Of a DNA stretch of 64,000 bases, positions 1-64,000 are shown in pieces. The stretch's first letter is position 1; every line of letters starts with the position of its first letter. The notes under the pieces are model-generated. The model was given only the letters and a program-made list of their open reading frames with translations. It was not told the DNA's origin and made no database searches. Source of the DNA: a virus; the IMG/VR virus record IMGVR_UViG_3300034374_012521, positions 32,001 to 96,000 of that record; one strand, 5' to 3'. The position numbers and the translations under genes were made by a program.

Positions 1-411
1 GTGAAGCATGGAAGGCTCTGGGTTGTAGATATCAAAATCCCACGAATCCAAATGTACAATTGTTGGTGATCCTTCATAGCTCATAAGAAAATCCACAGAG
101 TCCATGGTTAAATTTACCAGTTCATCAAAATCCGGGAGGTGATCTTTATAAAGCTGAATGCTTCTGGATGAAATGTCTTCATCTACATCAATGGAGGAAA
201 ATTTACCACCATGCTCTTTAGCCAAATGAGCAAACAAAAGTCCAAAGCATCCATCATCAAAAGATTGGCTTGCTCCGGTTTCTATAACCTCAATTGATTT
301 TAAATGGCTTAGTTCTATAATATCCGAGATCCTTTGAGCTTGATCTTTTCTTTGATTGCTGACTTGTTCAAGGCCCTTATAAAAATCCAAAGACGGTTTC
401 CAACTTCTCAT
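1..411 (-). CDS. class I SAM-dependent methyltransferase-like protein (runs off window start)
   Basis: Manual translation from ATG at 411: MRSWKPSLDF...VIETGASQS...FSSIDVD...DSVDFL...IVHLDSWD; the frame is open to base 1. Not in the ORF track. Confidence 0.65.
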   Translation of the reverse strand, partial: MRSWKPSLDFYKGLEQVSNQRKDQAQRISDIIELSHLKSIEVIETGASQSFDDGCFGLLFAHLAKEHGGKFSSIDVDEDISSRSIQLYKDHLPDFDELVNLTMDSVDFLMSYEGSPTIVHLDSWDFDIYNPEPSMLH

Positions 412-425
412 AATAAAATTATCTG

Positions 426-498
<73 letters not shown>

Positions 499-501
499 AA
501 T

Positions 502-687
502 TTATTTTAAAGCTTTTTTAGATCTCTCTGCTAACCAAACAGCTCCTTGAAGCTTAAATTCTTTCCAATTGTCAAATTCTTTGAGATCCTCTATGACACT
601 CTCAGGCAATAGGATAAATCCCTCGGGAGCAATTCCCTGGAACTTGTAATATCCCGAGTTTTCTATTTTTTCTTTAATGTTAGACAA
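502..687 (-). CDS. hypothetical protein
   Basis: 61-aa ORF filling the gap between two tRNAs. Confidence 0.55.
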   Translation of the reverse strand: MSNIKEKIENSGYYKFQGIAPEGFILLPESVIEDLKEFDNWKEFKLQGAVWLAERSKKALK

Positions 688-706
688 TTGAATTAATTTA
701 TTTTTG

Positions 707-780
707 GGCCGGAGGTGGGAATCGAACCCGGCGTCACGGTTAGTTTTAGCTAACTTGCTCTACCACTGAGCTACTCCGAC
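707..780 (-). tRNA. atypical/pseudo tRNA (6-nt anticodon loop CUAAAA, weak T-stem)
   Basis: Acceptor stem GTCGGAG/CTCCGGC, D-arm GCTC/GAGC and T-loop TTCGATT are intact; the anticodon arm is GTTAG-CTAAAA-CTAAC. Confidence 0.7.
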
Positions 781-782
781 TT

Positions 783-858
783 TGGAGCGGAAGACGGGAT
801 TCGAACCCGCGGCCCTCAGCTTGGAAGGCTGATGCTCTACCAACTGAGCTACTTCCGC
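783..858 (-). tRNA. tRNA-Gly(UCC), CCA encoded
   Basis: GCGGAAG...TCAGC CTTCCAA GCTGA...TCCA. Confidence 0.95.
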
Positions 859-863
859 TTTTG

Positions 864-937
864 CTCCCCCACCTGGGCTCGAACCAGGGACCTATTGATT
901 AACAGTCAACCGCTCTAACCAACTGAGCTATGGAGGA
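864..937 (-). tRNA. tRNA-Asn(GUU)
   Basis: TCCTCCA...GTTGA CTGTTAA TCAAT. Confidence 0.95.
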
Positions 938-981
938 ATATAAAGGTCCGGGCCCAAAAAGGGCCCTTTTGAAGACCTTAG

Positions 982-1054
982 TTGCGGGAGAAGGATTCGA
1001 ACCTCCGACCTCCAGGTTATGAGCCTGGCGAGCTACCTCTGCTACCATCCCGCG
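982..1054 (-). tRNA. tRNA-fMet(CAU)
   Basis: CGCGGGA acceptor with C1:A72 mismatch; CCAGG CTCATAA CCTGG. Confidence 0.9.
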
Positions 1055-1063
1055 ATATAATTA

Positions 1064-1168
1064 AAGGAAGGGAAATCTGGCGAGTACTTGTATTTGCCCG
1101 TTTCACACCGGTACCAAGCCTCCCGTCTTTTTCCAAATCCTTGCCTCTGTGAATAAGCACCCTTCCTT
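1064..1168 (-). ncRNA. putative structured ncRNA between tRNAs
   Basis: Perfect 9-bp terminal helix AAGGAAGGG/CCCTTCCTT with internal helices. Confidence 0.5.
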
Positions 1169-1170
1169 AG

Positions 1171-1242
1171 TTGCCCCTGCTGGACTCGAACCAACACTGA
1201 CGGAACCAAAATCCGCTGTCCTGCCAATTAGACGAAAGGGCA
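1171..1242 (-). tRNA. tRNA-Gln(UUG)
   Basis: TGCCCTT...GCGGA TTTTGGT TCCGT. Confidence 0.93.
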
Positions 1243-1248
1243 AGATTG

Positions 1249-1322
1249 TGGGCCCAGCAGGGCTCGAACCTGCGACCTACTGATTATGAGTCAGTTGCTC
1301 TAACCAACTGAGCTATGAGCCC
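1249..1322 (-). tRNA. tRNA-Ile2(CAU) (or elongator Met)
   Basis: GGGCTCA acceptor typical of Ile2; ACTGA CTCATAA TCAGT. Confidence 0.85.
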
Positions 1323-1328
1323 AAAAAA

Positions 1329-1380
1329 ACAGGATGCTTTTTAAATATTTGCTGTATCAAAAAGTTGCTGTATGCATCCT
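1329..1380 (-). ncRNA. stem-TACAGCAA RNA, copy A
   Basis: AGGATGC-ATACAGCAA...TACAGCAA...GCATCCT-GT. Confidence 0.65.
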
Positions 1381-1385
1381 TTTAG

Positions 1386-1467
1386 TACCGAGGGTCGGAC
1401 TCGAACCGACACACCATAAGGCGCTAGATCCTAAGTCTAGTGCGTCTACCAATTTCGCCACCCCGGC
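1386..1467 (-). tRNA. tRNA-Leu(UAG)
   Basis: CTAGA CTTAGGA TCTAG, long variable arm. Confidence 0.95.
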
Positions 1468-1661
1468 ATTTGCAGGATATCGCTTAACCTGCGGTGAGTG
1501 TTCCTTTCACCTTGTTCTCTTTAAGAAATACTTCGGGTCTTTCAGGGTTTCTGATAGATGATTCGTTTGTTATGTGATTACTCCAAACCCTTTTTCTTCA
1601 TTCTAACATCATCATCTATTACAGCTTCACTGTATCTCTTTCCGATACTACGATTTTTTTG

Positions 1662-1748
1662 CGGAGAGAGTGAGATTCGAACTCACGATACCGTTTCCAG
1701 TACACTACCTTTCCAGGGTAGCACAATCGACCGCTCTGTCATCTCTCC
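1662..1748 (-). tRNA. tRNA-Ser(GGA)
   Basis: CTACC CTGGAAA GGTAG, long variable arm. Confidence 0.95.
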
Positions 1749-1750
1749 TG

Positions 1751-1838
1751 TGGCGGAGAGGGAGGGATTCGAACCCCCGGTACGTTGCCGTACGCCAGTT
1801 TTCAAGACTGGAGCATTCGACCACTCTGCCACCTCTCC
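1751..1838 (-). tRNA. tRNA-Ser(UGA), CCA encoded
   Basis: CCAGT CTTGAAA ACTGG, long variable arm. Confidence 0.95.
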
Positions 1839-1844
1839 GTATTC

Positions 1845-1930
1845 GGTTTTGTTCCACATTAGCCCTACCACACAGTGGACATGGGTAGGATTTTGACTAA
1901 GGTGCTCTGAAGAGCTTTACACCGAAAACC
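1845..1930 (-). ncRNA. putative structured ncRNA between tRNAs
   Basis: Terminal GGTTTT/AAAACC closes hairpins GCTC-TTCA-GAGC and CCTACC...GGTAGG. Confidence 0.45.
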
Positions 1931-1937
1931 TGATCAG

Positions 1938-2010
1938 AGCCGCTGGAGGGACTTGAACCCCCGACAGGCTGATTACAAATCAGCTACTCTACCAGCTGAG
2001 TTACAACGGC
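1938..2010 (-). tRNA. tRNA-Thr(UGU)
   Basis: GCTGA TTTGTAA TCAGC. Confidence 0.95.
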
Positions 2011-2028
2011 TTTTAGGCATTTTCCAAC

Positions 2029-2040
2029 ATGTCAAAGAAC
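2029..2040 (-). promoter_or_regulatory. boxA-like antitermination element
   Basis: GTTCTTTGACAT just upstream of the first tRNA; resembles rrn boxA. Confidence 0.5.
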
Positions 2041-2132
2041 TGTTTGATTATTTGTCTTTTTTACATCCAGCAGGATATTATGTTTCCATACAAAAACACA
2101 AATAATTACATTTTTTCTCCTCTCAGAGTTTG

Positions 2133-2547
2133 TGGAGCTGGTGGGATTCGAACCCACGTCCAGCTAGGCACACCCAGAGAATCTCATTCACAGGCTTAGG
2201 TCATTTTTCTAAATAACCAAAATAGAAAGGTTTCATATATGTGGGAATCAAACCTATCGAAAGTACCTGGTCTCAGAGTTGGTTTAGACGGGCTCTGACC
2301 TGTGACCCGCATACTCCAGATCAACCATCGGAAGATCTAGACTTTCGACTTTCTGTTCCTAGGGAGTCGACCCCCGGTGCTTAGGCTGCAAGAGCAACTT
2401 CAGCGGTTTCAACAGAACCTAGTCCTGCCAAAACGAAAAATGGATTTTCGCCATTTGAAGTGTTACATAGGTTATTAAAGAGTTTCCAATGCTAACTCTG
2501 CCTGCAATTCAAAGAACGTTCGCCTCCTGTCGATTCCAGTCAGCCCC
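2133..2547 (-). ncRNA. ssrA: tmRNA, predicted tag (A)GENPFFVLAGLGSVETAEVALAA
   Basis: 5' GGGGCTGACTGGAATCGAC; 3' GGTTCGAATCCCACCAGCTCCA; tag ORF 2452-2381 ends in ALAA-stop. Confidence 0.95.
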
Positions 2548-2559
2548 ATTTCTGTTCAG

Positions 2560-2567
2560 CAAATTTA
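2560..2567 (-). promoter_or_regulatory. Bacteroidota primary-sigma -7 element (TAnnTTTG)
   Basis: TAAATTTG 12 nt upstream of the tmRNA; no clear -33 TTTG. Confidence 0.45.
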
Positions 2568-2599
2568 ATCTTTGTAAGAGATTAAAAAAACTGAGATAT

Positions 2600-2633
2600 A
2601 AAAAAACCCAAATCTTTTGAGGGATTTGGGTTT
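2600..2633 (-). terminator. intrinsic terminator (putative attenuator)
   Basis: 11-bp stem AAACCCAAATC/GATTTGGGTTT followed by a U-tract. Confidence 0.85.
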
Positions 2634-2662
2634 AGATATATCTAGACTTCTTCTAAAACTAA

Positions 2663-2746
2663 CTATCTAAACCCGCAGGGTAAGTTATACCCTGTTGGGA
2701 ACGAACCCAACGTCCAAAGACACGATATTTGTTTAAATAGTTTCAT
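2663..2746 (-). CDS. putative leader peptide MKLFKQISCLWTLGSFPTGYNLPCGFR
   Basis: 27-codon ORF whose stop lies within an 11-nt arm complementary to the terminator 5' arm. Confidence 0.6.
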   Translation of the reverse strand: MKLFKQISCLWTLGSFPTGYNLPCGFR

Positions 2747-2834
2747 TCTAGATGAAGATTATGGTAATTATATATCAAAGGACAAAAAAGTTTCCGCTTA
2801 TTCCGCTGTTTTATTAAGAAAATGAAATCCCGTA

Positions 2835-3950
2835 TTATTTCGACTCCACAAAGTATCTAAGTTTAGAGAATTCCAAAAACCTGGATGTATCTATATCATA
2901 CTCATCATGAGACAGCATTCCATCACCATCCAAGGATTCTATCGAGAACAAGAATCTAATTTTACCTACTCTCCAGATAGCATCTGGAATTTTGTACCAA
3001 GCCCATCCGCCATGGCTTAGTGTGTTGCTTTCCTCCATCATTAATTCACTCCCACATAGAAGTTTGAATTTAATTCTAACTAATGAAAATGGAGAATCCG
3101 AGCTTAAATGTAGAAGTATTCTTATATCACTAATATTATCCTTATTTACGTATGGGGAACACACAGAAGTTGTGTAAAGAGTGTATTCGTTCTTGTTATA
3201 TGCTAGCTTATCAATATCCCAATTTTCCCCAATTGGACCTCCGAAAAAATGGTCCAACTCATCGTTGGACTTAAAGATGGAATTCTCCCTTCCTGTGTTA
3301 GCGATGGAAGTTATGAAATCCTCAAAAACCATGTTCGGATATTTAGATACGAAATCTCTATTTTTCCTAATATTGAGATTGGGTATAAGGGATCTAACCC
3401 GGGAATTCATTCTCAGTATAAAAAGATGACTGTATACCCAATGAGATCTTGGGACTGAGAAAAAAATAGAGTCTAGATCCTTTCGTAATAATTCTTCCAG
3501 GAAAGAATTAATTTTTTTGCCAAAATCCTTAGGGAATATAAAGTCAGTTTCCATATAAACACAAAAATCATACCCCTTAGCAAAAGAAGCACCCAAAGAG
3601 GGGATAAAGAGGGATACAATAGCAGGAGTAAAATCTATCCAGCCTTTATAATCATAATATAAGGTAGATCCAGAAGGACCCTCTGTATCAACCCACTTGT
3701 AGCTAGGTATGTTTTCTACTAACGGTACAATTTCAGGGTTGAGAATATTTGAATCTTTAAAAGCAGATGTGTTGGTGTCGTTATAGAGGTAAAGGTCCAC
3801 CTTGTTTTTTATGCTGTCTGGGCAATCAAAGTGTGTCATTAATGTAACATCCCACCCAATACTCTTAATGGAAGAGATTATCTCAAGAAGATCCTTTTGT
3901 TTTTCTTCAGTGCTTGGAAATGATGATAATATAAAGTTACAATCTATCAT
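2835..3950 (-). CDS. hypothetical protein, possibly glycosyltransferase-like
   Basis: 371 aa; 'YMETDF' DxD-like motif; glycan-gene neighbourhood. Confidence 0.5.
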   Translation of the reverse strand: MIDCNFILSSFPSTEEKQKDLLEIISSIKSIGWDVTLMTHFDCPDSIKNKVDLYLYNDTNTSAFKDSNILNPEIVPLVENIPSYKWVDTEGPSGSTLYYDYKGWIDFTPAIVSLFIPSLGASFAKGYDFCVYMETDFIFPKDFGKKINSFLEELLRKDLDSIFFSVPRSHWVYSHLFILRMNSRVRSLIPNLNIRKNRDFVSKYPNMVFEDFITSIANTGRENSIFKSNDELDHFFGGPIGENWDIDKLAYNKNEYTLYTTSVCSPYVNKDNISDIRILLHLSSDSPFSLVRIKFKLLCGSELMMEESNTLSHGGWAWYKIPDAIWRVGKIRFLFSIESLDGDGMLSHDEYDIDTSRFLEFSKLRYFVESK

Positions 3951-3962
3951 AGATGGATTAAA

Positions 3963-5582
3963 CTAGTTGGCGAACACATTGGTAATAGTGTCATTTTTCC
4001 TCCTGGAAATTATATAATCTTCAGTTGCAATATAATCAAGAGAATCGTCGAGTAGATGTTTAATGACCTGGTGTGGATAATTATTAATAGGTTCCCCATG
4101 AGCATTTAATGAAGTATTCAGAACAACCGGGATTCCAGAAATATTATGATATGCCGAGATCAATTTATGAAAGTGTGGGTTTCTTTCCTTGTTTACTATC
4201 TGTGGCCTTGCTGTACCGTCTTCTGCATGTACAACTGCTGGTATTCTACCGAGCCATTCTTCCCTTGTGTCGTAGCACAAAGTCATAAATTCAGCAGTGT
4301 GTTTTGATTTCTCAATATGGAAAACATCTTGGCTGAATTCTTCTAACACCGAAGGGGCAAAAGGCATAATCTCGGTTCTTCTGAGCTTTTCATTAAGCCT
4401 TCTGTGTGTATCTTTATCAGTTGGCTTTACAACTATACTTCTATTTCCTAATGCCCTTGGACCATATTCTGTTCTTCCCACGAATACTCCTACAACTGAT
4501 CCTTCATCTACGAGTTGTGCAACCCTTTCGTATGTCATAGGTTCGGTTTTCAGATTCCCCTGGTTTTCACTAATGATAGAATCCCATGCTTCCCTACTAT
4601 GGCTTTCTCCAAGGAAAGCATTCTCGAGTCTAAATGACTCCGTTATTTCTCCAAGATCGTTTGCAACTTTAATTGCTGCACCCAGAGCTAAACCACTGTC
4701 AGACATTGCTGGGTGAATGTAGATTTCATCAAAAAGACCCAAATCGTTAATAAACATATTCATCTTAACATTTGCAAAGAGTCCACCAGAAAAACATATT
4801 TTTCTGTATTCGGGGAACCTTCTACTAAGGTCTTCGAGGAAATCCCTCATAGTTTCATCTGTTACCTTCTGAAGGGCAAAAGCAAAATCCGCCCTCAACT
4901 GCTTATCAGTAAAAACACCACGGGGCTTGAGAATATGTTCGCAGATATAGTGGAACCTAGCTTCGTGATTTGCAGGGCGAAAGTTCAGATCTCCACCATA
5001 ATGTATACAGTCCTTTATCAGCTTGTAGATCATCTCGTCGTGTCTACCATGAGCAGCCAAGCCAACTATTTTACCCTCATCCTTAAGCATCTTCCATCCT
5101 AGGTGTGTACAAGAAGATGCCCAAAGTCCTGCTAAAGATGCAGTAGTTGGAATGTGTTGTGAATGCACCACCTCATAATCCCCATCCTCGCAAAGCAAAA
5201 TTTTTCCTCTACTCCTGTTGCCTTTGCCGTCGTGGGAAACACTAAGAACTTTGCCTTTCATCCCAGAGGTAAAGTATGATCCAAGGGTGTGAGATAAGTG
5301 GTGTGATACCTCAGTTGTTCTTCCCATAAAGAACCCAATGTTCTGTTTAACAATCTCCTTTTTATAAAATGAAGAGATTGCGAAATAATCCACATTCGAA
5401 AGATCAATACCGTGATCCCTCTTTACCACTTCAAGACAATTGGTTGGGGGGGCAAGTACATTATAACAGGATTTTATCCCAGTAAGCTTTTCTTCCTCAT
5501 AAATTCCAAGTATTTTACCATCTTTTAATACAGCAACAGAAGTGTCGTGCGAGCAAAAACCAATTCCTAAAATAATACTCAT
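3963..5582 (-). CDS. O-carbamoyltransferase (NodU/CmcH family)
   Basis: HDTSVA, HHLSH, GGLFANVKMN, EYGPRALGNRSI, PFAPSV, LNTSLN motifs. Confidence 0.93.
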   Translation of the reverse strand: MSIILGIGFCSHDTSVAVLKDGKILGIYEEEKLTGIKSCYNVLAPPTNCLEVVKRDHGIDLSNVDYFAISSFYKKEIVKQNIGFFMGRTTEVSHHLSHTLGSYFTSGMKGKVLSVSHDGKGNRSRGKILLCEDGDYEVVHSQHIPTTASLAGLWASSCTHLGWKMLKDEGKIVGLAAHGRHDEMIYKLIKDCIHYGGDLNFRPANHEARFHYICEHILKPRGVFTDKQLRADFAFALQKVTDETMRDFLEDLSRRFPEYRKICFSGGLFANVKMNMFINDLGLFDEIYIHPAMSDSGLALGAAIKVANDLGEITESFRLENAFLGESHSREAWDSIISENQGNLKTEPMTYERVAQLVDEGSVVGVFVGRTEYGPRALGNRSIVVKPTDKDTHRRLNEKLRRTEIMPFAPSVLEEFSQDVFHIEKSKHTAEFMTLCYDTREEWLGRIPAVVHAEDGTARPQIVNKERNPHFHKLISAYHNISGIPVVLNTSLNAHGEPINNYPHQVIKHLLDDSLDYIATEDYIISRRKNDTITNVFAN

Positions 5583-6226
5583 ATCCCTAATATGTTGTCA
5601 AATAAATCCTCGTTGCTTAAGCCAAGCCAGTTCTGTGGGTGATGCCAACTTGCATAGTAGGAAGCGTGATTTTCAAAAATACCTCCAGATTCCCAAAAGT
5701 CCCACGTGTTGCTTTGGATGTCGTGTTTTCCAATGTCGTAGGATGCATAGATTCCATTAGCTTCACAATATCCAATAAAATCCTTTTGTGGTTCAATAAT
5801 CTGAACTCTCCCTGAATAGTTTTTCTGGAGCCTGTCGTGAAACCTCGAGGAAACCAAAATGTGGCTACCGGTTTTCTTACCAAAGCTTTCTGCTTTTAAA
5901 AGCCATCTATAATTTACATCATAAGAGGGGGAGTCAAAGCGTAGAAGGATCTTTTTATCTTGCTCGTTATATGTGTGTTGGTAAAGCAAAACTGGCTCAA
6001 AATTTTCTATCCCCCAGATATTTACTTTCCACTTGGTTCTAAATTTTCTTAGATATTTATACCACGTAAATGGCTTGAATTCATGGTTTGAATAGATGAT
6101 TCCCCATTCTCCACCTATATCCTCATAAAGTTCAACCAAGAAATTTTCGGAGTGAAGATCTCCTATTTCTATTTTAGGGCCATCGATAAAATCTACTGAG
6201 GCCTTTATCTTTTCAAAATCTGTCAT
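5579..6226 (-). CDS. hypothetical protein
   Basis: 215-aa ORF overlapping the start of the carbamoyltransferase gene. Confidence 0.7.
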   Translation of the reverse strand: MTDFEKIKASVDFIDGPKIEIGDLHSENFLVELYEDIGGEWGIIYSNHEFKPFTWYKYLRKFRTKWKVNIWGIENFEPVLLYQHTYNEQDKKILLRFDSPSYDVNYRWLLKAESFGKKTGSHILVSSRFHDRLQKNYSGRVQIIEPQKDFIGYCEANGIYASYDIGKHDIQSNTWDFWESGGIFENHASYYASWHHPQNWLGLSNEDLFDNILGI

Positions 6227-6279
6227 CTATTAATCTGTGAGATATTGATTATTTTAGACAATTTGCACGTATTGTTTCC

Positions 6280-6313
6280 AAAAAAAATCCCCAGGTTATT
6301 AACCCAGGGATTT
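6280..6313 (-). terminator. intrinsic terminator
   Basis: AAATCCCTGGGTT-AAT-AACCTGGGGATTT plus U-tract; the G-U pairs only work on the minus strand. Confidence 0.8.
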
Positions 6314-6319
6314 AAAATA

Positions 6320-6504
6320 ACAGGATCGCTATTAGTATTATTCGGCTCTGCAGCTATATCTCTCTTTACGCCAATGAGAAGTTGACGTCGTGATTTTAGT
6401 TTTGAACCAGGTCACTGATCTCCGGGTCTTGTTAGTGAGTAAGCTTGCGCTCCACTACAACTAACTCTGCATCTAGTATAGAATAGGTTTGCTGTACCGA
6501 TCCT
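6320..6504 (-). ncRNA. stem-TACAGCAA RNA, copy B (long form, 185 nt)
   Basis: AGGATCG-GTACAGCAAA...CGATCCT-GT; internal helices CTATT/AATAG, TGCAG/CTGCA, GTTAGT/ACTAAC and a GCAA tetraloop hairpin. Confidence 0.7.
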
Positions 6505-6507
6505 TTC

Positions 6508-6571
6508 ACAGGTTTCATTCTCTTTTAACTTTGTATCTAATTAAGTATAAAGGGTTTGCTGTAAGAAACCT
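6508..6571 (-). ncRNA. stem-TACAGCAA RNA, copy C
   Basis: AGGTTTC-TTACAGCAAA...GAAACCT-GT. Confidence 0.65.
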
Positions 6572-6578
6572 AATATTT

Positions 6579-6860
6579 TCAAAGAACTCTTTGCTCTCTT
6601 AAGCTTTTGAATATTTCGTCAATATGCTTTTGTTCAATAAATCTTTTACTATCCCAGATGGCATTAAACAACCTTACAATTTCTTGCTCAGTATAGGATT
6701 CTGGCTGAAAGGAGGCTGTTCCACCTTTTTTAACCATTTCAAGAAGAAGGTCTGAAATATATCCTTCCTGAACTACCGTTTTTGCTAACTCACCCCTTTC
6801 AGATTCGGAGCATGAATACCAATATTCTTCTGGGTCAATATTTATATCTGCCATCTTCAA
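6579..6860 (-). CDS. hypothetical protein
   Basis: 93-aa ORF abutting the DUF2828 gene. Confidence 0.7.
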   Translation of the reverse strand: MKMADINIDPEEYWYSCSESERGELAKTVVQEGYISDLLLEMVKKGGTASFQPESYTEQEIVRLFNAIWDSKRFIEQKHIDEIFKSLREQRVL

Positions 6861-8300
6861 TTAAATTATAATGTCTTTATACCTTTCAGAGAGGATAGTT
6901 TCGTTCATCACTTGGAGTGGTGAGATAATTTCACCCTTACAAATGCTTTTAAGAATTGCTGGTGAGAAACCACTTACCAAAGCTGTACCAGATTCAGTGA
7001 AAGAAACCGGCACGTTTCCACCTCGGGATTGAATATTCCAGTAGATGATGGAAGGCATTGTGTATCCTGCTTCAGCATACATCTCTCTGATCATTTCCTG
7101 TGCAGTAGGATTCCACTCTACAAGATCAGTTTTATTCCAATAAGACCTAGCCCTTGTCGCATTGTCGAATTCCATGTCGGAGAGGATCAAGATCTTCGTT
7201 GGCATTTCAGATGCAGGTACAGAATTTTTCACTGCCTGATCCAATATGTGTGAAAAGGTCTTTTGGAGATCTGTGTTCATACCCCAAGCAGCTCTAGATA
7301 ATTGCGAAAACCTCGACTTTAAATCACCCTTCAGTATTTGAATCTCTGGGTTAGCAGAGAAAGTTACAAAAGAGTCCTTAAACGCTCCCTCGTTTCTTTC
7401 AGAAATGTACATCCCTAAAGAGATTGCAACATCCAAGCAGTTAACATTAGAATTTCCACCAGCTGGTGTCACCATAGAACCTGAGGTGTCAACTACTGGA
7501 AGAATTCTTTCCTCGCTCCCCTCCGTGTAATCAGGAAGTGCTTTCCATTGCTCAGAGGCAAAGTCTGCATCTCCGTGTTTGAGAGTTTTGGTCACATCAT
7601 AAGGATAGACTGCAGCAGCATTTACTTTCTCCTCACCAGACCTTAGTTTCTCAAGATACAAATTATATCTCTCTGAATCATTTTTGTGAAATGCCTTGGT
7701 GTATCTTGCAGCTGCTACTGAAGGAAGCTTACCATATTCAATAGATTCCCAATCTTTAGCACACATAGCCTGCTCGACAACATTTGTGAGGCCGACCAGT
7801 GTCTTTCTATATTGCTTAGGCGTGAATCCTAAGAAATTTCTTAGCCTGTTTGCTACCGGACCCTTTCTAGGCATCCATTTAGCACAAAGCCCATTTTCGC
7901 TTTCGAGACCACTCTTTATTAGATCTAATGCAGGTGCTTCGAGCTTGGTGCCAATTAAAGTAAGCAAATCGTCCCACCTTCCATATTCTGGGATGAGATG
8001 TAGGTTTTTTCCTAGTATCTCTGGGTTGTCGCTTGCTAAATATGTAATAATATCCTTGAAGATCTGTCTTTCTCCTGCTCCGCCTCTGATGTCTCTTACC
8101 CAAAAAAGAATTCTCATGGCTGTAAGTGGATCCTCGTGAAACGCAAGTGAGAAGTTTGCAATAAGTCTTTGCTTATCCTGCCCTCTCATAGCACCAATCA
8201 TGAAGAATAAATCTACACAAGCATTCAAAGAAGATGAATTGGTTGTCATCCCATTTTCTGTGGTGGTGTTCTTGGTTCTAAGTGCGTCTACAAGTTTCAT
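6861..8300 (-). CDS. DUF2828 family protein (TROVE/Ro60-like helical domain plus C-terminal VWA)
   Basis: TTENG, RDIRGGAGER, YGRWDDL, AKWMPR, VWA MIDAS DTSGSM, ILSDMEFD, VSGFS. Confidence 0.85.
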   Translation of the reverse strand: MKLVDALRTKNTTTENGMTTNSSSLNACVDLFFMIGAMRGQDKQRLIANFSLAFHEDPLTAMRILFWVRDIRGGAGERQIFKDIITYLASDNPEILGKNLHLIPEYGRWDDLLTLIGTKLEAPALDLIKSGLESENGLCAKWMPRKGPVANRLRNFLGFTPKQYRKTLVGLTNVVEQAMCAKDWESIEYGKLPSVAAARYTKAFHKNDSERYNLYLEKLRSGEEKVNAAAVYPYDVTKTLKHGDADFASEQWKALPDYTEGSEERILPVVDTSGSMVTPAGGNSNVNCLDVAISLGMYISERNEGAFKDSFVTFSANPEIQILKGDLKSRFSQLSRAAWGMNTDLQKTFSHILDQAVKNSVPASEMPTKILILSDMEFDNATRARSYWNKTDLVEWNPTAQEMIREMYAEAGYTMPSIIYWNIQSRGGNVPVSFTESGTALVSGFSPAILKSICKGEIISPLQVMNETILSERYKDIII

Positions 8301-8413
8301 ATTACCGATTTTGGACTTTATATACCTCTAAATGTTAGTTGTTTCTTATTTTTTGTAATGACAGCGCAAGATTAATTGGATATCCCGAGCTAAAAAAATA
8401 TTTCCGAAAAATT

Positions 8414-9856
8414 CTAAAACCTTTTCAGTACATAAAGCTTTTTACTTGCTCTAGTGTAAGCTGTATACTTGATTCTGTTTCTTTCTATGACATCCCAATT
8501 CATCTCAATATCATCCTCCATTACAAAGGATGTTTCGTAGGTACTACCCTGGGACTTGTGTGCGGTTATACAATAAGCATAGGAAACATCAGCGAATTCT
8601 CTGAGAAAATCATAGTAAGCAAGCCATGACTTGTCCTTTCCTTTCTTCTGGATTGCTATATTCTTAAGAATGTTTGCTACTCTTTTAAAATCATATTCAC
8701 TATCCTCGTGCAGAATCTCAATTGTGTCTTCATGTCTTGAATTGTTGTCATCCAAAAACCAAACACGAGTTTCATAGTATTTAAGATCCACCTCCAAATC
8801 TTCAACCTTAGCTTTCTGAGTTTTAATTTCAAATGAATCAACAGTGAATTCATCGTTGGTGTTGAAAACCACCATTCCATTCACAATATAGGGGCTATTG
8901 ATAATCAGTTTTTCTCCAACCAATATCTTTTCTCCTATTTGCTCCTCCCCGTAGATCACTCTTCTAACTAAGGTGTTCATGGTTGACACCGTTTTATTCC
9001 TCCAAGCTATTACCTTAGCATATTCGGAGTCTTCCTCGAAGCTTTTGGTTTTGAAATACTTTTCCATGTAAGAGGAAATGTTTTTCCTTACCCCAGGATC
9101 TCCAAGATTTAGAAATTCAATACCTTCCCCCGATTTATTAGTTATGGTCTGTGGTAGAATACCAGAATCTGGCTCGTTAATATTTTCACGGATCTTTACA
9201 GAAGAACTAATAATCGGGTTGTCAAGCTTTTGTCTCATGATGGTCTTCAGATCCAAAGTCTTAATTTCATATTCCTCTGCAAGCTCTTCTCTAAAAGGTA
9301 TACAATCTGGTTTCCCAACAGGTGGGATCTGTGCAGGATCACCCATGCATATTACCTTTATATTTTCCCTGTGCTTAATTATTTTTTCAAAGAGATCATC
9401 ATTCAACATGGAGACCTCATCGATTATTAGAAGCTTAATTTTCGATATCTTCGGCTGAAATCCAGGATCCTTGACAAACTCCTGCTTCCCGTCAAGTGTT
9501 ATCTTCTCCTTTAATCCAAGTAGCTTGTGAATGGTTTGGAAAGAGACCCGAGTGTCGTGTATATCAGACGATCTACGAATGACCCTGACTGATTTATTAG
9601 TTGGACCAGTAACGGCAATTCTATACCACCCCTTATCCCGATAAAGCTCCGTTAAAAGGTAGTTCACTAAAAGACTTACGCAAAATGTTTTACCAGTCCC
9701 AGCCCAACCTCTAAGCACATAGATGGATCTGTCAGTTGGGTTCCTAACATAATTTACAAGCTTCCCAAATGCCAGCCTTTGGTCGCCATTTAATATCGAG
9801 GTATCTACTGTTTTTGTTTTAGTGCCCAAACTTTCAAATTTATTATGGGAGGTCAA
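8414..9856 (-). CDS. dda: Dda/RecD-like SF1B DNA helicase
   Basis: GWAGTGKT, TIHKLLG, IIDEVSM, GDPAQIPPV, TAHKSQGSTY, YTAYTRA. Confidence 0.9.
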   Translation of the reverse strand: MTSHNKFESLGTKTKTVDTSILNGDQRLAFGKLVNYVRNPTDRSIYVLRGWAGTGKTFCVSLLVNYLLTELYRDKGWYRIAVTGPTNKSVRVIRRSSDIHDTRVSFQTIHKLLGLKEKITLDGKQEFVKDPGFQPKISKIKLLIIDEVSMLNDDLFEKIIKHRENIKVICMGDPAQIPPVGKPDCIPFREELAEEYEIKTLDLKTIMRQKLDNPIISSSVKIRENINEPDSGILPQTITNKSGEGIEFLNLGDPGVRKNISSYMEKYFKTKSFEEDSEYAKVIAWRNKTVSTMNTLVRRVIYGEEQIGEKILVGEKLIINSPYIVNGMVVFNTNDEFTVDSFEIKTQKAKVEDLEVDLKYYETRVWFLDDNNSRHEDTIEILHEDSEYDFKRVANILKNIAIQKKGKDKSWLAYYDFLREFADVSYAYCITAHKSQGSTYETSFVMEDDIEMNWDVIERNRIKYTAYTRASKKLYVLKRF

Positions 9857-9883
9857 TTAAAAATACCTTACAGAATTTCTCAC

Positions 9884-10186
9884 CTACCATTTTGATTCTC
9901 CGTTTTTACAAACCATTTCATCTACTACTGTTTCTTTACGACTATCCCTTGGTATTTCTGGACAGAGTACATTTCTCACAAAGTCTTGTGCCTCTTTAAG
10001 AGTCTTAAAAGTAGTTCTCACTTTATAACAGTCACCATATCCGCAAGTCTCATGCTTTATATCTTTCCAATAGGACCACCATAAGAACTTTTTCCATTCT
10101 TGGATGTAGTAATACTCATTGGAGAGATTTCCCTTCTCGTCAAAGTATTCGTAGTGTTTGATTAAGAAATTGGCTTGTGCTTTCAT
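9884..10186 (-). CDS. hypothetical protein
   Basis: ORF in a tightly packed operon. Confidence 0.7.
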   Translation of the reverse strand: MKAQANFLIKHYEYFDEKGNLSNEYYYIQEWKKFLWWSYWKDIKHETCGYGDCYKVRTTFKTLKEAQDFVRNVLCPEIPRDSRKETVVDEMVCKNGESKW

Positions 10187-10188
10187 AT

Positions 10189-10683
10189 TTAACTAAAATC
10201 AGTTGAACTACACACTCTTAGGCCATCAATCTCACGATCATAATATCTAGGATCGTTAAACAGGGAACTCCTTTCGTTGTTTTTATAATATTCAGCATCA
10301 ACAGTCAAACCATTAGGCCCTCCCCACTCAAATGCCATATCTAAGAATGCTTGAGGTTCCTCCTCTGCACCGTACTCATCAACTACCCGACCACTCTTGA
10401 CAAAATCGATTAATTGTTGCTTATTGGAATAATACTTATTGTCGTGGAAGTTCCAGCAGAATTTCCACCCCATACTACGTTTTCCAAGGTGAATATTAGA
10501 TCCTTCGATAAACTCATCCCATGGGTTCATTGGACTCCACTCGTCTTCTGGGTCGTCAATGTACCTAAACCTGTCAGCTATAAGATCTGGTGTCATCTTG
10601 AGACCGATAAGCCTTGTCCGGAGTCTGTCCCTGCGCTCCTCCATTTCTGATTCAGTCGGAATTCTATAATAGTTTGTTCCCAT
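10189..10683 (-). CDS. hypothetical phage protein
   Basis: MGTNYY...IHLGKRSMGWKF...DEYG pattern typical of a phage hypothetical family. Confidence 0.75.
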   Translation of the reverse strand: MGTNYYRIPTESEMEERRDRLRTRLIGLKMTPDLIADRFRYIDDPEDEWSPMNPWDEFIEGSNIHLGKRSMGWKFCWNFHDNKYYSNKQQLIDFVKSGRVVDEYGAEEEPQAFLDMAFEWGGPNGLTVDAEYYKNNERSSLFNDPRYYDREIDGLRVCSSTDFS

Positions 10684-10714
10684 ATTTTACCTTACTGTTC
10701 TATTTCGATGCTTA

Positions 10715-11476
10715 TCAAATCTCGAATATATTTTTATCTGGATCTTTATCTTCGTTTTTTTCTGGGTGTTTCCAAATAGCAGCGTGTTGGCTACTCTTTT
10801 CATCATCCGGTCTGTCTTTAGTAAAATAATAAAGAGCAAGAGAAATTCTTGATTCCTCCGATGGACAAGCTAATGGCTCTGGGTGTCCATGGAAAGCGTC
10901 ATCTGTTATGTTGAAAATAACAGCCCTGTTAAAAACTGGAGGAATTGATTTTACACAATTTTTCAAGTCCTTATCCCAAAGCTCGAGGTTGCCGCCCCAA
11001 GATTTATCCCAATTTTCATTTAGATAGAGGAGTAAATTTATTCTCCTGTGTAATCCAGTATCTGGATGGATGTTATAATCAGCGTGAATGGAAAGTTTTC
11101 CTTCACGCATTATTTTGTGAACCCCACCACCGATGAAATTAGGATCTGGGATTAAGCCTTTTATGCCAGTTAGATCCTCTAGGAACCTCAGGGTCGTATC
11201 AGAGTTAAGAAAGCTTAGGATTTCATAAGTTGCTGGGGCATATAATTTTATATCCTGGATATTATCCTCACACCAAGGGGTAAAAAACTTATTAACCTGA
11301 TTTCCCTCAGAATACTTTGAGGGATCATAGCCCCAATATTGATATTTTCCCATCTCATTAGCAGATTGCCTTAACTTCACCCCATCAACAACAAAATTGT
11401 CGATAACTGTGTGTGGAAAGGGATAAGCTATTGAATACCCAAAACTAATACTTTGGGTCAATTGGGAATCTATCAT
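10715..11476 (-). CDS. 2OG-Fe(II) oxygenase
   Basis: GGGVH, HADYN, GGNLELW, FNRAVIF, HGHP, RISLALYY. Confidence 0.9.
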   Translation of the reverse strand: MIDSQLTQSISFGYSIAYPFPHTVIDNFVVDGVKLRQSANEMGKYQYWGYDPSKYSEGNQVNKFFTPWCEDNIQDIKLYAPATYEILSFLNSDTTLRFLEDLTGIKGLIPDPNFIGGGVHKIMREGKLSIHADYNIHPDTGLHRRINLLLYLNENWDKSWGGNLELWDKDLKNCVKSIPPVFNRAVIFNITDDAFHGHPEPLACPSEESRISLALYYFTKDRPDDEKSSQHAAIWKHPEKNEDKDPDKNIFEI

Positions 11477-12147
11477 TTATTTTTTGGTTTGTTCTTAATC
11501 ACATCATCTATGATTCCATATTTAACAGCTTCTTTAGCATCCATCCAAAAATCCCTACTTGCGTCTTCAGCAACTTGCTTTGGGTCCTTGTCGCAATAAT
11601 CACCTAGCAATTCGAATAGAATCTTATTATATTTCTCCCATTCTTCAAAATCAATCTTCGCATCCTGGATGTTACCACTAAAGCCGCCAGAGGATTGATG
11701 GAGCATTACTTTGGAGAACCTCAAAGAATATCTTTTACCTTTTGTGCCAGCACCAAGAAGAATAGATCCCATTGAAGCAGCCATACCGGTATTAACAGTA
11801 ATAATATCAGATTTGATGTAATCCATAACATCTACCATAGAAAGTCCAGATTTAACAGACCCTCCAGGTGAATCGATGTGCATAGTAATGTCCTTACTGT
11901 CTATGGAATCTAAAAACATTAGTTGTGCTTGGACTATTGTTGACATTTTATCATTAACTGGACCGGCAACCCAAAGAAGCCTATCCATCATTAATCTTGA
12001 GAAAATATCCATTTGGGTAGCCCTCAGTTCCCTCTCTTCTAAAATGTATGGGGTTAAAGAACCCTCGACAAATCTCGAATAATTGTGTACATCGAGTGAA
12101 CCAATGTTATGTTCACTCATCGCATATTTTTCAAATTCTTTTCTCAT
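11473..12147 (-). CDS. clpP: ATP-dependent Clp protease proteolytic subunit
   Basis: DSPGGSV, AASMGS (Ser), MLHQ (His), RDFWM (Asp), YGIID. Confidence 0.95.
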   Translation of the reverse strand: MRKEFEKYAMSEHNIGSLDVHNYSRFVEGSLTPYILEERELRATQMDIFSRLMMDRLLWVAGPVNDKMSTIVQAQLMFLDSIDSKDITMHIDSPGGSVKSGLSMVDVMDYIKSDIITVNTGMAASMGSILLGAGTKGKRYSLRFSKVMLHQSSGGFSGNIQDAKIDFEEWEKYNKILFELLGDYCDKDPKQVAEDASRDFWMDAKEAVKYGIIDDVIKNKPKNK

Positions 12148-12722
12148 ATTTCTTTTTTAAGCTTTCCTGTTGTTTGACTGTGAGGGATAAACTCCCAAAG
12201 ATTTATTGCTATTGCTTTACGTGTTCCCGCAGTTACCTGAGACACCCCATGTGGAACTGTACCAGCATCAAATATTACAAGTCTATTTGATTTCGCATAA
12301 ATCCTTTCCGGTTCTTTATCAAGACCCTCTGAAAAGATTTCCAACATTCCACCGTCAAATTCTTGCTGTGGTGGATAATACACTGTTCCAATTTGGGCAA
12401 ATTGGATTTCTCTAGTCTCTGAGAACAGCTCTTCATCTTTATCAAAGTGAACATCTAGTTTGTCTTGATAATTATTCTCTGGATCTGCTGAAAGAATACC
12501 AGTCCAATACTCAAAACCAGCAACATTGAATACTTTACTAATTGGACAGCTATCGCCCCAGATGTATTTTATCAGTCTTTTTTTTAGTGTATCTGGCGGA
12601 GAACTCCACCATCCTTCCCAAAAGAAATAATTTTCACCCGCATCTTTGAAGAAATCCTTGTCTGATGCAATTTCTGCCAATAGATCCTCGTCCTTAATAT
12701 AGTTGTCAATAACTACTATCAC
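12144..12722 (-). CDS. 2OG-Fe(II) oxygenase
   Basis: HFDKDE, GGMLE, NRLVIFD, HGV, RKAIAIN. Confidence 0.85.
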   Translation of the reverse strand: MIVVIDNYIKDEDLLAEIASDKDFFKDAGENYFFWEGWWSSPPDTLKKRLIKYIWGDSCPISKVFNVAGFEYWTGILSADPENNYQDKLDVHFDKDEELFSETREIQFAQIGTVYYPPQQEFDGGMLEIFSEGLDKEPERIYAKSNRLVIFDAGTVPHGVSQVTAGTRKAIAINLWEFIPHSQTTGKLKKEI

Positions 12723-12989
12723 TTAATATTCTAGTTTGAAAGGCTCTTTTATCCCGGTTTCCCTGTTGATAAAATAGCGATCGTTTCCGCTATTAATATT
12801 ACCCTGTAAGTGATAAATTATTTCCCTTGCTGCCTTTAATTCTTCTAAAACATCAAGGATATTTACCTTATGATTTTTGGATATTGTTAAATCCTCAATA
12901 TCACCAATAGCTGAATTTACCTTTGCCCCTGCTTCTTGGAGCATATATTTTACGTTTTCCATTTTATACAGTTTTGGATTATACCTCAA
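12723..12989 (-). CDS. hypothetical protein
   Basis: ORF in operon. Confidence 0.6.
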   Translation of the reverse strand: MRYNPKLYKMENVKYMLQEAGAKVNSAIGDIEDLTISKNHKVNILDVLEELKAAREIIYHLQGNINSGNDRYFINRETGIKEPFKLEY

Positions 12990-13019
12990 AACTACCAGGA
13001 AGTAACGAAGAAAAAAAAT

Positions 13020-13343
13020 TTAAATGAGGGAATTGTTAACAGATCTGTGAGCTACCCCGCCCACACCAGCAATTCCGCTATATAAAGAATACACATTCTT
13101 TATTGTGCTATCCCACGGAAATTGGGATTCAGAGAGTCTGAGCATGGGCTTTACAGATACAAGATGATTTTCACCCATTACATCAGAGAACTTACACCTC
13201 AGTGTGCATTTGCCGTGTACTGGACAAACACAATGTATGTAAACAACACCATCCCCAGATGGCTTTTGAAAAAAATCGGAGAAGTGGGTATCAAAACCCT
13301 CCTTCTCCTTTAAATATGATTGTAATTCTTCTAAGAACTTCAT
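13020..13343 (-). CDS. hypothetical protein
   Basis: ORF in operon with an HCVCPVH Cys/His cluster. Confidence 0.6.
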   Translation of the reverse strand: MKFLEELQSYLKEKEGFDTHFSDFFQKPSGDGVVYIHCVCPVHGKCTLRCKFSDVMGENHLVSVKPMLRLSESQFPWDSTIKNVYSLYSGIAGVGGVAHRSVNNSLI

Positions 13344-13348
13344 TAGGA

Positions 13349-13651
13349 TTAAACCATATATTCATTGACCCATTCTTGGACCTTAGCCTGTGGCATTGCC
13401 CCAGTTTTCATAGAAACCTCTTTTCCGTCTTTGAAAATAGTCATAGTTGGGATGCTCCTGATTCCTCTTTCAGCAGTAATCTCTCTGGATTCATCAACAT
13501 TTACCTTGACAACTTTAAGGTTTGGGTTTGCCTCGTCAATCCTTTCCAAAACTGGACCTAACATTTTACAGGGTCCGCACCAAGGTGCCCAAAAATCAAC
13601 TAGGATGTTTCCTCCTGCTTCAAGCTCCTGATTAAATTCTTCTATCGTCAT
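13349..13651 (-). CDS. trxA: thioredoxin
   Basis: DFWAPWCGPCK, IRSIPT. Confidence 0.95.
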   Translation of the reverse strand: MTIEEFNQELEAGGNILVDFWAPWCGPCKMLGPVLERIDEANPNLKVVKVNVDESREITAERGIRSIPTMTIFKDGKEVSMKTGAMPQAKVQEWVNEYMV

Positions 13652-13696
13652 AATTTATATTTATTACTTATAGTTGTTCTTTGTTGGATTATTCCA

Positions 13697-14017
13697 CTAA
13701 ATTAAAATGGTCTGTACCATATCTGGTTGTGTCCGGTATGTAATTTGGGGATTTGGAGACATAATAACAGATATCCCATCTGAGAGGTTATGAAGGCTAG
13801 ATATGTAATTCATTACGTCGTCCCTTTTCTCTGGTGGAAACTTGTATGTTGACATTACATCATCAACTATCTTATCCAATGAATTTTCAAATTCTGCAGG
13901 ATCGTGGAACTTAAAATACTTCTCATATTTCTTAACAAAATCCCTAATCATAGCCTGCTCTGGTTGGGTTAAGGATAGGTCAGACATAAAGTCGTCAAAC
14001 TCTCTAATTAATCTCAT
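13697..14017 (-). CDS. hypothetical protein with N-terminal CTS-like motif
   Basis: MRLIREFDDF. Confidence 0.7.
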   Translation of the reverse strand: MRLIREFDDFMSDLSLTQPEQAMIRDFVKKYEKYFKFHDPAEFENSLDKIVDDVMSTYKFPPEKRDDVMNYISSLHNLSDGISVIMSPNPQITYRTQPDMVQTILI

Positions 14018-14064
14018 AGCCGAAACACTTATTGTTTTACCTGATATATATTCAATAACACTAA

Positions 14065-14424
14065 TTGATAATCGAAATGTCTACAGAAGAAAGAGATACA
14101 CAAATTGAGGATCAAGTTGATTTCACACAAGAACAATCACCCGAACAGGAAGAACTTACACCAGAGGTAAATGATTTTGATGAAACTGGCGGAGAGGAAA
14201 CAGGATCTGAAATGCCTGAAATTCCTACAGATTCTACAGAAACTTCGGAGCTACCACAAATAGACCAGGCAGATTCTATTGAACAGACGGAGGAACCACA
14301 TACACCACCAGTCCAAGAAACCCCAATTGAAATCAGTCCGGAACAGCCAATTCAGCAATCACAAGAAACCTCATCACCCGGTAGAGTAATGAGGTTTGAG
14401 GATTTCGTTAATAACAGGGATTAA
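14065..14424 (+). CDS. acidic low-complexity protein (true start probably 14077)
   Basis: E/Q/T/P-rich, C-terminal RVMRFEDF; preceded by GATATATA at 14043. Confidence 0.7.
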   Translation: MIIEMSTEERDTQIEDQVDFTQEQSPEQEELTPEVNDFDETGGEETGSEMPEIPTDSTETSELPQIDQADSIEQTEEPHTPPVQETPIEISPEQPIQQSQETSSPGRVMRFEDFVNNRD

Positions 14425-14600
14425 TCTTTTTCAGACCTACCTAGGTCTCTTCTTATTAAACCCCTCACGTAATGTGATATTGAAACCGGAGGTTCTCCGG
14501 AGGTTAAAGCTTTCTTAGAAATCTTTTTACTAAGTTCTTCCAGGTCTTCTGTTGATAACAGGACCTGGATTTTTTCTGTTTTATCTTCTCCTTTTGCCAT
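14421..14600 (-). CDS. ribbon-helix-helix (CopG/Arc-like) DNA-binding protein
   Basis: Manual 59-aa translation MAKGEDKTEKIQVLLSTEDLEEL...SISHYVRGLIRRDL; below the ORF-track cutoff. Confidence 0.65.
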   Translation of the reverse strand: MAKGEDKTEKIQVLLSTEDLEELSKKISKKALTSGEPPVSISHYVRGLIRRDLGRSEKD

Positions 14601-14628
14601 AGTTGGAATTTATTTCTACTTTATATAT

Positions 14629-16122
14629 TTAATCCTCTTGATCGGAAATCTCCATAAATTCAATTCCGCCGTAAGGATCTCCTTTAGCTGCCATTGGTGA
14701 ATAGTCATTTATACTGTCAGAAACTACAAATGCTTTATGAGGGTTAACCATTACACCAAGTTTTTTCATAAGGGGTCTATTTGCTAAGAAAGGGGTACTT
14801 TTTGAAATCCTGTCGCTTGGAGCAACCTTAACTCCAGGAATCTTAACCCCGTTAAAAACAATATCCATTTTTACAATAGGTCTTACCTCTGTATCCCTGC
14901 CGATCTCGGTTTTGGTACGTCCAACAATTTTACCGCCCATTACGCTATCACCAATCTTCCAGGTGAGGTTATCACCATCCTCGGTTATTTCATCAGCATG
15001 AATTGACGAAGCAGACGATCCGTTACCCGTATCGAATTTAGCTACCATCTTACCGACCTGCGGGATCTCAATGGTTTCTAAGTAACCGACTTCGAGTTTA
15101 GCTTGGGACCAATTATCTTTTTTCAAAATGTAATTAATAACATCATCAACAATAGGTTTTCCTATTGCTTGTGAAATACCGTCTGTTCCAGGAGACGAGT
15201 TTACTTCTAAGATGTATGGTTTGTTGGTTTTAGAATCTATCATAATATCAACGCCACACCAGTGACACGAAACAGCATTTGCAGCTTCGCAAGCTATTTT
15301 TTCAATCTCCTCTGTTAATTCATATGAAGAAACTTCACCGCCTAAAGTATAATTAGTTCTGAAGTCCTTCTCAACTGCTTCTCTTTTCATTGCCCCAAGT
15401 ACCTCACAGTTTTCAGCACCAGGATTTAAGGGATCAAATTTCTTTACGATTACTTGAACCCTAACATCAAAGTTCGAATCTATCTTCTCCTGTAAAAGGA
15501 TTTCTCCATCAGGATCAAGCTTCTCGATAGTTTGGTAAACTGATTTAAGAGAAGCATATGAATCAACAATAGAAACCCCAATTCCTTGTGCTCCAGAAAG
15601 AAGTTTCATAACAACCGGGAATTCACCCCCGACTTCTTCTAATGCCCTATCAAGACCTTCTATTCCATTAACCAGAGAATATCTTGGGATTGGAAGTCCT
15701 TCTTCCTCCAGAACCTTTGAGGTAAGGTATTTACTTTCACAAATTTCAATGGATTCCAAAGTGTTGACACAAAAGTATCTAGCAGCTTCTAGATCTCTCA
15801 TTATCTGCTTAGTGTAAGAGTTTGTAATTACCCCTCTTCTAGGAATTATAGCAGTAGTCTCAGGTTTAATTAAGATCTCTTTAGTCTCGTCACCATCAGA
15901 AAATTTAACAATGTGTCCGTTGTATATTTTTTCCAACACCACATTGTTGACATTTACCACGTTACACGGTATGCCCATTTTTCCACATTCTTCAAGAAAA
16001 GATTTTGCAGTTTTGCTGGGCTTAGTCTCCCCGCTTAAAATAAGGATGTCAACCGTCCCGTTATCATTAGCTTCGTTAAGAAAAGATTCGAAATTAAGAG
16101 CAGGGGTTACCTTCTTCATCAA
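14629..16122 (-). CDS. RimK-like ATP-grasp ligase fused to a retropepsin-like (RimB/DUF785-like) protease
   Basis: PVVMK..GAQGIGV, LQEKI, DVRV, FRTN, GVDI, ILEVNSSPG; C-terminal AKFDTGN. Confidence 0.85.
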   Translation of the reverse strand: MMKKVTPALNFESFLNEANDNGTVDILILSGETKPSKTAKSFLEECGKMGIPCNVVNVNNVVLEKIYNGHIVKFSDGDETKEILIKPETTAIIPRRGVITNSYTKQIMRDLEAARYFCVNTLESIEICESKYLTSKVLEEEGLPIPRYSLVNGIEGLDRALEEVGGEFPVVMKLLSGAQGIGVSIVDSYASLKSVYQTIEKLDPDGEILLQEKIDSNFDVRVQVIVKKFDPLNPGAENCEVLGAMKREAVEKDFRTNYTLGGEVSSYELTEEIEKIACEAANAVSCHWCGVDIMIDSKTNKPYILEVNSSPGTDGISQAIGKPIVDDVINYILKKDNWSQAKLEVGYLETIEIPQVGKMVAKFDTGNGSSASSIHADEITEDGDNLTWKIGDSVMGGKIVGRTKTEIGRDTEVRPIVKMDIVFNGVKIPGVKVAPSDRISKSTPFLANRPLMKKLGVMVNPHKAFVVSDSINDYSPMAAKGDPYGGIEFMEISDQED

Positions 16123-16137
16123 GACAAATAATTTATC

Positions 16138-17253
16138 CTATATATCCTCAGAGATCTTTCTTATTTCCCTCTTGGATCTTGCTAATGCACTACCTATAAC
16201 ATGGTGCATATCATAGTACTTATACTCTGCTAAACGCCCTCCAAAAATATATTTGTCTGAAATCTGTTCAGCAAGTTTTTTATACCTACCATATATCTCC
16301 TTGTTTTTGTCGTCAGAGACTGGATAGAATCTTTCCTTACCAACCTCCCACTCTGCTGGATATTCCTTAGTAATAACAGTTTTATCTGTCTTAGTCCAAT
16401 CAAAGTGCTTGTGCTCACATATTCTAGTCCAAGGTATTTCAGCCTCCGTATAGTTCACAATTGCATTGCCCTGATAATCCTCTATATCCAACACCGATGT
16501 TTCAAAGTCTAGACTTCTGTATTCTAGCACCCCCTCGGAGAATTCAAAAAATTCATCTATGGGGCCGGTAAAAACTATCTTATGTGCCTGGGATTCCCAG
16601 TATTCTCTTTCCTGGAGGAAATCCACACCAAACCTTACTTCAACGTCTCCTTGAATGTTCTCTATCATCTTGGTATATCCACCTATAGGAATTCCCTGAT
16701 ATCGATCAAAGAAATAATTCTCGTCGTAGGTTAATCTGATTGGAAGTCTCCTGATTATAAATGATGGAAGTTCCTTAGGATCCCTGCCCCATTGCTTTGT
16801 TGTATATCCTTTTATGAATGTTTCATAAATTTCCTCACCAACCTCATTTAAAACCCATTCTTCAAGATTGGATGGGTTCTTGATTTTTACCTTTACCTCA
16901 TCGAGTTTTTTTCTGGCTTCCTCTGGGGTTGATACACCAAATAGCTGGTGAAGTGTCATTAGGTTTATTGGGAATGAATACATTCTATTCCCATGCCTTA
17001 CCTTGGGTTTGTTTACGTAATTGTTGAACTCTGCAAATCTGTTTACGTATTCCCAAATACCCTTGTCCGAGGTATGAAAAATGTGTGGGCCGTATTTGTG
17101 GACCTCTATTCCCTCAACATTCTCTGTGTAGCAATTTCCACCATTGTGGTCTCTCCTTTCGAGGATAATGCATTTCTTGCCTGCCTCAGTTGCTTGTTGT
17201 GCAAATACACTACCGAAGAGACCTGATCCAACAATAATATAATCGAAGGTCAT
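16138..17253 (-). CDS. glf: UDP-galactopyranose mutase
   Basis: GSGLFG, HKYGPHIFHT, YQGIP, GRLAEYKYYDM. Confidence 0.95.
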   Translation of the reverse strand: MTFDYIIVGSGLFGSVFAQQATEAGKKCIILERRDHNGGNCYTENVEGIEVHKYGPHIFHTSDKGIWEYVNRFAEFNNYVNKPKVRHGNRMYSFPINLMTLHQLFGVSTPEEARKKLDEVKVKIKNPSNLEEWVLNEVGEEIYETFIKGYTTKQWGRDPKELPSFIIRRLPIRLTYDENYFFDRYQGIPIGGYTKMIENIQGDVEVRFGVDFLQEREYWESQAHKIVFTGPIDEFFEFSEGVLEYRSLDFETSVLDIEDYQGNAIVNYTEAEIPWTRICEHKHFDWTKTDKTVITKEYPAEWEVGKERFYPVSDDKNKEIYGRYKKLAEQISDKYIFGGRLAEYKYYDMHHVIGSALARSKREIRKISEDI

Positions 17254-17254
17254 A

Positions 17255-17788
17255 TTAAATTTCCTCGTCGCTTCTTATCCCCCAAAAATAGAGATCGTTT
17301 GGGTCCTCGTTTGTTGAAAACCCAAATTGGGAAAACATCCTACTCAGGGGTAGATGATTGGTAAAATCATTTACGTTTAAATTCCGATAATAATCAGTAG
17401 TAAATGGACTATCCCAAGGGTTAGACCTATTAGTCCCATGCTCTGGTCTGCCGTCCCGGGCACAGCTAAACGTAACCAAACCACCAGGCTTAGTTAGCCT
17501 TACCATTTGGGTAAAAGTCAAAGACCAAAACTCGTCGTGCTCAAAACACTCACTTGAAATTGAAACATCAAACTTTTTACCAGGATTAAATAGATGTCCC
17601 TTTGATACAACATCCACGTTGTTACCCTCTCCGATATCAACGCCTATATAATTGGAATTGCTGAAAAGGTATCTATTATTTCCGTTTAGATCCATAGATC
17701 CGATATCAACTACATCAACATTATCAAATTTATCGGGGAAGTTCTTTCTTACACCAATAAAAAAATCAATTTGTTCTTTATGAGCCAT
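17255..17788 (-). CDS. class I SAM-dependent methyltransferase
   Basis: VDIGSMD, GVDI, FDV..SECFEH, KPGG. Confidence 0.85.
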   Translation of the reverse strand: MAHKEQIDFFIGVRKNFPDKFDNVDVVDIGSMDLNGNNRYLFSNSNYIGVDIGEGNNVDVVSKGHLFNPGKKFDVSISSECFEHDEFWSLTFTQMVRLTKPGGLVTFSCARDGRPEHGTNRSNPWDSPFTTDYYRNLNVNDFTNHLPLSRMFSQFGFSTNEDPNDLYFWGIRSDEEI

Positions 17789-17791
17789 TCT

Positions 17792-18571
17792 TTAATTTTT
17801 TCTATAGAAGGTTAGTGCCAATAAATCCTCAATATCATTTTTATTGGCATTATCAAATTCATCCCAGGTACGGTAATACTCTGGGCTTCCCTGCTGTAAA
17901 TCTGATCTTCCTCTATCGATCTTTTTCCGATATTCATCCCGGGTCTTAGAGAAATAGTGATTTATCTGTGCTATTTCAGTATCCCCCCTTTGATTATAAG
18001 GACCTTCAGTTCTTAATCCCTCTGGTGAAATACCATCATAATAATAAAAGTGAGGATTAACAAAATATCCCGGTGATATCCCCGGGCTCATCTTTACTAT
18101 AGATTTGATTGTGTTCTCACACCCAATCTGCCTCTTTGTGAATCTTTCTAACACCCCGGTAGTTCCCTCTGGAAATTCAGATATCCCGTTATCACCAAAG
18201 AAAACCCAGTTTATTCCAATTTGATTTGTCTCGAATTGGTTAGATATATCAAATACAAAATCCTTAACACCCTGATGCTTTTTGAGAACCAAAAATTCAT
18301 CAACATCAAAAAAAGCTGCCCAATCGTATTGGTCTGAATGATTTTCTAGGAAATGCCGATAGGACTTCATGTGCATCCCATCTCCGTTAATTTCTATAGT
18401 TTTTACCCTCTCGTTGTTACTGGAATATTCCCAGTCGTTTAGATAAAGATGTATCTGGTCAAACCCAAGCTTGAGGTTGTATTCTATCCATTCCCCTATA
18501 TAGGGATCTTCGTCCTTTGCCATCGCGACAAGAGCTATTCTCATTCCAGCCATTCTTCTAATTTTTAACAC
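17792..18571 (-). CDS. glycosyltransferase (GT92/GT2-like)
   Basis: KDEDPYIGEWIEY, FFDVDEFL, INHYFSKT. Confidence 0.85.
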   Translation of the reverse strand: MLKIRRMAGMRIALVAMAKDEDPYIGEWIEYNLKLGFDQIHLYLNDWEYSSNNERVKTIEINGDGMHMKSYRHFLENHSDQYDWAAFFDVDEFLVLKKHQGVKDFVFDISNQFETNQIGINWVFFGDNGISEFPEGTTGVLERFTKRQIGCENTIKSIVKMSPGISPGYFVNPHFYYYDGISPEGLRTEGPYNQRGDTEIAQINHYFSKTRDEYRKKIDRGRSDLQQGSPEYYRTWDEFDNANKNDIEDLLALTFYRKN

Positions 18572-18839
18572 TCATGCTTGGAGGAATCCCTGAAGAAAGA
18601 TGATCAACTTCCAAAGCGTCGTAGATTGACTTTAGACTTTTACATTTTTCAAACTCGTCTTCTAGTTCCAAGAAATCAATTAATTCACGTATTCTTTCGC
18701 ACTTAAATGCTGTTGAGAAATATTTATCCATAATAAAGGCAACTCTGTGCTTCATTATCATAGAATAATTCTCATACATGAATTCTCGATACTCTTCAAA
18801 CCCCTCGTCAAAGAGATGCTCTGTTAAGGGATCTATCAT
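18558..18839 (-). CDS. hypothetical protein
   Basis: ORF in operon. Confidence 0.65.
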   Translation of the reverse strand: MIDPLTEHLFDEGFEEYREFMYENYSMIMKHRVAFIMDKYFSTAFKCERIRELIDFLELEDEFEKCKSLKSIYDALEVDHLSSGIPPSMSVKN

Positions 18840-19237
18840 TCCTTATCGATATTTCTAAGTCTTAACCAGTTCTTGATACTCAATATAGCGGTGGTTAGAA
18901 TAACCATACCTCCAATAAAGAATAAACCGTCGAATTCATTATAATCAGACATAAGATATGTGAGTTCGACCAAACCAATCATATAGCCAAACCACATTAT
19001 CAACCATATAATATCAGGGATTCTTTTAACTTTCTTTTCGACCTTTTCTACTTTTTCATCATGAACCACTCTTGATAGGGCATCCTGTAGGTCCTTACCA
19101 TAGGCAGGTACCTTACTTATTTTGCCATCTTCTGATAATATGGTTACCTCATATTTAAGCCACTCTGGAAAGGACTCTGAGGTTTTTCTATATTCTGCGT
19201 GAATTGCTTTCTTTTTATTTTTCTTTTTCTTTTTCAT
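18836..19237 (-). CDS. hypothetical membrane protein
   Basis: Two C-terminal hydrophobic segments. Confidence 0.7.
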   Translation of the reverse strand: MKKKKKNKKKAIHAEYRKTSESFPEWLKYEVTILSEDGKISKVPAYGKDLQDALSRVVHDEKVEKVEKKVKRIPDIIWLIMWFGYMIGLVELTYLMSDYNEFDGLFFIGGMVILTTAILSIKNWLRLRNIDKE

Positions 19238-19403
19238 GGTATTTTTGGTCTAATGATTTGAGATATTCGAGAGATTCTGATGAACCTATAAGTGCATCCG
19301 GTGAATAAAGGTAAACACGTAGGAACGTTCGATCATCCTCATATCTTTCTCTAATTGCTTTTAGAGAGGAGAGGTCCGGTAAAAATTTCTTATTAAATCC
19401 CAT
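19215..19403 (-). CDS. hypothetical protein
   Basis: Short ORF coupled to the polymerase gene. Confidence 0.65.
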   Translation of the reverse strand: MGFNKKFLPDLSSLKAIRERYEDDRTFLRVYLYSPDALIGSSESLEYLKSLDQKYHEKEKEK

Positions 19404-20549
19404 TTAGAATAGTGTGTTAATCATAAAGAGGTTGGGTGATATTGGATTGTGCCCCATCACCTCTATGAATCGGTTGATTGGGTCTAAGATTGTTTTGGTA
19501 AACTGCTGATCAAAATCTATAGGGGGTGCAAATTCATAAGGGTGTGTTCCTTGAGAATAAGCAAAAACGTTATTGTCACCTGGATTTTTAACCTTAACAA
19601 AATAAAATCTTACTTTTTCTCCTCCTCCAATAAGTGGATACTTGTCCTTGTACTTAGTTGAATTTAGCAAGAAGTTGTGATAAGCAGATGCTCTAACATG
19701 AATTGGGCAGCCTTTGGCAACCTCGAGTGCAGTAGTATCGTTTAAAACAAACTTTTGGTAATTGTTGACGTTCACGGCAACCGAGATGTTTTCAGGTTCC
19801 TGTGCTTTGAAGTCTTTTTTGATAGCCTTTAATTCCTGAACAAACTCCCTAAGTTCAAACCCACCACCTTTGCTAAAAATAAACTTAGTCAAGTAAATAA
19901 GCTTTTCCCTTACAAAAGATGGGGTTCCACCTTTTACCATCTCAACCCCAGTGGTTTTAATTGAGCTTAGAGGCTCTGAATGTACACCATCAGAATAAAC
20001 AATGTTCGTAACATACTTTTTCTTACCAAGGAAAATACCGTTGATCGAAAGGGTTTCCATCTCAAAATCTTGATAATTATCTGTGCCCCATTTTTCAGCA
20101 TAGATATCAAAACACTTTTTGAGATATCCAACCAACCGGTGTTCGTTAATTGCAAGAATTAAATCCTTATCATTACCCTTCCAGCCTTCACAGGAAGCAA
20201 CTACCTCCTGGAAAGTAACATAGTTAGAATCTGTATCCCCATACACCACCATTGGTTTGTGTATCTTTTTGACGTTAGTAAGACCGAGCTTGTCGTGTAA
20301 CTCTTTGTCTTTGTGCCAAAATTCGTGGAAGTACTTATGCAAAATTTTCTCTGAGTGCTTGATCAAATCCTGCCCCTGCAAAGTCACAGCCTCAGCAACC
20401 TCAGGATTGAAGCAGACGAACCAACTATTACCAATCGCTCCGTAGATGGAGTTCATAGTTAACTTAATAGCTTGTTCTTCGTTTTTGAGCTCGTTTTTTA
20501 AAGCAGTGAGCTTTTCAATTTTTTCCTTAAGGTCTTGTACTTCAGACAT
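19404..20549 (-). CDS. family B DNA polymerase, C-terminal subunit (gp43B-like)
   Basis: Motif B KLTMNSIYG, motif C YGDTDS, KKKY; lacks the exonuclease domain and motif A. Confidence 0.92.
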   Translation of the reverse strand: MSEVQDLKEKIEKLTALKNELKNEEQAIKLTMNSIYGAIGNSWFVCFNPEVAEAVTLQGQDLIKHSEKILHKYFHEFWHKDKELHDKLGLTNVKKIHKPMVVYGDTDSNYVTFQEVVASCEGWKGNDKDLILAINEHRLVGYLKKCFDIYAEKWGTDNYQDFEMETLSINGIFLGKKKYVTNIVYSDGVHSEPLSSIKTTGVEMVKGGTPSFVREKLIYLTKFIFSKGGGFELREFVQELKAIKKDFKAQEPENISVAVNVNNYQKFVLNDTTALEVAKGCPIHVRASAYHNFLLNSTKYKDKYPLIGGGEKVRFYFVKVKNPGDNNVFAYSQGTHPYEFAPPIDFDQQFTKTILDPINRFIEVMGHNPISPNLFMINTLF

Positions 20550-20551
20550 TT

Positions 20552-21313
20552 TTATTTTTCTATAATTCCTACTGCAGTTGAAGTGTCTGTTTGCTCAGAG
20601 AAGAAAACAATTCTATTTTCGTGAACATAACAGGAGGAGGACTCAGCATCTACGTAATTAAGATGAGATTTATAGATAGAAGACTCGAGTGGATCTTGGA
20701 CCTCAATCTCGGATGGGCCTATGTTTAATTTATAATCGAATGAATCCCCGTTAATTTTTACCTGCTCTTTATTAACTCGATACACAAGCAATTCTTCGGA
20801 ATTAGATTCCAATCCACAAAGAGACATTACGGACGAAAAATCGGAATTATAAATCTTGAAGTTAGATAATGCATCTTCTTGGGAATGAACCATGCTCAAA
20901 ATAGTATCTTCTACATAAGAAAGCAAGGATAGGTCTGCACATCTTATTTTGATTTTCAAGGAAGGAGAAACGACTTGCATTTCAGAGGCAACACATTCAC
21001 CATCTACCTCATTAATATTTAGATCCAAATGTATATCTTCTTCAGGGCGGAAGTGCTTGAAGCAATCCATCAGTTTGGTAACATCAATTAAACCAATCTT
21101 AATACGATCACATCCTAGATCATCAAACCCAGGTACATCTTCGAAAACTTGACTGATATCAACAGACGAGTATTTCATTACTGATTTATCAGGAGTGTGG
21201 ACCTTACAGAACAACTTTTCCTCATTTAGCTCTAAAAGAACACTCTTATCAACAACCTTTAGCTTCTTGAGGAAAGCTATTAGATTATTCGTGCTTGTAA
21301 CCCTAATCTTCAT
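20552..21313 (-). CDS. probable sliding clamp (gp45/PCNA-like)
   Basis: 253 aa, acidic, adjacent to the polymerase; N-terminal pattern resembles clamps. Confidence 0.55.
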   Translation of the reverse strand: MKIRVTSTNNLIAFLKKLKVVDKSVLLELNEEKLFCKVHTPDKSVMKYSSVDISQVFEDVPGFDDLGCDRIKIGLIDVTKLMDCFKHFRPEEDIHLDLNINEVDGECVASEMQVVSPSLKIKIRCADLSLLSYVEDTILSMVHSQEDALSNFKIYNSDFSSVMSLCGLESNSEELLVYRVNKEQVKINGDSFDYKLNIGPSEIEVQDPLESSIYKSHLNYVDAESSSCYVHENRIVFFSEQTDTSTAVGIIEK

Positions 21314-21372
21314 TTCTTACGTTTTAACTTTATTCTTCTATAGAGATAAAACGAATTGTTTTCGTCTATCAC

Positions 21373-21402
21373 AAAAAAAATCCTAGCGTTTAGCTAGGAT
21401 TT
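21373..21402 (-). terminator. intrinsic terminator
   Basis: AAATCCTAGC/GCTAGGATTT plus U-tract. Confidence 0.8.
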
Positions 21403-21424
21403 CTAAATGTCTATCTAGAATAAC

Positions 21425-22405
21425 CTACATGGTAGATTTTATTGTATCTATGATAATTCTCTTGTCCACCGGATTAAGGGTTTTAGCCCATTTTCTAACG
21501 CTTTGTACATCGGTTGGGTAAGTTTGGGAATCTCCGCTAAAGTCTGATTTTCCCTCTTTATCATCACTATCAGATTGGCTTAAGGAGCCACTCTGTTTGG
21601 ATTTTTCAGCGTCAAAAGCTTTATCGGCAAAAGAATTAAGGTCCTTAACCACCCTATCTACGCCTTGTTTAGCTTCTTTAGAAATATCCTTGGTGGGGAT
21701 TTTATCTAAATTCCCCTTAATGTCCTCTTTCTTACCAATACCAAAATCGATTTTAGATCCATTAATATTGCTATTAAGGTCACTTGCCAAAGCAAGTATT
21801 AGATCATTATTTAGGGTTACCTTTTCGTTGTTGAATAGTTGGGAAAATCCATTACCAATCATTTCATAAAAAAGCTTAACCTGATCTCCAATGTCTTTTT
21901 TATACCCAGCATACGAGCTAGAGTCTGAAAGGGTATCTCCCAGACCCGACATAACTTCATCATAAGTTGTGTCTTGATCTAGGATAGTAAATTTTGATAT
22001 TAAACCTCTTTCAATCTTACTAAATTCGTTCCATACTTGAGGCCAAGCTTCTTTCCAGAATGACTCTGGAGAAGCACTTTTATTTTCTATTACATTTTTA
22101 CCTTCGAACTCAACAGTAGGTAAAATATATGCTATTAGGGTTGGTAAAACCTTTTTTGAAATTCGATTGAAAGCCGCGTTAAAAATCGCACGGTCAGATT
22201 TTTTTTCGATATTTCCTGAAGAAATCTCTTTAATGTTTTCAAGCCATGCATCAACTAAAGAAATAGCAATATCATACGGTTTGATGGATTCACCATTAAT
22301 CTCAATCTCCTTATCTAAGGGTAAGCCAGATCCGGACCAATTAACATTTAATGCTTCGTCAAGGGAAAGAAAGTACCTTTTAGAAAAGCTATGTATGTTT
22401 TCCAT
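21425..22405 (-). CDS. hypothetical protein with CTS-like N-terminus
   Basis: MENIHSFSKRYFLSLDEA. Confidence 0.7.
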   Translation of the reverse strand: MENIHSFSKRYFLSLDEALNVNWSGSGLPLDKEIEINGESIKPYDIAISLVDAWLENIKEISSGNIEKKSDRAIFNAAFNRISKKVLPTLIAYILPTVEFEGKNVIENKSASPESFWKEAWPQVWNEFSKIERGLISKFTILDQDTTYDEVMSGLGDTLSDSSSYAGYKKDIGDQVKLFYEMIGNGFSQLFNNEKVTLNNDLILALASDLNSNINGSKIDFGIGKKEDIKGNLDKIPTKDISKEAKQGVDRVVKDLNSFADKAFDAEKSKQSGSLSQSDSDDKEGKSDFSGDSQTYPTDVQSVRKWAKTLNPVDKRIIIDTIKSTM

Positions 22406-22421
22406 TAGGAAGATTTTTAGC

Positions 22422-23798
22422 TTATATATCTTCCTCGTCCTCCTCTTCTAGATCAAAAATCTCAATCTCGGGGTCAATAGAAATGCTCTTAGGTACTATT
22501 GATTTAGGAATAAGTGATGCAGATTTGTTTTTCTTTAAGGCATCAGTAACCTTTTTAACAATCTGTTTCTGCTTTGTGATTGCTTTTTTAGTTTCTTGGA
22601 TACGCTTTTTGATGTCCTTAATCATATTTTCGGTTTCCTTAATATGATCAGATGAAAGCTTCACTATCTGTATTTGAGAAAGTCTGGATGATATCCATTT
22701 AGCAAATTTATTGAGAAATTCTACAATCTCCTTATTTTGCCTTTTCTTTTGACTCATGAAGATAAGGAACTTAAGTTTTGCCTCGAGAAATTCCAGATCA
22801 AGCTTAAGGTCTACCTCATCCTTCATTAACCTCTTAAGTCGAACATTTTCTAAATGGACCTTAAAAGAATCTAGATATGACTTTACAGAATCGAACTGAG
22901 CTACAGAGCCATCTTTAATGAACACAACATTTTCCCTGACAACTATTTGGGTCTGTTTCTTAATGACATCCACTGCATCTTTAAATTCCTTTGGAGAAAC
23001 CTTTTTTAGTGATATGCCAATGTCACACTTACTTTGCGAGTTGTTTTGCATATAGTATTCATACCCATATGCTTCGAGTTTAGTCAGAAGTTTTTTCATG
23101 AAAGACTCGTACCTCATAATTGGAGGAAGATCGAATATCCTGATCGTCTTTTTCCTTTCATTTATTTCAAATCCACTCTCTATGATCCAGGAATCATCGG
23201 AATCTAGTTTATAGATTTTACCAGAAAAGTCTTTAAAATATGGTTTAAGAAGTTTGTTTTTCCCCTCCAAATATTCTACAATATCCTCAACCTTACGTGG
23301 CAAGATGTTGCTTCGATATCCTACAGCAATCCCTACTATGTGAGTTAAGAGACCAATTGGTATTTCCAAATGAAGCCAATCGTGACCACCTTCCTCATTT
23401 TTTTCATTAAGGTCTTTGTGCTTTTCTACAATATCCTTAATGTTCCTATTAATCTTAACTGCAGTGTATCTCGGGGCAGAAGGGTTAGGGTTAACAGGGG
23501 AACCGAAGAATCCATCACCCTCTAAAATTTCAAAGGAACAACCAAAGGGTCTAGCTAATTTGGAAATTGCACCAGCTAAAGAAGAATCTCCGTGATGGTA
23601 TAGACCAGTACGGATAACTTCCCCAACAAGCCCAATTGTCTTATTAAAAGAATTTGGACTGTTTTCAATAATGATCCTTTGTACTGGAGTTAAGGAATCA
23701 TAAAAGTTAGGAATTCCTCTTGATTGTAAGACATAAAGGGCATAATCCCTATATTTCTCATTTATCTGTTCTGTAATAGTTAATGTATTCGCCACCAA
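22422..23798 (-). CDS. type IIA topoisomerase subunit A (gp52/GyrA-like)
   Basis: RGIPNFYDSLTPVQR, YHHGDSS, SAPRYT (catalytic Tyr), GIAVGY. Confidence 0.9.
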   Translation of the reverse strand: MVANTLTITEQINEKYRDYALYVLQSRGIPNFYDSLTPVQRIIIENSPNSFNKTIGLVGEVIRTGLYHHGDSSLAGAISKLARPFGCSFEILEGDGFFGSPVNPNPSAPRYTAVKINRNIKDIVEKHKDLNEKNEEGGHDWLHLEIPIGLLTHIVGIAVGYRSNILPRKVEDIVEYLEGKNKLLKPYFKDFSGKIYKLDSDDSWIIESGFEINERKKTIRIFDLPPIMRYESFMKKLLTKLEAYGYEYYMQNNSQSKCDIGISLKKVSPKEFKDAVDVIKKQTQIVVRENVVFIKDGSVAQFDSVKSYLDSFKVHLENVRLKRLMKDEVDLKLDLEFLEAKLKFLIFMSQKKRQNKEIVEFLNKFAKWISSRLSQIQIVKLSSDHIKETENMIKDIKKRIQETKKAITKQKQIVKKVTDALKKNKSASLIPKSIVPKSISIDPEIEIFDLEEEDEEDI

Positions 23799-23850
23799 TA
23801 ATTGATTTACGGTAGTTCTATAATACTGAGGAAAGTTTGTTTCTAATTAT

Positions 23851-24930
23851 TTAAACATCATCTAGCTGGACAACGGCTAACTTAATAGATCTTTGCCCCT
23901 CGCTTTTAAGCTTATCTATTACCTCCTTGAGATCCCCAGAATTAGCAAAAACGATACAGCCAGCAGAATATGTGTTTACATTCCGTGAGGTTCCTCTTGA
24001 ACTAGCTCTGTGTATATTGATGCCGAATTTCCCGGTTTCTGTGTTACCAGGGGAAAAAGTTTTAAAGTCAATTTCTCCAGGCCCATTGACAGGTTCGTAG
24101 CGGTCAACAGTAATGTTACCGTTCTGTACAAAAGCTGGATATCCGTTGTGCTTTCCTATTTTGTAATCATAGACACCAGGTTGTACAATTGCTAACCCCT
24201 TAGGGTTAATAATATCTTTTTTGCCGTGTGTCATATACCAGTTCCTAAACTGTTGGACCATAAACATTGGCCCGGGTACAGTGGTTGCCTTGAAAGCCCA
24301 CACTTTATTATCCGACTCTGGAGACATTAGTACCAAAGCGTCAATAAAGTGGTTGTGAGATCTTTTCTTTTGGCTCAACTTATTCCTTAGGGCAACTAGT
24401 GTATATTTGTCCTTGTCGATCTTATTCCATTCTCCAGAAGATTCTAAAAATCCCTTGACCTTATTCCAAGTTAAACTATTAATTCCTCTATAGGTGTATG
24501 GAGAACTTGGCGGAAGTAAGGAAGCATTTGGTTCTATTGCTTCAAATGAGTTATCATTACTTCTAGCAATCTCTACGTTTCTTTCAACTCTTTCCCTTTC
24601 GGATCTGTTACCCCTGATATAAGATGCTATTTCATCAGATGTTTGTGGGGAATCTGAAACATTACCAGTCTCTATGTCAGTATTAGCTAATAGCCAATCC
24701 TCTAGCCCCCGTCCAACTTTAGTTGCCATTAAGAGGTCTAATCCGCTTATCTTACCTTTACCAAAAATTGTTCTCTTCTTTTGAGTTCCACCAGAATTTG
24801 TGGATTTGGAGGAAGATGAGGTTGGGGAATAAGCCTGATTAGTAGCTTGTTGTATAAACTCCCCAGCAGTTGAAGCTTCAGCCTCGTCTAATTTTTTCCT
24901 GAATTCACCAAAAGACTTTATCCTTCCCAT
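23851..24930 (-). CDS. putative virion protein with C-terminal L,D-transpeptidase (YkuD)-like domain
   Basis: GINIHRA...YSAGCIV; N-terminal IKSFGEF..LDEA. Confidence 0.6.
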   Translation of the reverse strand: MGRIKSFGEFRKKLDEAEASTAGEFIQQATNQAYSPTSSSSKSTNSGGTQKKRTIFGKGKISGLDLLMATKVGRGLEDWLLANTDIETGNVSDSPQTSDEIASYIRGNRSERERVERNVEIARSNDNSFEAIEPNASLLPPSSPYTYRGINSLTWNKVKGFLESSGEWNKIDKDKYTLVALRNKLSQKKRSHNHFIDALVLMSPESDNKVWAFKATTVPGPMFMVQQFRNWYMTHGKKDIINPKGLAIVQPGVYDYKIGKHNGYPAFVQNGNITVDRYEPVNGPGEIDFKTFSPGNTETGKFGINIHRASSRGTSRNVNTYSAGCIVFANSGDLKEVIDKLKSEGQRSIKLAVVQLDDV

Positions 24931-24967
24931 AGATTGGAAATATTTATCTTATATATCCTATGGAGTG

Positions 24968-25312
24968 TTATTCTTTACCGCTGAAAGAATAAAAGAATAC
25001 AACCAGACTATTCAATAGCACACTAACCCCGCTTGAAAGAAATCCATATGCAATGGTAGTAAGAGGATAGGATATCCAAAAATTGTGGGGCTGGGACGAA
25101 AGGTCACCCAGAGGATTATAAATAATTTCGCCGGTTGCTAAAATCCCCAGAATTATGCCAACCCAGAAACCACTACACTGCATACAGGAAAAAAGCTTAT
25201 GTAATGTAGGAGCTTTAATAAGAAGGTAGACTCTTAATCGGTCAAAAATAGTTCCATTTACTAGGATGGAGGTGATTGACCAGGCAATTAGTATAAAATA
25301 TAAATCTTTCAT
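24968..25312 (-). CDS. membrane protein (DUF1360-like)
   Basis: Hydrophobic; LFSCMQCSGFWVG. Confidence 0.6.
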   Translation of the reverse strand: MKDLYFILIAWSITSILVNGTIFDRLRVYLLIKAPTLHKLFSCMQCSGFWVGIILGILATGEIIYNPLGDLSSQPHNFWISYPLTTIAYGFLSSGVSVLLNSLVVFFYSFSGKE

Positions 25313-26331
25313 TAGAAATGATCCTTGTAGTTTTCTATAAATTCTTGCTGATTGGGGGATAAATTTTTAGGTACTTTTATACCAATCTTAACCAATATAT
25401 CTCCTCGGTAAGTCGAGTTAAATTCAGGAACCCCCTTACCAGCTAATCTAAAAATCTTTCCGGGTGGTGTTCCAGGTGGAATTGTAATTTTATATTCTCC
25501 TCCGGAAACTAGATTAGGAATATGGACCTCCTTACCAAGGCATGCTTCTGGGAAAGAAAGATCTACATCACATATCAAATTATACCCATCTCTTCTGAAA
25601 AATTCGTGTTTTTTGTCATAGACATTAACAACAAGATCACCAGGGTCTGATGGGGATTTAGCATGATCTCCTTTTTGAGGAACTCTAAATGTTATACCAG
25701 TAACAGATCCCTTTGGAATCTGAATTTCAATCTGGTCTGGCTTTCTAACAACCCCTGCTCCTCCACAGGTTTTACACATTGACTTTGGAATCTTTCCTGT
25801 GCCTTCACATGCATAACAGGTTTCATCCATTGCCATTTGGCCAAAATTGGTATTTACTATTCGTCTTTTAACACCCATTCCAGCACAGACATGGCAGGTA
25901 TCAAGTTCCGAGTTATGTGCACCAGTTCCTTTACAATCAGAACATTGCATCTTCCTGTAAAGGTTAGCGTTCTTCTTAGTCCCATTGAGAACCTCTTCTA
26001 AGGTAATTTCAACTTTTGCGTTGATGTTGTTACCTTTTTTGATAACATCACCCTCATAGAAATTACTACCTCTAAAACCCCCGAAATCACCACCAAAGGG
26101 ATTTCTACCAAAACCTCCAAAGGGATTTGGATTATCATATTTAGATTTCTTTTCGGGATTACTGAGTGTATCGTAAGCCTCAGCTATTTCTTTGAACTTT
26201 TTCTCAGATTCCGGATCACCACCTGATTTATCTGGGTGATATTTCAGGGCTAATTTTCGATAAGCCTTCTTTATCTCCTCAGGAGTAGAATTCCTATTTA
26301 CTCCAAGTATATTGTAATAATCTGGCTTCAT
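25312..26331 (-). CDS. dnaJ: chaperone DnaJ
   Basis: J domain with HPD, G/F region, four CxxCxGxG repeats. Confidence 0.95.
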
Positions 26332-26340
26332 GTATTATCC

Positions 26341-26688
26341 TTAGAAAGAGGATTTAAGCCATTCTCGAATTACCATTTCTTTCCCTCTGTCTAATGGGGG
26401 AATATCAAACCATTTTTTCTTTAGTTGCTTCCTCAGCGAAACTATCTCACCACAAATTTCGTAGTCTTCTTCTGATTCCCAATATGAAATCATCCTGCTA
26501 CAAAAATCATCTATCTTTTCCTCGTCATCGAAAATATAAACGAAATCCTCTGGTTGTAATCTCAAAGCATTTAGAAACAAGTCCTGTACTGCTCTTTCCA
26601 CATGGCACTTCAAGATAGCATATTGTGGATGATCGTCAAACGAAGATCCCCAATCAAAAAAGTGATAGCTTCCAGGTCCTATATTCAT
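26341..26688 (-). CDS. hypothetical protein
   Basis: ORF in operon. Confidence 0.65.
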   Translation of the reverse strand: MNIGPGSYHFFDWGSSFDDHPQYAILKCHVERAVQDLFLNALRLQPEDFVYIFDDEEKIDDFCSRMISYWESEEDYEICGEIVSLRKQLKKKWFDIPPLDRGKEMVIREWLKSSF

Positions 26689-26695
26689 TGGTTTG

Positions 26696-26947
26696 TTATG
26701 AGTCTAAAAATCTATATATCTCTATATAAACCTTTTGGTCGACTAAATCGCTAAAATTAACTTTAAGTTTATCCAAAACGAGATCTACCTTATCCTTACC
26801 AAAGTTTGAATATAATACATCCCTTTTTATTTGCATTTCCATTTCATCGTCCCTTTTATATCTTACGGGAGAATCTTTTAGGTTAAGAATCGTTTTTTCA
26901 AATTCTTCAAATTTTTTTAGATCTTCTTTTGTTAACTCTTCAGGCAT
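26696..26947 (-). CDS. hypothetical protein
   Basis: ORF in operon. Confidence 0.6.
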   Translation of the reverse strand: MPEELTKEDLKKFEEFEKTILNLKDSPVRYKRDDEMEMQIKRDVLYSNFGKDKVDLVLDKLKVNFSDLVDQKVYIEIYRFLDS

Positions 26948-27879
26948 AGGATTTGTTCGATATTATTGTGGTAATCTAAAAGGGCTTTATCTTTCTGTTT
27001 TACCTCCAATTCTATATCAAATTCAAATCCATATGTTTCGATCTTTTCGTGTATCCAGTCTGAGTGTGCTAGTTCCTTAGCAGAGGCATCTTCAAACAGT
27101 GCTCTGGATTCTGAAAAGTGAGCTAAAGGGGTTATTCCATCTGGCCATGTATCTATACAAACCTTAAGTGATTGCTTTTCAGAAAGTCCTTGTGGTGGAT
27201 TACAACGATTATGCAGGTAATCGAATGTTATTGGGATACCTATCTGATCATGTACCATATTTTTCAAATCGACTGAGGTGTACTGGGAAGTCTTGTCATC
27301 AACCTCAACAACCAGTCTTGACTTGACAGATTCAGGGAGCAGATTAAAGTTCTCACAGAATCTTTTTGCAGCTTCCGGTTTCGTGGGTTGTGTTGTATTA
27401 ACATGTATGTTAATCGGATAATAGTGGTTCCTAGGTAAACCCATCAGATCCATAATTTCGCCGTGCTGCCTAAGCTCCTTAATTGCGTTTTCAACAACGT
27501 CATTTCTCAGCGAAGCTAAAACAGAATATGGTGAAGGATGGAAGGTGATTCTTTGTCCGGTTGATAAAGCTACTTCTCCTGCTTCTTTAAGGGAAGCTTT
27601 TATATCACTTATATGTGGCAGATCATCAAGCTCATATTCTGAACACCAAGGAAACATGTCGGAACTCATCCTATACATAAGGATTTCATTTTCATGATTC
27701 CATTCAAGAATTCTCTTAAGATCCTTCACGTTTTGCAAAGAAAGTTCAGAAGCATACTCGATGCCCTTTGTTAAAAAGGTCTTTTTGGTCATAGACCTAT
27801 TTGTTGTAATTCTATCCTTCTTTTTGACTCCATCGTTTAGAGAAAGATTGATACAACAATATCCGAATTTCCTTTGCAT
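26932..27879 (-). CDS. uvsE: UV DNA damage endonuclease
   Basis: FGYCCIN, YRMSSDMFP, ITFHP, FDYLH, AHSD, EVKQKD; start moved to MQRKFGY. Confidence 0.92.
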   Translation of the reverse strand: MQRKFGYCCINLSLNDGVKKKDRITTNRSMTKKTFLTKGIEYASELSLQNVKDLKRILEWNHENEILMYRMSSDMFPWCSEYELDDLPHISDIKASLKEAGEVALSTGQRITFHPSPYSVLASLRNDVVENAIKELRQHGEIMDLMGLPRNHYYPINIHVNTTQPTKPEAAKRFCENFNLLPESVKSRLVVEVDDKTSQYTSVDLKNMVHDQIGIPITFDYLHNRCNPPQGLSEKQSLKVCIDTWPDGITPLAHFSESRALFEDASAKELAHSDWIHEKIETYGFEFDIELEVKQKDKALLDYHNNIEQILCLKS

Positions 27880-27919
27880 AGGGTAATTATAATGCTTTAT
27901 CCGTTTGATAAAAAATGAA

Positions 27920-29698
27920 TCAGGAAAAATTTGATAACCAAACCTTTCTAGCATCAGAAGATTTACCAAAAGCCATCTCAAGCATAGAATTGGATTTCCG
28001 GTCCTTTACAATCTTTGTAATTTTTTTATTCTTCATTACATAGTCCCAATCATCGAGGGAAAGAGAGCCTAACCCCTTTAAATATCGAACATTTGAAATT
28101 CTTTTACCCTGGCTCTTTGTTTTGAATTCATCCAGTGAATAGTAATAGGTTTTGCTCCTATCACCAACTGAAACCAGAGGGGTTTCTAAAAAGCTTAATC
28201 TTTTATTTTCCACAATCCATGGGAACCATTTGAAGAAAAGATTAATTAAAAGGGAAGTAATGTGAGCACCGTCAGGATCTTGGTCGGTAGCAATAACTAT
28301 ATTATCATAGGGACAAGACAGATCCGGTCTTTCGGGCTCCAAGTTTAGTATTTGCATCAACTCCAGGATCTCTTTGTTGTCAGCAAGATCAGATAAGCTC
28401 CTTGCATTTTTTATTTTACCCTTGAGAGCATAAACACCATCTCTATTTGGATTTCTTTTTTGCAAAATCGATCCCATTGCACTTAACCCTTCAACTATAA
28501 AAAGGTTCTCTGCATTTCTTGAGGTTGGTGGAAAATATTTGTTGGAAAATTTTACCCTAGTATTCTTTTTCTCTTTCCGTATTCTTTTAAGACTTGCATC
28601 TCTTTTTCTTGCCTCAACCTCTTTCCTAATTTTCTTAAAAAGGGGTGTGCTGTAAAATTTCTTCAGCGAAGAGGAAAAAGTGTTTACAATTATGTTCTCT
28701 ATATCTTCTCTCCTGGTGACAAATTTGGTCTTATTCTGATCACCGAATTTTACCAAAGCTGGGGGTAAGTTAATTATTAGACAAAAGTCATAAAAGTGGT
28801 GCGCAAGGGAATCGTCTAAAGCATTATTAATTTGATCTGCTATTATCTTCTGGTGAATTCCAGTACATATAGCAGAGTTTACGAATGAAAAAGATCCGGA
28901 GTTAGGTGTTTTTTCCCAAATTAGAAGCTCTCCTATTTTTGTTTTATATGAAAGCTGCTTAAATACTGACGTGTCAACCGGAATTGTCTTTCCATCCCAG
29001 ATGAAATTCAATTTAATATCCTTCGTATTTGATTCAGTCTCAAGTACCCTTTTCTTTAACAATAGTTGGGAGAGAAGGACATCCTTGTTCCATTTACACT
29101 TATCAAAAATATTGGGAAGGGGTGTGAAGCTTACTGTTGTTCCCAATTTATTTCTTCCTTTCTTTAAGATTTTGGGTTTTTGTGCCTTAAAGTTTTTCCA
29201 CTCCTGATAATAGTATTCCTTTGCATTAGTGGTCTCAATGGAAAAAAAGCTGGACATAGCATTCACAAGGCTTACCCCCATCCCGTTTGTCCCAATTAGG
29301 GTTTCAGAGACGTTTTCGTTATCAAAATTTGATCCCGCTCTTAACATCGAAACCGCAGTTGCAATATTTGTTAAGCCACTTTTTTTATTAATTGAGGATC
29401 CATTTGTAAATCCCTCACCAGTGTCTGTAATTTTAATTGTGTTGGTTTTGGAATCCACCTCAATTGTAATAGATCCCATGTTCTTTTTCATTCTTTTAGC
29501 TTCATCAACACAATTGGAAAAAACCTCATCAAACAGCTTATACATTCCAACTGAAAGAGAATATCCCACTGAATCTATCCTATCACTTTTGACCGCGGGG
29601 ACTACCTCCTCACTTAACTTAACAGAGCCAACATAAATAGTAGGCCTTTTTAAAATGTGTTCAAAATCGGTTAATACCTGTATATCTTTTGTAGCCAT
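27920..29698 (-). CDS. type IIA topoisomerase subunit B (GyrB-like ATPase plus TOPRIM)
   Basis: EHILKRP, EVFSNCVDE, GTNGMG, VEGLSA, TDQDPDGAHI, YLKGLGS. Confidence 0.93.
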   Translation of the reverse strand: MATKDIQVLTDFEHILKRPTIYVGSVKLSEEVVPAVKSDRIDSVGYSLSVGMYKLFDEVFSNCVDEAKRMKKNMGSITIEVDSKTNTIKITDTGEGFTNGSSINKKSGLTNIATAVSMLRAGSNFDNENVSETLIGTNGMGVSLVNAMSSFFSIETTNAKEYYYQEWKNFKAQKPKILKKGRNKLGTTVSFTPLPNIFDKCKWNKDVLLSQLLLKKRVLETESNTKDIKLNFIWDGKTIPVDTSVFKQLSYKTKIGELLIWEKTPNSGSFSFVNSAICTGIHQKIIADQINNALDDSLAHHFYDFCLIINLPPALVKFGDQNKTKFVTRREDIENIIVNTFSSSLKKFYSTPLFKKIRKEVEARKRDASLKRIRKEKKNTRVKFSNKYFPPTSRNAENLFIVEGLSAMGSILQKRNPNRDGVYALKGKIKNARSLSDLADNKEILELMQILNLEPERPDLSCPYDNIVIATDQDPDGAHITSLLINLFFKWFPWIVENKRLSFLETPLVSVGDRSKTYYYSLDEFKTKSQGKRISNVRYLKGLGSLSLDDWDYVMKNKKITKIVKDRKSNSMLEMAFGKSSDARKVWLSNFS

Positions 29699-29747
29699 TA
29701 GCTATAATTGTTTGAGTTTATATGTCAAGCGCTTGATTTAATTTCAC

Positions 29748-29772
29748 AAAAAAAGCGGGAAGACCCGCTTTT
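29748..29772. terminator. intrinsic terminator, possibly bidirectional
   Basis: AAAAGCGGG-AAGA-CCCGCTTTT. Confidence 0.8.
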
Positions 29773-29793
29773 GTAAAAGTTTATTCATGATGA

Positions 29794-30324
29794 TTACTCA
29801 CCTGCTGGCTCAAAATAGATCTCCTCAATCTTGATTGGTAAAATCTTCGCCTCGTATCCCTTATCCTTAAGAGAAACTGGGATTCCTATAACATAATCCT
29901 TGCCCTCAATTGTTTCTACTCGATCAACAATGAATTCAGAATCAAAGAAAATTGTTCTTTTATCACCAAATCTGTTTAGATCAAAATCAAACTCTTCAGC
30001 ATCTACATCTTTATCAATAGATTTTCCGATAGTAGATTTATATTGTCTTGCAAGTCTTTCCCTTTCTTGGTTAATTATATCCTTTACGTAGTCTGGTGCC
30101 CCTTTACCCTGTGTGGGTACTTCTGCAATTGCTGTGATAGATTCAATCTGACCAGCCTCTTTTTGAGCCAAAAGGTCTCTTAATGTAGGGATTACCTCAG
30201 AATATTTAAGCTCCATTTCAGGCCTAACGTTTACGTTTTTTCTGAACTTGGACTCGTCATAAACAGGAGTTACTCCTTCGTAAATAGAATTAGCAAAATC
30301 CTCATATAGTTTTAAATTGTTCAT
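29794..30324 (-). CDS. hypothetical protein with CTS-like N-terminus
   Basis: MNNLKLYEDFANSIYEG. Confidence 0.7.
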   Translation of the reverse strand: MNNLKLYEDFANSIYEGVTPVYDESKFRKNVNVRPEMELKYSEVIPTLRDLLAQKEAGQIESITAIAEVPTQGKGAPDYVKDIINQERERLARQYKSTIGKSIDKDVDAEEFDFDLNRFGDKRTIFFDSEFIVDRVETIEGKDYVIGIPVSLKDKGYEAKILPIKIEEIYFEPAGE

Positions 30325-30342
30325 CTCGAAAAATTTGTTTTT

Positions 30343-30624
30343 TTATATATCTTCAAGGGTTGGGTGTTTAGTAATCTTTACCTTTAATGTACCACTGCCC
30401 TTAATTATTCTATGCCAGGTACCAGCTTTAATAGATATTTCACCATTACATTTAATTGGAAGCTGGTTATCAAACTGAAACATCCAATCATTGGGTTCAA
30501 AAAATTGTATAGTTCTGTCCTCCCAATCCTGATGCCACTTTAATTCAACCGGATCTATCCCAGAGTCAAAGCATCGGATATACTCTGTGCTTGAAATCTT
30601 TTCCTCTGAAAATGGCCTTACCAA
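30343..30624 (-). CDS. small cupin-like phage protein
   Basis: LKWHQD..DR, WMFQFDN, WHRIIKG. Confidence 0.7.
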   Translation of the reverse strand: MVRPFSEEKISSTEYIRCFDSGIDPVELKWHQDWEDRTIQFFEPNDWMFQFDNQLPIKCNGEISIKAGTWHRIIKGSGTLKVKITKHPTLEDI

Positions 30625-31175
30625 GGGTTAGAAGATTTAAGTCCCAAAAGTTTGTGATATCTATGAACATTACAAGACCAATATCTCGGTTTCCATTTTG
30701 GCCCAGGTTCAGTACAGCGGTGTCTTGCTCTAAATGACTTTGAAGCTTTTTTATCATCGTTTTTTATCCTTTGGCCAGGTTGTCCAAATCTTACCTTTAC
30801 AACTCTTCCCTCACCGTTTTTTGTGTAAACTGCAAATTTTCGAGTTTCCCCTGGAGTTCTAAAAGGCTTATTTAACTTTACCTTTCTTCCTTGGTACTCT
30901 TCCTCATTGATCTCAAATGGAACATCAAGAATAACCTCTTGACCCCTATAATTAGCTTTCTCACCAGCATCTGTGCTGATGAGGAAAACATCATCAAGTC
31001 CAAGATCAATCTCTTCGTTCAACCAAAGTATCCTAGATTCGTTTATTAGATCCAGCCAAGAATCTGATTCAATCCGGTAAACGCTTTCCATTAAGGAAAG
31101 GCCTTCGTCTAAATGGTACTTAAGAGACTCGCTTATATTGTGGGATGTGTATGATGTAAAGCTCCTTAATTTCAT
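30618..31175 (-). CDS. hypothetical phage protein
   Basis: LNKPFRT..KFAVY..VKVRFG..SFRARHRC..YWSC. Confidence 0.75.
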   Translation of the reverse strand: MKLRSFTSYTSHNISESLKYHLDEGLSLMESVYRIESDSWLDLINESRILWLNEEIDLGLDDVFLISTDAGEKANYRGQEVILDVPFEINEEEYQGRKVKLNKPFRTPGETRKFAVYTKNGEGRVVKVRFGQPGQRIKNDDKKASKSFRARHRCTEPGPKWKPRYWSCNVHRYHKLLGLKSSNPW

Positions 31176-31221
31176 ACTTTATATATCGATTAGGTATCGA
31201 ATAAGGTAGAAATTATAGGGT

Positions 31222-32508
31222 TTATTGAGCAACCGCCTCCTTAGAATTCATCACCTCAGCTTTCTTTGCAGCTGCTTGTCTATAATGGTCTAAGTTTTTA
31301 AGCATCCTTTCTTTCTCGTTAGGAGGCAAATGATTGAAGAAATCCATACGAACTACAGCATCCATCTTTTCGAAGGCCAATTCAGGATTACCTGTATGGA
31401 AAGCCGCTAGGGCATACTCATCTAAAAGTCTCCATTGCCAAACCTCAGGCTCAACAAAAAGAATATCTGAGGTCCCAGGGTTTTTTACAGCCATATTTCC
31501 ATAGGTAAATGAAAGTACCCACCTACCTCTTTCCCTTAGCTTTCTCATGCAATGGAAAACTGCTTCAAGTCTTTCCGGTCTATATTCCCAAGCTCTAGAG
31601 TAAGCTTGGATTACCTCATCTGGATGTCTTCCTAATTGTTCCTTGATTTTACCAATCATATACATTGAGTAGTATACTTCTTCCTCCCATCCACCAGCTT
31701 CGATTCTTCTCTCATAAGCTTCGATAGCTTTGACCTTTTGGTTAGAATCTCTATAGCTTTGGGCAAGATAGAACATATACCGTGTGTTTGCAGGCTCATC
31801 TTCTAATGCTTTCTCTAGAATTTCTGCATCTTTAGCATATTTCTCCTCAAGTGTATTTGCTCTCTTTAGTGGACTAATGTCAGCATTAACGAAACATTTA
31901 TCTGCAGGTATTTGGTACTGGACTAGAGGTTCCTTTCCAGGTAAATCTAAATACTCGTGTAGTACACCTTTGTATACCCAATCCTGATCGGACCTGACTA
32001 TTTGTGCCCTATGGTACTGGAGGTTATTTAGCTTATATAGTATTTGGAAACAATCAACTTTTTCTTTTGGCAAATTGCTAAATGGATTAACGCTAGGATT
32101 TGCTACCTGGAATGTATCATCAGCATCAATAATCCACCTGTAATCACATTTTCCTTTTGCAAGCTCAAGACTTTCTGTACGATTGACCTCAAAGTTTACC
32201 CATGGTCTTTCGTGGACTTCCCCATCGATACCAAGGTCTTTCATGGTAGAATTAATTTCTTCGATAGTATTATCAGAAGAACCTGTATCAACTATAACGT
32301 AGTATGAAATGTAAGGAGCAACCTGTGTAAGACATCTTCTAATTGTATCCCCTTCATCCTTTACAATCATAACAAGACAGAGAGATATATCCTGCTTAGT
32401 TAAATCTAGAGACATCTGTGCAGCATCTTGACTGCTTAGGGTATTGATTTTTTGTGGTTTTTTAGAAGAAGTGTTTTTAACCTTTTTCTTTTTGCTCTTT
32501 GAAGCCAT
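31222..32508 (-). CDS. GT2 glycosyltransferase with TPR repeats
   Basis: LVMIVKDE, VDTGSSD, IDADD, GVLHE; TPR-like C-terminus. Confidence 0.9.
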   Translation of the reverse strand: MASKSKKKKVKNTSSKKPQKINTLSSQDAAQMSLDLTKQDISLCLVMIVKDEGDTIRRCLTQVAPYISYYVIVDTGSSDNTIEEINSTMKDLGIDGEVHERPWVNFEVNRTESLELAKGKCDYRWIIDADDTFQVANPSVNPFSNLPKEKVDCFQILYKLNNLQYHRAQIVRSDQDWVYKGVLHEYLDLPGKEPLVQYQIPADKCFVNADISPLKRANTLEEKYAKDAEILEKALEDEPANTRYMFYLAQSYRDSNQKVKAIEAYERRIEAGGWEEEVYYSMYMIGKIKEQLGRHPDEVIQAYSRAWEYRPERLEAVFHCMRKLRERGRWVLSFTYGNMAVKNPGTSDILFVEPEVWQWRLLDEYALAAFHTGNPELAFEKMDAVVRMDFFNHLPPNEKERMLKNLDHYRQAAAKKAEVMNSKEAVAQ

Positions 32509-32564
32509 AGAAACTAAATAATTGTCGTTTCTATTTATACCCCAAATGTTAGAAAAATTTCACC

Positions 32565-33266
32565 TTATCCCCGGGCCAATGAGGTAATTCTTTCTAATAT
32601 TAGTTCGTCATTTAGAGTCAAAGAAAAGTCTCCGACAGCTTTAAGGTTCTTTTCCTTTTTTCTAGCAACCAAATCAAGGGTAACAAATCCAGTTTGGTCA
32701 TCGGGATATTCTATTGCTTTCTTTTTTTCATCTTCGCAAACAGGATCAAAAGCCATTCTGCTCATTCCCTTCCCGTTCCAATAAACAAGGGTTAAGTTAT
32801 CCAATTTACCATCAAGAATCTTAACAACCTGATTTTCCCTTAGACATTCAATTCTTATTGTTGATCCACCTCTTTTAAATTTAGTAGAAGGAGTTACCAA
32901 AAAATAACCTCTCCCATAAACAAGTCCAGGTACAGTATTATTTTTTGAAGAAAGCAAAGGTAGAGAGCCTTGGAATCTGTGTCTTTTAAATCTAATTCCA
33001 AGTTCCATAAAAAGCTTTTCTATAATGGGAATTAAATCCTCTACATCGGTCTGTGGTGCATCCAAAATTAGATGTGGGTGCTTACCTCCAATAACTTTGG
33101 GCTCTTTAACTTCTATATCAGCAAAATACCTTAGATAATTCAATACTACATCAAGTATGGTTTCAAGTTGTTCAATCTCCGATAGATTGACTTTCTTCTT
33201 GTACTCTAGCTCAGATTCAACCTTGGCTAAGAAATCATCTACCAATTTCTCGTGATGCTTACTCAT
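32565..33266 (-). CDS. hypothetical protein
   Basis: 233-aa ORF. Confidence 0.7.
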   Translation of the reverse strand: MSKHHEKLVDDFLAKVESELEYKKKVNLSEIEQLETILDVVLNYLRYFADIEVKEPKVIGGKHPHLILDAPQTDVEDLIPIIEKLFMELGIRFKRHRFQGSLPLLSSKNNTVPGLVYGRGYFLVTPSTKFKRGGSTIRIECLRENQVVKILDGKLDNLTLVYWNGKGMSRMAFDPVCEDEKKKAIEYPDDQTGFVTLDLVARKKEKNLKAVGDFSLTLNDELILERITSLARG

Positions 33267-33270
33267 TTTA

Positions 33271-33687
33271 CTATTTTATTCTTTTCCAGGAGAAATCTGT
33301 ATCTAGCCTAAAGTGCCCAAAGTAGTGGAACTTGTTATTCCACTCTTCAGGAGAAATTAGGCTTGCAAAAGTTTCTCCCTTTGAATTTTCATATAGATAT
33401 ATCTCTGATCCAATATGTGCCTCAAAAGACATATTTGAATTCCATACTAGCTCATTATCCTCAAATTCCTGTAGAAGCTCAGAAATCTGATCCTTGATCT
33501 CCCCTGCTCTTTTGCCAAATTTATGGTTTGAGTGAACTGCAGCACGCTGTTTAAAAAGTGCTAAACCAGAAACATCTATCTTGGGGGATGATACTGATGT
33601 TGCATATGGCTTTAAAAAAGCATCATACTTTTCAGTATCTTCGTTGTATACAATGCTATCAGGAAGTTTTTTCTTTCCCTTCTTCAT
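33271..33687 (-). CDS. hypothetical protein (DUF2452-like)
   Basis: PYATSVSSPKI, YLY, SLISPEEW, FRL...W. Confidence 0.65.
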   Translation of the reverse strand: MKKGKKKLPDSIVYNEDTEKYDAFLKPYATSVSSPKIDVSGLALFKQRAAVHSNHKFGKRAGEIKDQISELLQEFEDNELVWNSNMSFEAHIGSEIYLYENSKGETFASLISPEEWNNKFHYFGHFRLDTDFSWKRIK

Positions 33688-34318
33688 TCTCAGATTTATA
33701 AGGAATTCCTATTTTGTCCAGCAACTGTTTATAAACTCTTTCAATTTTTTTAGATGCATCGACTTTTACAAGTTTCCTACTCTTTTTGTATTTTTTAACC
33801 AGAGGAAGTGTTTTTTCTTTGTATTCATTAAATCTTTTGGATATAATCTCTGGATCCTTATCATCGGCCCTATTTTCCTTTTCAGCCCTTTTCATAATCC
33901 TTTGTTTTGCCTTGTCCTCATCAAGTTCCAAATAGATCACGTGGCTAAGACCAACTCCTAACTTTCCTAGGAGTGAATCTAGCAATTTTATTTGCTTTAT
34001 ATTCCGTGGGAATCCATCAATTATAACACCTCTTTCCAGATCAGCTTTGCCTAATGCTTTCCTAAGCATTCTTACCATTACCCTATCTGGAATAAACTCT
34101 CCCCTTTCAACTGTTTTCTTAAGCTCCTTATCCTTGGAGTTCCTAATTAATTCACCAGTAGAAATATGAGTGAAATCGTTTCTATCAACAAGCTTCTTTG
34201 AAATAGTCCCCTTTCCAGATCCCGGAGGTCCCAGAATAACAAGGATCTCTCCTTGTTTATCTGGGATTTCTCTTTCGTTTATAGAGATGAAATTTTCAAA
34301 GCTACGTACCTTATCCAT
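33659..34318 (-). CDS. adk: adenylate kinase
   Basis: GPPGSGKGT, HISTGELIR, DGFPR, RADD. Confidence 0.93.
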   Translation of the reverse strand: MDKVRSFENFISINEREIPDKQGEILVILGPPGSGKGTISKKLVDRNDFTHISTGELIRNSKDKELKKTVERGEFIPDRVMVRMLRKALGKADLERGVIIDGFPRNIKQIKLLDSLLGKLGVGLSHVIYLELDEDKAKQRIMKRAEKENRADDKDPEIISKRFNEYKEKTLPLVKKYKKSRKLVKVDASKKIERVYKQLLDKIGIPYKSENEEGKEKTS

Positions 34319-34334
34319 TATAAAATTTAATTAT

Positions 34335-36806
34335 TTATGAACCACAGGATAAACAATCATCCGGGTTGTCCAAGCTACATGTGAGATCGTTCATAGTTTG
34401 CTCAGCTAGAGCTTTTAGATCTTCGTTTGCAGCTGTACTCTTCTGCTCAACCATAGCTGGTTTGGCTGCAGGAGTTTCTTCTACTTTTTTATACTTACTC
34501 GTATCAATACCAAGTCCAGAAAGTGCATCTACTGCAGATTTTGTTCTTAGGTAATACATACCGGTTTTAAGACCCAATTTCCAAGAATGGAAGTGAGCTG
34601 CAGTAAGTTTAGCAGCATTTACTCCTTCTATAAATAGATTTAATGATTGGGATTGACAAATGAACTTACCACGATCAGCAGACATTTCAATTAAGTCTTT
34701 TTGCTTAATCTCCCAAACTGTTTTATAAATTTCTTTTATGTCGTCTGGAATATTGGGAATGTTTTGAACCGATCCCTTGTGGATGATAATCAGATTCTTC
34801 ATATCTTCGTTCCAAAGACCCAAAGAGATTAAATCAGTAACAAGGTGCTTGTTAATAATCACATATTCCCCACTTAGTGTTCTTCTTGTATAAATATTAG
34901 ACGTAAATGGTTCAAAGGCTTCGTTATTACCCATAATTTGGGCTGTTGAAGCTGTTGGCATAGGAGCAAGTAGCAATGAGTTTCTTACACCATTCTTCAT
35001 CACATCCTTTCTTAGCTTTTTCCAATCCCATCTTCCAGAAAGATCTTCGTCATTTACCTGCCAAAGATTAAATTGGAATTTACCCTCGCTCAATGGTGAT
35101 CCCTCAAAAGTTTCATAAGCTCCAAATTTCTTAGCAAGATCTTTAGAAGCTGTCATTGCTGCGAAGTAAATTGTCTCAAACAATTCAGAGTTAATCTTTC
35201 TAGCTTCATCAGACGTAAATGGTATACCCATTGTTGCATAAAGATCAGCTAAGCCCTGAATTCCAATACCAATTGGGCGGTGTCTCATATTTGATCTTTT
35301 AGTCTCTGCCGTAGGATAGAAGTTTACGTCAATTACCCTGTTGAGATTGACAGCAGTTTGATATGAAACCTCGTATAGGTAATCGTGGTCAACCTCACAC
35401 TTTCCTCTAGTTATTTTTGATGTTCTTGCATCTGTCGACTTTAAGAACTTATTAACTGGTATGGAGGCCAGGTTACAAACTGCTTGTTCGTCCTTATCTG
35501 TGTATTCGATAATCTCACAACATAAGTTAGAAGATTTGATGGTCCCTAAATTCTGCTGATTTGACTTTCTGTTAGCGGAATCTTTGTAAAGAATATAGGG
35601 TGTTCCAGTTTCAATCTGGGATTCTATAATCTTTCCCCAAAGTTCCCTAGCTTTAATAGTTTTCTTTGCCTTTCCAGCCTCTTCAGCTGCTATGTACATT
35701 TCATTAAATTCCTGACCATAAACTTCATGAAGTCCTGGTACCTCGGAAGGAGAAAATAAAGACCACGTTTCATCTTTTTCTACCCTTTCCATAAATAAGT
35801 CAGAAACCCAGAGAGCAAGGAACAAATCTCTAGCTCTTCTCTCTTCTTTTCCTGTGTTCTTTCTTAGATCCAAAAAGTCCTCAACGTCAGCGTGCCATGG
35901 CTCTAGGTAAATAGCGAAAGATCCTTTCCTTTTACCACCACCTTGATCAACGTATCTAGCAGTTTCATTGAATACTTTAAGCATAGGTACAATACCATTG
36001 GATTTACCGTTTGTACCCCTGATATAAGAGCCAGTTGATCTTACGTTGTGGATAGCAAGCCCAATACCACCAGCATTCTGAGAAATCATTGCAACATCAG
36101 AAAGAGTCTTGTAGATTCCAGGAATCGAATCTTCCTGCATAGTTAAAAGAAAACAGGAAGATAGCTGTGGTTTTTTAGTACCAGAGTTAAATAGGGTTGG
36201 GGTTGCATGTGTCATCATATGAGTTGAGAGAAGCTCGTATGTTTTCAATGCATTTTTGATATCGTCTCCCCAAATACCTACCGCAACACGCATGTACATA
36301 TGCTGAGGGGTTTCTGCTGGAATACCGTGCATTTTAAGGAGATAACTTTTTTCAAGAGTTTTGAACCCAAAATATTCAAAGTTGAAATCCCTATCGTGGA
36401 TAATTGCAGAATCAAACTTTTTCTTATTCTTCATTATCACCTCGTAGGTTTCATCACCAATAAGACCAGCAGGCTTATTCGTCTCTGGATCGATATAAGA
36501 ATGTAAATCCTCAATCGTTTCAGAAAATTTCTTCTTTGTAGACTTATGCAATCTTGAAATAGCAATTCTTGCTGCTAGAATAGAATGGTCTGGGTGACTA
36601 GGGATGAGTGAAGCTGCAGTTTCAGCAGCTAGATTATCCAACTCTCCAGTCGAAATTCCATCATATATTCCAGCGATTACTTTTTGTGAAATGCCCATCC
36701 AATCAACAAAGTCGTTGTTAAGGCCATAAGTCATCTTTTTTACGCGGTTAGAAATCTTATCAAATCTAACCGCTTCTTTGGATCCGTCTCTCTTAGTTAC
36801 GTACAT
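34335..36806 (-). CDS. nrdA: ribonucleotide reductase class Ia alpha subunit
   Basis: ATP cone, ATPTLFN, SSCFL, SNLCCE, CNLAS, MPTAST, C-terminal CLSCGS. Confidence 0.97.
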   Translation of the reverse strand: MYVTKRDGSKEAVRFDKISNRVKKMTYGLNNDFVDWMGISQKVIAGIYDGISTGELDNLAAETAASLIPSHPDHSILAARIAISRLHKSTKKKFSETIEDLHSYIDPETNKPAGLIGDETYEVIMKNKKKFDSAIIHDRDFNFEYFGFKTLEKSYLLKMHGIPAETPQHMYMRVAVGIWGDDIKNALKTYELLSTHMMTHATPTLFNSGTKKPQLSSCFLLTMQEDSIPGIYKTLSDVAMISQNAGGIGLAIHNVRSTGSYIRGTNGKSNGIVPMLKVFNETARYVDQGGGKRKGSFAIYLEPWHADVEDFLDLRKNTGKEERRARDLFLALWVSDLFMERVEKDETWSLFSPSEVPGLHEVYGQEFNEMYIAAEEAGKAKKTIKARELWGKIIESQIETGTPYILYKDSANRKSNQQNLGTIKSSNLCCEIIEYTDKDEQAVCNLASIPVNKFLKSTDARTSKITRGKCEVDHDYLYEVSYQTAVNLNRVIDVNFYPTAETKRSNMRHRPIGIGIQGLADLYATMGIPFTSDEARKINSELFETIYFAAMTASKDLAKKFGAYETFEGSPLSEGKFQFNLWQVNDEDLSGRWDWKKLRKDVMKNGVRNSLLLAPMPTASTAQIMGNNEAFEPFTSNIYTRRTLSGEYVIINKHLVTDLISLGLWNEDMKNLIIIHKGSVQNIPNIPDDIKEIYKTVWEIKQKDLIEMSADRGKFICQSQSLNLFIEGVNAAKLTAAHFHSWKLGLKTGMYYLRTKSAVDALSGLGIDTSKYKKVEETPAAKPAMVEQKSTAANEDLKALAEQTMNDLTCSLDNPDDCLSCGS

Positions 36807-36824
36807 GCTTGGTTTATATTTTTT

Positions 36825-37808
36825 TTAGAAGTCTACGTCCATATCGAACGCATTTTCGGAGGAATTTTTCACTCCAGCTTTTTGGTATTCACCAACTCTC
36901 TTTTCAAAGAAGTTAGTCTTACCCTGCAAAGAAATATTTGCCATGAAATCAAATGGGTTTTCTGTATTGAAAACTTTTGAACATCCAAGATCTACAAGTA
37001 ATCTATCAGCAACAAACTCTAAGTATTGTTTCATAAGATCTTGATTCATACCAATTAGCTTAACAGGCAAAGATTCTGTAATAAATTCTTTCTCGATTTC
37101 AAGTGCGCTAAGGATAATTTCCTTGATTCTCTCCTCAGGTACTTTATTAGATAAGTATTTGTTGTGTAGGAGTACTGCAAAATCACAGTGCATACCTTCG
37201 TCTCTCGAAATAAGCTCGTTTGAGAAGCTTAAACCTGGCATTAGCCCACGCTTTTTAAGCCAGAAGATCGAGCAGAAAGAACCAGAGAAGAATATACCTT
37301 CAACTGCTGCGAAAGCAACAAGTCTTTCTTGGAAATGGTCTGATTCAACCCACTTTAAAGCCCATTCGGCTTTTTTCTTAACTGCTGGTATTGTTTCAAT
37401 TGCATTGAACAACATTTTCTTCTCAGCAGGATCAGAAATGTAAGTATCTATCAGGAGGGAATAAGTCTCAGAGTGGATGTTTTCCATCATAATCTGAAAA
37501 CCGTAAAAGAATTTTGCCTCTGAATATTGAACCTCCCTAACGAAGTTCTCCGCTAAATTCTCGTTTACGATACCATCCGATGCAGCAAAGAATGCCAAAA
37601 CATGCTTGATAAAGTGCCTTTCGTTATCATTCAATTTGTTTCTCCAATCGTCAATATCTGCCGAAAGGTCAATTTCTTCTGCTGTCCAGATACAAGCTTC
37701 CTGGTTCTTATACATCTCCCAAATTTCCTGGTGTTGGATAGGGAAAATAACAAATCTATTAGGATTTTCTTGTAAAATCGGTTCCGGTAGCGAATAGTCC
37801 TCCTTCAT
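36825..37808 (-). CDS. nrdB: ribonucleotide reductase class Ia beta subunit
   Basis: [29 protein letters not shown]. Confidence 0.97.
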
Positions 37809-37833
37809 AATTTAACACTTTGTTTTTTTTAAT

Positions 37834-38301
37834 TTAGTAATTGTTTGCCTGTCTTCGACGGTTTTCCTCGTTCTTGCTCATGTACATGTTGTACATTTCT
37901 TGAGCACTCATTCCAATAGAGGCTGCGTAGTTCATAAAAAAATGGAGCATGTCTACGATCTCGAATTTACATTCGATTTTATCAGATTCTGATAAATCCG
38001 AAAATCTTTTTTCAGAGTAAGAAGAGTAAGCACTTTTCCATTTTTTCCAGATTGCATTCCCATTACCATCTTTGATACCACCAAGGGCATCCGTTGCCTC
38101 GTGTATCTCGTCGATTAGAGCGTGATTGTTCATATGCCAAAACTCCATAAGTTCTCTCAAAGTCATCTCTTTGAAGTTATAGCCATAAACGTTCTCCTGG
38201 GTTTCTGCCTGAAGATTTAAAATGTCACCTAGAGTATCTTTAGATTCGGGATAAAGATTTTTGATCTGTAGGTCTGCACATTGATTATCTGTATTTGCCA
38301 T
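37834..38301 (-). CDS. dimeric dUTPase/dCTPase (MazG-like, gp56-like)
   Basis: DEIHE, WKKW, EIVDMLHF, KNEEN.RRQ..NY. Confidence 0.8.
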   Translation of the reverse strand: MANTDNQCADLQIKNLYPESKDTLGDILNLQAETQENVYGYNFKEMTLRELMEFWHMNNHALIDEIHEATDALGGIKDGNGNAIWKKWKSAYSSYSEKRFSDLSESDKIECKFEIVDMLHFFMNYAASIGMSAQEMYNMYMSKNEENRRRQANNY

Positions 38302-38398
38302 ATTTGTCTTTTTGCAATAGTTTTTTAAAATCCCTTCCCGTCTCTAGGTTTTTTATATATCAAGTGGGTCCCTAAAGTGCGGTGATTTTAGGAAAATT

Positions 38399-39811
38399 CT
38401 ATGTTAATTTTTTTAATTGTTTCTCCAATCCGTCAATTTCTATCTGTAACTCAAGCATTCTCTTTTTTGTTGCCTTTCTTTTCGAGTATAAGTCCTTAAT
38501 TATGGTCTTTAAAATCGGGTTTTCGTCATCCCCACCGAAAAGGGCAGTGGAGGATGTTTTTACCCATCCCTCCTTGGCTTCAGATATATCTTTCCCGAGC
38601 TTACCTTTATAAACCTCAGGAGAAATTCCCCACTGCACAATTGTATTTGGATACAGGGAAGCAAAGTCATAACAAGCAACCCATTCATGTAGTCCCTTGA
38701 TAGGCTCTTTCACATATCCACCAATAAACTTGACATGACTTTCTTCTTTCCTTTCATTCACAAAGACCTGATTCCTCTCCAAGAACTTTTTGAGCATCAT
38801 AACCTCCGTCGCCCAAACGGGGGAAAGAGCCCTGCTTATTTCAACGCGGTTCAGATTAGCTATTTTGAAGTAGGTTAAAAGGGTTTTTAACTTTACATCT
38901 ATATAGTGAACCAGCGCACAGTCAATTACGTTGTAGAGAATAAATTTAGGGAAGTCAGACTGGTAGAGGTCCCTTAGGGATCCATCATATACTATCTTCT
39001 TTAATCCTGTAGCCTTCTCAGCAACATAATCTAATCTATTGCTCTCCTTGATCTTAATTGTCCGATCCCATTTTTTATAGATCTCAAGATAATCGACCAT
39101 TAGCAAATGCATAGGAAGATTGTTCTTTCCAATAAGCCAGTTAGCTGGCGAAATTACCTTTGGATCGATACCAAGTCTCTTAGCTCTATTCACCAAATAT
39201 GGCCAGTCATACCCAAACCAGTTCCACCCAGTTATCAATGGCATTTTAGGAGCCAGCTTCTTAAAGAAGGTATAAAGCATATCGTACTCGGATTCGAACT
39301 GATGATATTTAAAAGACCATTCATCACCCATTGGCTCAAGATACTCGTTGGTCTTTTTGTAAATGTCCGCTTGCTCCTCAGCTGAAAGTGGATCAAGTCC
39401 TAGAATTATTGATTTACATCTATCTGTTGCAATACCAATTGAAAGTACCTTATTCTTAGCATTTGCGGTATCCAAAGAATCTCCCATCTCGTCGGTCATT
39501 TCAACCTCAATATCCACAAAGTACTTTTTTGGGATCTGAAAATCCCAAAGAGACTTAGTTAAATCTGGGTCTGCCTCTTCTAGGATTTGAACCATCCTAT
39601 ATTTGTCATACTTCTGTGTTTTTACCTTCCTTACAGACATTCCATCCCAGGACTCCCAATCAGCTTCTCTTCTCCTATCATTGGGTGAGCATTTTTCCCA
39701 TATAAACCTCTCATCCTCCGGAACTGGAACATCAACAAAAATTAAATCACCTTCCTCAGAGAAAGATGATACCTTTAAATAAGTTCCCTTGTTTTCAATA
39801 TCTACTATCAT
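38399..39811 (-). CDS. family B DNA polymerase, N-terminal subunit (exonuclease plus motif A; gp43A-like)
   Basis: DIE, GWNWFGYDWPY, YNVID, GGYV, YDFASLYP; ends after KRKATKK. Confidence 0.92.
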   Translation of the reverse strand: MIVDIENKGTYLKVSSFSEEGDLIFVDVPVPEDERFIWEKCSPNDRRREADWESWDGMSVRKVKTQKYDKYRMVQILEEADPDLTKSLWDFQIPKKYFVDIEVEMTDEMGDSLDTANAKNKVLSIGIATDRCKSIILGLDPLSAEEQADIYKKTNEYLEPMGDEWSFKYHQFESEYDMLYTFFKKLAPKMPLITGWNWFGYDWPYLVNRAKRLGIDPKVISPANWLIGKNNLPMHLLMVDYLEIYKKWDRTIKIKESNRLDYVAEKATGLKKIVYDGSLRDLYQSDFPKFILYNVIDCALVHYIDVKLKTLLTYFKIANLNRVEISRALSPVWATEVMMLKKFLERNQVFVNERKEESHVKFIGGYVKEPIKGLHEWVACYDFASLYPNTIVQWGISPEVYKGKLGKDISEAKEGWVKTSSTALFGGDDENPILKTIIKDLYSKRKATKKRMLELQIEIDGLEKQLKKLT

Positions 39812-39871
39812 GGAATAAAATTTGAGAGTATAACTTTGACGTAAATCGCAAAAGATATATACAACATACTT

Positions 39872-40198
39872 ATGGATAGCAGGATCAAAAGTTTCGAGAA
39901 TTTCCTTAATGAATATTACATTTCAGCAGCCCCTGGAAGCGTGGTTGTTCCGGGTGAATGGTACAAGGATAACGTTAACTCAAGAAACTACAGACCTGCA
40001 TATACACAAACACCGCAGGTTGTTGATTCAATGTTCCAAAGTACCGACCTATACAACTACCTAGATACTTTAGCCGAGGAGGAAGAATTTACCAACATGG
40101 TGAAGAAAGGAGAGGCACCTAAGGACGTGATCAAGTATTTGAAAAAGAGGATACACGAGGAACTTTCACCAAACGCTCGTACTTCCGAAGAAAAATAA
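39872..40198 (+). CDS. hypothetical protein with CTS-like N-terminus
   Basis: IKSFENFLNE; GATATATA at 39854. Confidence 0.75.
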   Translation: MDSRIKSFENFLNEYYISAAPGSVVVPGEWYKDNVNSRNYRPAYTQTPQVVDSMFQSTDLYNYLDTLAEEEEFTNMVKKGEAPKDVIKYLKKRIHEELSPNARTSEEK

Positions 40199-40209
40199 GT
40201 ACCAAAGAT

Positions 40210-40902
40210 TTGGAGCACATTGATTATCCACTTGCAGAAAGTGCCTATTACCAACAACCACATCCAAAAGATGCTATATTCTTGAGGGATTCAACTGGAC
40301 ATTATAGACCAGATTGGCTAATCGATTATTGGGGAAGAGATCGTAAAAATTCTACCAATAGGATAAGATCATCCAGCGCATTTGTAATTGGTGGATTATC
40401 ACCGGATGGTAAGGATAAAAAATATGACGGAACAATTTACAGGGCTTTTGATGAGTCTATGTGGTCGCATCACTTATTCATAAAAGCCAAAAACAACACA
40501 TTCCTAAATCAGAAAAGCATAGGAATTGACATATGTAATTATGGACCTTTGACAAAAACCGAAAATGGAGGATTCTACACATCTAGCCATGTTAAAATAA
40601 ACAAAAGCCAGGTTACAGAGTTAGAGTCCACGTTTAGAGGATCTAAGTATTTTCACAGTTATACAAAAGCACAAATACAATCTTTAAAGTCACTTCTTGA
40701 GGAATTGAGTGAAAAATATGAAATCAACCTTAAGAGGGGATTACAGAAGGAAATATCTAAATTTGGCATTTACGGAGGATTCGAACTTTCAGAAGAAGCT
40801 TTGATGGGGGGTCAAGGTCTTTGGTCTCACAGTAATGTTAGAATTGATAGATTGAGCTGTCCACCACACCCGGATCTAGTTAAGGTTATTCAATCCTTCT
40901 AA
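40210..40902 (+). CDS. N-acetylmuramoyl-L-alanine amidase (Amidase_2)-like protein with degenerate site
   Basis: FVIGG..DG, SIGIDICNYG, YTKAQIQSL, WSHSNV. Confidence 0.75.
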   Translation: MEHIDYPLAESAYYQQPHPKDAIFLRDSTGHYRPDWLIDYWGRDRKNSTNRIRSSSAFVIGGLSPDGKDKKYDGTIYRAFDESMWSHHLFIKAKNNTFLNQKSIGIDICNYGPLTKTENGGFYTSSHVKINKSQVTELESTFRGSKYFHSYTKAQIQSLKSLLEELSEKYEINLKRGLQKEISKFGIYGGFELSEEALMGGQGLWSHSNVRIDRLSCPPHPDLVKVIQSF

Positions 40903-41265
40903 ATACATTCTTAGCTTTTTGTCATTAGGAACAAAATCTGTTTTGTTGTTTACAAAAATTTCCCAGGATTCTTTTGCATATTTACCAACACCTGGCAACT
41001 CCTCAACTTCAACAAATCCATCCATCCATTTTTGACTCATGGATATTATCCTTTTGGCTTTTATATTTCCAAAACCAGTTCCTTTAATAATTGGATAAAT
41101 CTCATCCGTAGACAGGTTTGAGCACCTTTCCGGGGACTGTATCAGATTAAATAGAGGGTCTAATACTTTTCTTACCTGCTGATTAGTGGTTTGGTTTAAC
41201 AGTATACAGATCACAGTCATCTTCCAAGGATTGTCTAAGTAATCTTCCTGTATAAGCCTTTCCAC
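40876..41265 (-). CDS. HhH-GPD (MBD4-like) DNA glycosylase
   Basis: PWKM..CILLNQT, LPGVGKYA..SW.IF, DKKL..Y. Confidence 0.85.
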   Translation of the reverse strand: MERLIQEDYLDNPWKMTVICILLNQTTNQQVRKVLDPLFNLIQSPERCSNLSTDEIYPIIKGTGFGNIKAKRIISMSQKWMDGFVEVEELPGVGKYAKESWEIFVNNKTDFVPNDKKLRMYLEGLNNLN

Positions 41266-41492
41266 TACCGATTTCTTAACTTCTTGAGGTGCTCGTTTAT
41301 TCTTTTGTCAAATTTAGAAGCAGTCTCGGGATAATCTAAACCCATAATCGAAGAAAGCTTATCTATAATCGACCTTCTGTCCAGGATGACATCATAATCT
41401 GGATTTCTCTCCTTTTGAATAATTTCCTGCGCAATCTCTTTTGCAAATCTTTCAAATATTTCTTTCTCCCTTGACATAATAAAAAAGCTCAA
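41265..41492 (-). CDS. hypothetical protein
   Basis: Short ORF; true start probably at MSREK. Confidence 0.55.
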   Translation of the reverse strand: MSFFIMSREKEIFERFAKEIAQEIIQKERNPDYDVILDRRSIIDKLSSIMGLDYPETASKFDKRINEHLKKLRNR

Positions 41493-41542
41493 TCTTTAAT
41501 AATCGAGCTTTATTATTTCTAAATGTAAGAAAAATTTCGGAA

Positions 41543-41899
41543 TTAAGCGATTTTAATTTTCTTAGGCATGGATTCTTTCTTCTTACCTATAGAAACTTTT
41601 AAAACCCCATCCTCAATTTTTGCTTTAACTGAATCAGTATCAGCTTCATTGGGTAACTTGAACTTCTTTGTAAAATCGTCCGTCCAATACGATTCGTTAT
41701 CCTCACCAGTGATAACTAAGAAAATTCCCTCGACATCAACCGAAATATCATTTTTAGAGAATCCAGAAACGGGTATTTCTAAAACATACTCGCTATCTTT
41801 TTCATCAACAAAGTAATTGCGGCTTTGGATAACCGGATTGGTGTTGTTAAAAATCTTTTCCATCATCTCCAAAGGGCTGTAGATAGTTGTTCTGTTCAT
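41543..41899 (-). CDS. small heat-shock protein Hsp20
   Basis: GFSKNDISV, FKLP, AKIEDGVLKV; start moved to MNRTT. Confidence 0.9.
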   Translation of the reverse strand: MNRTTIYSPLEMMEKIFNNTNPVIQSRNYFVDEKDSEYVLEIPVSGFSKNDISVDVEGIFLVITGEDNESYWTDDFTKKFKLPNEADTDSVKAKIEDGVLKVSIGKKKESMPKKIKIA

Positions 41900-41955
41900 A
41901 GTTTGTTTTTTTACTATTAATAGTTCAAATCCTATTCCAATACTAAAAAACAAAG

Positions 41956-41981
41956 AAAAAGGTGCCTTTTTGGCACCTTTT
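41956..41981. terminator. hairpin/terminator
   Basis: AAAAGGTGCC-TTTTT-GGCACCTTTT. Confidence 0.7.
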
Positions 41982-42005
41982 AGCAATCTTGTATGACTTT
42001 TCGTC

Positions 42006-42497
42006 TTATTTCTGCAAAGACTTCATCATCTCTTTGAAATCATCAAAGCTTTTAATAACACGATCTTTCTTTTTCTTCTTTTTGCCAGCCCCTTTTGCTG
42101 CTGGGGTTCCTACTGTAAGAGAAGGGAACTTATCCCCAGATCCAACTGCTCCGTTGTAGAAATCTGCATTGGTACCACCAGATGATGGAGCTTCAACATT
42201 TCCCATTCCCTGTGTAGTACCTAGAGTAGCGAATGCTCCACCGCCGTCTCCAGCTGGTGCAGGTGCTCCACCGTCCATTTCTTTGAGTTCGTAGCCTTCA
42301 CAACCACAACTTTTCATTTCTTCGTCCATTTGCCATTTTTCAACACAATAGTCGTTTTCGTCCAACCATTCCTTGATTTTAAGTTCCATAGCATCTGGAG
42401 TTTCCTGGTCTTCCATTACCGGAACATCTTCACAGCACAAACAAACTAGTGTTCGACCATTTGTAGAATTTCCAGTTGGATAATACATTGAATCCAT
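42006..42497 (-). CDS. hypothetical protein with C-terminal CTS-like motif
   Basis: RVIKSFDDF. Confidence 0.7.
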   Translation of the reverse strand: MDSMYYPTGNSTNGRTLVCLCCEDVPVMEDQETPDAMELKIKEWLDENDYCVEKWQMDEEMKSCGCEGYELKEMDGGAPAPAGDGGGAFATLGTTQGMGNVEAPSSGGTNADFYNGAVGSGDKFPSLTVGTPAAKGAGKKKKKKDRVIKSFDDFKEMMKSLQK

Positions 42498-42499
42498 TT

Positions 42500-42727
42500 T
42501 TAATCTAATATTTTTTGAACATTCTTGGCAAATATTCTAAGAGAATTACCCTGCTCGTCCTTTACTGTGTAACCAACGATGTCTTTATAAGCATCATAGA
42601 TTGGAGAAATTACGAGTAATTTATTTCCGTTGGTGTCAAGAATAAACTTACCAGACAAATCATCATGCTGCTTAGTAGTTTGAGTTGTTGTAGCATTCCT
42701 TGATCCCTTATTACATCCACATCCCAT
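42500..42727 (-). CDS. hypothetical protein
   Basis: MGCGCNK start. Confidence 0.65.
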   Translation of the reverse strand: MGCGCNKGSRNATTTQTTKQHDDLSGKFILDTNGNKLLVISPIYDAYKDIVGYTVKDEQGNSLRIFAKNVQKILD

Positions 42728-42754
42728 TTTATGTTCTTTAAGTTGTTTCTATAT

Positions 42755-43165
42755 TTATCTGTAGTCCTTCCTTAATTCCTTTCTCCGTAGATAATTAAAG
42801 AGGTATCTTAATGCCTTTTTATATTCCTTACCGTTTCTGAAAGGTGATGGATAAGTCCTAATAGTATTTCCTTGTCCCTCTGGGGTTTCATTTGATTTGA
42901 TTGGGTTATAGCGACGAACTACACCTGTTGGGTGTATAGTGTAAAATACCTCACCATATCCCCTTACCTCAGGCTGATTCTTTCTTTTGAATTTGAGTGT
43001 ATTGTTGAGCTCTTGTTGGTCTGAGGTCTCATCAGAAAAGCCAAGCTCTAAGATATCCCTATATGCATCAGATTTTCTTATCTTGTCTAGGTCTATGCTT
43101 CTCCTTTCATCCTCAAGATATTCAGATTTAGGATCATACTTTTCAAATTCAAAAAGATTAATCAT
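42755..43165 (-). CDS. hypothetical protein
   Basis: MINLFEFEKY N-terminus. Confidence 0.7.
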   Translation of the reverse strand: MINLFEFEKYDPKSEYLEDERRSIDLDKIRKSDAYRDILELGFSDETSDQQELNNTLKFKRKNQPEVRGYGEVFYTIHPTGVVRRYNPIKSNETPEGQGNTIRTYPSPFRNGKEYKKALRYLFNYLRRKELRKDYR

Positions 43166-43599
43166 TACTTCTTTATATCCTTTATCCAGTCTCTATAATC
43201 CTTAAGATTCTCGAGATTTCTCTTACCTGCTTTACTCTTTTTAGCATCAGGATTTAAGTAAGGGATGATAGGTTTTATTCCGTCCCCAAAATTCATCTTA
43301 GGAGAGAATGAAGGCATATCTTTAGAATCAATGACCCCGAGGGAAGCACCCTCTTCATTAACAGGTTGTCCGTCCTTGACGTTTTCCGGTAAATCCTTAG
43401 ATTTTGTCTTTGCAAACTTTTTTAGCTCCTTGTCAGTCATAGGTGCAATGAATTTCCCATCTTTATCCTTATACCCAAAGGCAATCTTTTCAATCTCCTT
43501 TCGATATCTTGGGCTGATGTCCTTGAGCTTCAGCTCGTTTTGTCTTAGAGCCCAAGCTTGACCCATTATTGCCTGCTGTGCTTTACTTACTGATGGCAT
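43165..43599 (-). CDS. hypothetical protein (DUF3008-like N-terminus)
   Basis: MPSVSKAQQ..MG.A...M...ELKKFA.TK...LP. Confidence 0.7.
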   Translation of the reverse strand: MPSVSKAQQAIMGQAWALRQNELKLKDISPRYRKEIEKIAFGYKDKDGKFIAPMTDKELKKFAKTKSKDLPENVKDGQPVNEEGASLGVIDSKDMPSFSPKMNFGDGIKPIIPYLNPDAKKSKAGKRNLENLKDYRDWIKDIKK

Positions 43600-43600
43600 C

Positions 43601-44137
43601 TCAAATCTTATATTTTTCGAAGGGAATAATAATTTTCAAACCCTCTTCTACTTTTTGCAGTTTAGTGTAGTAGTCAGGATCTTCTACCAAATGATCCTTA
43701 GCTATCTCTGAAGCTAGATTCTCATCATCGGTATGTTCCATTTCTACCTTAATCCCCATCTGAAGTTGTTTTTCTAAGTGCGATAGCATCTTTTCTATAG
43801 CATCCCGATCAACATGGTCCATAGAGTCATCATATGTGTGAAGGATAGCGATGTCCCTCAGGTTCTTATCTGAGGAAACACCACCTTCAATTTTTTCGTC
43901 AGAATCCTCCTGCAAATAAAGACCCTTCATCTTTTTCTTTATCTCTGCAGGGCTCATTGGCTTGGCGTTTAATTCCCAATTAGCTGCGGGGTTAATGATC
44001 TTCTTCTTTCCCTTCTTCCAATCGGGAAACGTCCAAAGCCATCTATTGTAACCCTTCCCAACTATCTCAAACCCCTTGTCTCCTGGTTGGATAGCAATGG
44101 GCGATTGAGGGGGAATATAACTACCTGTATTTGCCAT
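43601..44137 (-). CDS. hypothetical protein (DUF5661-like)
   Basis: GIKVEMEHT...EIAKDHL.E.PDYYTKL. Confidence 0.75.
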   Translation of the reverse strand: MANTGSYIPPQSPIAIQPGDKGFEIVGKGYNRWLWTFPDWKKGKKKIINPAANWELNAKPMSPAEIKKKMKGLYLQEDSDEKIEGGVSSDKNLRDIAILHTYDDSMDHVDRDAIEKMLSHLEKQLQMGIKVEMEHTDDENLASEIAKDHLVEDPDYYTKLQKVEEGLKIIIPFEKYKI

Positions 44138-44343
44138 TATTCTATAACTGCTTCGATTTTGGATTTTGAAATTTGTGTGGTTTCAAAAAATCCTGTTGTT
44201 CCATCAAGGAACTCTGCTACCTTTGTTTCAACCTCTAGCACAGACTCAGCTGCGATAAGAAATTCTGATTTGTGAATTACTGGATCACCATTTCTTTTGG
44301 TTTCAGTTGATTCAAAGCTAACTTTTGCTACGTAATATCCCAT
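44137..44343 (-). CDS. DUF4494-like protein
   Basis: EFLIAAESVLEVETKV...ISKSKIEAV, resembling the Bacteroidota DUF4494 repeat. Confidence 0.6.
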   Translation of the reverse strand: MGYYVAKVSFESTETKRNGDPVIHKSEFLIAAESVLEVETKVAEFLDGTTGFFETTQISKSKIEAVIE

Positions 44344-44405
44344 ATGTATAAAATTTACATCTTATATATCATAAAGGTAGTTTTATTCCATTTCAGTGTA
44401 CACAG

Positions 44406-44429
44406 AAAAGGCAGCCGAATAGGCTGCCT
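44406..44429 (-). terminator. intrinsic terminator
   Basis: AGGCAGCC/GGCTGCCT plus TTT. Confidence 0.75.
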
Positions 44430-44452
44430 AATATCTGTTTGTAATTGGTTTC

Positions 44453-44629
44453 TTAAGAGTTGTTTTTCATCTCTTGAACGTCCAACCTTACTTGTTGAGC
44501 AAGCTTCTTAACTTCTTGCATGGCTTGGCGAACTCTTGTTCCAGCTGCCTTATTGCCTTTTTCAACAAACTTTGCTACGTCAGCTTCTGCAGCTTCCATA
44601 ACTTCTTTGATTCGATCGAAATTTTCCAT
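44453..44629 (-). CDS. histone H1-like (Hc1-family) nucleoid protein
   Basis: Manual 58-aa translation containing KFVEKGNKAAGTRVRQAMQEVKKLAQQVR; missed by the ORF track. Confidence 0.85.
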   Translation of the reverse strand: MENFDRIKEVMEAAEADVAKFVEKGNKAAGTRVRQAMQEVKKLAQQVRLDVQEMKNNS

Positions 44630-44686
44630 AATTGTTTAAATTTTCCTTATTTATAGAATTGTTAAAAGTAAATGTTTCGATTTAGG

Positions 44687-45226
44687 TTATCTACTGATTA
44701 TGAACGTTCCCTTGTGGGATCCTTCTTGCATAGACCATTCTGGCCCTAAGAAAGAAAGCAAAACGGATTTTACCATCTCTTCATAGTTTTCAATATCCAT
44801 ATTATCCTGCATTTCGTCAAATATACGAATTACTTTTGGATTTTTCTCAAGATAATTTAGTAAAGCTTTGGATACCTGCTCCAAGAATCTGCTTAAATCG
44901 TTATCTTTAAGAGTGAACTTAGCATCGTTCAGGTCAGGAATCTCTGATTTCTTAATAGCAATGTCCTCTATGATTTCAGGGGCAATCTCATTTACATTGA
45001 GAATTGCATAGGAATTTTTAGGTCCCTCCATTGTCTCATACTGTGAATATTTACCAACTACCAGCATAAATCCTTTTTGGGATCCATTCTCAAGTTCTAA
45101 TTGAAAAAGGTAGTTATAAATATCACCATCCTTCACTAGCAAAAAAGGGAAGGTTCCAAACCCATCTCCTTCGTTGACAGAGCTAGATTTTAGGAAGTCT
45201 GAGAAATTCTGTATTCTTTTTTCCAC
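44687..45226 (-). CDS. hypothetical protein with CTS-like N-terminus
   Basis: RIQNFSDFLKSSSVNEG. Confidence 0.7.
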   Translation of the reverse strand: MEKRIQNFSDFLKSSSVNEGDGFGTFPFLLVKDGDIYNYLFQLELENGSQKGFMLVVGKYSQYETMEGPKNSYAILNVNEIAPEIIEDIAIKKSEIPDLNDAKFTLKDNDLSRFLEQVSKALLNYLEKNPKVIRIFDEMQDNMDIENYEEMVKSVLLSFLGPEWSMQEGSHKGTFIISR

Positions 45227-45251
45227 TGGTTTATTTATATTTTTTTATATA

Positions 45252-47165
45252 TCATCCCCTGACGCTTGTAATAAGGTCGTTGTAAAGATTAGATACCTCT
45301 TTTGGAACCATCTTTTTGAACTTAGAAAAGTCTTGGTCCTTCATAGCTTGTCTAACCTCAGTACCGCTCGTTACCCTTGGTGTTTCTACAATACCAAGGT
45401 CATCACTTATTTTGTCCTTAATATCAGACATCTTAACATAGTCTATCTGCTTAGTGTAGTCATCAATTCGGTCGGGGCCTGCACCAATTAACTTGGGATC
45501 ATATCCCATGTCTACTAGTCTTGCAATAGCAGACCCAAGAAGACCTCTTGTAGCAAGGACATATCCTTCAATCTCCTCGTTATTAGCAACTATTGCATCC
45601 ATATATCTTTTGATTGCCTCCTCATCAAATGGGGATTTTCCAGACTTGTTGTGTCCAGGATAAACCACAACAACAAAAGATGGGAGATCGTTTTTCTCCA
45701 TGAGATCCTTCGCCATCTTAAGATGTCCCTGGTGGAAAGGCTGGAATCTACCCATTATGACATTAACTGGTTTTCTTTCCTCCGTATCTTTCTCCTTGAG
45801 CATTTCTACCTCAGCCGGGATCTCCTCGTTATCAATGGTTTCTAACTTGCTGATAAATTCCTGATATGAGAAAAAAGGGTCTTCGCTGGAATCCGTATCG
45901 TCCTCTTCTTGCAGATATTCTACTGAAGGTAGGTTTTCCTTTCTAAATTCTCCAAAGCTAATAAATTTAGATTCGTTTACTTTCTTCTCTGGTTTTTTGA
46001 TGTAGTCCTTAATATCTTTAATCAAAATATTCATCTGATCCTTCATACCAGAAGTTATGATACCACCTGCTCTAGTTTTTATCTTCCTAAAGGAATTAAG
46101 AATGAGTTTAAATAAAGACTCAAATGAGTCATCCTTCTCAACATATTTAAGAACTCTTCTGTCTTTAATCTTTTCCTTATTCAGTCTGAATTCATCCCTC
46201 TTTAAGTAATCAGGCTCCTCAAAATCAGTACCCTTATACTTCTCCTCATATTCATCCAGGAATTTAACAAATACGTCTCCCATAAAGGAAATGTATCTCT
46301 CGTCTTCAGACTCACCTTCAACTTCAAATTCAGAAAGATCTTTTTCCAAAATGAAATTCATCACATCAAGCAATGTGATTCCAAGAAAATCCGAAGGCTT
46401 TTTACTCTTTTTGTCAGCAAACTTTTGCTTAGCTATTTCAGTGAATATAGGATCCACCATTTTGGCTAATACAGTATCACTATCTCCATCGAGCTCTCCA
46501 AATCTAAAAACTATACCCTCGACATCCTTATCTAGGTCGTCGTTAAGAGCAGTTTTAGTTAAATCCGGGTTTAGGGTCTTAATAACAAACCTAACAAAAG
46601 ATTGTGTTTTGAACCTTTCAACAAGATCTTTGAACGGCGTGTTCAAAAAATCCATAAGCTCAGATTTCTGATCTTCGTCCAACACCCCCTGGAAAACGAT
46701 TGGTGGTCTTTCAACTCCAATCAGATCTGCCCAATTATCCAATTCTTCCTTATCCTGGATAGTACTTTCTATCTTACCGCCAGTACCCATTTTATGGATA
46801 TAAGAGAGAATTAGATTATTCTTTGGTAATCTATCATACGAGATCTCTACAGGTTTGGTGTTTGAAAAATACTCAAGACCAAATCTCCATCCCCTAGGTA
46901 TTTTTTCCAATATGTTTGGTGGGAGTGATTCAATATACTGGATTGGCTTCTCATAATACTTCATGAGTGTTCTGTCCACAAGAGTTATAGGATTTCTTTG
47001 ATCCCTCCTATAAAACCTAAAATTACCAGATTCTTTATCTCTCTCAAAAGAGAAAGCTGATCCGTCCATCTTTTCATTGATCGTTACGTAACGATTAAAA
47101 AGCTGGTTGACAAAATCAGATCCCTTCTTATTATAAATGTCATATAAGTGATTTATTCCCGCCAT
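45252..47165 (-). CDS. RNA-ligase-like nucleotidyltransferase fused to an HxGH cytidylyltransferase-like domain
   Basis: INEKMDGS (motif I), EYF, EGIV, AKMV; C-terminal GRFQPFHQGH, SGTEVR. Confidence 0.75.
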   Translation of the reverse strand: MAGINHLYDIYNKKGSDFVNQLFNRYVTINEKMDGSAFSFERDKESGNFRFYRRDQRNPITLVDRTLMKYYEKPIQYIESLPPNILEKIPRGWRFGLEYFSNTKPVEISYDRLPKNNLILSYIHKMGTGGKIESTIQDKEELDNWADLIGVERPPIVFQGVLDEDQKSELMDFLNTPFKDLVERFKTQSFVRFVIKTLNPDLTKTALNDDLDKDVEGIVFRFGELDGDSDTVLAKMVDPIFTEIAKQKFADKKSKKPSDFLGITLLDVMNFILEKDLSEFEVEGESEDERYISFMGDVFVKFLDEYEEKYKGTDFEEPDYLKRDEFRLNKEKIKDRRVLKYVEKDDSFESLFKLILNSFRKIKTRAGGIITSGMKDQMNILIKDIKDYIKKPEKKVNESKFISFGEFRKENLPSVEYLQEEDDTDSSEDPFFSYQEFISKLETIDNEEIPAEVEMLKEKDTEERKPVNVIMGRFQPFHQGHLKMAKDLMEKNDLPSFVVVVYPGHNKSGKSPFDEEAIKRYMDAIVANNEEIEGYVLATRGLLGSAIARLVDMGYDPKLIGAGPDRIDDYTKQIDYVKMSDIKDKISDDLGIVETPRVTSGTEVRQAMKDQDFSKFKKMVPKEVSNLYNDLITSVRG

Positions 47166-47169
47166 CCTC

Positions 47170-47622
47170 TTAGTTCAATAGAATTTTTACGTTCCCCATG
47201 TCATCTGTGTTCTTAATAAGTACAGGCCCAAGTTGAATATCAACTCCAACAGTTACTTTTTGGTCCACTATAAGTTTTGCTAAACCTCTTATGATCGTTT
47301 CTATAAGAATTTTCGATCTTTCTTGTAATTCCATCTGATGTATTATAGCCAACTCTTCCAATAAAGATTCAACCTCGGGGGCTTCGTTTCGATTCTCCAA
47401 TAGATGAAAAACCTCTTTCTCAATTTCATAGTACTTTTGACCCTCCAGAAATACATTAGCACTTCCATCTTCCTCCCTCTCAATTACACCATTTAGACCA
47501 AGTACAGTGGAAAAAGAAATAAGTCCATCTTCTTCCCTAGCTACAAGTGATGGCGAATCCTTTTCCAGAAAAACCTCAAGTGCTCCGTAGATTAAATCAT
47601 TATGTCTTTGAGTAAATTCCAT
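47170..47622 (-). CDS. hypothetical protein
   Basis: ORF in operon. Confidence 0.7.
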   Translation of the reverse strand: MEFTQRHNDLIYGALEVFLEKDSPSLVAREEDGLISFSTVLGLNGVIEREEDGSANVFLEGQKYYEIEKEVFHLLENRNEAPEVESLLEELAIIHQMELQERSKILIETIIRGLAKLIVDQKVTVGVDIQLGPVLIKNTDDMGNVKILLN

Positions 47623-48533
47623 TATTTGATCTCTGTGGGGATTTCAAATCCTCCGTTTATTAAGTACCTTTCTAGATCATCCCGGATCTCATCCTTCTTG
47701 TCTGCATGAACAAAGTTTGGTGAAGAAACTATTTTCCAAGCATCCTCAAAAGATTTAAGATCTTCCTTCCTAATTCCGCTACCAAACATCATCTCAACAA
47801 ACTCATCTGGATCCCTAGTTACCAAAGTACTTTCACCTTTAACTGTTTTAGGGCTTTTGAGTCTTTTTGTAGCTCCTTTGAAGGACTTTCTATTTTTGAA
47901 AATACCGTCACTCAATCTTAGGGCATAAGAATAGAAATCTTCAAGTTCGCCATTCTCGTCCTTAGATATCACTTCCTTCAAAGCAGAAAGGATCGCTTGG
48001 AAAAGCCAGTTTCTGTGAGCTGATTTGTATTTACTTTCGTTCTTTCTGTAATCTGGGGAATAGAAAATAAACTTAGCCCAGTCCATATCAGAAATTGGAA
48101 TTAGATCCAATTGAACTATACCATTTTCAGCATCACCCTCTATAGGCCAGCCAATTGAAAGAACGTTGATTCCCCTCATTAATTTCATATCGGGTACAAA
48201 CCCAAGTTTGTTATGTAGTGTCTCTGAAAGGTTCTTATATAAAGCTCCAAGAACATCATCCTCGGAAACACCTAATCTTTTCGAAAGAAACTTTTTATCT
48301 ATCCCGAGGTCAATATCTCCAGATGTGTCGTTTTGATCTTTCTTCTTACCGATGCTACCAATGATAAGGTATTCCTTGTCTACCTCACCACCACCAAGCA
48401 AAGGGAAAAGGATTTCTTTGATAGACTCCATAGTTTTTGGAACCTCACTCTCCTTTATCCTTCTGGATTCTTTTATCGCCGCTCCGCCTTCAAATAACGA
48501 AACGTAATCCCCAAATTTTAGCACGTTTCTCAT
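47622..48533 (-). CDS. Pol-beta-superfamily nucleotidyltransferase-like protein
   Basis: GS..K....SGDIDL, VQLDLI; N-terminal LKFGDY..LFEGG. Confidence 0.65.
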   Translation of the reverse strand: MRNVLKFGDYVSLFEGGAAIKESRRIKESEVPKTMESIKEILFPLLGGGEVDKEYLIIGSIGKKKDQNDTSGDIDLGIDKKFLSKRLGVSEDDVLGALYKNLSETLHNKLGFVPDMKLMRGINVLSIGWPIEGDAENGIVQLDLIPISDMDWAKFIFYSPDYRKNESKYKSAHRNWLFQAILSALKEVISKDENGELEDFYSYALRLSDGIFKNRKSFKGATKRLKSPKTVKGESTLVTRDPDEFVEMMFGSGIRKEDLKSFEDAWKIVSSPNFVHADKKDEIRDDLERYLINGGFEIPTEIK

Positions 48534-49030
48534 TTTTCTAAATCAAAATAGTCTGTGGCAGAAAAGACGTAATCCTTGTAAAGCTGTTGATCTCTTCCTT
48601 GTGGGTTGTTTATATCAAAGTCTTTACCAAAAGTCGACTTACCCTTTCGGATAGCATCCCTATAGAAAGTCTCATATTCACCCCTTTTGTTTTTTCCAGA
48701 GGCTTTAATTGAATCTCCCCATCTGGATAACACCTGGTCTTTGTTTTTACTTAGATCCTCAACATCCATGCTTGCTGCCTTACCAGAATCAAATAGATCA
48801 GCAATTCCCTGACCCAATTTTTGCAGTCCCTCTACAGCACCTCTTACAAGTCTCTGTAAAGCCCCGCCTTCATCATAAGTCATTTGATAGATTTTCTCAG
48901 CGCCGGTTTCTGCCTCTATGCTTCTCCTTTTCTGCTTAATCCACTCAGTAGCAGAATATGGTTCTCTTCTTTCAACATTCTCGTTGAGAAAACTTTGAAA
49001 ATCTTTTATGTTATCCATTATCTTCCTCAT
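48530..49030 (-). CDS. hypothetical protein with CTS-like N-terminus
   Basis: IKDFQSFLNE. Confidence 0.7.
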   Translation of the reverse strand: MRKIMDNIKDFQSFLNENVERREPYSATEWIKQKRRSIEAETGAEKIYQMTYDEGGALQRLVRGAVEGLQKLGQGIADLFDSGKAASMDVEDLSKNKDQVLSRWGDSIKASGKNKRGEYETFYRDAIRKGKSTFGKDFDINNPQGRDQQLYKDYVFSATDYFDLEK

Positions 49031-49054
49031 TTATCCTATATATCGGACAAATGA

Positions 49055-50578
49055 TTAGAGATTAACATTAAAGATCTTGTACTTGAACTTTTCGTTCTTG
49101 TAGATCTCGATCCTTGCTTCGCTGTGTTTGAGGAGGTAATTCTTATATCTTGGGGAAGAAAAATCGTCAACAAAGTCAATCACATTAACCTTGTCCTTTC
49201 CATCCATTTTTCTCATTCCCCTACCAAGACTCTGCTTAATCAGGACCTCGCTCTTATAAGATTCAACTAAGAAAATGTTGTGAAGGTTGTTGATTGAGAT
49301 ACCGGTAGAGAAAGTACCGTATGTTGCAACCAGGATTTTATTCTCGCCATTGGCCATCCTAGATTTATATTCCTCCCTGAGGGATTCGTCGGTATCACCA
49401 TCAACATAAAAGACCTCTTTATCGTTGGTTATCTCTCTGAGCATATTCCAGATTTGCTTACCGTATTCGTCTTTTACGGATTGGAATAGCACTAAGGAAT
49501 TCTTAGATGTTTTAGATATGAATTCAACGACATAGTTAAGCCTCTTCTCACTTTCTATTACAAGCTTTCTTTCAAGGTTATAAAGTTCATTGCCCTCAAG
49601 ATTTTGTGAATTAGCTTTTAAATCTGCTAGCTTTCCCTTAATCTCATCATCCAGCCAATTCATCCGTACTACCTTGATGTGAACTGGTGTTGCATGTTTA
49701 TTTTTGAAAAGGAAATCTGGGGAAATTTCAACGACAACAGGGCCCAAGAATTGCTGTATGGTTAAATGGTCAGCTGATCCCCTTTTAGTAAGAGTCCCAG
49801 TTAAACCAAATCTCCACTTACTGTGCATACATTTAGCAACAATCTTCTTAATCGACATTGAGTTGGTGTGATGAGCCTCGTCAACAAAAACTGCATCAAT
49901 CTCCTCAAAGAAATCTTCGTCTTTCTTAACCAATGATTGGAAAGTACCTATAATAAGGTCACACCCATCTCTAAGTTTACTACCCCCTCCGATTTGTTGA
50001 ATTCTTACCCCCAGTTCACCAATACCATAGTCTATAAAGTCATCATTTCCTTGGAAGACTAGGTTAGTGTTTGGTACAATCATTAAGAACTTTCTAATAA
50101 GTCCCCTCTGCTTAAGAAAAGCAAAAATCATGAAAGATATAAGGGTCTTACCAGAAGATGTAGCAATCTCAGATACCGAATATCTGTATTTTACAATTTT
50201 CCATGCAGCTTCAACCTGATAATCACGCGGGGTAATTTCTTTGTCGTCAAAAAATCCATCCACCCATTCCTGGAATTCCTCCAGAGTTAAGTCACTGAGT
50301 ATTATCTTATCAAGGCCCTCAATGTCAATTTCTATATTAAACTCTTTTCCTATTTCTAGGACCTCCCTCCAGAGACCAATAGGAACCTTCCAAAAGGCAC
50401 CTTTCTTTTCTATAAAGCAAATATTACCGTCCCAGATCTTCTTCTTAACCAATGGGTGAAAATACCAGTTGTGTATTTTCTTGGTTAGAGAGATCTCAAT
50501 TTGCCTTTTTTCTATCTCATCATTAGATTGAGCAAGTATTAGCCATTGTTGATCTTCGGATACATTAAACTTAATCAT
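49055..50578 (-). CDS. uvsW: UvsW-like SF2 helicase
   Basis: WDG, PRDYQ, ATSSGKT, DEAH, GLTGT, FSTGI, QSLGRGMR. Confidence 0.92.
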   Translation of the reverse strand: MIKFNVSEDQQWLILAQSNDEIEKRQIEISLTKKIHNWYFHPLVKKKIWDGNICFIEKKGAFWKVPIGLWREVLEIGKEFNIEIDIEGLDKIILSDLTLEEFQEWVDGFFDDKEITPRDYQVEAAWKIVKYRYSVSEIATSSGKTLISFMIFAFLKQRGLIRKFLMIVPNTNLVFQGNDDFIDYGIGELGVRIQQIGGGSKLRDGCDLIIGTFQSLVKKDEDFFEEIDAVFVDEAHHTNSMSIKKIVAKCMHSKWRFGLTGTLTKRGSADHLTIQQFLGPVVVEISPDFLFKNKHATPVHIKVVRMNWLDDEIKGKLADLKANSQNLEGNELYNLERKLVIESEKRLNYVVEFISKTSKNSLVLFQSVKDEYGKQIWNMLREITNDKEVFYVDGDTDESLREEYKSRMANGENKILVATYGTFSTGISINNLHNIFLVESYKSEVLIKQSLGRGMRKMDGKDKVNVIDFVDDFSSPRYKNYLLKHSEARIEIYKNEKFKYKIFNVNL

Positions 50579-50587
50579 CCACCTATT

Positions 50588-51034
50588 TTATTTTATCGTG
50601 CTCGCCCTCAAATATTCTTCAAGCGCAATCCTAGATTTTATACCATAGAGCATATGATCAACAGTCTGAATTGTTTGGTCGATGAATTTGCGGTGTCCCT
50701 CAACTAGCTGTATTTTTTCCACAACGTCTGCAACATCTCCCTCTATAAGTAATTTGGTCTCGTTTGATCCGTATCTCACATCACTGTTTACAGTATAATC
50801 TCTTAGTTTTGAAGCCCTCAACTTTCTTTCCTTTGTAGCAAGTTTGCTGACAATCTGAGCTAGTTTGTAGCTATATTCTAACAGTATTTGTCTATTAGAA
50901 AAAAGCTCTACCTGTGCTTCAGCAACGGTCCTAATGCTTTTTAAGCTCAGTGATATTACTTGGATTTTTTCTTTCCATTCAGCTCTTTCACTTTCAAAAA
51001 GCTTACCGTAATCAGTTTTTTGTTGCTCTGACAT
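50588..51034 (-). CDS. UvsY-like recombination mediator
   Basis: Helical 148-aa protein next to uvsW; C-terminal YGIKSRI pattern. Confidence 0.55.
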   Translation of the reverse strand: MSEQQKTDYGKLFESERAEWKEKIQVISLSLKSIRTVAEAQVELFSNRQILLEYSYKLAQIVSKLATKERKLRASKLRDYTVNSDVRYGSNETKLLIEGDVADVVEKIQLVEGHRKFIDQTIQTVDHMLYGIKSRIALEEYLRASTIK

Positions 51035-51035
51035 A

Positions 51036-51284
51036 TTAGAATAATTCGTTGCCTTTGTTTTTAGTCTTTTTACCTAGCTTTATTTCCTTTACCGAGGATT
51101 TCTTAAGTCTTGGGGTTCCTATATCAATATTAGAGGCTTCTACCTTAATATCTTCCTCATTAAATCTATCAAGAAAAGATACTGGAAATTTTACGTCTCC
51201 CTCTTCTGAATTTAAGCTCTCCTCCCATTCATGGGTTTGGTCTATAGTTGGCATCTCAAGCATATATGAAATCGGATAAATCAA
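51036..51284 (-). CDS. hypothetical protein
   Basis: Short ORF. Confidence 0.5.
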   Translation of the reverse strand: MIYPISYMLEMPTIDQTHEWEESLNSEEGDVKFPVSFLDRFNEEDIKVEASNIDIGTPRLKKSSVKEIKLGKKTKNKGNELF

Positions 51285-52317
51285 GTATTTCCTCCGTAAA
51301 GTAGTTATCCAATCTCCTTATTTTTATTCTCTTCGCTCGAAGAAAATTTACAAGGTCATTTAAGTCCCATTTCTTATTTATCGGAAGTTCGTGATCCACC
51401 AAAAACTTCTTCCAATTGAACACCCTTTTACCTGCAGATAGAAGTTCAGAATGTTTTTGTCTTCCTGCATTATCCCAGTCATACCAGTATTGTACATTTT
51501 CAACATCAAACGGAAATTTGTTTTCTATAGAACAAAGTGCAACCGAATTTTTCCAGAGCCATGAATCCATTGGACCCTCGAAGATTGTGATGGTTCGGTC
51601 AAAAGAAATCCGCCCCACATTAAAAACAAATGATACTGGATCTATCTTTTTTGCCTCTTCTATCAAATTTTGATCGTCCGTCTTAAGAAGCTTTTCCCAT
51701 ATTCCACTTAGTTTATATGTGTAATATTTGGAACCATATGTGGAATCCATATTTCTAAATTGCAAACCCAATATCTCATTATCCTTAGATAGATTGAAGA
51801 GATATAGTTTACCAGTTTCAGGATCCCAGGCAAACTTGTCATCGGATTGCTGGTTTCTACGTATCAAATAGTTTTCCATCTTAGAGCCCTTAACCTCCTG
51901 GAGTCCCATTTCTTGCATGAATCTTTCCCTTGGAATAACTACGGATTTGAAATCAGTATCGAAAAACAAAGAAATATCTACGTCGCCATAAGTGGTTTGT
52001 CTCTTTTCCTTACCCTTCTTGATCAGGTCAATTATATCCCTTTTTTCATCTCCATCAAGTTTTGATACAACCTGAAAATCACGAAACATAGAGAAAGCAT
52101 CCTTGTAAATCCCACAACCACCATTATAGCATTTATAGGTGAGGGTATCAACGTAGAAATTTCCCCTCTTCTTTCTTGGATTTGAAGAATCCCCACAATA
52201 TGGACAAGAAATATTTAATCTATTACCAGCCTCATATATCTTTTGTTTGCCAGCATTTCCAGCAAACTCTTTTCTTAAAATGTCATCTAAAAGTTCCCTA
52301 ATTCTACCCAAATCCAT
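51256..52317 (-). CDS. DNA primase (T4 gp61-like)
   Basis: CPYCGDS..KKRG, CYNGGC zinc finger, FEGPMDS, DWDNAG, DLND. Confidence 0.9.
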   Translation of the reverse strand: MDLGRIRELLDDILRKEFAGNAGKQKIYEAGNRLNISCPYCGDSSNPRKKRGNFYVDTLTYKCYNGGCGIYKDAFSMFRDFQVVSKLDGDEKRDIIDLIKKGKEKRQTTYGDVDISLFFDTDFKSVVIPRERFMQEMGLQEVKGSKMENYLIRRNQQSDDKFAWDPETGKLYLFNLSKDNEILGLQFRNMDSTYGSKYYTYKLSGIWEKLLKTDDQNLIEEAKKIDPVSFVFNVGRISFDRTITIFEGPMDSWLWKNSVALCSIENKFPFDVENVQYWYDWDNAGRQKHSELLSAGKRVFNWKKFLVDHELPINKKWDLNDLVNFLRAKRIKIRRLDNYFTEEILDLSDFIYA

Positions 52318-52337
52318 ATTAATCCTAGTTTACAGTT

Positions 52338-52377
52338 AAAAAAGAAAGGGGGCAGCAATTCTCATTGCCAAGCCCCC
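52338..52377 (-). terminator. intrinsic terminator
   Basis: GGGGGC..GCAAT/ATTGC..GCCCCC plus U-tract. Confidence 0.7.
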
Positions 52378-52390
52378 ATTCAAGATAGAT

Positions 52391-53344
52391 TTAGAGATCT
52401 GCGTATAGGTCGTCTAGGGACGATGAAGTTTCTGGTGCTGAAGGTTGGCTGATGCCCTTATCCTCTTTTGCAGGTTCGGATCCTACCTTTGTTGAAGAAG
52501 CTTCATTATAGAAATCGTTCGTTGAACTAGAAGATGAAGTTGTAGTAGAAGATTGGTTTACACCTCCTAAAACCTCATTAACTAATCTTCCGTCAGGAAC
52601 TGAATTCTTAATAACATTCATCACACGGTCGGTAGTATTTTGATCCCAATCCTTGTATTCAAATTGTGTGAGGTTATCAGGACCTGTTTTAAGGTATTCC
52701 ATGATTGCATTCATGTCATCCTGATTCTTAGCCATCTTCTTGCCGTTGATCTCGATAGCGGTTCTATCACCAACGAATGAGCAAAGATCGTAGTTGTTCC
52801 ACTCACCAACTTTTCTTGTATGTACTGAGAAAAGTTTACCTTCAAAAAGATCGTAAGGGTTGCAAGAATCTCCATATTCAGGCTTGAGCTGTGCTTCGAG
52901 CATATCGTTTAGCTTACGTCCAAATTTGAAGATCATAATTTTTCCCTCAAGCTCAGGATTGTGTTTATCCTGTACGATTTGAATGAGTGAGTAGTAGTCT
53001 TCCTTTCTAGAAAAACTTCTTGATAATTCTTGGTCTGCTGCTGAATGTGAATTTTTCAGCTTCCAGAACATGTCCTTAAGTACTGATTTTTTTCCTACCG
53101 TTGACGGACAGTCAACTGGAAATCCATCACCTGTTGTTGGATCGTTTAGATAAACGTAGTACTTGTGGATTTTTGATTTCGTCGGATCGACGTGGTTAGG
53201 AAGAAAACGGATCAGCGATTTGTAAACTCCATCCTTTCCGTTTTCCGGATATGGTTTGTAAAATTCTGTTCCTTCTGAATTCTCCTTTTTTGCTTTCGTT
53301 ACGAATGCTTCCGCATCCAAATTGAAAATGTCTAAATTACTCAT
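52391..53344 (-). CDS. single-stranded DNA-binding protein (T4 gp32-like)
   Basis: LIRFLP, CP, PELEGKIMIFKFG, PYDLFEG, NYD, acidic tail. Confidence 0.88.
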   Translation of the reverse strand: MSNLDIFNLDAEAFVTKAKKENSEGTEFYKPYPENGKDGVYKSLIRFLPNHVDPTKSKIHKYYVYLNDPTTGDGFPVDCPSTVGKKSVLKDMFWKLKNSHSAADQELSRSFSRKEDYYSLIQIVQDKHNPELEGKIMIFKFGRKLNDMLEAQLKPEYGDSCNPYDLFEGKLFSVHTRKVGEWNNYDLCSFVGDRTAIEINGKKMAKNQDDMNAIMEYLKTGPDNLTQFEYKDWDQNTTDRVMNVIKNSVPDGRLVNEVLGGVNQSSTTTSSSSSTNDFYNEASSTKVGSEPAKEDKGISQPSAPETSSSLDDLYADL

Positions 53345-53385
53345 GATTTTCTCTTAATTATTTTTTAAAATCCTTTATTTAATCT

Positions 53386-54168
53386 CTAAGTGTCCCAAAT
53401 GTTTCCCCTAGACATTATATATCCAAAACTTTTTTCATCTATTTCGTTTTCTGATACTTCGGTCTCCCAAACATTCTTACCTCGGAGTGAAACTTTGACA
53501 AACGGCCTAGATAAACCAAATTCAGAACTTTCTATGTGATATCTTAGTAAAGTTTCAGGGTGGAAGTAAATATCGGATAGAATATACTCCTCCAGATAGT
53601 CGAACATTTTGCAGTAATGCTCCATTGCATCTCTACCTCCCCAAGCCAATATATCATTTACCCCACCTTTCCAATCAAACCCAGGAGGAACATTGATCTT
53701 ATCCAAGTCCTGTCCTAAATTCAATTCATTGTGAATCTTAATATCCATTCTTCCCTTGATGACGCAATCGTACTTTTGACCTACCTGGATTTCATATTCT
53801 TCCATCAAGGAGTAAGCTTGTCTAATTTTATACCACATCAAAAAAACAGACACTGGATTGATCTCACCAGTCTGTGGACCAAACCCCTCATAAGACCAAG
53901 CCCTGTCAATAAACTTTCTAATCGCATCAGAACCAAAATCGTCGGTCTTCAAGTGCTTGGGTGAATACATCTTTATAAGATCGTCAATGGTTAAGGAGTC
54001 CACTAGATCTTTAGTTTCAGCATGTAGAGATTGGTTGATTTCACCCGAGGGATTCCAAGTTGATATGAAAACATCAGTATCATACTTATCTAAAATTTCT
54101 GACTTGATAAACGGGAAGGAATCCTGAGCTTCCCTTATTTGACCAGGAAGTAGCAAGGCAACCCTCAT
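53386..54168 (-). CDS. hypothetical glycosyltransferase-like protein
   Basis: VALLLPGQIR, DVFISTW, YDCVIKGRMD, ND..AWG, PE.LL. Confidence 0.6.
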   Translation of the reverse strand: MRVALLLPGQIREAQDSFPFIKSEILDKYDTDVFISTWNPSGEINQSLHAETKDLVDSLTIDDLIKMYSPKHLKTDDFGSDAIRKFIDRAWSYEGFGPQTGEINPVSVFLMWYKIRQAYSLMEEYEIQVGQKYDCVIKGRMDIKIHNELNLGQDLDKINVPPGFDWKGGVNDILAWGGRDAMEHYCKMFDYLEEYILSDIYFHPETLLRYHIESSEFGLSRPFVKVSLRGKNVWETEVSENEIDEKSFGYIMSRGNIWDT

Positions 54169-54599
54169 GAATAATTCACAATATAATCAGAACATACACC
54201 ACAACAACTATCAACTTTCTCCTCGTACATCTCAGGTAAAACCGCAATGCTTTTGCTAATTGGTTGCATCCCAGGAAAAGCCCAAATGAAAGATTTAGAG
54301 GTAAGGGTTACCTTGTCGTTTTCGTGCCAAAAAACATTGAGATCTCCATATTCCTTCAGATAAACCATAGCTGATATGTTTTTACAATGTATCCATAACT
54401 TATCCCCTCTTTCTAAAAGCCAAGCAAGATGTATTTTGGTTTCTGGAGAATCGTGTCCCAAATAGATTGATGCTCCGGAGATCCAAACGTCGATCTCCAC
54501 ATCATACCCCAGATCAAGAGCTTCCTGTATATAGTCAATCGTATTTTCTCTATCCGGATTTGGACCTTTTAAATTACCTCTATGTGATATTAGCTTCAT
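54165..54599 (-). CDS. GDPD/PLC-like phosphodiesterase
   Basis: ISHRGN, ENT, VEIDVW, LGHD, WIHCKN. Confidence 0.8.
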   Translation of the reverse strand: MKLISHRGNLKGPNPDRENTIDYIQEALDLGYDVEIDVWISGASIYLGHDSPETKIHLAWLLERGDKLWIHCKNISAMVYLKEYGDLNVFWHENDKVTLTSKSFIWAFPGMQPISKSIAVLPEMYEEKVDSCCGVCSDYIVNYS

Positions 54600-54600
54600 A

Positions 54601-55836
54601 TCAGAATATTCGATAGTCTAGATCTTCCGAGAAACATTTATTACCCCACTTTTCTATTGCTGCTTTATATTCAGGCTCATCATGATCTCCATCGATAGAC
54701 TGTCTCATTGCCAAGGCACCAGCTCTAGTTCCCTGTGGGTGTCCATGCATAGCACCGCCAACGTTTGCCATCCAATCGAAGCTTCCTATTGTTGTATTAA
54801 TATACTCAACAAGCCCTGGATGCATACCACAGCTTAAAGCAGGAACAATGTTATAATTCCAAAGGGTTTGTAAGGTATCTTTTATTTCCTGCTCATCTTG
54901 GCTCATATAACCGCCGATCATTCCTGCATGGATCGAATCGACTCCAGACCACCCAGCGATCTTGCACAAAACCGGCCAGTAAATGTGGTTTGGCGCCCTA
55001 CGGTCAGTAAAGAATTTATCTCCGCTCTTTTGGAAATGTATCCAGAGATTTGGATTTTGCTTTCTAATAGCACGATAAATTCCCAGGCCGCTCCACACGT
55101 TTATGTGTATTCCGTTCCCACCGTTATCTGCTACAAATTTTGCCCTTTCTAAGGCATATGGACTATCACCATTTATGCAAAAGCAATAAATTACGTCGGG
55201 CGCATTCTCTTTTAACCAAGATGAAATCAAAGGTACTCTTTCTTCAAGAGGGCAGTGGGAAGGGTTAGCAAGTAATTCATCCTCTTTGATGAAATTCACA
55301 CCACCATAAACCATTTCCTTCACAGCTTCGAGAAGAACAGAGGGAGACATACCAACCTTAGGTTTAACTATTCCACCTAAGAAAGGTCTTTGTTTTATAC
55401 CATTAAATTTCCTCCATCCATCAATACCATAGGCCGGATTTAAAGAAAATGATCTCTCAGCATCCTCAGGCAAAGAAATGTCCAAGACATGACATTGTCT
55501 TACTTCCTCTATGTCAACCTGACCACCAGCTATATGACAAAGTATTTGAGAGATCCCATCTTCTTCCAAATTAAGATTTGCTAGAGGAAAAGCTATCTCG
55601 ATCTCGCCCTCTTTTAGCTGGGTAAGATCTTCTTCGTTTGCAAGAATAAAGCAACTGTGATTTTCAAACATCTCATCGGTTTCCCACTCGCTCCTATTAT
55701 TCGGGTTACCTATACTTTGACCTATAGCCAAATTCCAGGAAGCTTCCCTCAAAGAAGTTTTAGCTTCCAAAAAGTATTTGACTATAAAATACTGGGATGT
55801 ATCAAAATCCGCCTTATTTTTAAAAATGCTTATCAT
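54601..55836 (-). CDS. RuBisCO-like protein (form IV)
   Basis: GGIVKPKVG, GVNFIKEDE, GVDSIHAG, PALSCG, GGAMHGHP.G..AGA.AMRQ. Confidence 0.9.
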   Translation of the reverse strand: MISIFKNKADFDTSQYFIVKYFLEAKTSLREASWNLAIGQSIGNPNNRSEWETDEMFENHSCFILANEEDLTQLKEGEIEIAFPLANLNLEEDGISQILCHIAGGQVDIEEVRQCHVLDISLPEDAERSFSLNPAYGIDGWRKFNGIKQRPFLGGIVKPKVGMSPSVLLEAVKEMVYGGVNFIKEDELLANPSHCPLEERVPLISSWLKENAPDVIYCFCINGDSPYALERAKFVADNGGNGIHINVWSGLGIYRAIRKQNPNLWIHFQKSGDKFFTDRRAPNHIYWPVLCKIAGWSGVDSIHAGMIGGYMSQDEQEIKDTLQTLWNYNIVPALSCGMHPGLVEYINTTIGSFDWMANVGGAMHGHPQGTRAGALAMRQSIDGDHDEPEYKAAIEKWGNKCFSEDLDYRIF

Positions 55837-56156
55837 TCAATTACAAATTTATCACCAGGAACCGAGGGGGTCTTAACTATAAAAACTTCACAGTCTTCCA
55901 AAAATACGGGGTCAGCAATTTCATCTTTCCTTAGAATAAACACATCCCCCGAATTTAATTCCCGTCCTTGTATAATCATTTTACCCGATCTGAGGAAGTT
56001 TATTTCATCCGCTTCCTTATGGTAATGTTTTGGCCACTCTTCGCCCTTGAAGTGCTTTTTATAACAAATCTCAAAATCACTAGTTTGGTAAGCTACTGGG
56101 GAGAAATCTCCAGCATACCAACCTCCCTTCATATCTTCAATTCTATAAACTTCCAT
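55833..56156 (-). CDS. cupin-domain protein
   Basis: GWYAGDF.P, HYHK..DE, VKTPSVPGDK. Confidence 0.8.
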   Translation of the reverse strand: MEVYRIEDMKGGWYAGDFSPVAYQTSDFEICYKKHFKGEEWPKHYHKEADEINFLRSGKMIIQGRELNSGDVFILRKDEIADPVFLEDCEVFIVKTPSVPGDKFVIE

Positions 56157-56159
56157 AAA

Positions 56160-56891
56160 CTAAACCAACTTTAAAAATTTATCCAGGTCCTCTGGGGTAC
56201 CTATCGGAAAGTGAAGGTTATAGAAGAAGGGCAATATTTTCTTTCCACTTTTTATCATGTAATTGTAGGTAGGTGCAACATAGAACTCATTATTGTACCG
56301 ATCGTTTGCTGCTATCATTTGTTCCGCACTTTCCACAAAGTATTTACCATGCTTCCAAAAATGTAACCCGTTAGTAGCAATGTTGGAAATCACAATTTTT
56401 TCCTTCACATCACAGACCTCTCCGTTTGGATCTAACTTAACATAGCTGTTCTTTTTAGAAGAGGAAAGAAAACATCCCAACAATCCATCACACCCCGTAG
56501 TTCTTGCAAAATCTAAAATGAAGTCCAGATTGAAATCCAGAATAATCTGATCACAGTTAACAACAATGAGAGGCAGATCGTTATTGATCGACTGACTTGC
56601 AAAGAGAACCGTTGAAGCTGGTCCTTGTGTTAATGTTGGGGTTGAGAAAATCTCATACGATATTCCCATGTCTGATATATGGGAGTCAAATTCTGTAGGA
56701 GAAATATATTCCTCGTTTATCACAAATACAAAGTGTGCATCTTGATGATTTAGGTTTTTAATCACTGACCTAATCATCGTTTCTCCGCTGACGTCTATAA
56801 ATGGTTTTATCTGTAGGTATCCAGCGTCGCTGAATCTCCTTCCAGCACCTCCGAGAGGAATAAGAATGTTAACCTTCTTTGATTGAGTCAT
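56160..56891 (-). CDS. sugar-phosphate nucleotidyltransferase-like protein
   Basis: IPLGGAGRRF..AGY..KPFI, NCDQ, EK, NEFYVAP, GTPEDL. Confidence 0.85.
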   Translation of the reverse strand: MTQSKKVNILIPLGGAGRRFSDAGYLQIKPFIDVSGETMIRSVIKNLNHQDAHFVFVINEEYISPTEFDSHISDMGISYEIFSTPTLTQGPASTVLFASQSINNDLPLIVVNCDQIILDFNLDFILDFARTTGCDGLLGCFLSSSKKNSYVKLDPNGEVCDVKEKIVISNIATNGLHFWKHGKYFVESAEQMIAANDRYNNEFYVAPTYNYMIKSGKKILPFFYNLHFPIGTPEDLDKFLKLV

Positions 56892-57540
56892 ATAAAAATA
56901 AACATATCCAGGTCGAATCTATAATATCATCCAATGGCTTGTTTACATTACCGGAGGGAGTTATCCATTCGTCCTTATTTTCTTCTAAAATACTAGTGAA
57001 AGACCCTAAATTAGTTTCTGGAAATTTGTGATCAATAAGAGAATTATAAAGTTCGTGTTTTTTTGCATTTCCCTTAAAAGCGAACTTCTTGATAGAGGTG
57101 GGTGAATAAACATAGAAATTATCGCTACCTGTATGATCAACTATTTTCTTACGGAGTAGAGCTGTGGCCATAGAGATATCAATCAAAGCATTACCATTAG
57201 AGGCAAAACTTAGTCCTTCCATAGCTACAACAATATCATCACCTGCACAGATATTTTCTACTTCAGACCAAAATTCATCAACGAGCTCCTGAAAATAATC
57301 TATCTTTATCCTTTCCCTTTCCGAGTAGTCTTCTGGCATTTTATCCTTTGACATAAACATAAGAACATAGTCTTCCGTTTTGTCTTCAGATAAAACATAG
57401 TAAGGTTTTTTAGCATTTTTCTTAAGTGATTCTGCAGTCCGGTCACTTCTTGTTAAAGACCCCCAAGTGAATTGATTATCCCTTAGAATACAGAATGCGG
57501 GTGAATTAAGGGAAAAGTCTATCCCAACTAATGTTTTCAA
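56869..57540 (-). CDS. RuvC-like Holliday junction resolvase
   Basis: VGIDFSLNSPA, MEGLSF, PTSIKKFA..GNAKK, DIIDS. Confidence 0.8.
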   Translation of the reverse strand: MKTLVGIDFSLNSPAFCILRDNQFTWGSLTRSDRTAESLKKNAKKPYYVLSEDKTEDYVLMFMSKDKMPEDYSERERIKIDYFQELVDEFWSEVENICAGDDIVVAMEGLSFASNGNALIDISMATALLRKKIVDHTGSDNFYVYSPTSIKKFAFKGNAKKHELYNSLIDHKFPETNLGSFTSILEENKDEWITPSGNVNKPLDDIIDSTWICLFLYDSIKEG

Positions 57541-57578
57541 AATGTATGTGTTTTAGAATACAAGTTATATATCAACAC

Positions 57579-57605
57579 AAAAAAGCTCCCCGTTTCCAGG
57601 GAGCT
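57579..57605 (-). terminator. intrinsic terminator
   Basis: AGCTCCC/GGGAGCT plus U-tract. Confidence 0.75.
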
Positions 57606-57652
57606 GAAACTCTTATGAGTCGGTCCTTGGATACTATCCAAGGAGAAGTGGG

Positions 57653-57898
57653 TTACATATTAGGCTTTACAACCTCGCCTTTCTTTCCAGTATAGTTGTA
57701 ATCATTAATGAGCTTGTCATAACACTTTTTCATCTGATCGTCAGTCAAGCAATCAACAATATCATTTAGCACCCTCTGATCGTTGCCGGATGCAGCTACT
57801 AAAAGATCTTTCATATGTTGCTTTAGGTCATCCTCGCCGTACATTGGCTGACCATATTTCATTTCATTAATTTTGGTTAAATCTGAGAACTTCTTCAT
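57653..57898 (-). CDS. hypothetical protein with CTS-like N-terminus
   Basis: MKKFSDLTKINEM. Confidence 0.7.
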   Translation of the reverse strand: MKKFSDLTKINEMKYGQPMYGEDDLKQHMKDLLVAASGNDQRVLNDIVDCLTDDQMKKCYDKLINDYNYTGKKGEVVKPNM

Positions 57899-57927
57899 AC
57901 CTTAGTATTTTTTGTATTTTATATATC

Positions 57928-58488
57928 TTACCTTTCCCTTCCAATTTCAAGATCAAGACCCAAATAGTTGCATTTGAAGCCCACATTGAAAGTGTAAACA
58001 GATGGTGTGTTTTGTGTGTAGTTCAAGTTTAGTTCGGAGAAAGAGGTTAACGTCACCTCTTTAAACATAACGGTCGTAAGTATATTTCCCTCGTTGTCCA
58101 AGGTCCTTAGTGGCAGATTCTGAATATAGATTCCAGGGTTTTTGAAATCCAGGTAATCCAAAACAGTTTCTAACATAATAAAATAGTTTACAAATCCCTC
58201 CGCTATTCTGAAAGATATCTGGAATTCCCTATTAAACAAATCCTGGACTGGGGTTGCACTTTGATAGTTTACCCTTTTACCAAGTTGTCTTACCTGTTCC
58301 GACAAGTCCATACTCATAGACGGGAACGTTACACTTTGTATTGTACTATTCATGTAAGAAGTTAAAGTGTCGTAGGGTGTTGGCTGCTTCTTTAAATAAT
58401 CAATATACTTTTGATGAACCTCCTCTGGGAAAAAACCCTTAGGGAACACAAAATAAAAACTATTTGCTCTTGCGTTTAATATAGCCAT
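57928..58488 (-). CDS. putative tail tube/tail-completion-like structural protein
   Basis: IQSVTFPS...F.E...TSFSELNL..T.....F.V.F pattern of tube-fold proteins; structural context. Confidence 0.45.
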   Translation of the reverse strand: MAILNARANSFYFVFPKGFFPEEVHQKYIDYLKKQPTPYDTLTSYMNSTIQSVTFPSMSMDLSEQVRQLGKRVNYQSATPVQDLFNREFQISFRIAEGFVNYFIMLETVLDYLDFKNPGIYIQNLPLRTLDNEGNILTTVMFKEVTLTSFSELNLNYTQNTPSVYTFNVGFKCNYLGLDLEIGRER

Positions 58489-59019
58489 CTATGCAATTTT
58501 TTTAAAGGGGACAGTATATTCTCTCTCGTTGAACTTATTCACTGCAGAACTAACATCATAATCCCTAAAGTGGTAAAGATCCTCATCCAACGGAGTAACT
58601 ATCCCGCTCATAGTATATACTCTTCCTTTGCCATTCTCCTCAATATCTTCAACATCAAGATATGTAATTATCTTTTCCTGACCCAGAAGTTCTTTACCTA
58701 GGGCTAGGGTTTTGTTTTTCCAGGAAATATCAATAAGGAGATCGTACTTTTTACCAATCTCAAATCCACTTATTAATCCTTTTTTAAGGTTCTTTAAATC
58801 AGTTACCCCACCAGATAAGATAATATCAACATCGAGGGTATCATATCTTTTCCCGCTTGTCCCAAAAATATTCTCACAAAACGCACCAGCTAAATACACA
58901 TCATACTTTAAATCCCTGTTATGGTCAACATAGTCTTTCAGCCATAACCTGAACAGTTCCCAAGTGGGGTTTTTAAAGGGTTGATTAGAAAATTGATTTC
59001 CTCTCCTATGAAGATACAT
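58489..59019 (-). CDS. nucleotidyltransferase-like hypothetical protein
   Basis: YLAGAF...TLDVDIIL...IDI. Confidence 0.5.
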   Translation of the reverse strand: MYLHRRGNQFSNQPFKNPTWELFRLWLKDYVDHNRDLKYDVYLAGAFCENIFGTSGKRYDTLDVDIILSGGVTDLKNLKKGLISGFEIGKKYDLLIDISWKNKTLALGKELLGQEKIITYLDVEDIEENGKGRVYTMSGIVTPLDEDLYHFRDYDVSSAVNKFNEREYTVPFKKIA

Positions 59020-59030
59020 TTATGACTTAC

Positions 59031-61502
59031 TTAAGATGGATCAGTTGGAAATTGAGGTCCACTGTTTGGACTACCATTGTCGCTTCCCGTTTGATTCTTA
59101 TTTGATCCTTTTTGGGATCCACTTCCCCCGTTTGTTCTTCCAGAAGAAGTGTTACCATAATTAAGGAGAAGGCTTAGATCCGCTCTGCTAAATATACCAG
59201 TTACTGCTTGTTCAAAAACTTCTTTACTAATTCCACCATAAAGCTTATACCCAGTTCCAGAAGGGTCTAAGAAATATGAAAGTATATCTGGTGTGCTCCA
59301 TCCTAGTTCCATTTTTCCTTGGACGTCTGATGCAATAGCATTTCGTAGCTGAGCAGGGCTTAGGTTACTTAAATTGCTATTACTGGTTCCTGAAGTTCCC
59401 TGGGAAGATGTATTTGCCTGAGAATTAACGGATATAGATCCAAACTTTTGCCAAGAAGATTTACCTGTTATTTCCCTTTGTATTGAGGTTGAGGCTGGTG
59501 TATTAGCTGATGTTGCAGAGATGCTACTTAATCCAGTATCTGCAACTACAGTTGTCTGTGGTGCGGTTTCGTCTTCGCTTATCCAATTACCCCAATAAAG
59601 AACAGAAGATGACTTAGAAGAGATTCTAGCGGTATCCATCTTTACTGACGTATTTTGCTCTGATGCCTTAATACTTTCAGCCCTTAGCTCCGTTATCGAA
59701 TCATTCAAAGAAACCGACCTTGCTGCTAACTTAGCTGATACATTACTGAGCCTAGATACCTTGCTATTTGTATTGCCTGTATTTGCTTCAACCCTAGGTC
59801 TATTTGAGATGTAGAATTTCTTGTTGGTGAACTGTAATATCTGAGTTGCTAATGTTTCATCTATTTTGAAAGCAAGTTCACCCTTAGCTGGTTTAGCAAT
59901 ATTATTATCAACTATTGATGGAGCACTAACCTTTTTGTTTTGGTTATTTATAAATACCATAGAATATTCACCAGAAGAAGAGAGATCTATATTTTTTGTA
60001 GTTCCATCATTAGCCTTCTGGAAAAAAGTAAACTTATAATAATTATCAAATGGGGAAATGGTAATATAAGCTTGACCAACACCATAAGAAATTGCTGCTG
60101 TTGCAGTTGTATCGTTTGACGTATCTTCCCTTAGAGTAGTTCCATTTACAACCAAATTGGTAAGTGAGGTATTCACCAAAGTCCTATCTACAAAAACATT
60201 AGAATATTTAGTTATTTGCTTTGGTGTATTCCTATTACCAGAGATTGAAATATTTGCTCCCCCAGCAACCTTATTGTAAATCTTTTGCTGTTGTGGCAAA
60301 ACTTGAAGTTGCAATGGTTGGATTTCAGCACCATATCTACTAACATCAGTTGAAGTATATGTTGCAACCCTTATTAACCTTGATTGGTCCTTATTGTTTA
60401 CCAGAGTCATTGTATATCTCAAAGTAAAGGAAGAAGCAACCTGTGGATATCTAACAATTGGTCTTAAAAGATTGGGTACGTCATAGGCAGTTGTCTGTAT
60501 ATTGCTGAAGTTTGATGTATTCAATAAAGCACCGCCAACTTGCTCCAATGTTTCTATTGTGTGGTTAAGGTAGTAACTATTTCCAATTGAGTTTTGGAAA
60601 AGTATAAAATCCTCAGGGAAGCCTCCATTGTCAGTTGCAAAATATTCGAAATAATCACCCTGGTCAGATGGAGCAATATAAGCACCAATATTTTTAAAAG
60701 GATCTGTTGACTCTAAGGATAAAGAGGCTAAAAGATCGGTTCCGTAAGTATCATAACCGTTTGTGGTAGTAGTGCTTAAAATCTCATAAGCCTTTATCCT
60801 TATAGGAGCAGCAGTTTGATATCCTTTACCACTCTTGCTGGTAAGACCGGCTAAAGTATTAGGCTTATTCGGAGAAGTAGCTGCACCATACTTGTTGTTC
60901 ATATCAACAAGACTTGGTATCTTAACCTCGTAATACTTATCAAAAATATTAGATCCTATAGTAAGTGGATTAGGACTCAAAGTATATGTTTGAGAGGAAC
61001 CCTTGGATAACTTTATTTGCGAGAAAGTAACATATGATCCATCCACATCTAAATATTGTATTTGCAATACCAGACCATCAACATTATCAAGATTGTATCC
61101 TGCTAATATGTGATATCTAACTGAGTCATATACAACTTGAATATTAGAGGTAAATGTTATTTCTAAATTTGCAGTGTTGGTTAGATTCGAATTAAAGTCA
61201 TTGTAAGGGACTATTAAGCTCGGATCTAAAGTTACGAATGTGTTTTGATTAGTCTGTACAACACTATTGTTTCTAGTGTTTTGTGTTACTGACTGATCTT
61301 GGTCCAAATTCATTATTTGGATGTCATCAGATGGCTGTCCATTATCATCCTCAAGAACACCATTTACCAATTTGTTGAACCCGACAGCAGGAGATCCAGT
61401 GTTGACAAAATATGTTTCTGGATTAGGCTGATCAGCATACCGATATTCCATAACCAAATATGGGGTTAGTTGAACAAATTTTGATGTAGTTGAAAATGCC
61501 AT
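59031..61502 (-). CDS. putative virion structural protein
   Basis: 823 aa, S/T/N-rich; structural region. Confidence 0.6.
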   Translation of the reverse strand: MAFSTTSKFVQLTPYLVMEYRYADQPNPETYFVNTGSPAVGFNKLVNGVLEDDNGQPSDDIQIMNLDQDQSVTQNTRNNSVVQTNQNTFVTLDPSLIVPYNDFNSNLTNTANLEITFTSNIQVVYDSVRYHILAGYNLDNVDGLVLQIQYLDVDGSYVTFSQIKLSKGSSQTYTLSPNPLTIGSNIFDKYYEVKIPSLVDMNNKYGAATSPNKPNTLAGLTSKSGKGYQTAAPIRIKAYEILSTTTTNGYDTYGTDLLASLSLESTDPFKNIGAYIAPSDQGDYFEYFATDNGGFPEDFILFQNSIGNSYYLNHTIETLEQVGGALLNTSNFSNIQTTAYDVPNLLRPIVRYPQVASSFTLRYTMTLVNNKDQSRLIRVATYTSTDVSRYGAEIQPLQLQVLPQQQKIYNKVAGGANISISGNRNTPKQITKYSNVFVDRTLVNTSLTNLVVNGTTLREDTSNDTTATAAISYGVGQAYITISPFDNYYKFTFFQKANDGTTKNIDLSSSGEYSMVFINNQNKKVSAPSIVDNNIAKPAKGELAFKIDETLATQILQFTNKKFYISNRPRVEANTGNTNSKVSRLSNVSAKLAARSVSLNDSITELRAESIKASEQNTSVKMDTARISSKSSSVLYWGNWISEDETAPQTTVVADTGLSSISATSANTPASTSIQREITGKSSWQKFGSISVNSQANTSSQGTSGTSNSNLSNLSPAQLRNAIASDVQGKMELGWSTPDILSYFLDPSGTGYKLYGGISKEVFEQAVTGIFSRADLSLLLNYGNTSSGRTNGGSGSQKGSNKNQTGSDNGSPNSGPQFPTDPS

Positions 61503-61513
61503 TTTATCTTTCT

Positions 61514-62329
61514 TTATTTACCAAATTGCAAGAATTTTGGAGAGTAGTGTAAGCCTATACCAATAACAGGACCTGCTTGGTAACCGTTAGTCGTGAAAAC
61601 CATACCATATCCTACATTAACACCAATACCGAAGGGCTTTCTGGCCCCTCTTAGAGCTTTTCGAGTTCCCGGATCATCTACCATATCTAAAGCATTTATA
61701 TCATTAAAAGATATTCCTGGAAATGTAGTAGATGCTCTAACAAAAAGTCTACCGGTTTTCGGATCCCTATATAAACCTGTCACAAGATCTATCCTTTGCT
61801 CAATAGAAAGGTTAGCATAACCAGGTACAATTAAGATCCTTTCATCACCGTTGAAAATGGTGTCCTTTGTTGTGTAAGGTAATATTCCATTAACAGCCAA
61901 TCTGTTATTACCAGGAAGGTCTGGGTCATACGAGAATTTAAGCAAATTTGTGCTATCACCAATTTCACTTTGAACTGGGACTAGAATAGTGGTATCCCTG
62001 TAAACAATACGTGTCTCTATAACTACACCAGGTTTTCTATTCCTAGCAAGCTCTAGTTGCTTAATTAATTCTTCTTGGTCCTTAGAGAGTTCGTTGTACT
62101 TAAGTTGAAAAGAAGCCTTTTCTGCTAATGCATTACCTAGTTTGGAGGAAATTTTTCGAACAGTATCTTGTTCAGCCAGAAGATTGTTCATGTTCCTTTC
62201 AGCCTCCCTTTTAGCATCCTGAGCTACGTTACACTGCCTTAGAAGCATAAAAGATAAAACGACTATAGCAACTACAGGGAAATATCTGTTGTTTAATAGG
62301 GCCAATATTTTACCTATTGCTGGTGTCAT
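61514..62329 (-). CDS. membrane-anchored coiled-coil protein (spanin-like candidate)
   Basis: N-terminal TM segment, coiled coil, C-terminal GIGVNVGYG beta-hairpin. Confidence 0.5.
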   Translation of the reverse strand: MTPAIGKILALLNNRYFPVVAIVVLSFMLLRQCNVAQDAKREAERNMNNLLAEQDTVRKISSKLGNALAEKASFQLKYNELSKDQEELIKQLELARNRKPGVVIETRIVYRDTTILVPVQSEIGDSTNLLKFSYDPDLPGNNRLAVNGILPYTTKDTIFNGDERILIVPGYANLSIEQRIDLVTGLYRDPKTGRLFVRASTTFPGISFNDINALDMVDDPGTRKALRGARKPFGIGVNVGYGMVFTTNGYQAGPVIGIGLHYSPKFLQFGK

Positions 62330-62562
62330 TGCATATAAATTAGTTTAAATGGATCGAGTGTTCCCTCCCCATATTTTTCTTTCAGGTTGCCAATAAATTT
62401 GGATTCCTGGTCTCTTAATTCCTCTAATTCCCTAATTAGTGTACCTGCCTTTGTATTTAAAATATCCATCTCGGACTGTACAGATTCAATCTCTGCCCTA
62501 ACCGAAGAAAATCTATCCTTCAGAAGACTGGCTTTTTCTTTCTCTTTTCTTGTTAATTCCAT
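62326..62562 (-). CDS. small coiled-coil hypothetical protein
   Basis: Heptad pattern; L.EKYGEG.LD. Confidence 0.7.
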   Translation of the reverse strand: MELTRKEKEKASLLKDRFSSVRAEIESVQSEMDILNTKAGTLIRELEELRDQESKFIGNLKEKYGEGTLDPFKLIYMQ

Positions 62563-62616
62563 CTTAGTTATATTTATCCGACATCTTTATTAGTTAAAAA
62601 CATTAAGGACCCAACC

Positions 62617-64000
62617 CTATAACCCTAGGAAGCCGCCGCCGGGGCCGGGGCCAACATCAGTAGCCGCCGCAACTGTATATGTAATCTGGCCACATTTATA
62701 ATTGTCATCAGAAAATGCTTCGTAATGAAATTTCTCAGTGACGCTCGAGGGGAAGAATGTAATTCTAATATGCTGGCATCCTGCTTCTCCAGCAGCGTTA
62801 TCGTCTATATAAACTCTGGTTGTAGAACCAAATCCAGAATCAGGAAGAACCCTTATTCCGCCAAAGGAATATGCAGAGCTATTTATAAAGAAGTCAAACG
62901 TTCTGCTCTGTCCGGCATTTACTAGGCCGCTAGCCCAAGAAAAGTTACTACCTAAGGACAGCATTATTCGATTAGTCTTTCCATTAGCAGTTGGAATGGA
63001 TGCTATTAAAAGAGGAGGAATAATAACACACACATCATTTGTAGGGTTACCACAATTTACGTAAGAGTCCGTCCCATCGGACAAGAAGCTTTGAGAAGTA
63101 GTGGTAATTCCTTTGACCTTTTTAAGTCCTGTTGCTCCGACAGAGCCAAATACAAATTTATTTGTTCTTTCAGATTTAATTAAATCCTGGTCCGTAGTGT
63201 TTAATATCTGCAGAAGCTCATCGGAGGTTTCAGAGGATGCAGTAACATTTATTCCAGATCCAGATCCAGAGATACTTACCAACGGAATATATGGGGTAAC
63301 TGGAGCTGCAATATATCCAGTCCCCCCAGGATTTGAAAGGGTAGCAGAAAATGACGAAGATGACAAATTAACCAGCGACGAGGAAAGGCTTAAAACACCA
63401 GGGGTTGAAAGAGAATAAGCACCACTTGTTCCAGTTGCCGCAGTAAAGTTAACAAAGCTTTGTGACGAACCCACCACGTTTTGGTTGGAAGTTGACAGAG
63501 TCATATTACCTCCAGTAGCAGAATAGTTGGAGGAAATTCCACTTTGCATCCTTATTTCGTTAGGAAATGTCCATCGATGATTGTAAGAACCTCCAGTTGC
63601 TGCCCATTTCATCGAAACTATCTTTCCTGGCGATTGGGTTAAAAACGTTTTTGCAAAGCCCAAAACTGGAAAGTCAGCAGTTTGTGATGTATCAGTTGAA
63701 ACCAAAACTTTAGCAAAGTTTGGATTCATTGAAGATGTTGCTCCAGTAGAATCTGACAGCACCAAAGTTTTATCTCCCTGGCTACCATTAATGTAAATGG
63801 CATTACTCGAGGTTGAATTACCAGGTCCAGATATTCCAGTAATTGTAGAAAATACACCGGAAGAAAGAAGTGTTTGTCCACTATTGACCCAAGCTCCTGA
63901 AGTATAAATGTAAACCTGTTGGCCTCCAGTAACCCCTATATTAATCCAGATATCTCCATTCTGAGATACAGAATCACTTGGCTCGGTAGAGGAGAAAAAC
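62617..64000 (-). CDS. tail fibre/baseplate-like structural protein (5' end beyond window)
   Basis: Frame stays open upstream of 63765 to the window end (FFSSTEPSDSVSQNGDIWIN); S/T/G-rich. Confidence 0.65.
   Translation of the reverse strand, partial: FFSSTEPSDSVSQNGDIWINIGVTGGQQVYIYTSGAWVNSGQTLLSSGVFSTITGISGPGNSTSSNAIYINGSQGDKTLVLSDSTGATSSMNPNFAKVLVSTDTSQTADFPVLGFAKTFLTQSPGKIVSMKWAATGGSYNHRWTFPNEIRMQSGISSNYSATGGNMTLSTSNQNVVGSSQSFVNFTAATGTSGAYSLSTPGVLSLSSSLVNLSSSSFSATLSNPGGTGYIAAPVTPYIPLVSISGSGSGINVTASSETSDELLQILNTTDQDLIKSERTNKFVFGSVGATGLKKVKGITTTSQSFLSDGTDSYVNCGNPTNDVCVIIPPLLIASIPTANGKTNRIMLSLGSNFSWASGLVNAGQSRTFDFFINSSAYSFGGIRVLPDSGFGSTTRVYIDDNAAGEAGCQHIRITFFPSSVTEKFHYEAFSDDNYKCGQITYTVAAATDVGPGPGGGFLGL

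What the first reader, a model, noticed from the sequence alone, without database searches (positions are those of the whole stretch)
2600..2776. Leader-peptide attenuator upstream of the phage tmRNA/tRNA cluster
Seen: on the minus strand, GATATATA (2769-2776) precedes a 27-codon ORF (2746-2663). Its last codons and stop form GGGTTTAGATA (2674-2664), a perfect 11-nt complement of TATCTAAACCC (2638-2628), which overlaps 6 nt of the 5' arm of a strong terminator (2633-2600). The two hairpins are mutually exclusive. The leader has no run of one amino acid but samples many codons: four different Leu codons plus ATA, CAA, TCG, ACG/ACA, CCA, GGG, AAC and TGG, many read by tRNAs encoded downstream. 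Established: this is the logic of ribosome-coupled attenuation. Inference: a ribosome reaching the stop masks the antiterminator and causes termination, whereas stalling or translation shut-off (for example by host anticodon nucleases) permits read-through into tmRNA and tRNAs, a general translation-stress sensor. Caveat: possible separate promoters at 2560-2567 and about 2060-2087 could give basal expression.
Basis: partly seen in the sequence, partly recalled or inferred. Interest (0 to 1): 0.82.

Follow-up and report, generated by a model that had tools for sequence, protein, structure and literature searches.

The report
Leader-peptide attenuator before phage tmRNA/tRNAs
An uncultured large phage and its relatives place a tiny, probably translated reading frame wired to an either/or RNA hairpin switch in front of their tmRNA and tRNA genes, so they probably make more of these RNAs when ribosomes read slowly.

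Summary
It missed a third pairing. The transcript's 5' end, including the AUG and codons 2-6, pairs with the last codons and the following strand (-24.4 kcal/mol). This gives a complete 1:2 / 2:3 / 3:4 attenuator.

I found the element in 13 of 13 related loci that carry the tmRNA behind the same upstream gene, and in 0 of 2 that lack it. It also occurs in two more distant phage lineages, L026 and L036. In L026, three positions of region 2 changed together with both of its alternative partners.

The small frame stays open in all five lineages, and its substitutions look like those of a coding sequence. It sits behind a strand-specific promoter-like motif at the same distance as the phage's real genes.

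Its codons touch 11 of 13, 12 of 12 and 13 of 15 tRNA species of three phages. That is more than gene windows or shuffles give. In L036 the figure is 15 of 17, which is not significant.

In four of nine sequences only 14 nt separate the terminator from the tmRNA. One metatranscriptome contig spans leader, terminator and tmRNA.

Translation and regulation are inferred, not shown.

This scan noted the same design earlier on other DNA. Three literature searches found no published case.

The parts
2785..2794 (-). GAAACTTTTT, conserved upstream box of the promoter-like region
   Evidence: Present in all 8 distinct related leaders. It is also kept in L009/L010, where another gene follows. It occurs 2 times on the gene strand of the 118-kb record. 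A promoter role is inferred.
2768..2776 (-). GATATATAA, promoter-like (-10-like) motif 21 nt before the uORF AUG
   Evidence: 12 copies on the gene strand and 0 on the other strand of the record. Several lie 16-28 nt before gene starts, for example window 24957 before the ATG at 24930, and 22430 before 22405. Conserved in L008, L011, L013, L017, L019, L020, L022 and L026.
2731..2757 (-). 5' strand of the anti-antiterminator: CUUC.AUCUAGAAU (outer stem, includes AUG 2746-2744) and region 1 AACUAUUUAAAC (2742-2731, codons 2-6)
   Evidence: MFE folds. The duplex with 2676-2640 is -24.4 kcal/mol; shuffled 5' strands average -10.5, and 0 of 1000 were as good. The same architecture appears with a different sequence in L026 (-18.8 kcal/mol, P 0.001).
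2663..2746 (-). uORF, 27 codons plus TAG
   Evidence: It is open in five lineages at 26-28 and 46 codons. Synonymous codon changes number 4 of 10, 4 of 12 and 4 of 9 in this frame, against 0-2 in the other frames.
2661..2674 (-). Region 2, GGGUUUAGAUAGUU (last codons and stop); pairs either with region 1 or with region 3
   Evidence: Positions 7-9 are A,G,A here and G,U,G in L026, with matching changes in both partner strands.
2647..2660 (-). 3' strand of the outer stem (A GUUUUAGA A GAAG); in the antiterminator state it forms a small hairpin with UCUAGA
2628..2638 (-). Region 3, UAUCUAAACCC, the 3' strand of the antiterminator; overlaps 6 nt of the terminator's 5' arm
   Evidence: The antiterminator hairpin 2674-2628 is -16.6 kcal/mol, against -13.0 for the terminator hairpin.
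2600..2633 (-). Intrinsic terminator: AAACCCAAAUC / 8-nt loop / GAUUUGGGUUU plus T run
   Evidence: Nearly the same hairpin occurs in all relatives, including L026 and L036.
2548..2599 (-). 52-nt spacer with TAAATTTG (2567-2560), a possible separate promoter for the tmRNA
   Evidence: The spacer is 52-60 nt with a TAnnTTTG box in 5 of 9 sequences, and 14 nt without a box in the other 4. The motif shows no strand bias in the genome (63 against 72 copies), so promoter function is a guess.
2130..2547 (-). tmRNA gene, the first regulated gene
   Evidence: Rfam RF00023, 88 bits. ARAGORN reads the tag GENPFFVLAGLGSV(E/K)TAEVALAA in three relatives.
425..2010 (-). Array of 11 tRNA genes; 5 more lie beyond the window start on the same strand
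   Evidence: That the array is co-transcribed with the tmRNA is inferred from arrangement only.

Best explanation
This is a ribosome-coupled (leader-peptide) transcription attenuator at the head of the phage's tmRNA/tRNA block.

Transcription probably starts a few bases after GATATATAA. The short leader holds a 27-codon frame and three mutually exclusive pairings:
- 1:2 plus an outer stem. The 5' end, AUG and codons 2-6 pair with the last codons and the strand behind them.
- 2:3, the antiterminator.
- 3:4, the terminator.

Predicted outcomes:
- If no ribosome loads, or the ribosome runs to the stop and covers region 2, the terminator forms. The product is a leader RNA of about 160 nt.
- If a ribosome is held anywhere from about codon 2 to codon 20, the 5' strand is blocked or cut off from region 2. 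Region 2 then pairs with region 3, and RNA polymerase reads on into the tmRNA and tRNA genes.

The frame has no run of one codon. Instead it holds about one codon for most tRNA species the phage encodes. It would therefore report slow decoding of exactly those codons, for example after tRNA depletion or cleavage. The induced tRNAs and tmRNA would relieve the stall, giving negative feedback.

Shown: the sequence layout, its conservation and covariation, the coding-like substitution pattern, the codon/tRNA match, and one RNA-library contig that spans the terminator.

Inferred: the transcription start, translation of the frame, ribosome-polymerase coupling, the direction of regulation and the physiological trigger.
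For: 1. Architecture. The antiterminator hairpin is -15.2 to -16.6 kcal/mol, against -12.5 to -16.3 for the terminator, in 5 sequences. With the RNA 5' of a ribosome at codon 8 or 14 removed, and the 3' arm not yet made, the antiterminator is the MFE in 5 of 5 sequences. The long 5'-3' helix is -16.4 to -24.4 kcal/mol; 0, 1, 6 and 1 of 1000 shuffles were as good in the four clades.

2. Covariation. Region 2 positions 7-9 are A,G,A in the window and G,U,G in L026. Region 3 changes from U,C,U to C,A,C, and region 1 from U,U,U to C,A,C. The L008 and L011 clades carry A-to-G changes that keep G-U pairs with both partners, and a matched one-base shortening of both strands of 1:2.

3. Co-occurrence. 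Of 15 loci holding a homologue of the upstream gene, 13 carry the tmRNA (12 by Rfam, plus L021 by sequence). All 13 have the leader. The 2 loci without a tmRNA (L009, L010) lack it. L036 has the same terminator, a 46-codon frame whose last codons copy the terminator's 3' arm, and 17 tRNAs but no tmRNA.

4. Coding signs. The frame is open in 5 lineages. Shuffles stay open in 19%, 29%, 25% and 8% of trials. Third-position changes are 8 of 13, 10 of 19 and 7 of 15. Synonymous codon changes are 4 of 10, 4 of 12 and 4 of 9, against 0-2 in the other frames. The single L011/L013 difference in the block is synonymous. The AUG sits 20-21 nt behind GATATATAA, as in real genes. Only 10 of 98 long ORFs have an SD-like motif, against a 12.6% background, so a missing SD is normal here.

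5. Codon sampling, scored as tRNA species touched:
- G000: 11 of 13; gene-window mean 6.3, P 0.0014; shuffle P 0.023.
- G001: 12 of 12; mean 5.5, 0 of 20000 windows; shuffle P 0.0002.
- G002: 13 of 15; mean 8.9, P 0.0086; shuffle P 0.048.
Frame 0 beats frames 1 and 2 in all three.

6. There are only 14 nt, with no TAnnTTTG box, between the T run and the tmRNA in L017, L019, L020 and L022.

7. In one of four metatranscriptome runs laid, a 510-nt contig covers window 2229-2738. That runs from codon 3 of the frame through the terminator into the tmRNA, with 4 differences.
Against: - There is no experimental evidence of translation, termination or regulation.
- Only five lineages are known, and three of them share the 5' half of the frame, so the coding and covariation statistics are thin.
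- Equilibrium folding of all RNA 3' of a stalled ribosome gives a clean switch only in L011. In L008, L017 and L026 the terminator mostly stays in the MFE. The model therefore rests on kinetic order.
- In the ribosome-free snapshot, L008, L011, L017 and L026 fold into the antiterminator rather than 1:2. The default state may thus differ between relatives.
- Codon sampling is not significant in L036: 15 of 17, P 0.14 against gene windows and 0.21 against shuffles.
- The fraction of cognate codons is not significant in G002 (P 0.13 and 0.09).
- The codon idea was formed on these same data. The tRNA sets come from records estimated 26-43% complete.
- The cross-matches G002 uORF with the G000 set, G002 uORF with the G001 set, and G001 uORF with the G002 set also exceed the null (P 0.009-0.025). 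Only G000 uORF with the G002 set does not (P 0.14).
- A possible separate tmRNA promoter exists in 5 of 9 sequences. RNA contigs of two other runs cover the tmRNA alone.
- The bridging contig comes from an RNA library that may contain DNA. A contig cannot show a single transcript or its ends.
Confidence: 0.6

Rival explanations
1. This is a translation-independent RNA switch or processing signal. The alternative hairpins would respond to a protein, an RNA or a small molecule, or the long helix would be an RNase III-type site. The open frame would be a by-product.
For: The fold is very stable (z -7.07) and the AUG is buried in the long helix. There is no SD. All three frames meet a stop within or just after region 2 in the window, so an ORF ending there is partly automatic. 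The frame relative to GGGTTT differs in L026.
Against: The interior between regions 1 and 2 keeps neither sequence nor structure: three hairpins in the window, one irregular hairpin in L011, and another fold in L008. A ligand or protein pocket is therefore unlikely. No Rfam family reaches its threshold; the best match is NsiR1, 20.1 bits against a cut-off of 39. The frame is open in five lineages, with a third-position and synonymous bias. SD-less starts are the rule in this phage.
Confidence: 0.15
2. This is an independent small gene or small RNA with its own promoter and terminator. The terminator only insulates, and the tmRNA and tRNAs are made from promoters of their own.
For: A TAnnTTTG box lies in the 52-60-nt spacer in 5 of 9 sequences. 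RNA contigs in runs X16 and X18 cover only the tmRNA, up to window 2537. The N-terminal part of the peptide is conserved (QISCxWT).
Against: It does not explain the conserved, covarying complementarity of region 2 to both region 1 and region 3. It does not explain the 14-nt spacers in 4 of 9 sequences, or the leader's strict co-occurrence with the RNA genes (13 of 13 against 0 of 2). One RNA-library contig spans the terminator. The peptides match no PHROG family at E below 0.05.
Confidence: 0.13
3. This is an arrest-peptide variant of the attenuator. The conserved residues (W-T, then P) would stall the ribosome by their sequence, perhaps in answer to a small molecule as in TnaC. Codon supply would play no part.
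For: TGGAC (Trp-Thr) is in frame in 4 clades at different distances from the AUG. A Pro follows it 1-5 codons later.
Against: L036 has W-S-D and no following Pro nearby. The rest of the peptide is variable. The match between codons and tRNA species would be left unexplained.
Confidence: 0.07
4. This is a Y-RNA-like or tRNA-like structured RNA, with a long stem closing a four-way junction, that partners the Ro60/TROVE-like gene at 6861-8300.
For: The window's fold shows a long stem of four helices (28 pairs) closing three hairpins, one of them T-arm-like (GUUGGG UUCGUU CCCAAC). A DUF2828+DUF7788 gene lies 4 kb upstream.
Against: The junction is not conserved in L008, L011 or L026. The loop is not a T-loop. 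There is no YrlA or tRNA hit at 2647-2757 at E up to 5, and ARAGORN finds nothing there.
Confidence: 0.03

Closest known systems
Classical leader-peptide transcription attenuators of enterobacterial amino-acid operons (trpL, hisL, leuL, thrL, ilvL, pheL). Recalled from general knowledge; the pheL paper PMC3082878 was seen in search listings only.
   Same: A short translated leader, the 1:2 / 2:3 / 3:4 alternative pairings, an intrinsic terminator before the regulated genes, and termination both when the ribosome reaches the stop and when none loads.
   Different: There is no run of one regulatory codon. The frame instead samples many codons matched to the phage's tRNAs. The regulated genes are RNA genes (tmRNA, tRNAs) of a phage. 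The start has no SD and lies about 14 nt from the presumed 5' end, inside the anti-antiterminator. No Rfam leader family matches.
whiB7/wblC uORF attenuator of actinobacteria (PMC10274678, passages read)
   Same: A longer, compositionally diverse uORF precedes a Rho-independent terminator. Stalling gives antitermination. Which amino-acid shortages are sensed depends on which residues the uORF contains, so it acts as a general translation-stress sensor.
   Different: It controls a transcription-factor gene in a bacterium, the uORF is alanine-rich, and there is no sequence relationship. Here the output is the decoding machinery itself, which closes a direct feedback loop.
toiL uORF of topAI-yjhQ in E. 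coli (PMC12121999, title and abstract in the listing only)
   Same: A regulatory uORF senses ribosome stalling from several causes.
   Different: As far as I recall it works through Rho-dependent termination and translation control, not an intrinsic terminator. It is a bacterial toxin-antitoxin operon.
T-box riboswitches (recalled)
   Same: They tune expression of translation-related genes to tRNA status through a terminator/antiterminator choice.
   Different: T-boxes bind uncharged tRNA directly, with no translation. No T-box match was found here, and no conserved specifier or T-box sequence was seen.

Membership tests
Leader-peptide (ribosome-mediated) transcription attenuator, as a class | Short ORF in the leader, upstream of the regulated genes, conserved as an open frame | tested here: met
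   27 codons in the window. The frame is open in five lineages and shows a coding-like substitution pattern.
Leader-peptide (ribosome-mediated) transcription attenuator, as a class | Intrinsic terminator between the leader ORF and the regulated genes | tested here: met
   11-bp stem plus T run at 2633-2600, conserved in all relatives.
Leader-peptide (ribosome-mediated) transcription attenuator, as a class | An antiterminator that excludes the terminator, placed so that a ribosome at the stop codon covers its 5' strand | tested here: met
   2674-2664 pairs with 2638-2628. The stop codon lies inside region 2, or 6-8 nt after it in L026. Pairing is kept with compensatory changes. Ribosome coverage is inferred from footprint size.
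Leader-peptide (ribosome-mediated) transcription attenuator, as a class | An anti-antiterminator (1:2) involving the early part of the ORF | tested here: met
   The long 5'-3' helix is significant against shuffles in 4 of 4 clades. It is the MFE in the window, L011 and L026, but not in L008/L017.
Leader-peptide (ribosome-mediated) transcription attenuator, as a class | Regulatory codons that tie stalling to the product of the regulated genes | tested here: inconclusive
   There is no codon run. The tRNA-species match is above null in 3 lineages but not in L036. The hypothesis was formed on the same data.
Leader-peptide (ribosome-mediated) transcription attenuator, as a class | Translation of the leader changes read-through | not testable with these tools
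   Needs reporters, Ribo-seq or Term-seq. One bridging RNA-library contig is the only hint.
Rfam leader families (Trp, His, Leu, Thr leaders) and T-box | Match to the covariance model | tested here: not met
   None is listed for 2597-2760 at E up to 5.
Y RNA / YrlA | Conserved long stem plus tRNA-like module; match to RF02553 | tested here: not met
   YrlA hits fall only on tRNA genes. The junction is not conserved.

The most novel reading that the evidence does not exclude
The leader is a decoding-speed meter written in the phage's own tRNA repertoire, and its codon set changes as the repertoire changes. L026 lost Leu codons and gained Ala, Asp, Lys and AGT-Ser codons along with the matching tRNAs. 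The phage would therefore switch on its tmRNA and tRNAs only when the host pool for exactly those codons fails, for example after anticodon-nuclease defence or host shut-off, and switch them off again once its own tRNAs restore speed. That would be a self-correcting supply loop for translation RNAs, a kind of control not described for tRNA or tmRNA genes.
Probability: 0.35. Interest if true: 0.85.

Novelty: new variant of a known kind. Interest (0 to 1): 0.74.

Why it matters
How phages time and dose their own tRNAs and tmRNA is largely unknown. Why phages carry them at all is still debated: codon compensation or escape from tRNA-targeting defences (PMC10264068, listing only).

A leader that meters decoding of the very codons the phage tRNAs read would give these genes a condition-dependent role, and a clear, mutable test object of about 160 nt. 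It would also extend leader-peptide attenuation in three directions:
- from amino-acid and resistance genes to RNA genes of the translation apparatus;
- to viruses;
- to SD-less initiation.

Three full-text searches found no published case. Subscription journals and supplements were not searchable.

Tried and rejected
- blastn of 2100-2900 against the phage records gave no match.
- The upstream 371-aa protein alone found no viral locus. Its profile found 1 viral and 14 metagenome loci.
- An exact 20-mer of the leader gave no viral hit.
- Loci found through the carbamoyltransferase carry no tmRNA or tRNA. L004, 92% identical, ends before the element.
- The 19-mer of region 3 found only the L008 record and L024, a chance match inside coding sequence.
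- L003 and L025 are phage tmRNAs without this leader, so the leader is not general to phage tmRNAs.
- The Y-RNA/tRNA-like idea was dropped because the junction is not conserved.
- MAFFT alignments A2 and A3 misplace region 2 of L026. I therefore did not use the count of structure pairs, fold_alignment or a covariance model. I made an anchored per-position table instead. For L011 and L013 that table picked an alternative 11-bp register with the 5' UTR; the codon 3-6 register is.
- Equilibrium folding 3' of a stalled ribosome was not decisive.
- The constrained fold was uninformative, because the constraint was met by another pairing.
- PHROGs gave nothing for the two peptides or for the upstream protein. 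One search failed on my wrong coordinates and was corrected.
- No contig of the four RNA runs covers 2761-3100. This proves nothing.
- TAnnTTTG shows no strand bias, so I make no claim about the host from it.
- Structure prediction, complex prediction and the atlas were not needed.
Full report
**1. The observation**

On the minus strand, a 371-aa gene ends at 2835. A 287-nt intergenic stretch follows, then a tmRNA gene at 2547-2130 (Rfam RF00023, 88 bits, E 5e-34; ARAGORN missed it). Eleven tRNA genes lie at 2010-425.

- GATATATA at 2776-2769.
- The ORF 2746..2663, 27 aa, stop TAG.
- GGGTTTAGATA at 2674-2664 and its perfect complement TATCTAAACCC at 2638-2628.
- The terminator at 2633-2600, an 11-bp stem plus T run. 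It shares 6 nt with that complement.
- The codons named.

The 201 nt at 2790-2590 fold at -64.7 kcal/mol, against -36.1 +/- 4.1 for 200 shuffles (z -7.07, none as good).

**2.

The predicted fold is not just two competing hairpins. The first bases of the presumed transcript pair with the last codons and the strand behind them. The 5' strand (2757-2731) is CUUC.AUCUAGAAU, which contains the AUG, followed by AACUAUUUAAAC (codons 2-6). It pairs with GUUUAGAUAGUU.GUUUUAGA.GAAG at 2672-2647.

The duplex is -24.4 kcal/mol. Shuffled 5' strands average -10.5, and 0 of 1000 do as well.

Region 2 therefore has two partners. One is region 1 upstream (anti-antiterminator). The other is region 3 downstream (antiterminator), and region 3 overlaps the terminator. 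That is the full 1:2 / 2:3 / 3:4 scheme of a classical attenuator, with the start codon buried in the 'off' fold.

**3. Where the window comes from, and its relatives**

The window is bases 32001-96000 of a 118-kb IMG/VR virus record estimated 43% complete. The record encodes ribonucleotide reductase, helicases, a topoisomerase-like protein, an RNA-ligase-like protein and a Ro60/TROVE-like DUF2828 protein.

A profile of the upstream protein brought in 15 loci.
- Thirteen carry the tmRNA behind the gene: 12 by Rfam, plus L021, which is cut inside the tmRNA. All 13 have the leader.
- The two loci without tmRNA or tRNAs (L009, L010) lack it. They keep only the GAAACTTTTT box before another gene.

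The 13 loci reduce to eight distinct leader sequences in three clades. A tmRNA 5'-end pattern added L026, a fourth and much more divergent clade. The terminator pattern added L036, a fifth lineage with 17 tRNAs and no tmRNA.

Two other phage tmRNAs, in L003 and L025, have no such leader.

**4. The RNA switch is conserved with compensation**

Invariant in the three close clades:
- the promoter-like boxes;
- AAUCUUCAUCUA;
- AUGAAAC;
- CAAAUAUCGUG;
- UGGAC;
- GGGUUUAG;
- everything from AGAAGAAG to the end of region 3 (AGAAGAAGUCUAGAUAUAUCUAAACCC) and both terminator arms apart from one A/G change in L017/L019. The terminator loop varies.

The informative changes:
- The L008 and L011 clades read GGGUUUAGGUG in region 2. 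The two A-to-G changes keep G-U pairs with region 3 and with region 1.
- Region 1 and region 2 are each one base shorter in those clades (CUAUUU/AGAUAG becomes CAUUU/AGGUG).
- In L026, positions 7-9 of region 2 are G,U,G instead of A,G,A. Region 3 reads C,A,C instead of U,C,U, and region 1 reads C,A,C instead of U,U,U. That is three two-sided changes in each alternative helix.
- The outer stem of L026 has a different sequence (AAUUC..AUCAAAAA / UUUUUGAA..GAAUU) but the same place and span. Its duplex is -18.8 kcal/mol, with 1 of 1000 shuffles as good.

The long helix is significant in all four clades (0, 1, 6 and 1 of 1000).

By contrast, the interior between regions 1 and 2 folds differently in each clade. 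This argues against a ligand- or protein-binding pocket, and against my first idea of a Y-RNA-like or tRNA-like four-way junction. Rfam has nothing there at E up to 5 except a sub-threshold NsiR1 match over the terminator.

In L036 the last codons, GAUUUGGGAUGA, copy the terminator's 3' arm and pair with its 5' arm. This is the same logic built differently.

**5. Energetics**

The antiterminator hairpin is -15.2 to -16.6 kcal/mol. The terminator hairpin is -12.5 to -16.3.

I removed the RNA up to a ribosome held at codon 8 or 14 and stopped the transcript before the terminator's 3' arm. The antiterminator is then the MFE in 5 of 5 sequences. In L036 it disappears when the ribosome sits on the last codon.

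Without a ribosome, the window's RNA folds into the long helix both at that snapshot (-44.3) and at full length with the terminator (-57.1).

Two results cut the other way:
- The ribosome-free snapshot of L008, L011, L017 and L026 shows the antiterminator instead.
- Equilibrium folding of all RNA 3' of a stalled ribosome gives a clean codon-dependent switch only in L011.

The model thus depends on the order of synthesis and on coupling, as it does for trp. I could not test either.

**6. Is the frame translated?**

Nothing here shows it directly. The indirect signs are as follows.

(a) The frame is open in five lineages, at 27, 26, 27, 28 and 46 codons. Dinucleotide shuffles stay open that long in 19%, 29%, 25% and 8% of trials. 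In the window all three frames hit a stop in or just after region 2, so the position of the stop alone says little. In L026 the frame relative to GGGUUU is shifted by one.

(b) I compared the three close clades over the ungapped first 19 codons. Changes fall on third positions in 8 of 13, 10 of 19 and 7 of 15 cases. Changed codons are synonymous in 4 of 10, 4 of 12 and 4 of 9 cases in this frame, against 0-2 in the other two frames. The only L011/L013 difference in that block is synonymous. L019 has gained a second, in-frame AUG. The three comparisons are not independent.

(c) GATATATAA occurs 12 times on the gene strand of the record and never on the other strand. It lies 16-28 nt before several gene starts. 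The uORF AUG lies 20-21 nt behind it in four clades. The small frame is therefore placed like a first cistron.

(d) Only 10 of 98 long ORFs have an SD-like motif, against a 12.6% background, and upstream regions are 45% A. The absence of an SD is thus no argument against translation.

**7. Codon sampling**

The whole record has 16 tRNA genes. I left out the two CAT tRNAs and one tRNA with a six-base anticodon loop, and used plain wobble rules.

| Phage (record) | tRNA species touched | Mean in random gene windows | P, gene windows | P, dinucleotide shuffles |
|---|---|---|---|---|
| G000 (window) | 11 of 13, in 26 codons | 6.3 | 0.0014 | 0.023 |
| G001 (record of L008) | 12 of 12 | 5.5 | 0 of 20000 | 0.0002 |
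| G002 (record of L026) | 13 of 15 | 8.9 | 0.0086 | 0.048 |
| L036 | 15 of 17 | 13.0 | 0.14 | 0.21 |

Further points:
- Frame 0 beats frames 1 and 2 in G000, G001 and G002.
- The L011 frame touches 13 of 13 species of G000's set (0 of 20000). By my own reading, it touches all 8 non-Met species identified on the short L013 contig.
- L026 fits the idea qualitatively. Its record shows Ala, Asp, Lys, Glu, Phe(GAA) and Ser(GCT) tRNAs and no Leu tRNA. Its frame has GCA, GAT, AAA/AAG, TTT and AGT codons and no Leu codon.

Against the idea:
- L036 is not significant.
- The fraction of cognate codons is not significant in G002 (P 0.13 and 0.09).
- Cross-matches between phages are also high.
- The tRNA sets come from incomplete records, and the array of G002 is cut by the contig end.
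- The idea was conceived on these same sequences.

I rate the codon-sampling part as likely but unproven.

**8. Does transcription pass the terminator?**

In the window, L008, L011, L013 and L026, a 52-60-nt spacer lies between the T run and the tmRNA. In L017, L019, L020 and L022 the spacer is 14 nt with no such box. Short-spacer forms occur inside two different leader clades.

In those phages I see no other place for a tmRNA promoter. I did not exclude one overlapping the leader.

I laid four metatranscriptome runs.
- One gave a 510-nt contig covering window 2229-2738 with 4 differences. It runs from codon 3 of the frame through the terminator and spacer into the tmRNA.
- Two other runs gave contigs of the tmRNA alone, ending at 2537.

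A contig from an RNA library can stem from contaminating DNA and shows neither ends nor a single molecule. This is a hint of read-through, no more.

**9. Mechanism proposed**

The promoter-like motif leads to a short 5' end, and a ribosome loads before the 3' strand of the long helix is made.
- A ribosome that runs to the stop covers region 2, the terminator forms, and a leader RNA of about 160 nt is released.
- A ribosome delayed between about codon 2 and codon 20 keeps the 5' strand away from region 2. Region 2 pairs with region 3 as soon as region 3 emerges, and polymerase reads into the tmRNA and tRNA genes.
- With no ribosome at all, the long helix and the terminator form.

The frame mostly uses codons read by the phage's own tRNAs. 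These include rare ones: TCG 5.8, ACG 3.8 and TGC 2.4 per thousand. The induced tRNAs would therefore speed up the leader's own translation and shut the switch, giving negative feedback.

The trigger is speculation: host tRNA shortage, cleavage by anticodon nucleases, or general elongation stress. The RNA-ligase-like gene and the tRNA with an altered anticodon loop fit a contest over tRNAs but prove nothing.

**10. Comparison with known systems**

It works like the classical amino-acid leader attenuators and like the whiB7 uORF attenuator. In whiB7, stalling in a compositionally diverse uORF gives antitermination, and the uORF's residues decide which shortages are sensed (PMC10274678, passages read).

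It belongs to no curated RNA family. It differs in four respects: its target is RNA genes of the translation apparatus, its owner is a phage, it has no codon run, and its start has no SD and is buried in the helix.

Three full-text searches found no description of leader-peptide control of phage tRNA or tmRNA genes. The library lacks most subscription journals, and supplements were closed.

Earlier agents of this scan reported the same design on other genomes. At least 12 genomes hold such notes, and one shares sequence words with this window. I took from those notes the lead to the whiB7 papers and the TACAGCAA motif. I tested the claims afresh on this DNA.

**11. Verdict**

- Observation: confirmed.
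- Interpretation: partly supported.
- Most likely: a ribosome-coupled attenuator gating the tmRNA/tRNA block (0.6).
- Main rivals: a translation-independent RNA switch (0.15), and an insulated small gene with separately transcribed RNA genes (0.13).
- Novelty: a new variant of a known kind.

Noticed in passing
window 706-780 (-): This tRNA has a six-base anticodon loop (CUAAAA), and ARAGORN reads a two-base anticodon. Its counterpart in the L008 record (L027 5543-5619) is called tRNA-Phe with anticodon AAA. L011, L013, L020 and L022 have the odd form. This may relate to anticodon-loop changes that evade tRNA-targeting defences (PMC10264068, listing only).
   Followed up: partly
window 1349-1372 (-) and 6489-6563 (-): TACAGCAA occurs 8 times in the window, against 1.7 expected (0 of 100 shuffles reach 8). 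Two copies sit inside an AGGATGC...GCATCCT stem between tRNA-Leu and tRNA-Met. Two more lie just downstream of the Ro60/TROVE-like DUF2828+DUF7788 gene at 6861-8300.
   Followed up: partly
whole record G000, gene strand; e.g. window 24957, 22430, 57927, 44370, 31187, 30351: GATATATAA occurs 12 times on the gene strand and 0 times on the other. It is often 16-28 nt before a start codon. It is probably a phage promoter element, possibly for a phage-specific polymerase or sigma factor.
   Followed up: partly
window 2548-2599 (-) and the same place in L017, L019, L020, L022: The terminator-to-tmRNA spacer has two forms: 52-60 nt with a TAnnTTTG box, and 14 nt without one. Each form occurs inside different leader clades, which suggests repeated loss, gain or recombination.
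   Followed up: partly
window 2130-2547 (-): ARAGORN does not call this tmRNA, although Rfam scores it at 88 bits. In relatives ARAGORN reads an unusually long tag, GENPFFVLAGLGSV(E/K)TAEVALAA.
   Followed up: no
window 45252-47165 (-): A 637-aa protein has weak RNA-ligase (PF09414, just under the cut-off) and cytidylyltransferase-like matches. It may be an RNA-repair function that fits a tRNA-damage theme.
   Followed up: no
L009 / L010, just after the upstream-gene homologue: In these two loci the tmRNA/tRNA block and the leader are absent and another gene follows, yet the GGAAAGAAACTTTTTGT box is kept.
   Followed up: no
whole record G000: Only 10 of 98 long ORFs have an SD-like motif, and upstream regions are A-rich. 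This is the pattern known from Bacteroidota and their phages (recalled); the host was not determined.
   Followed up: no
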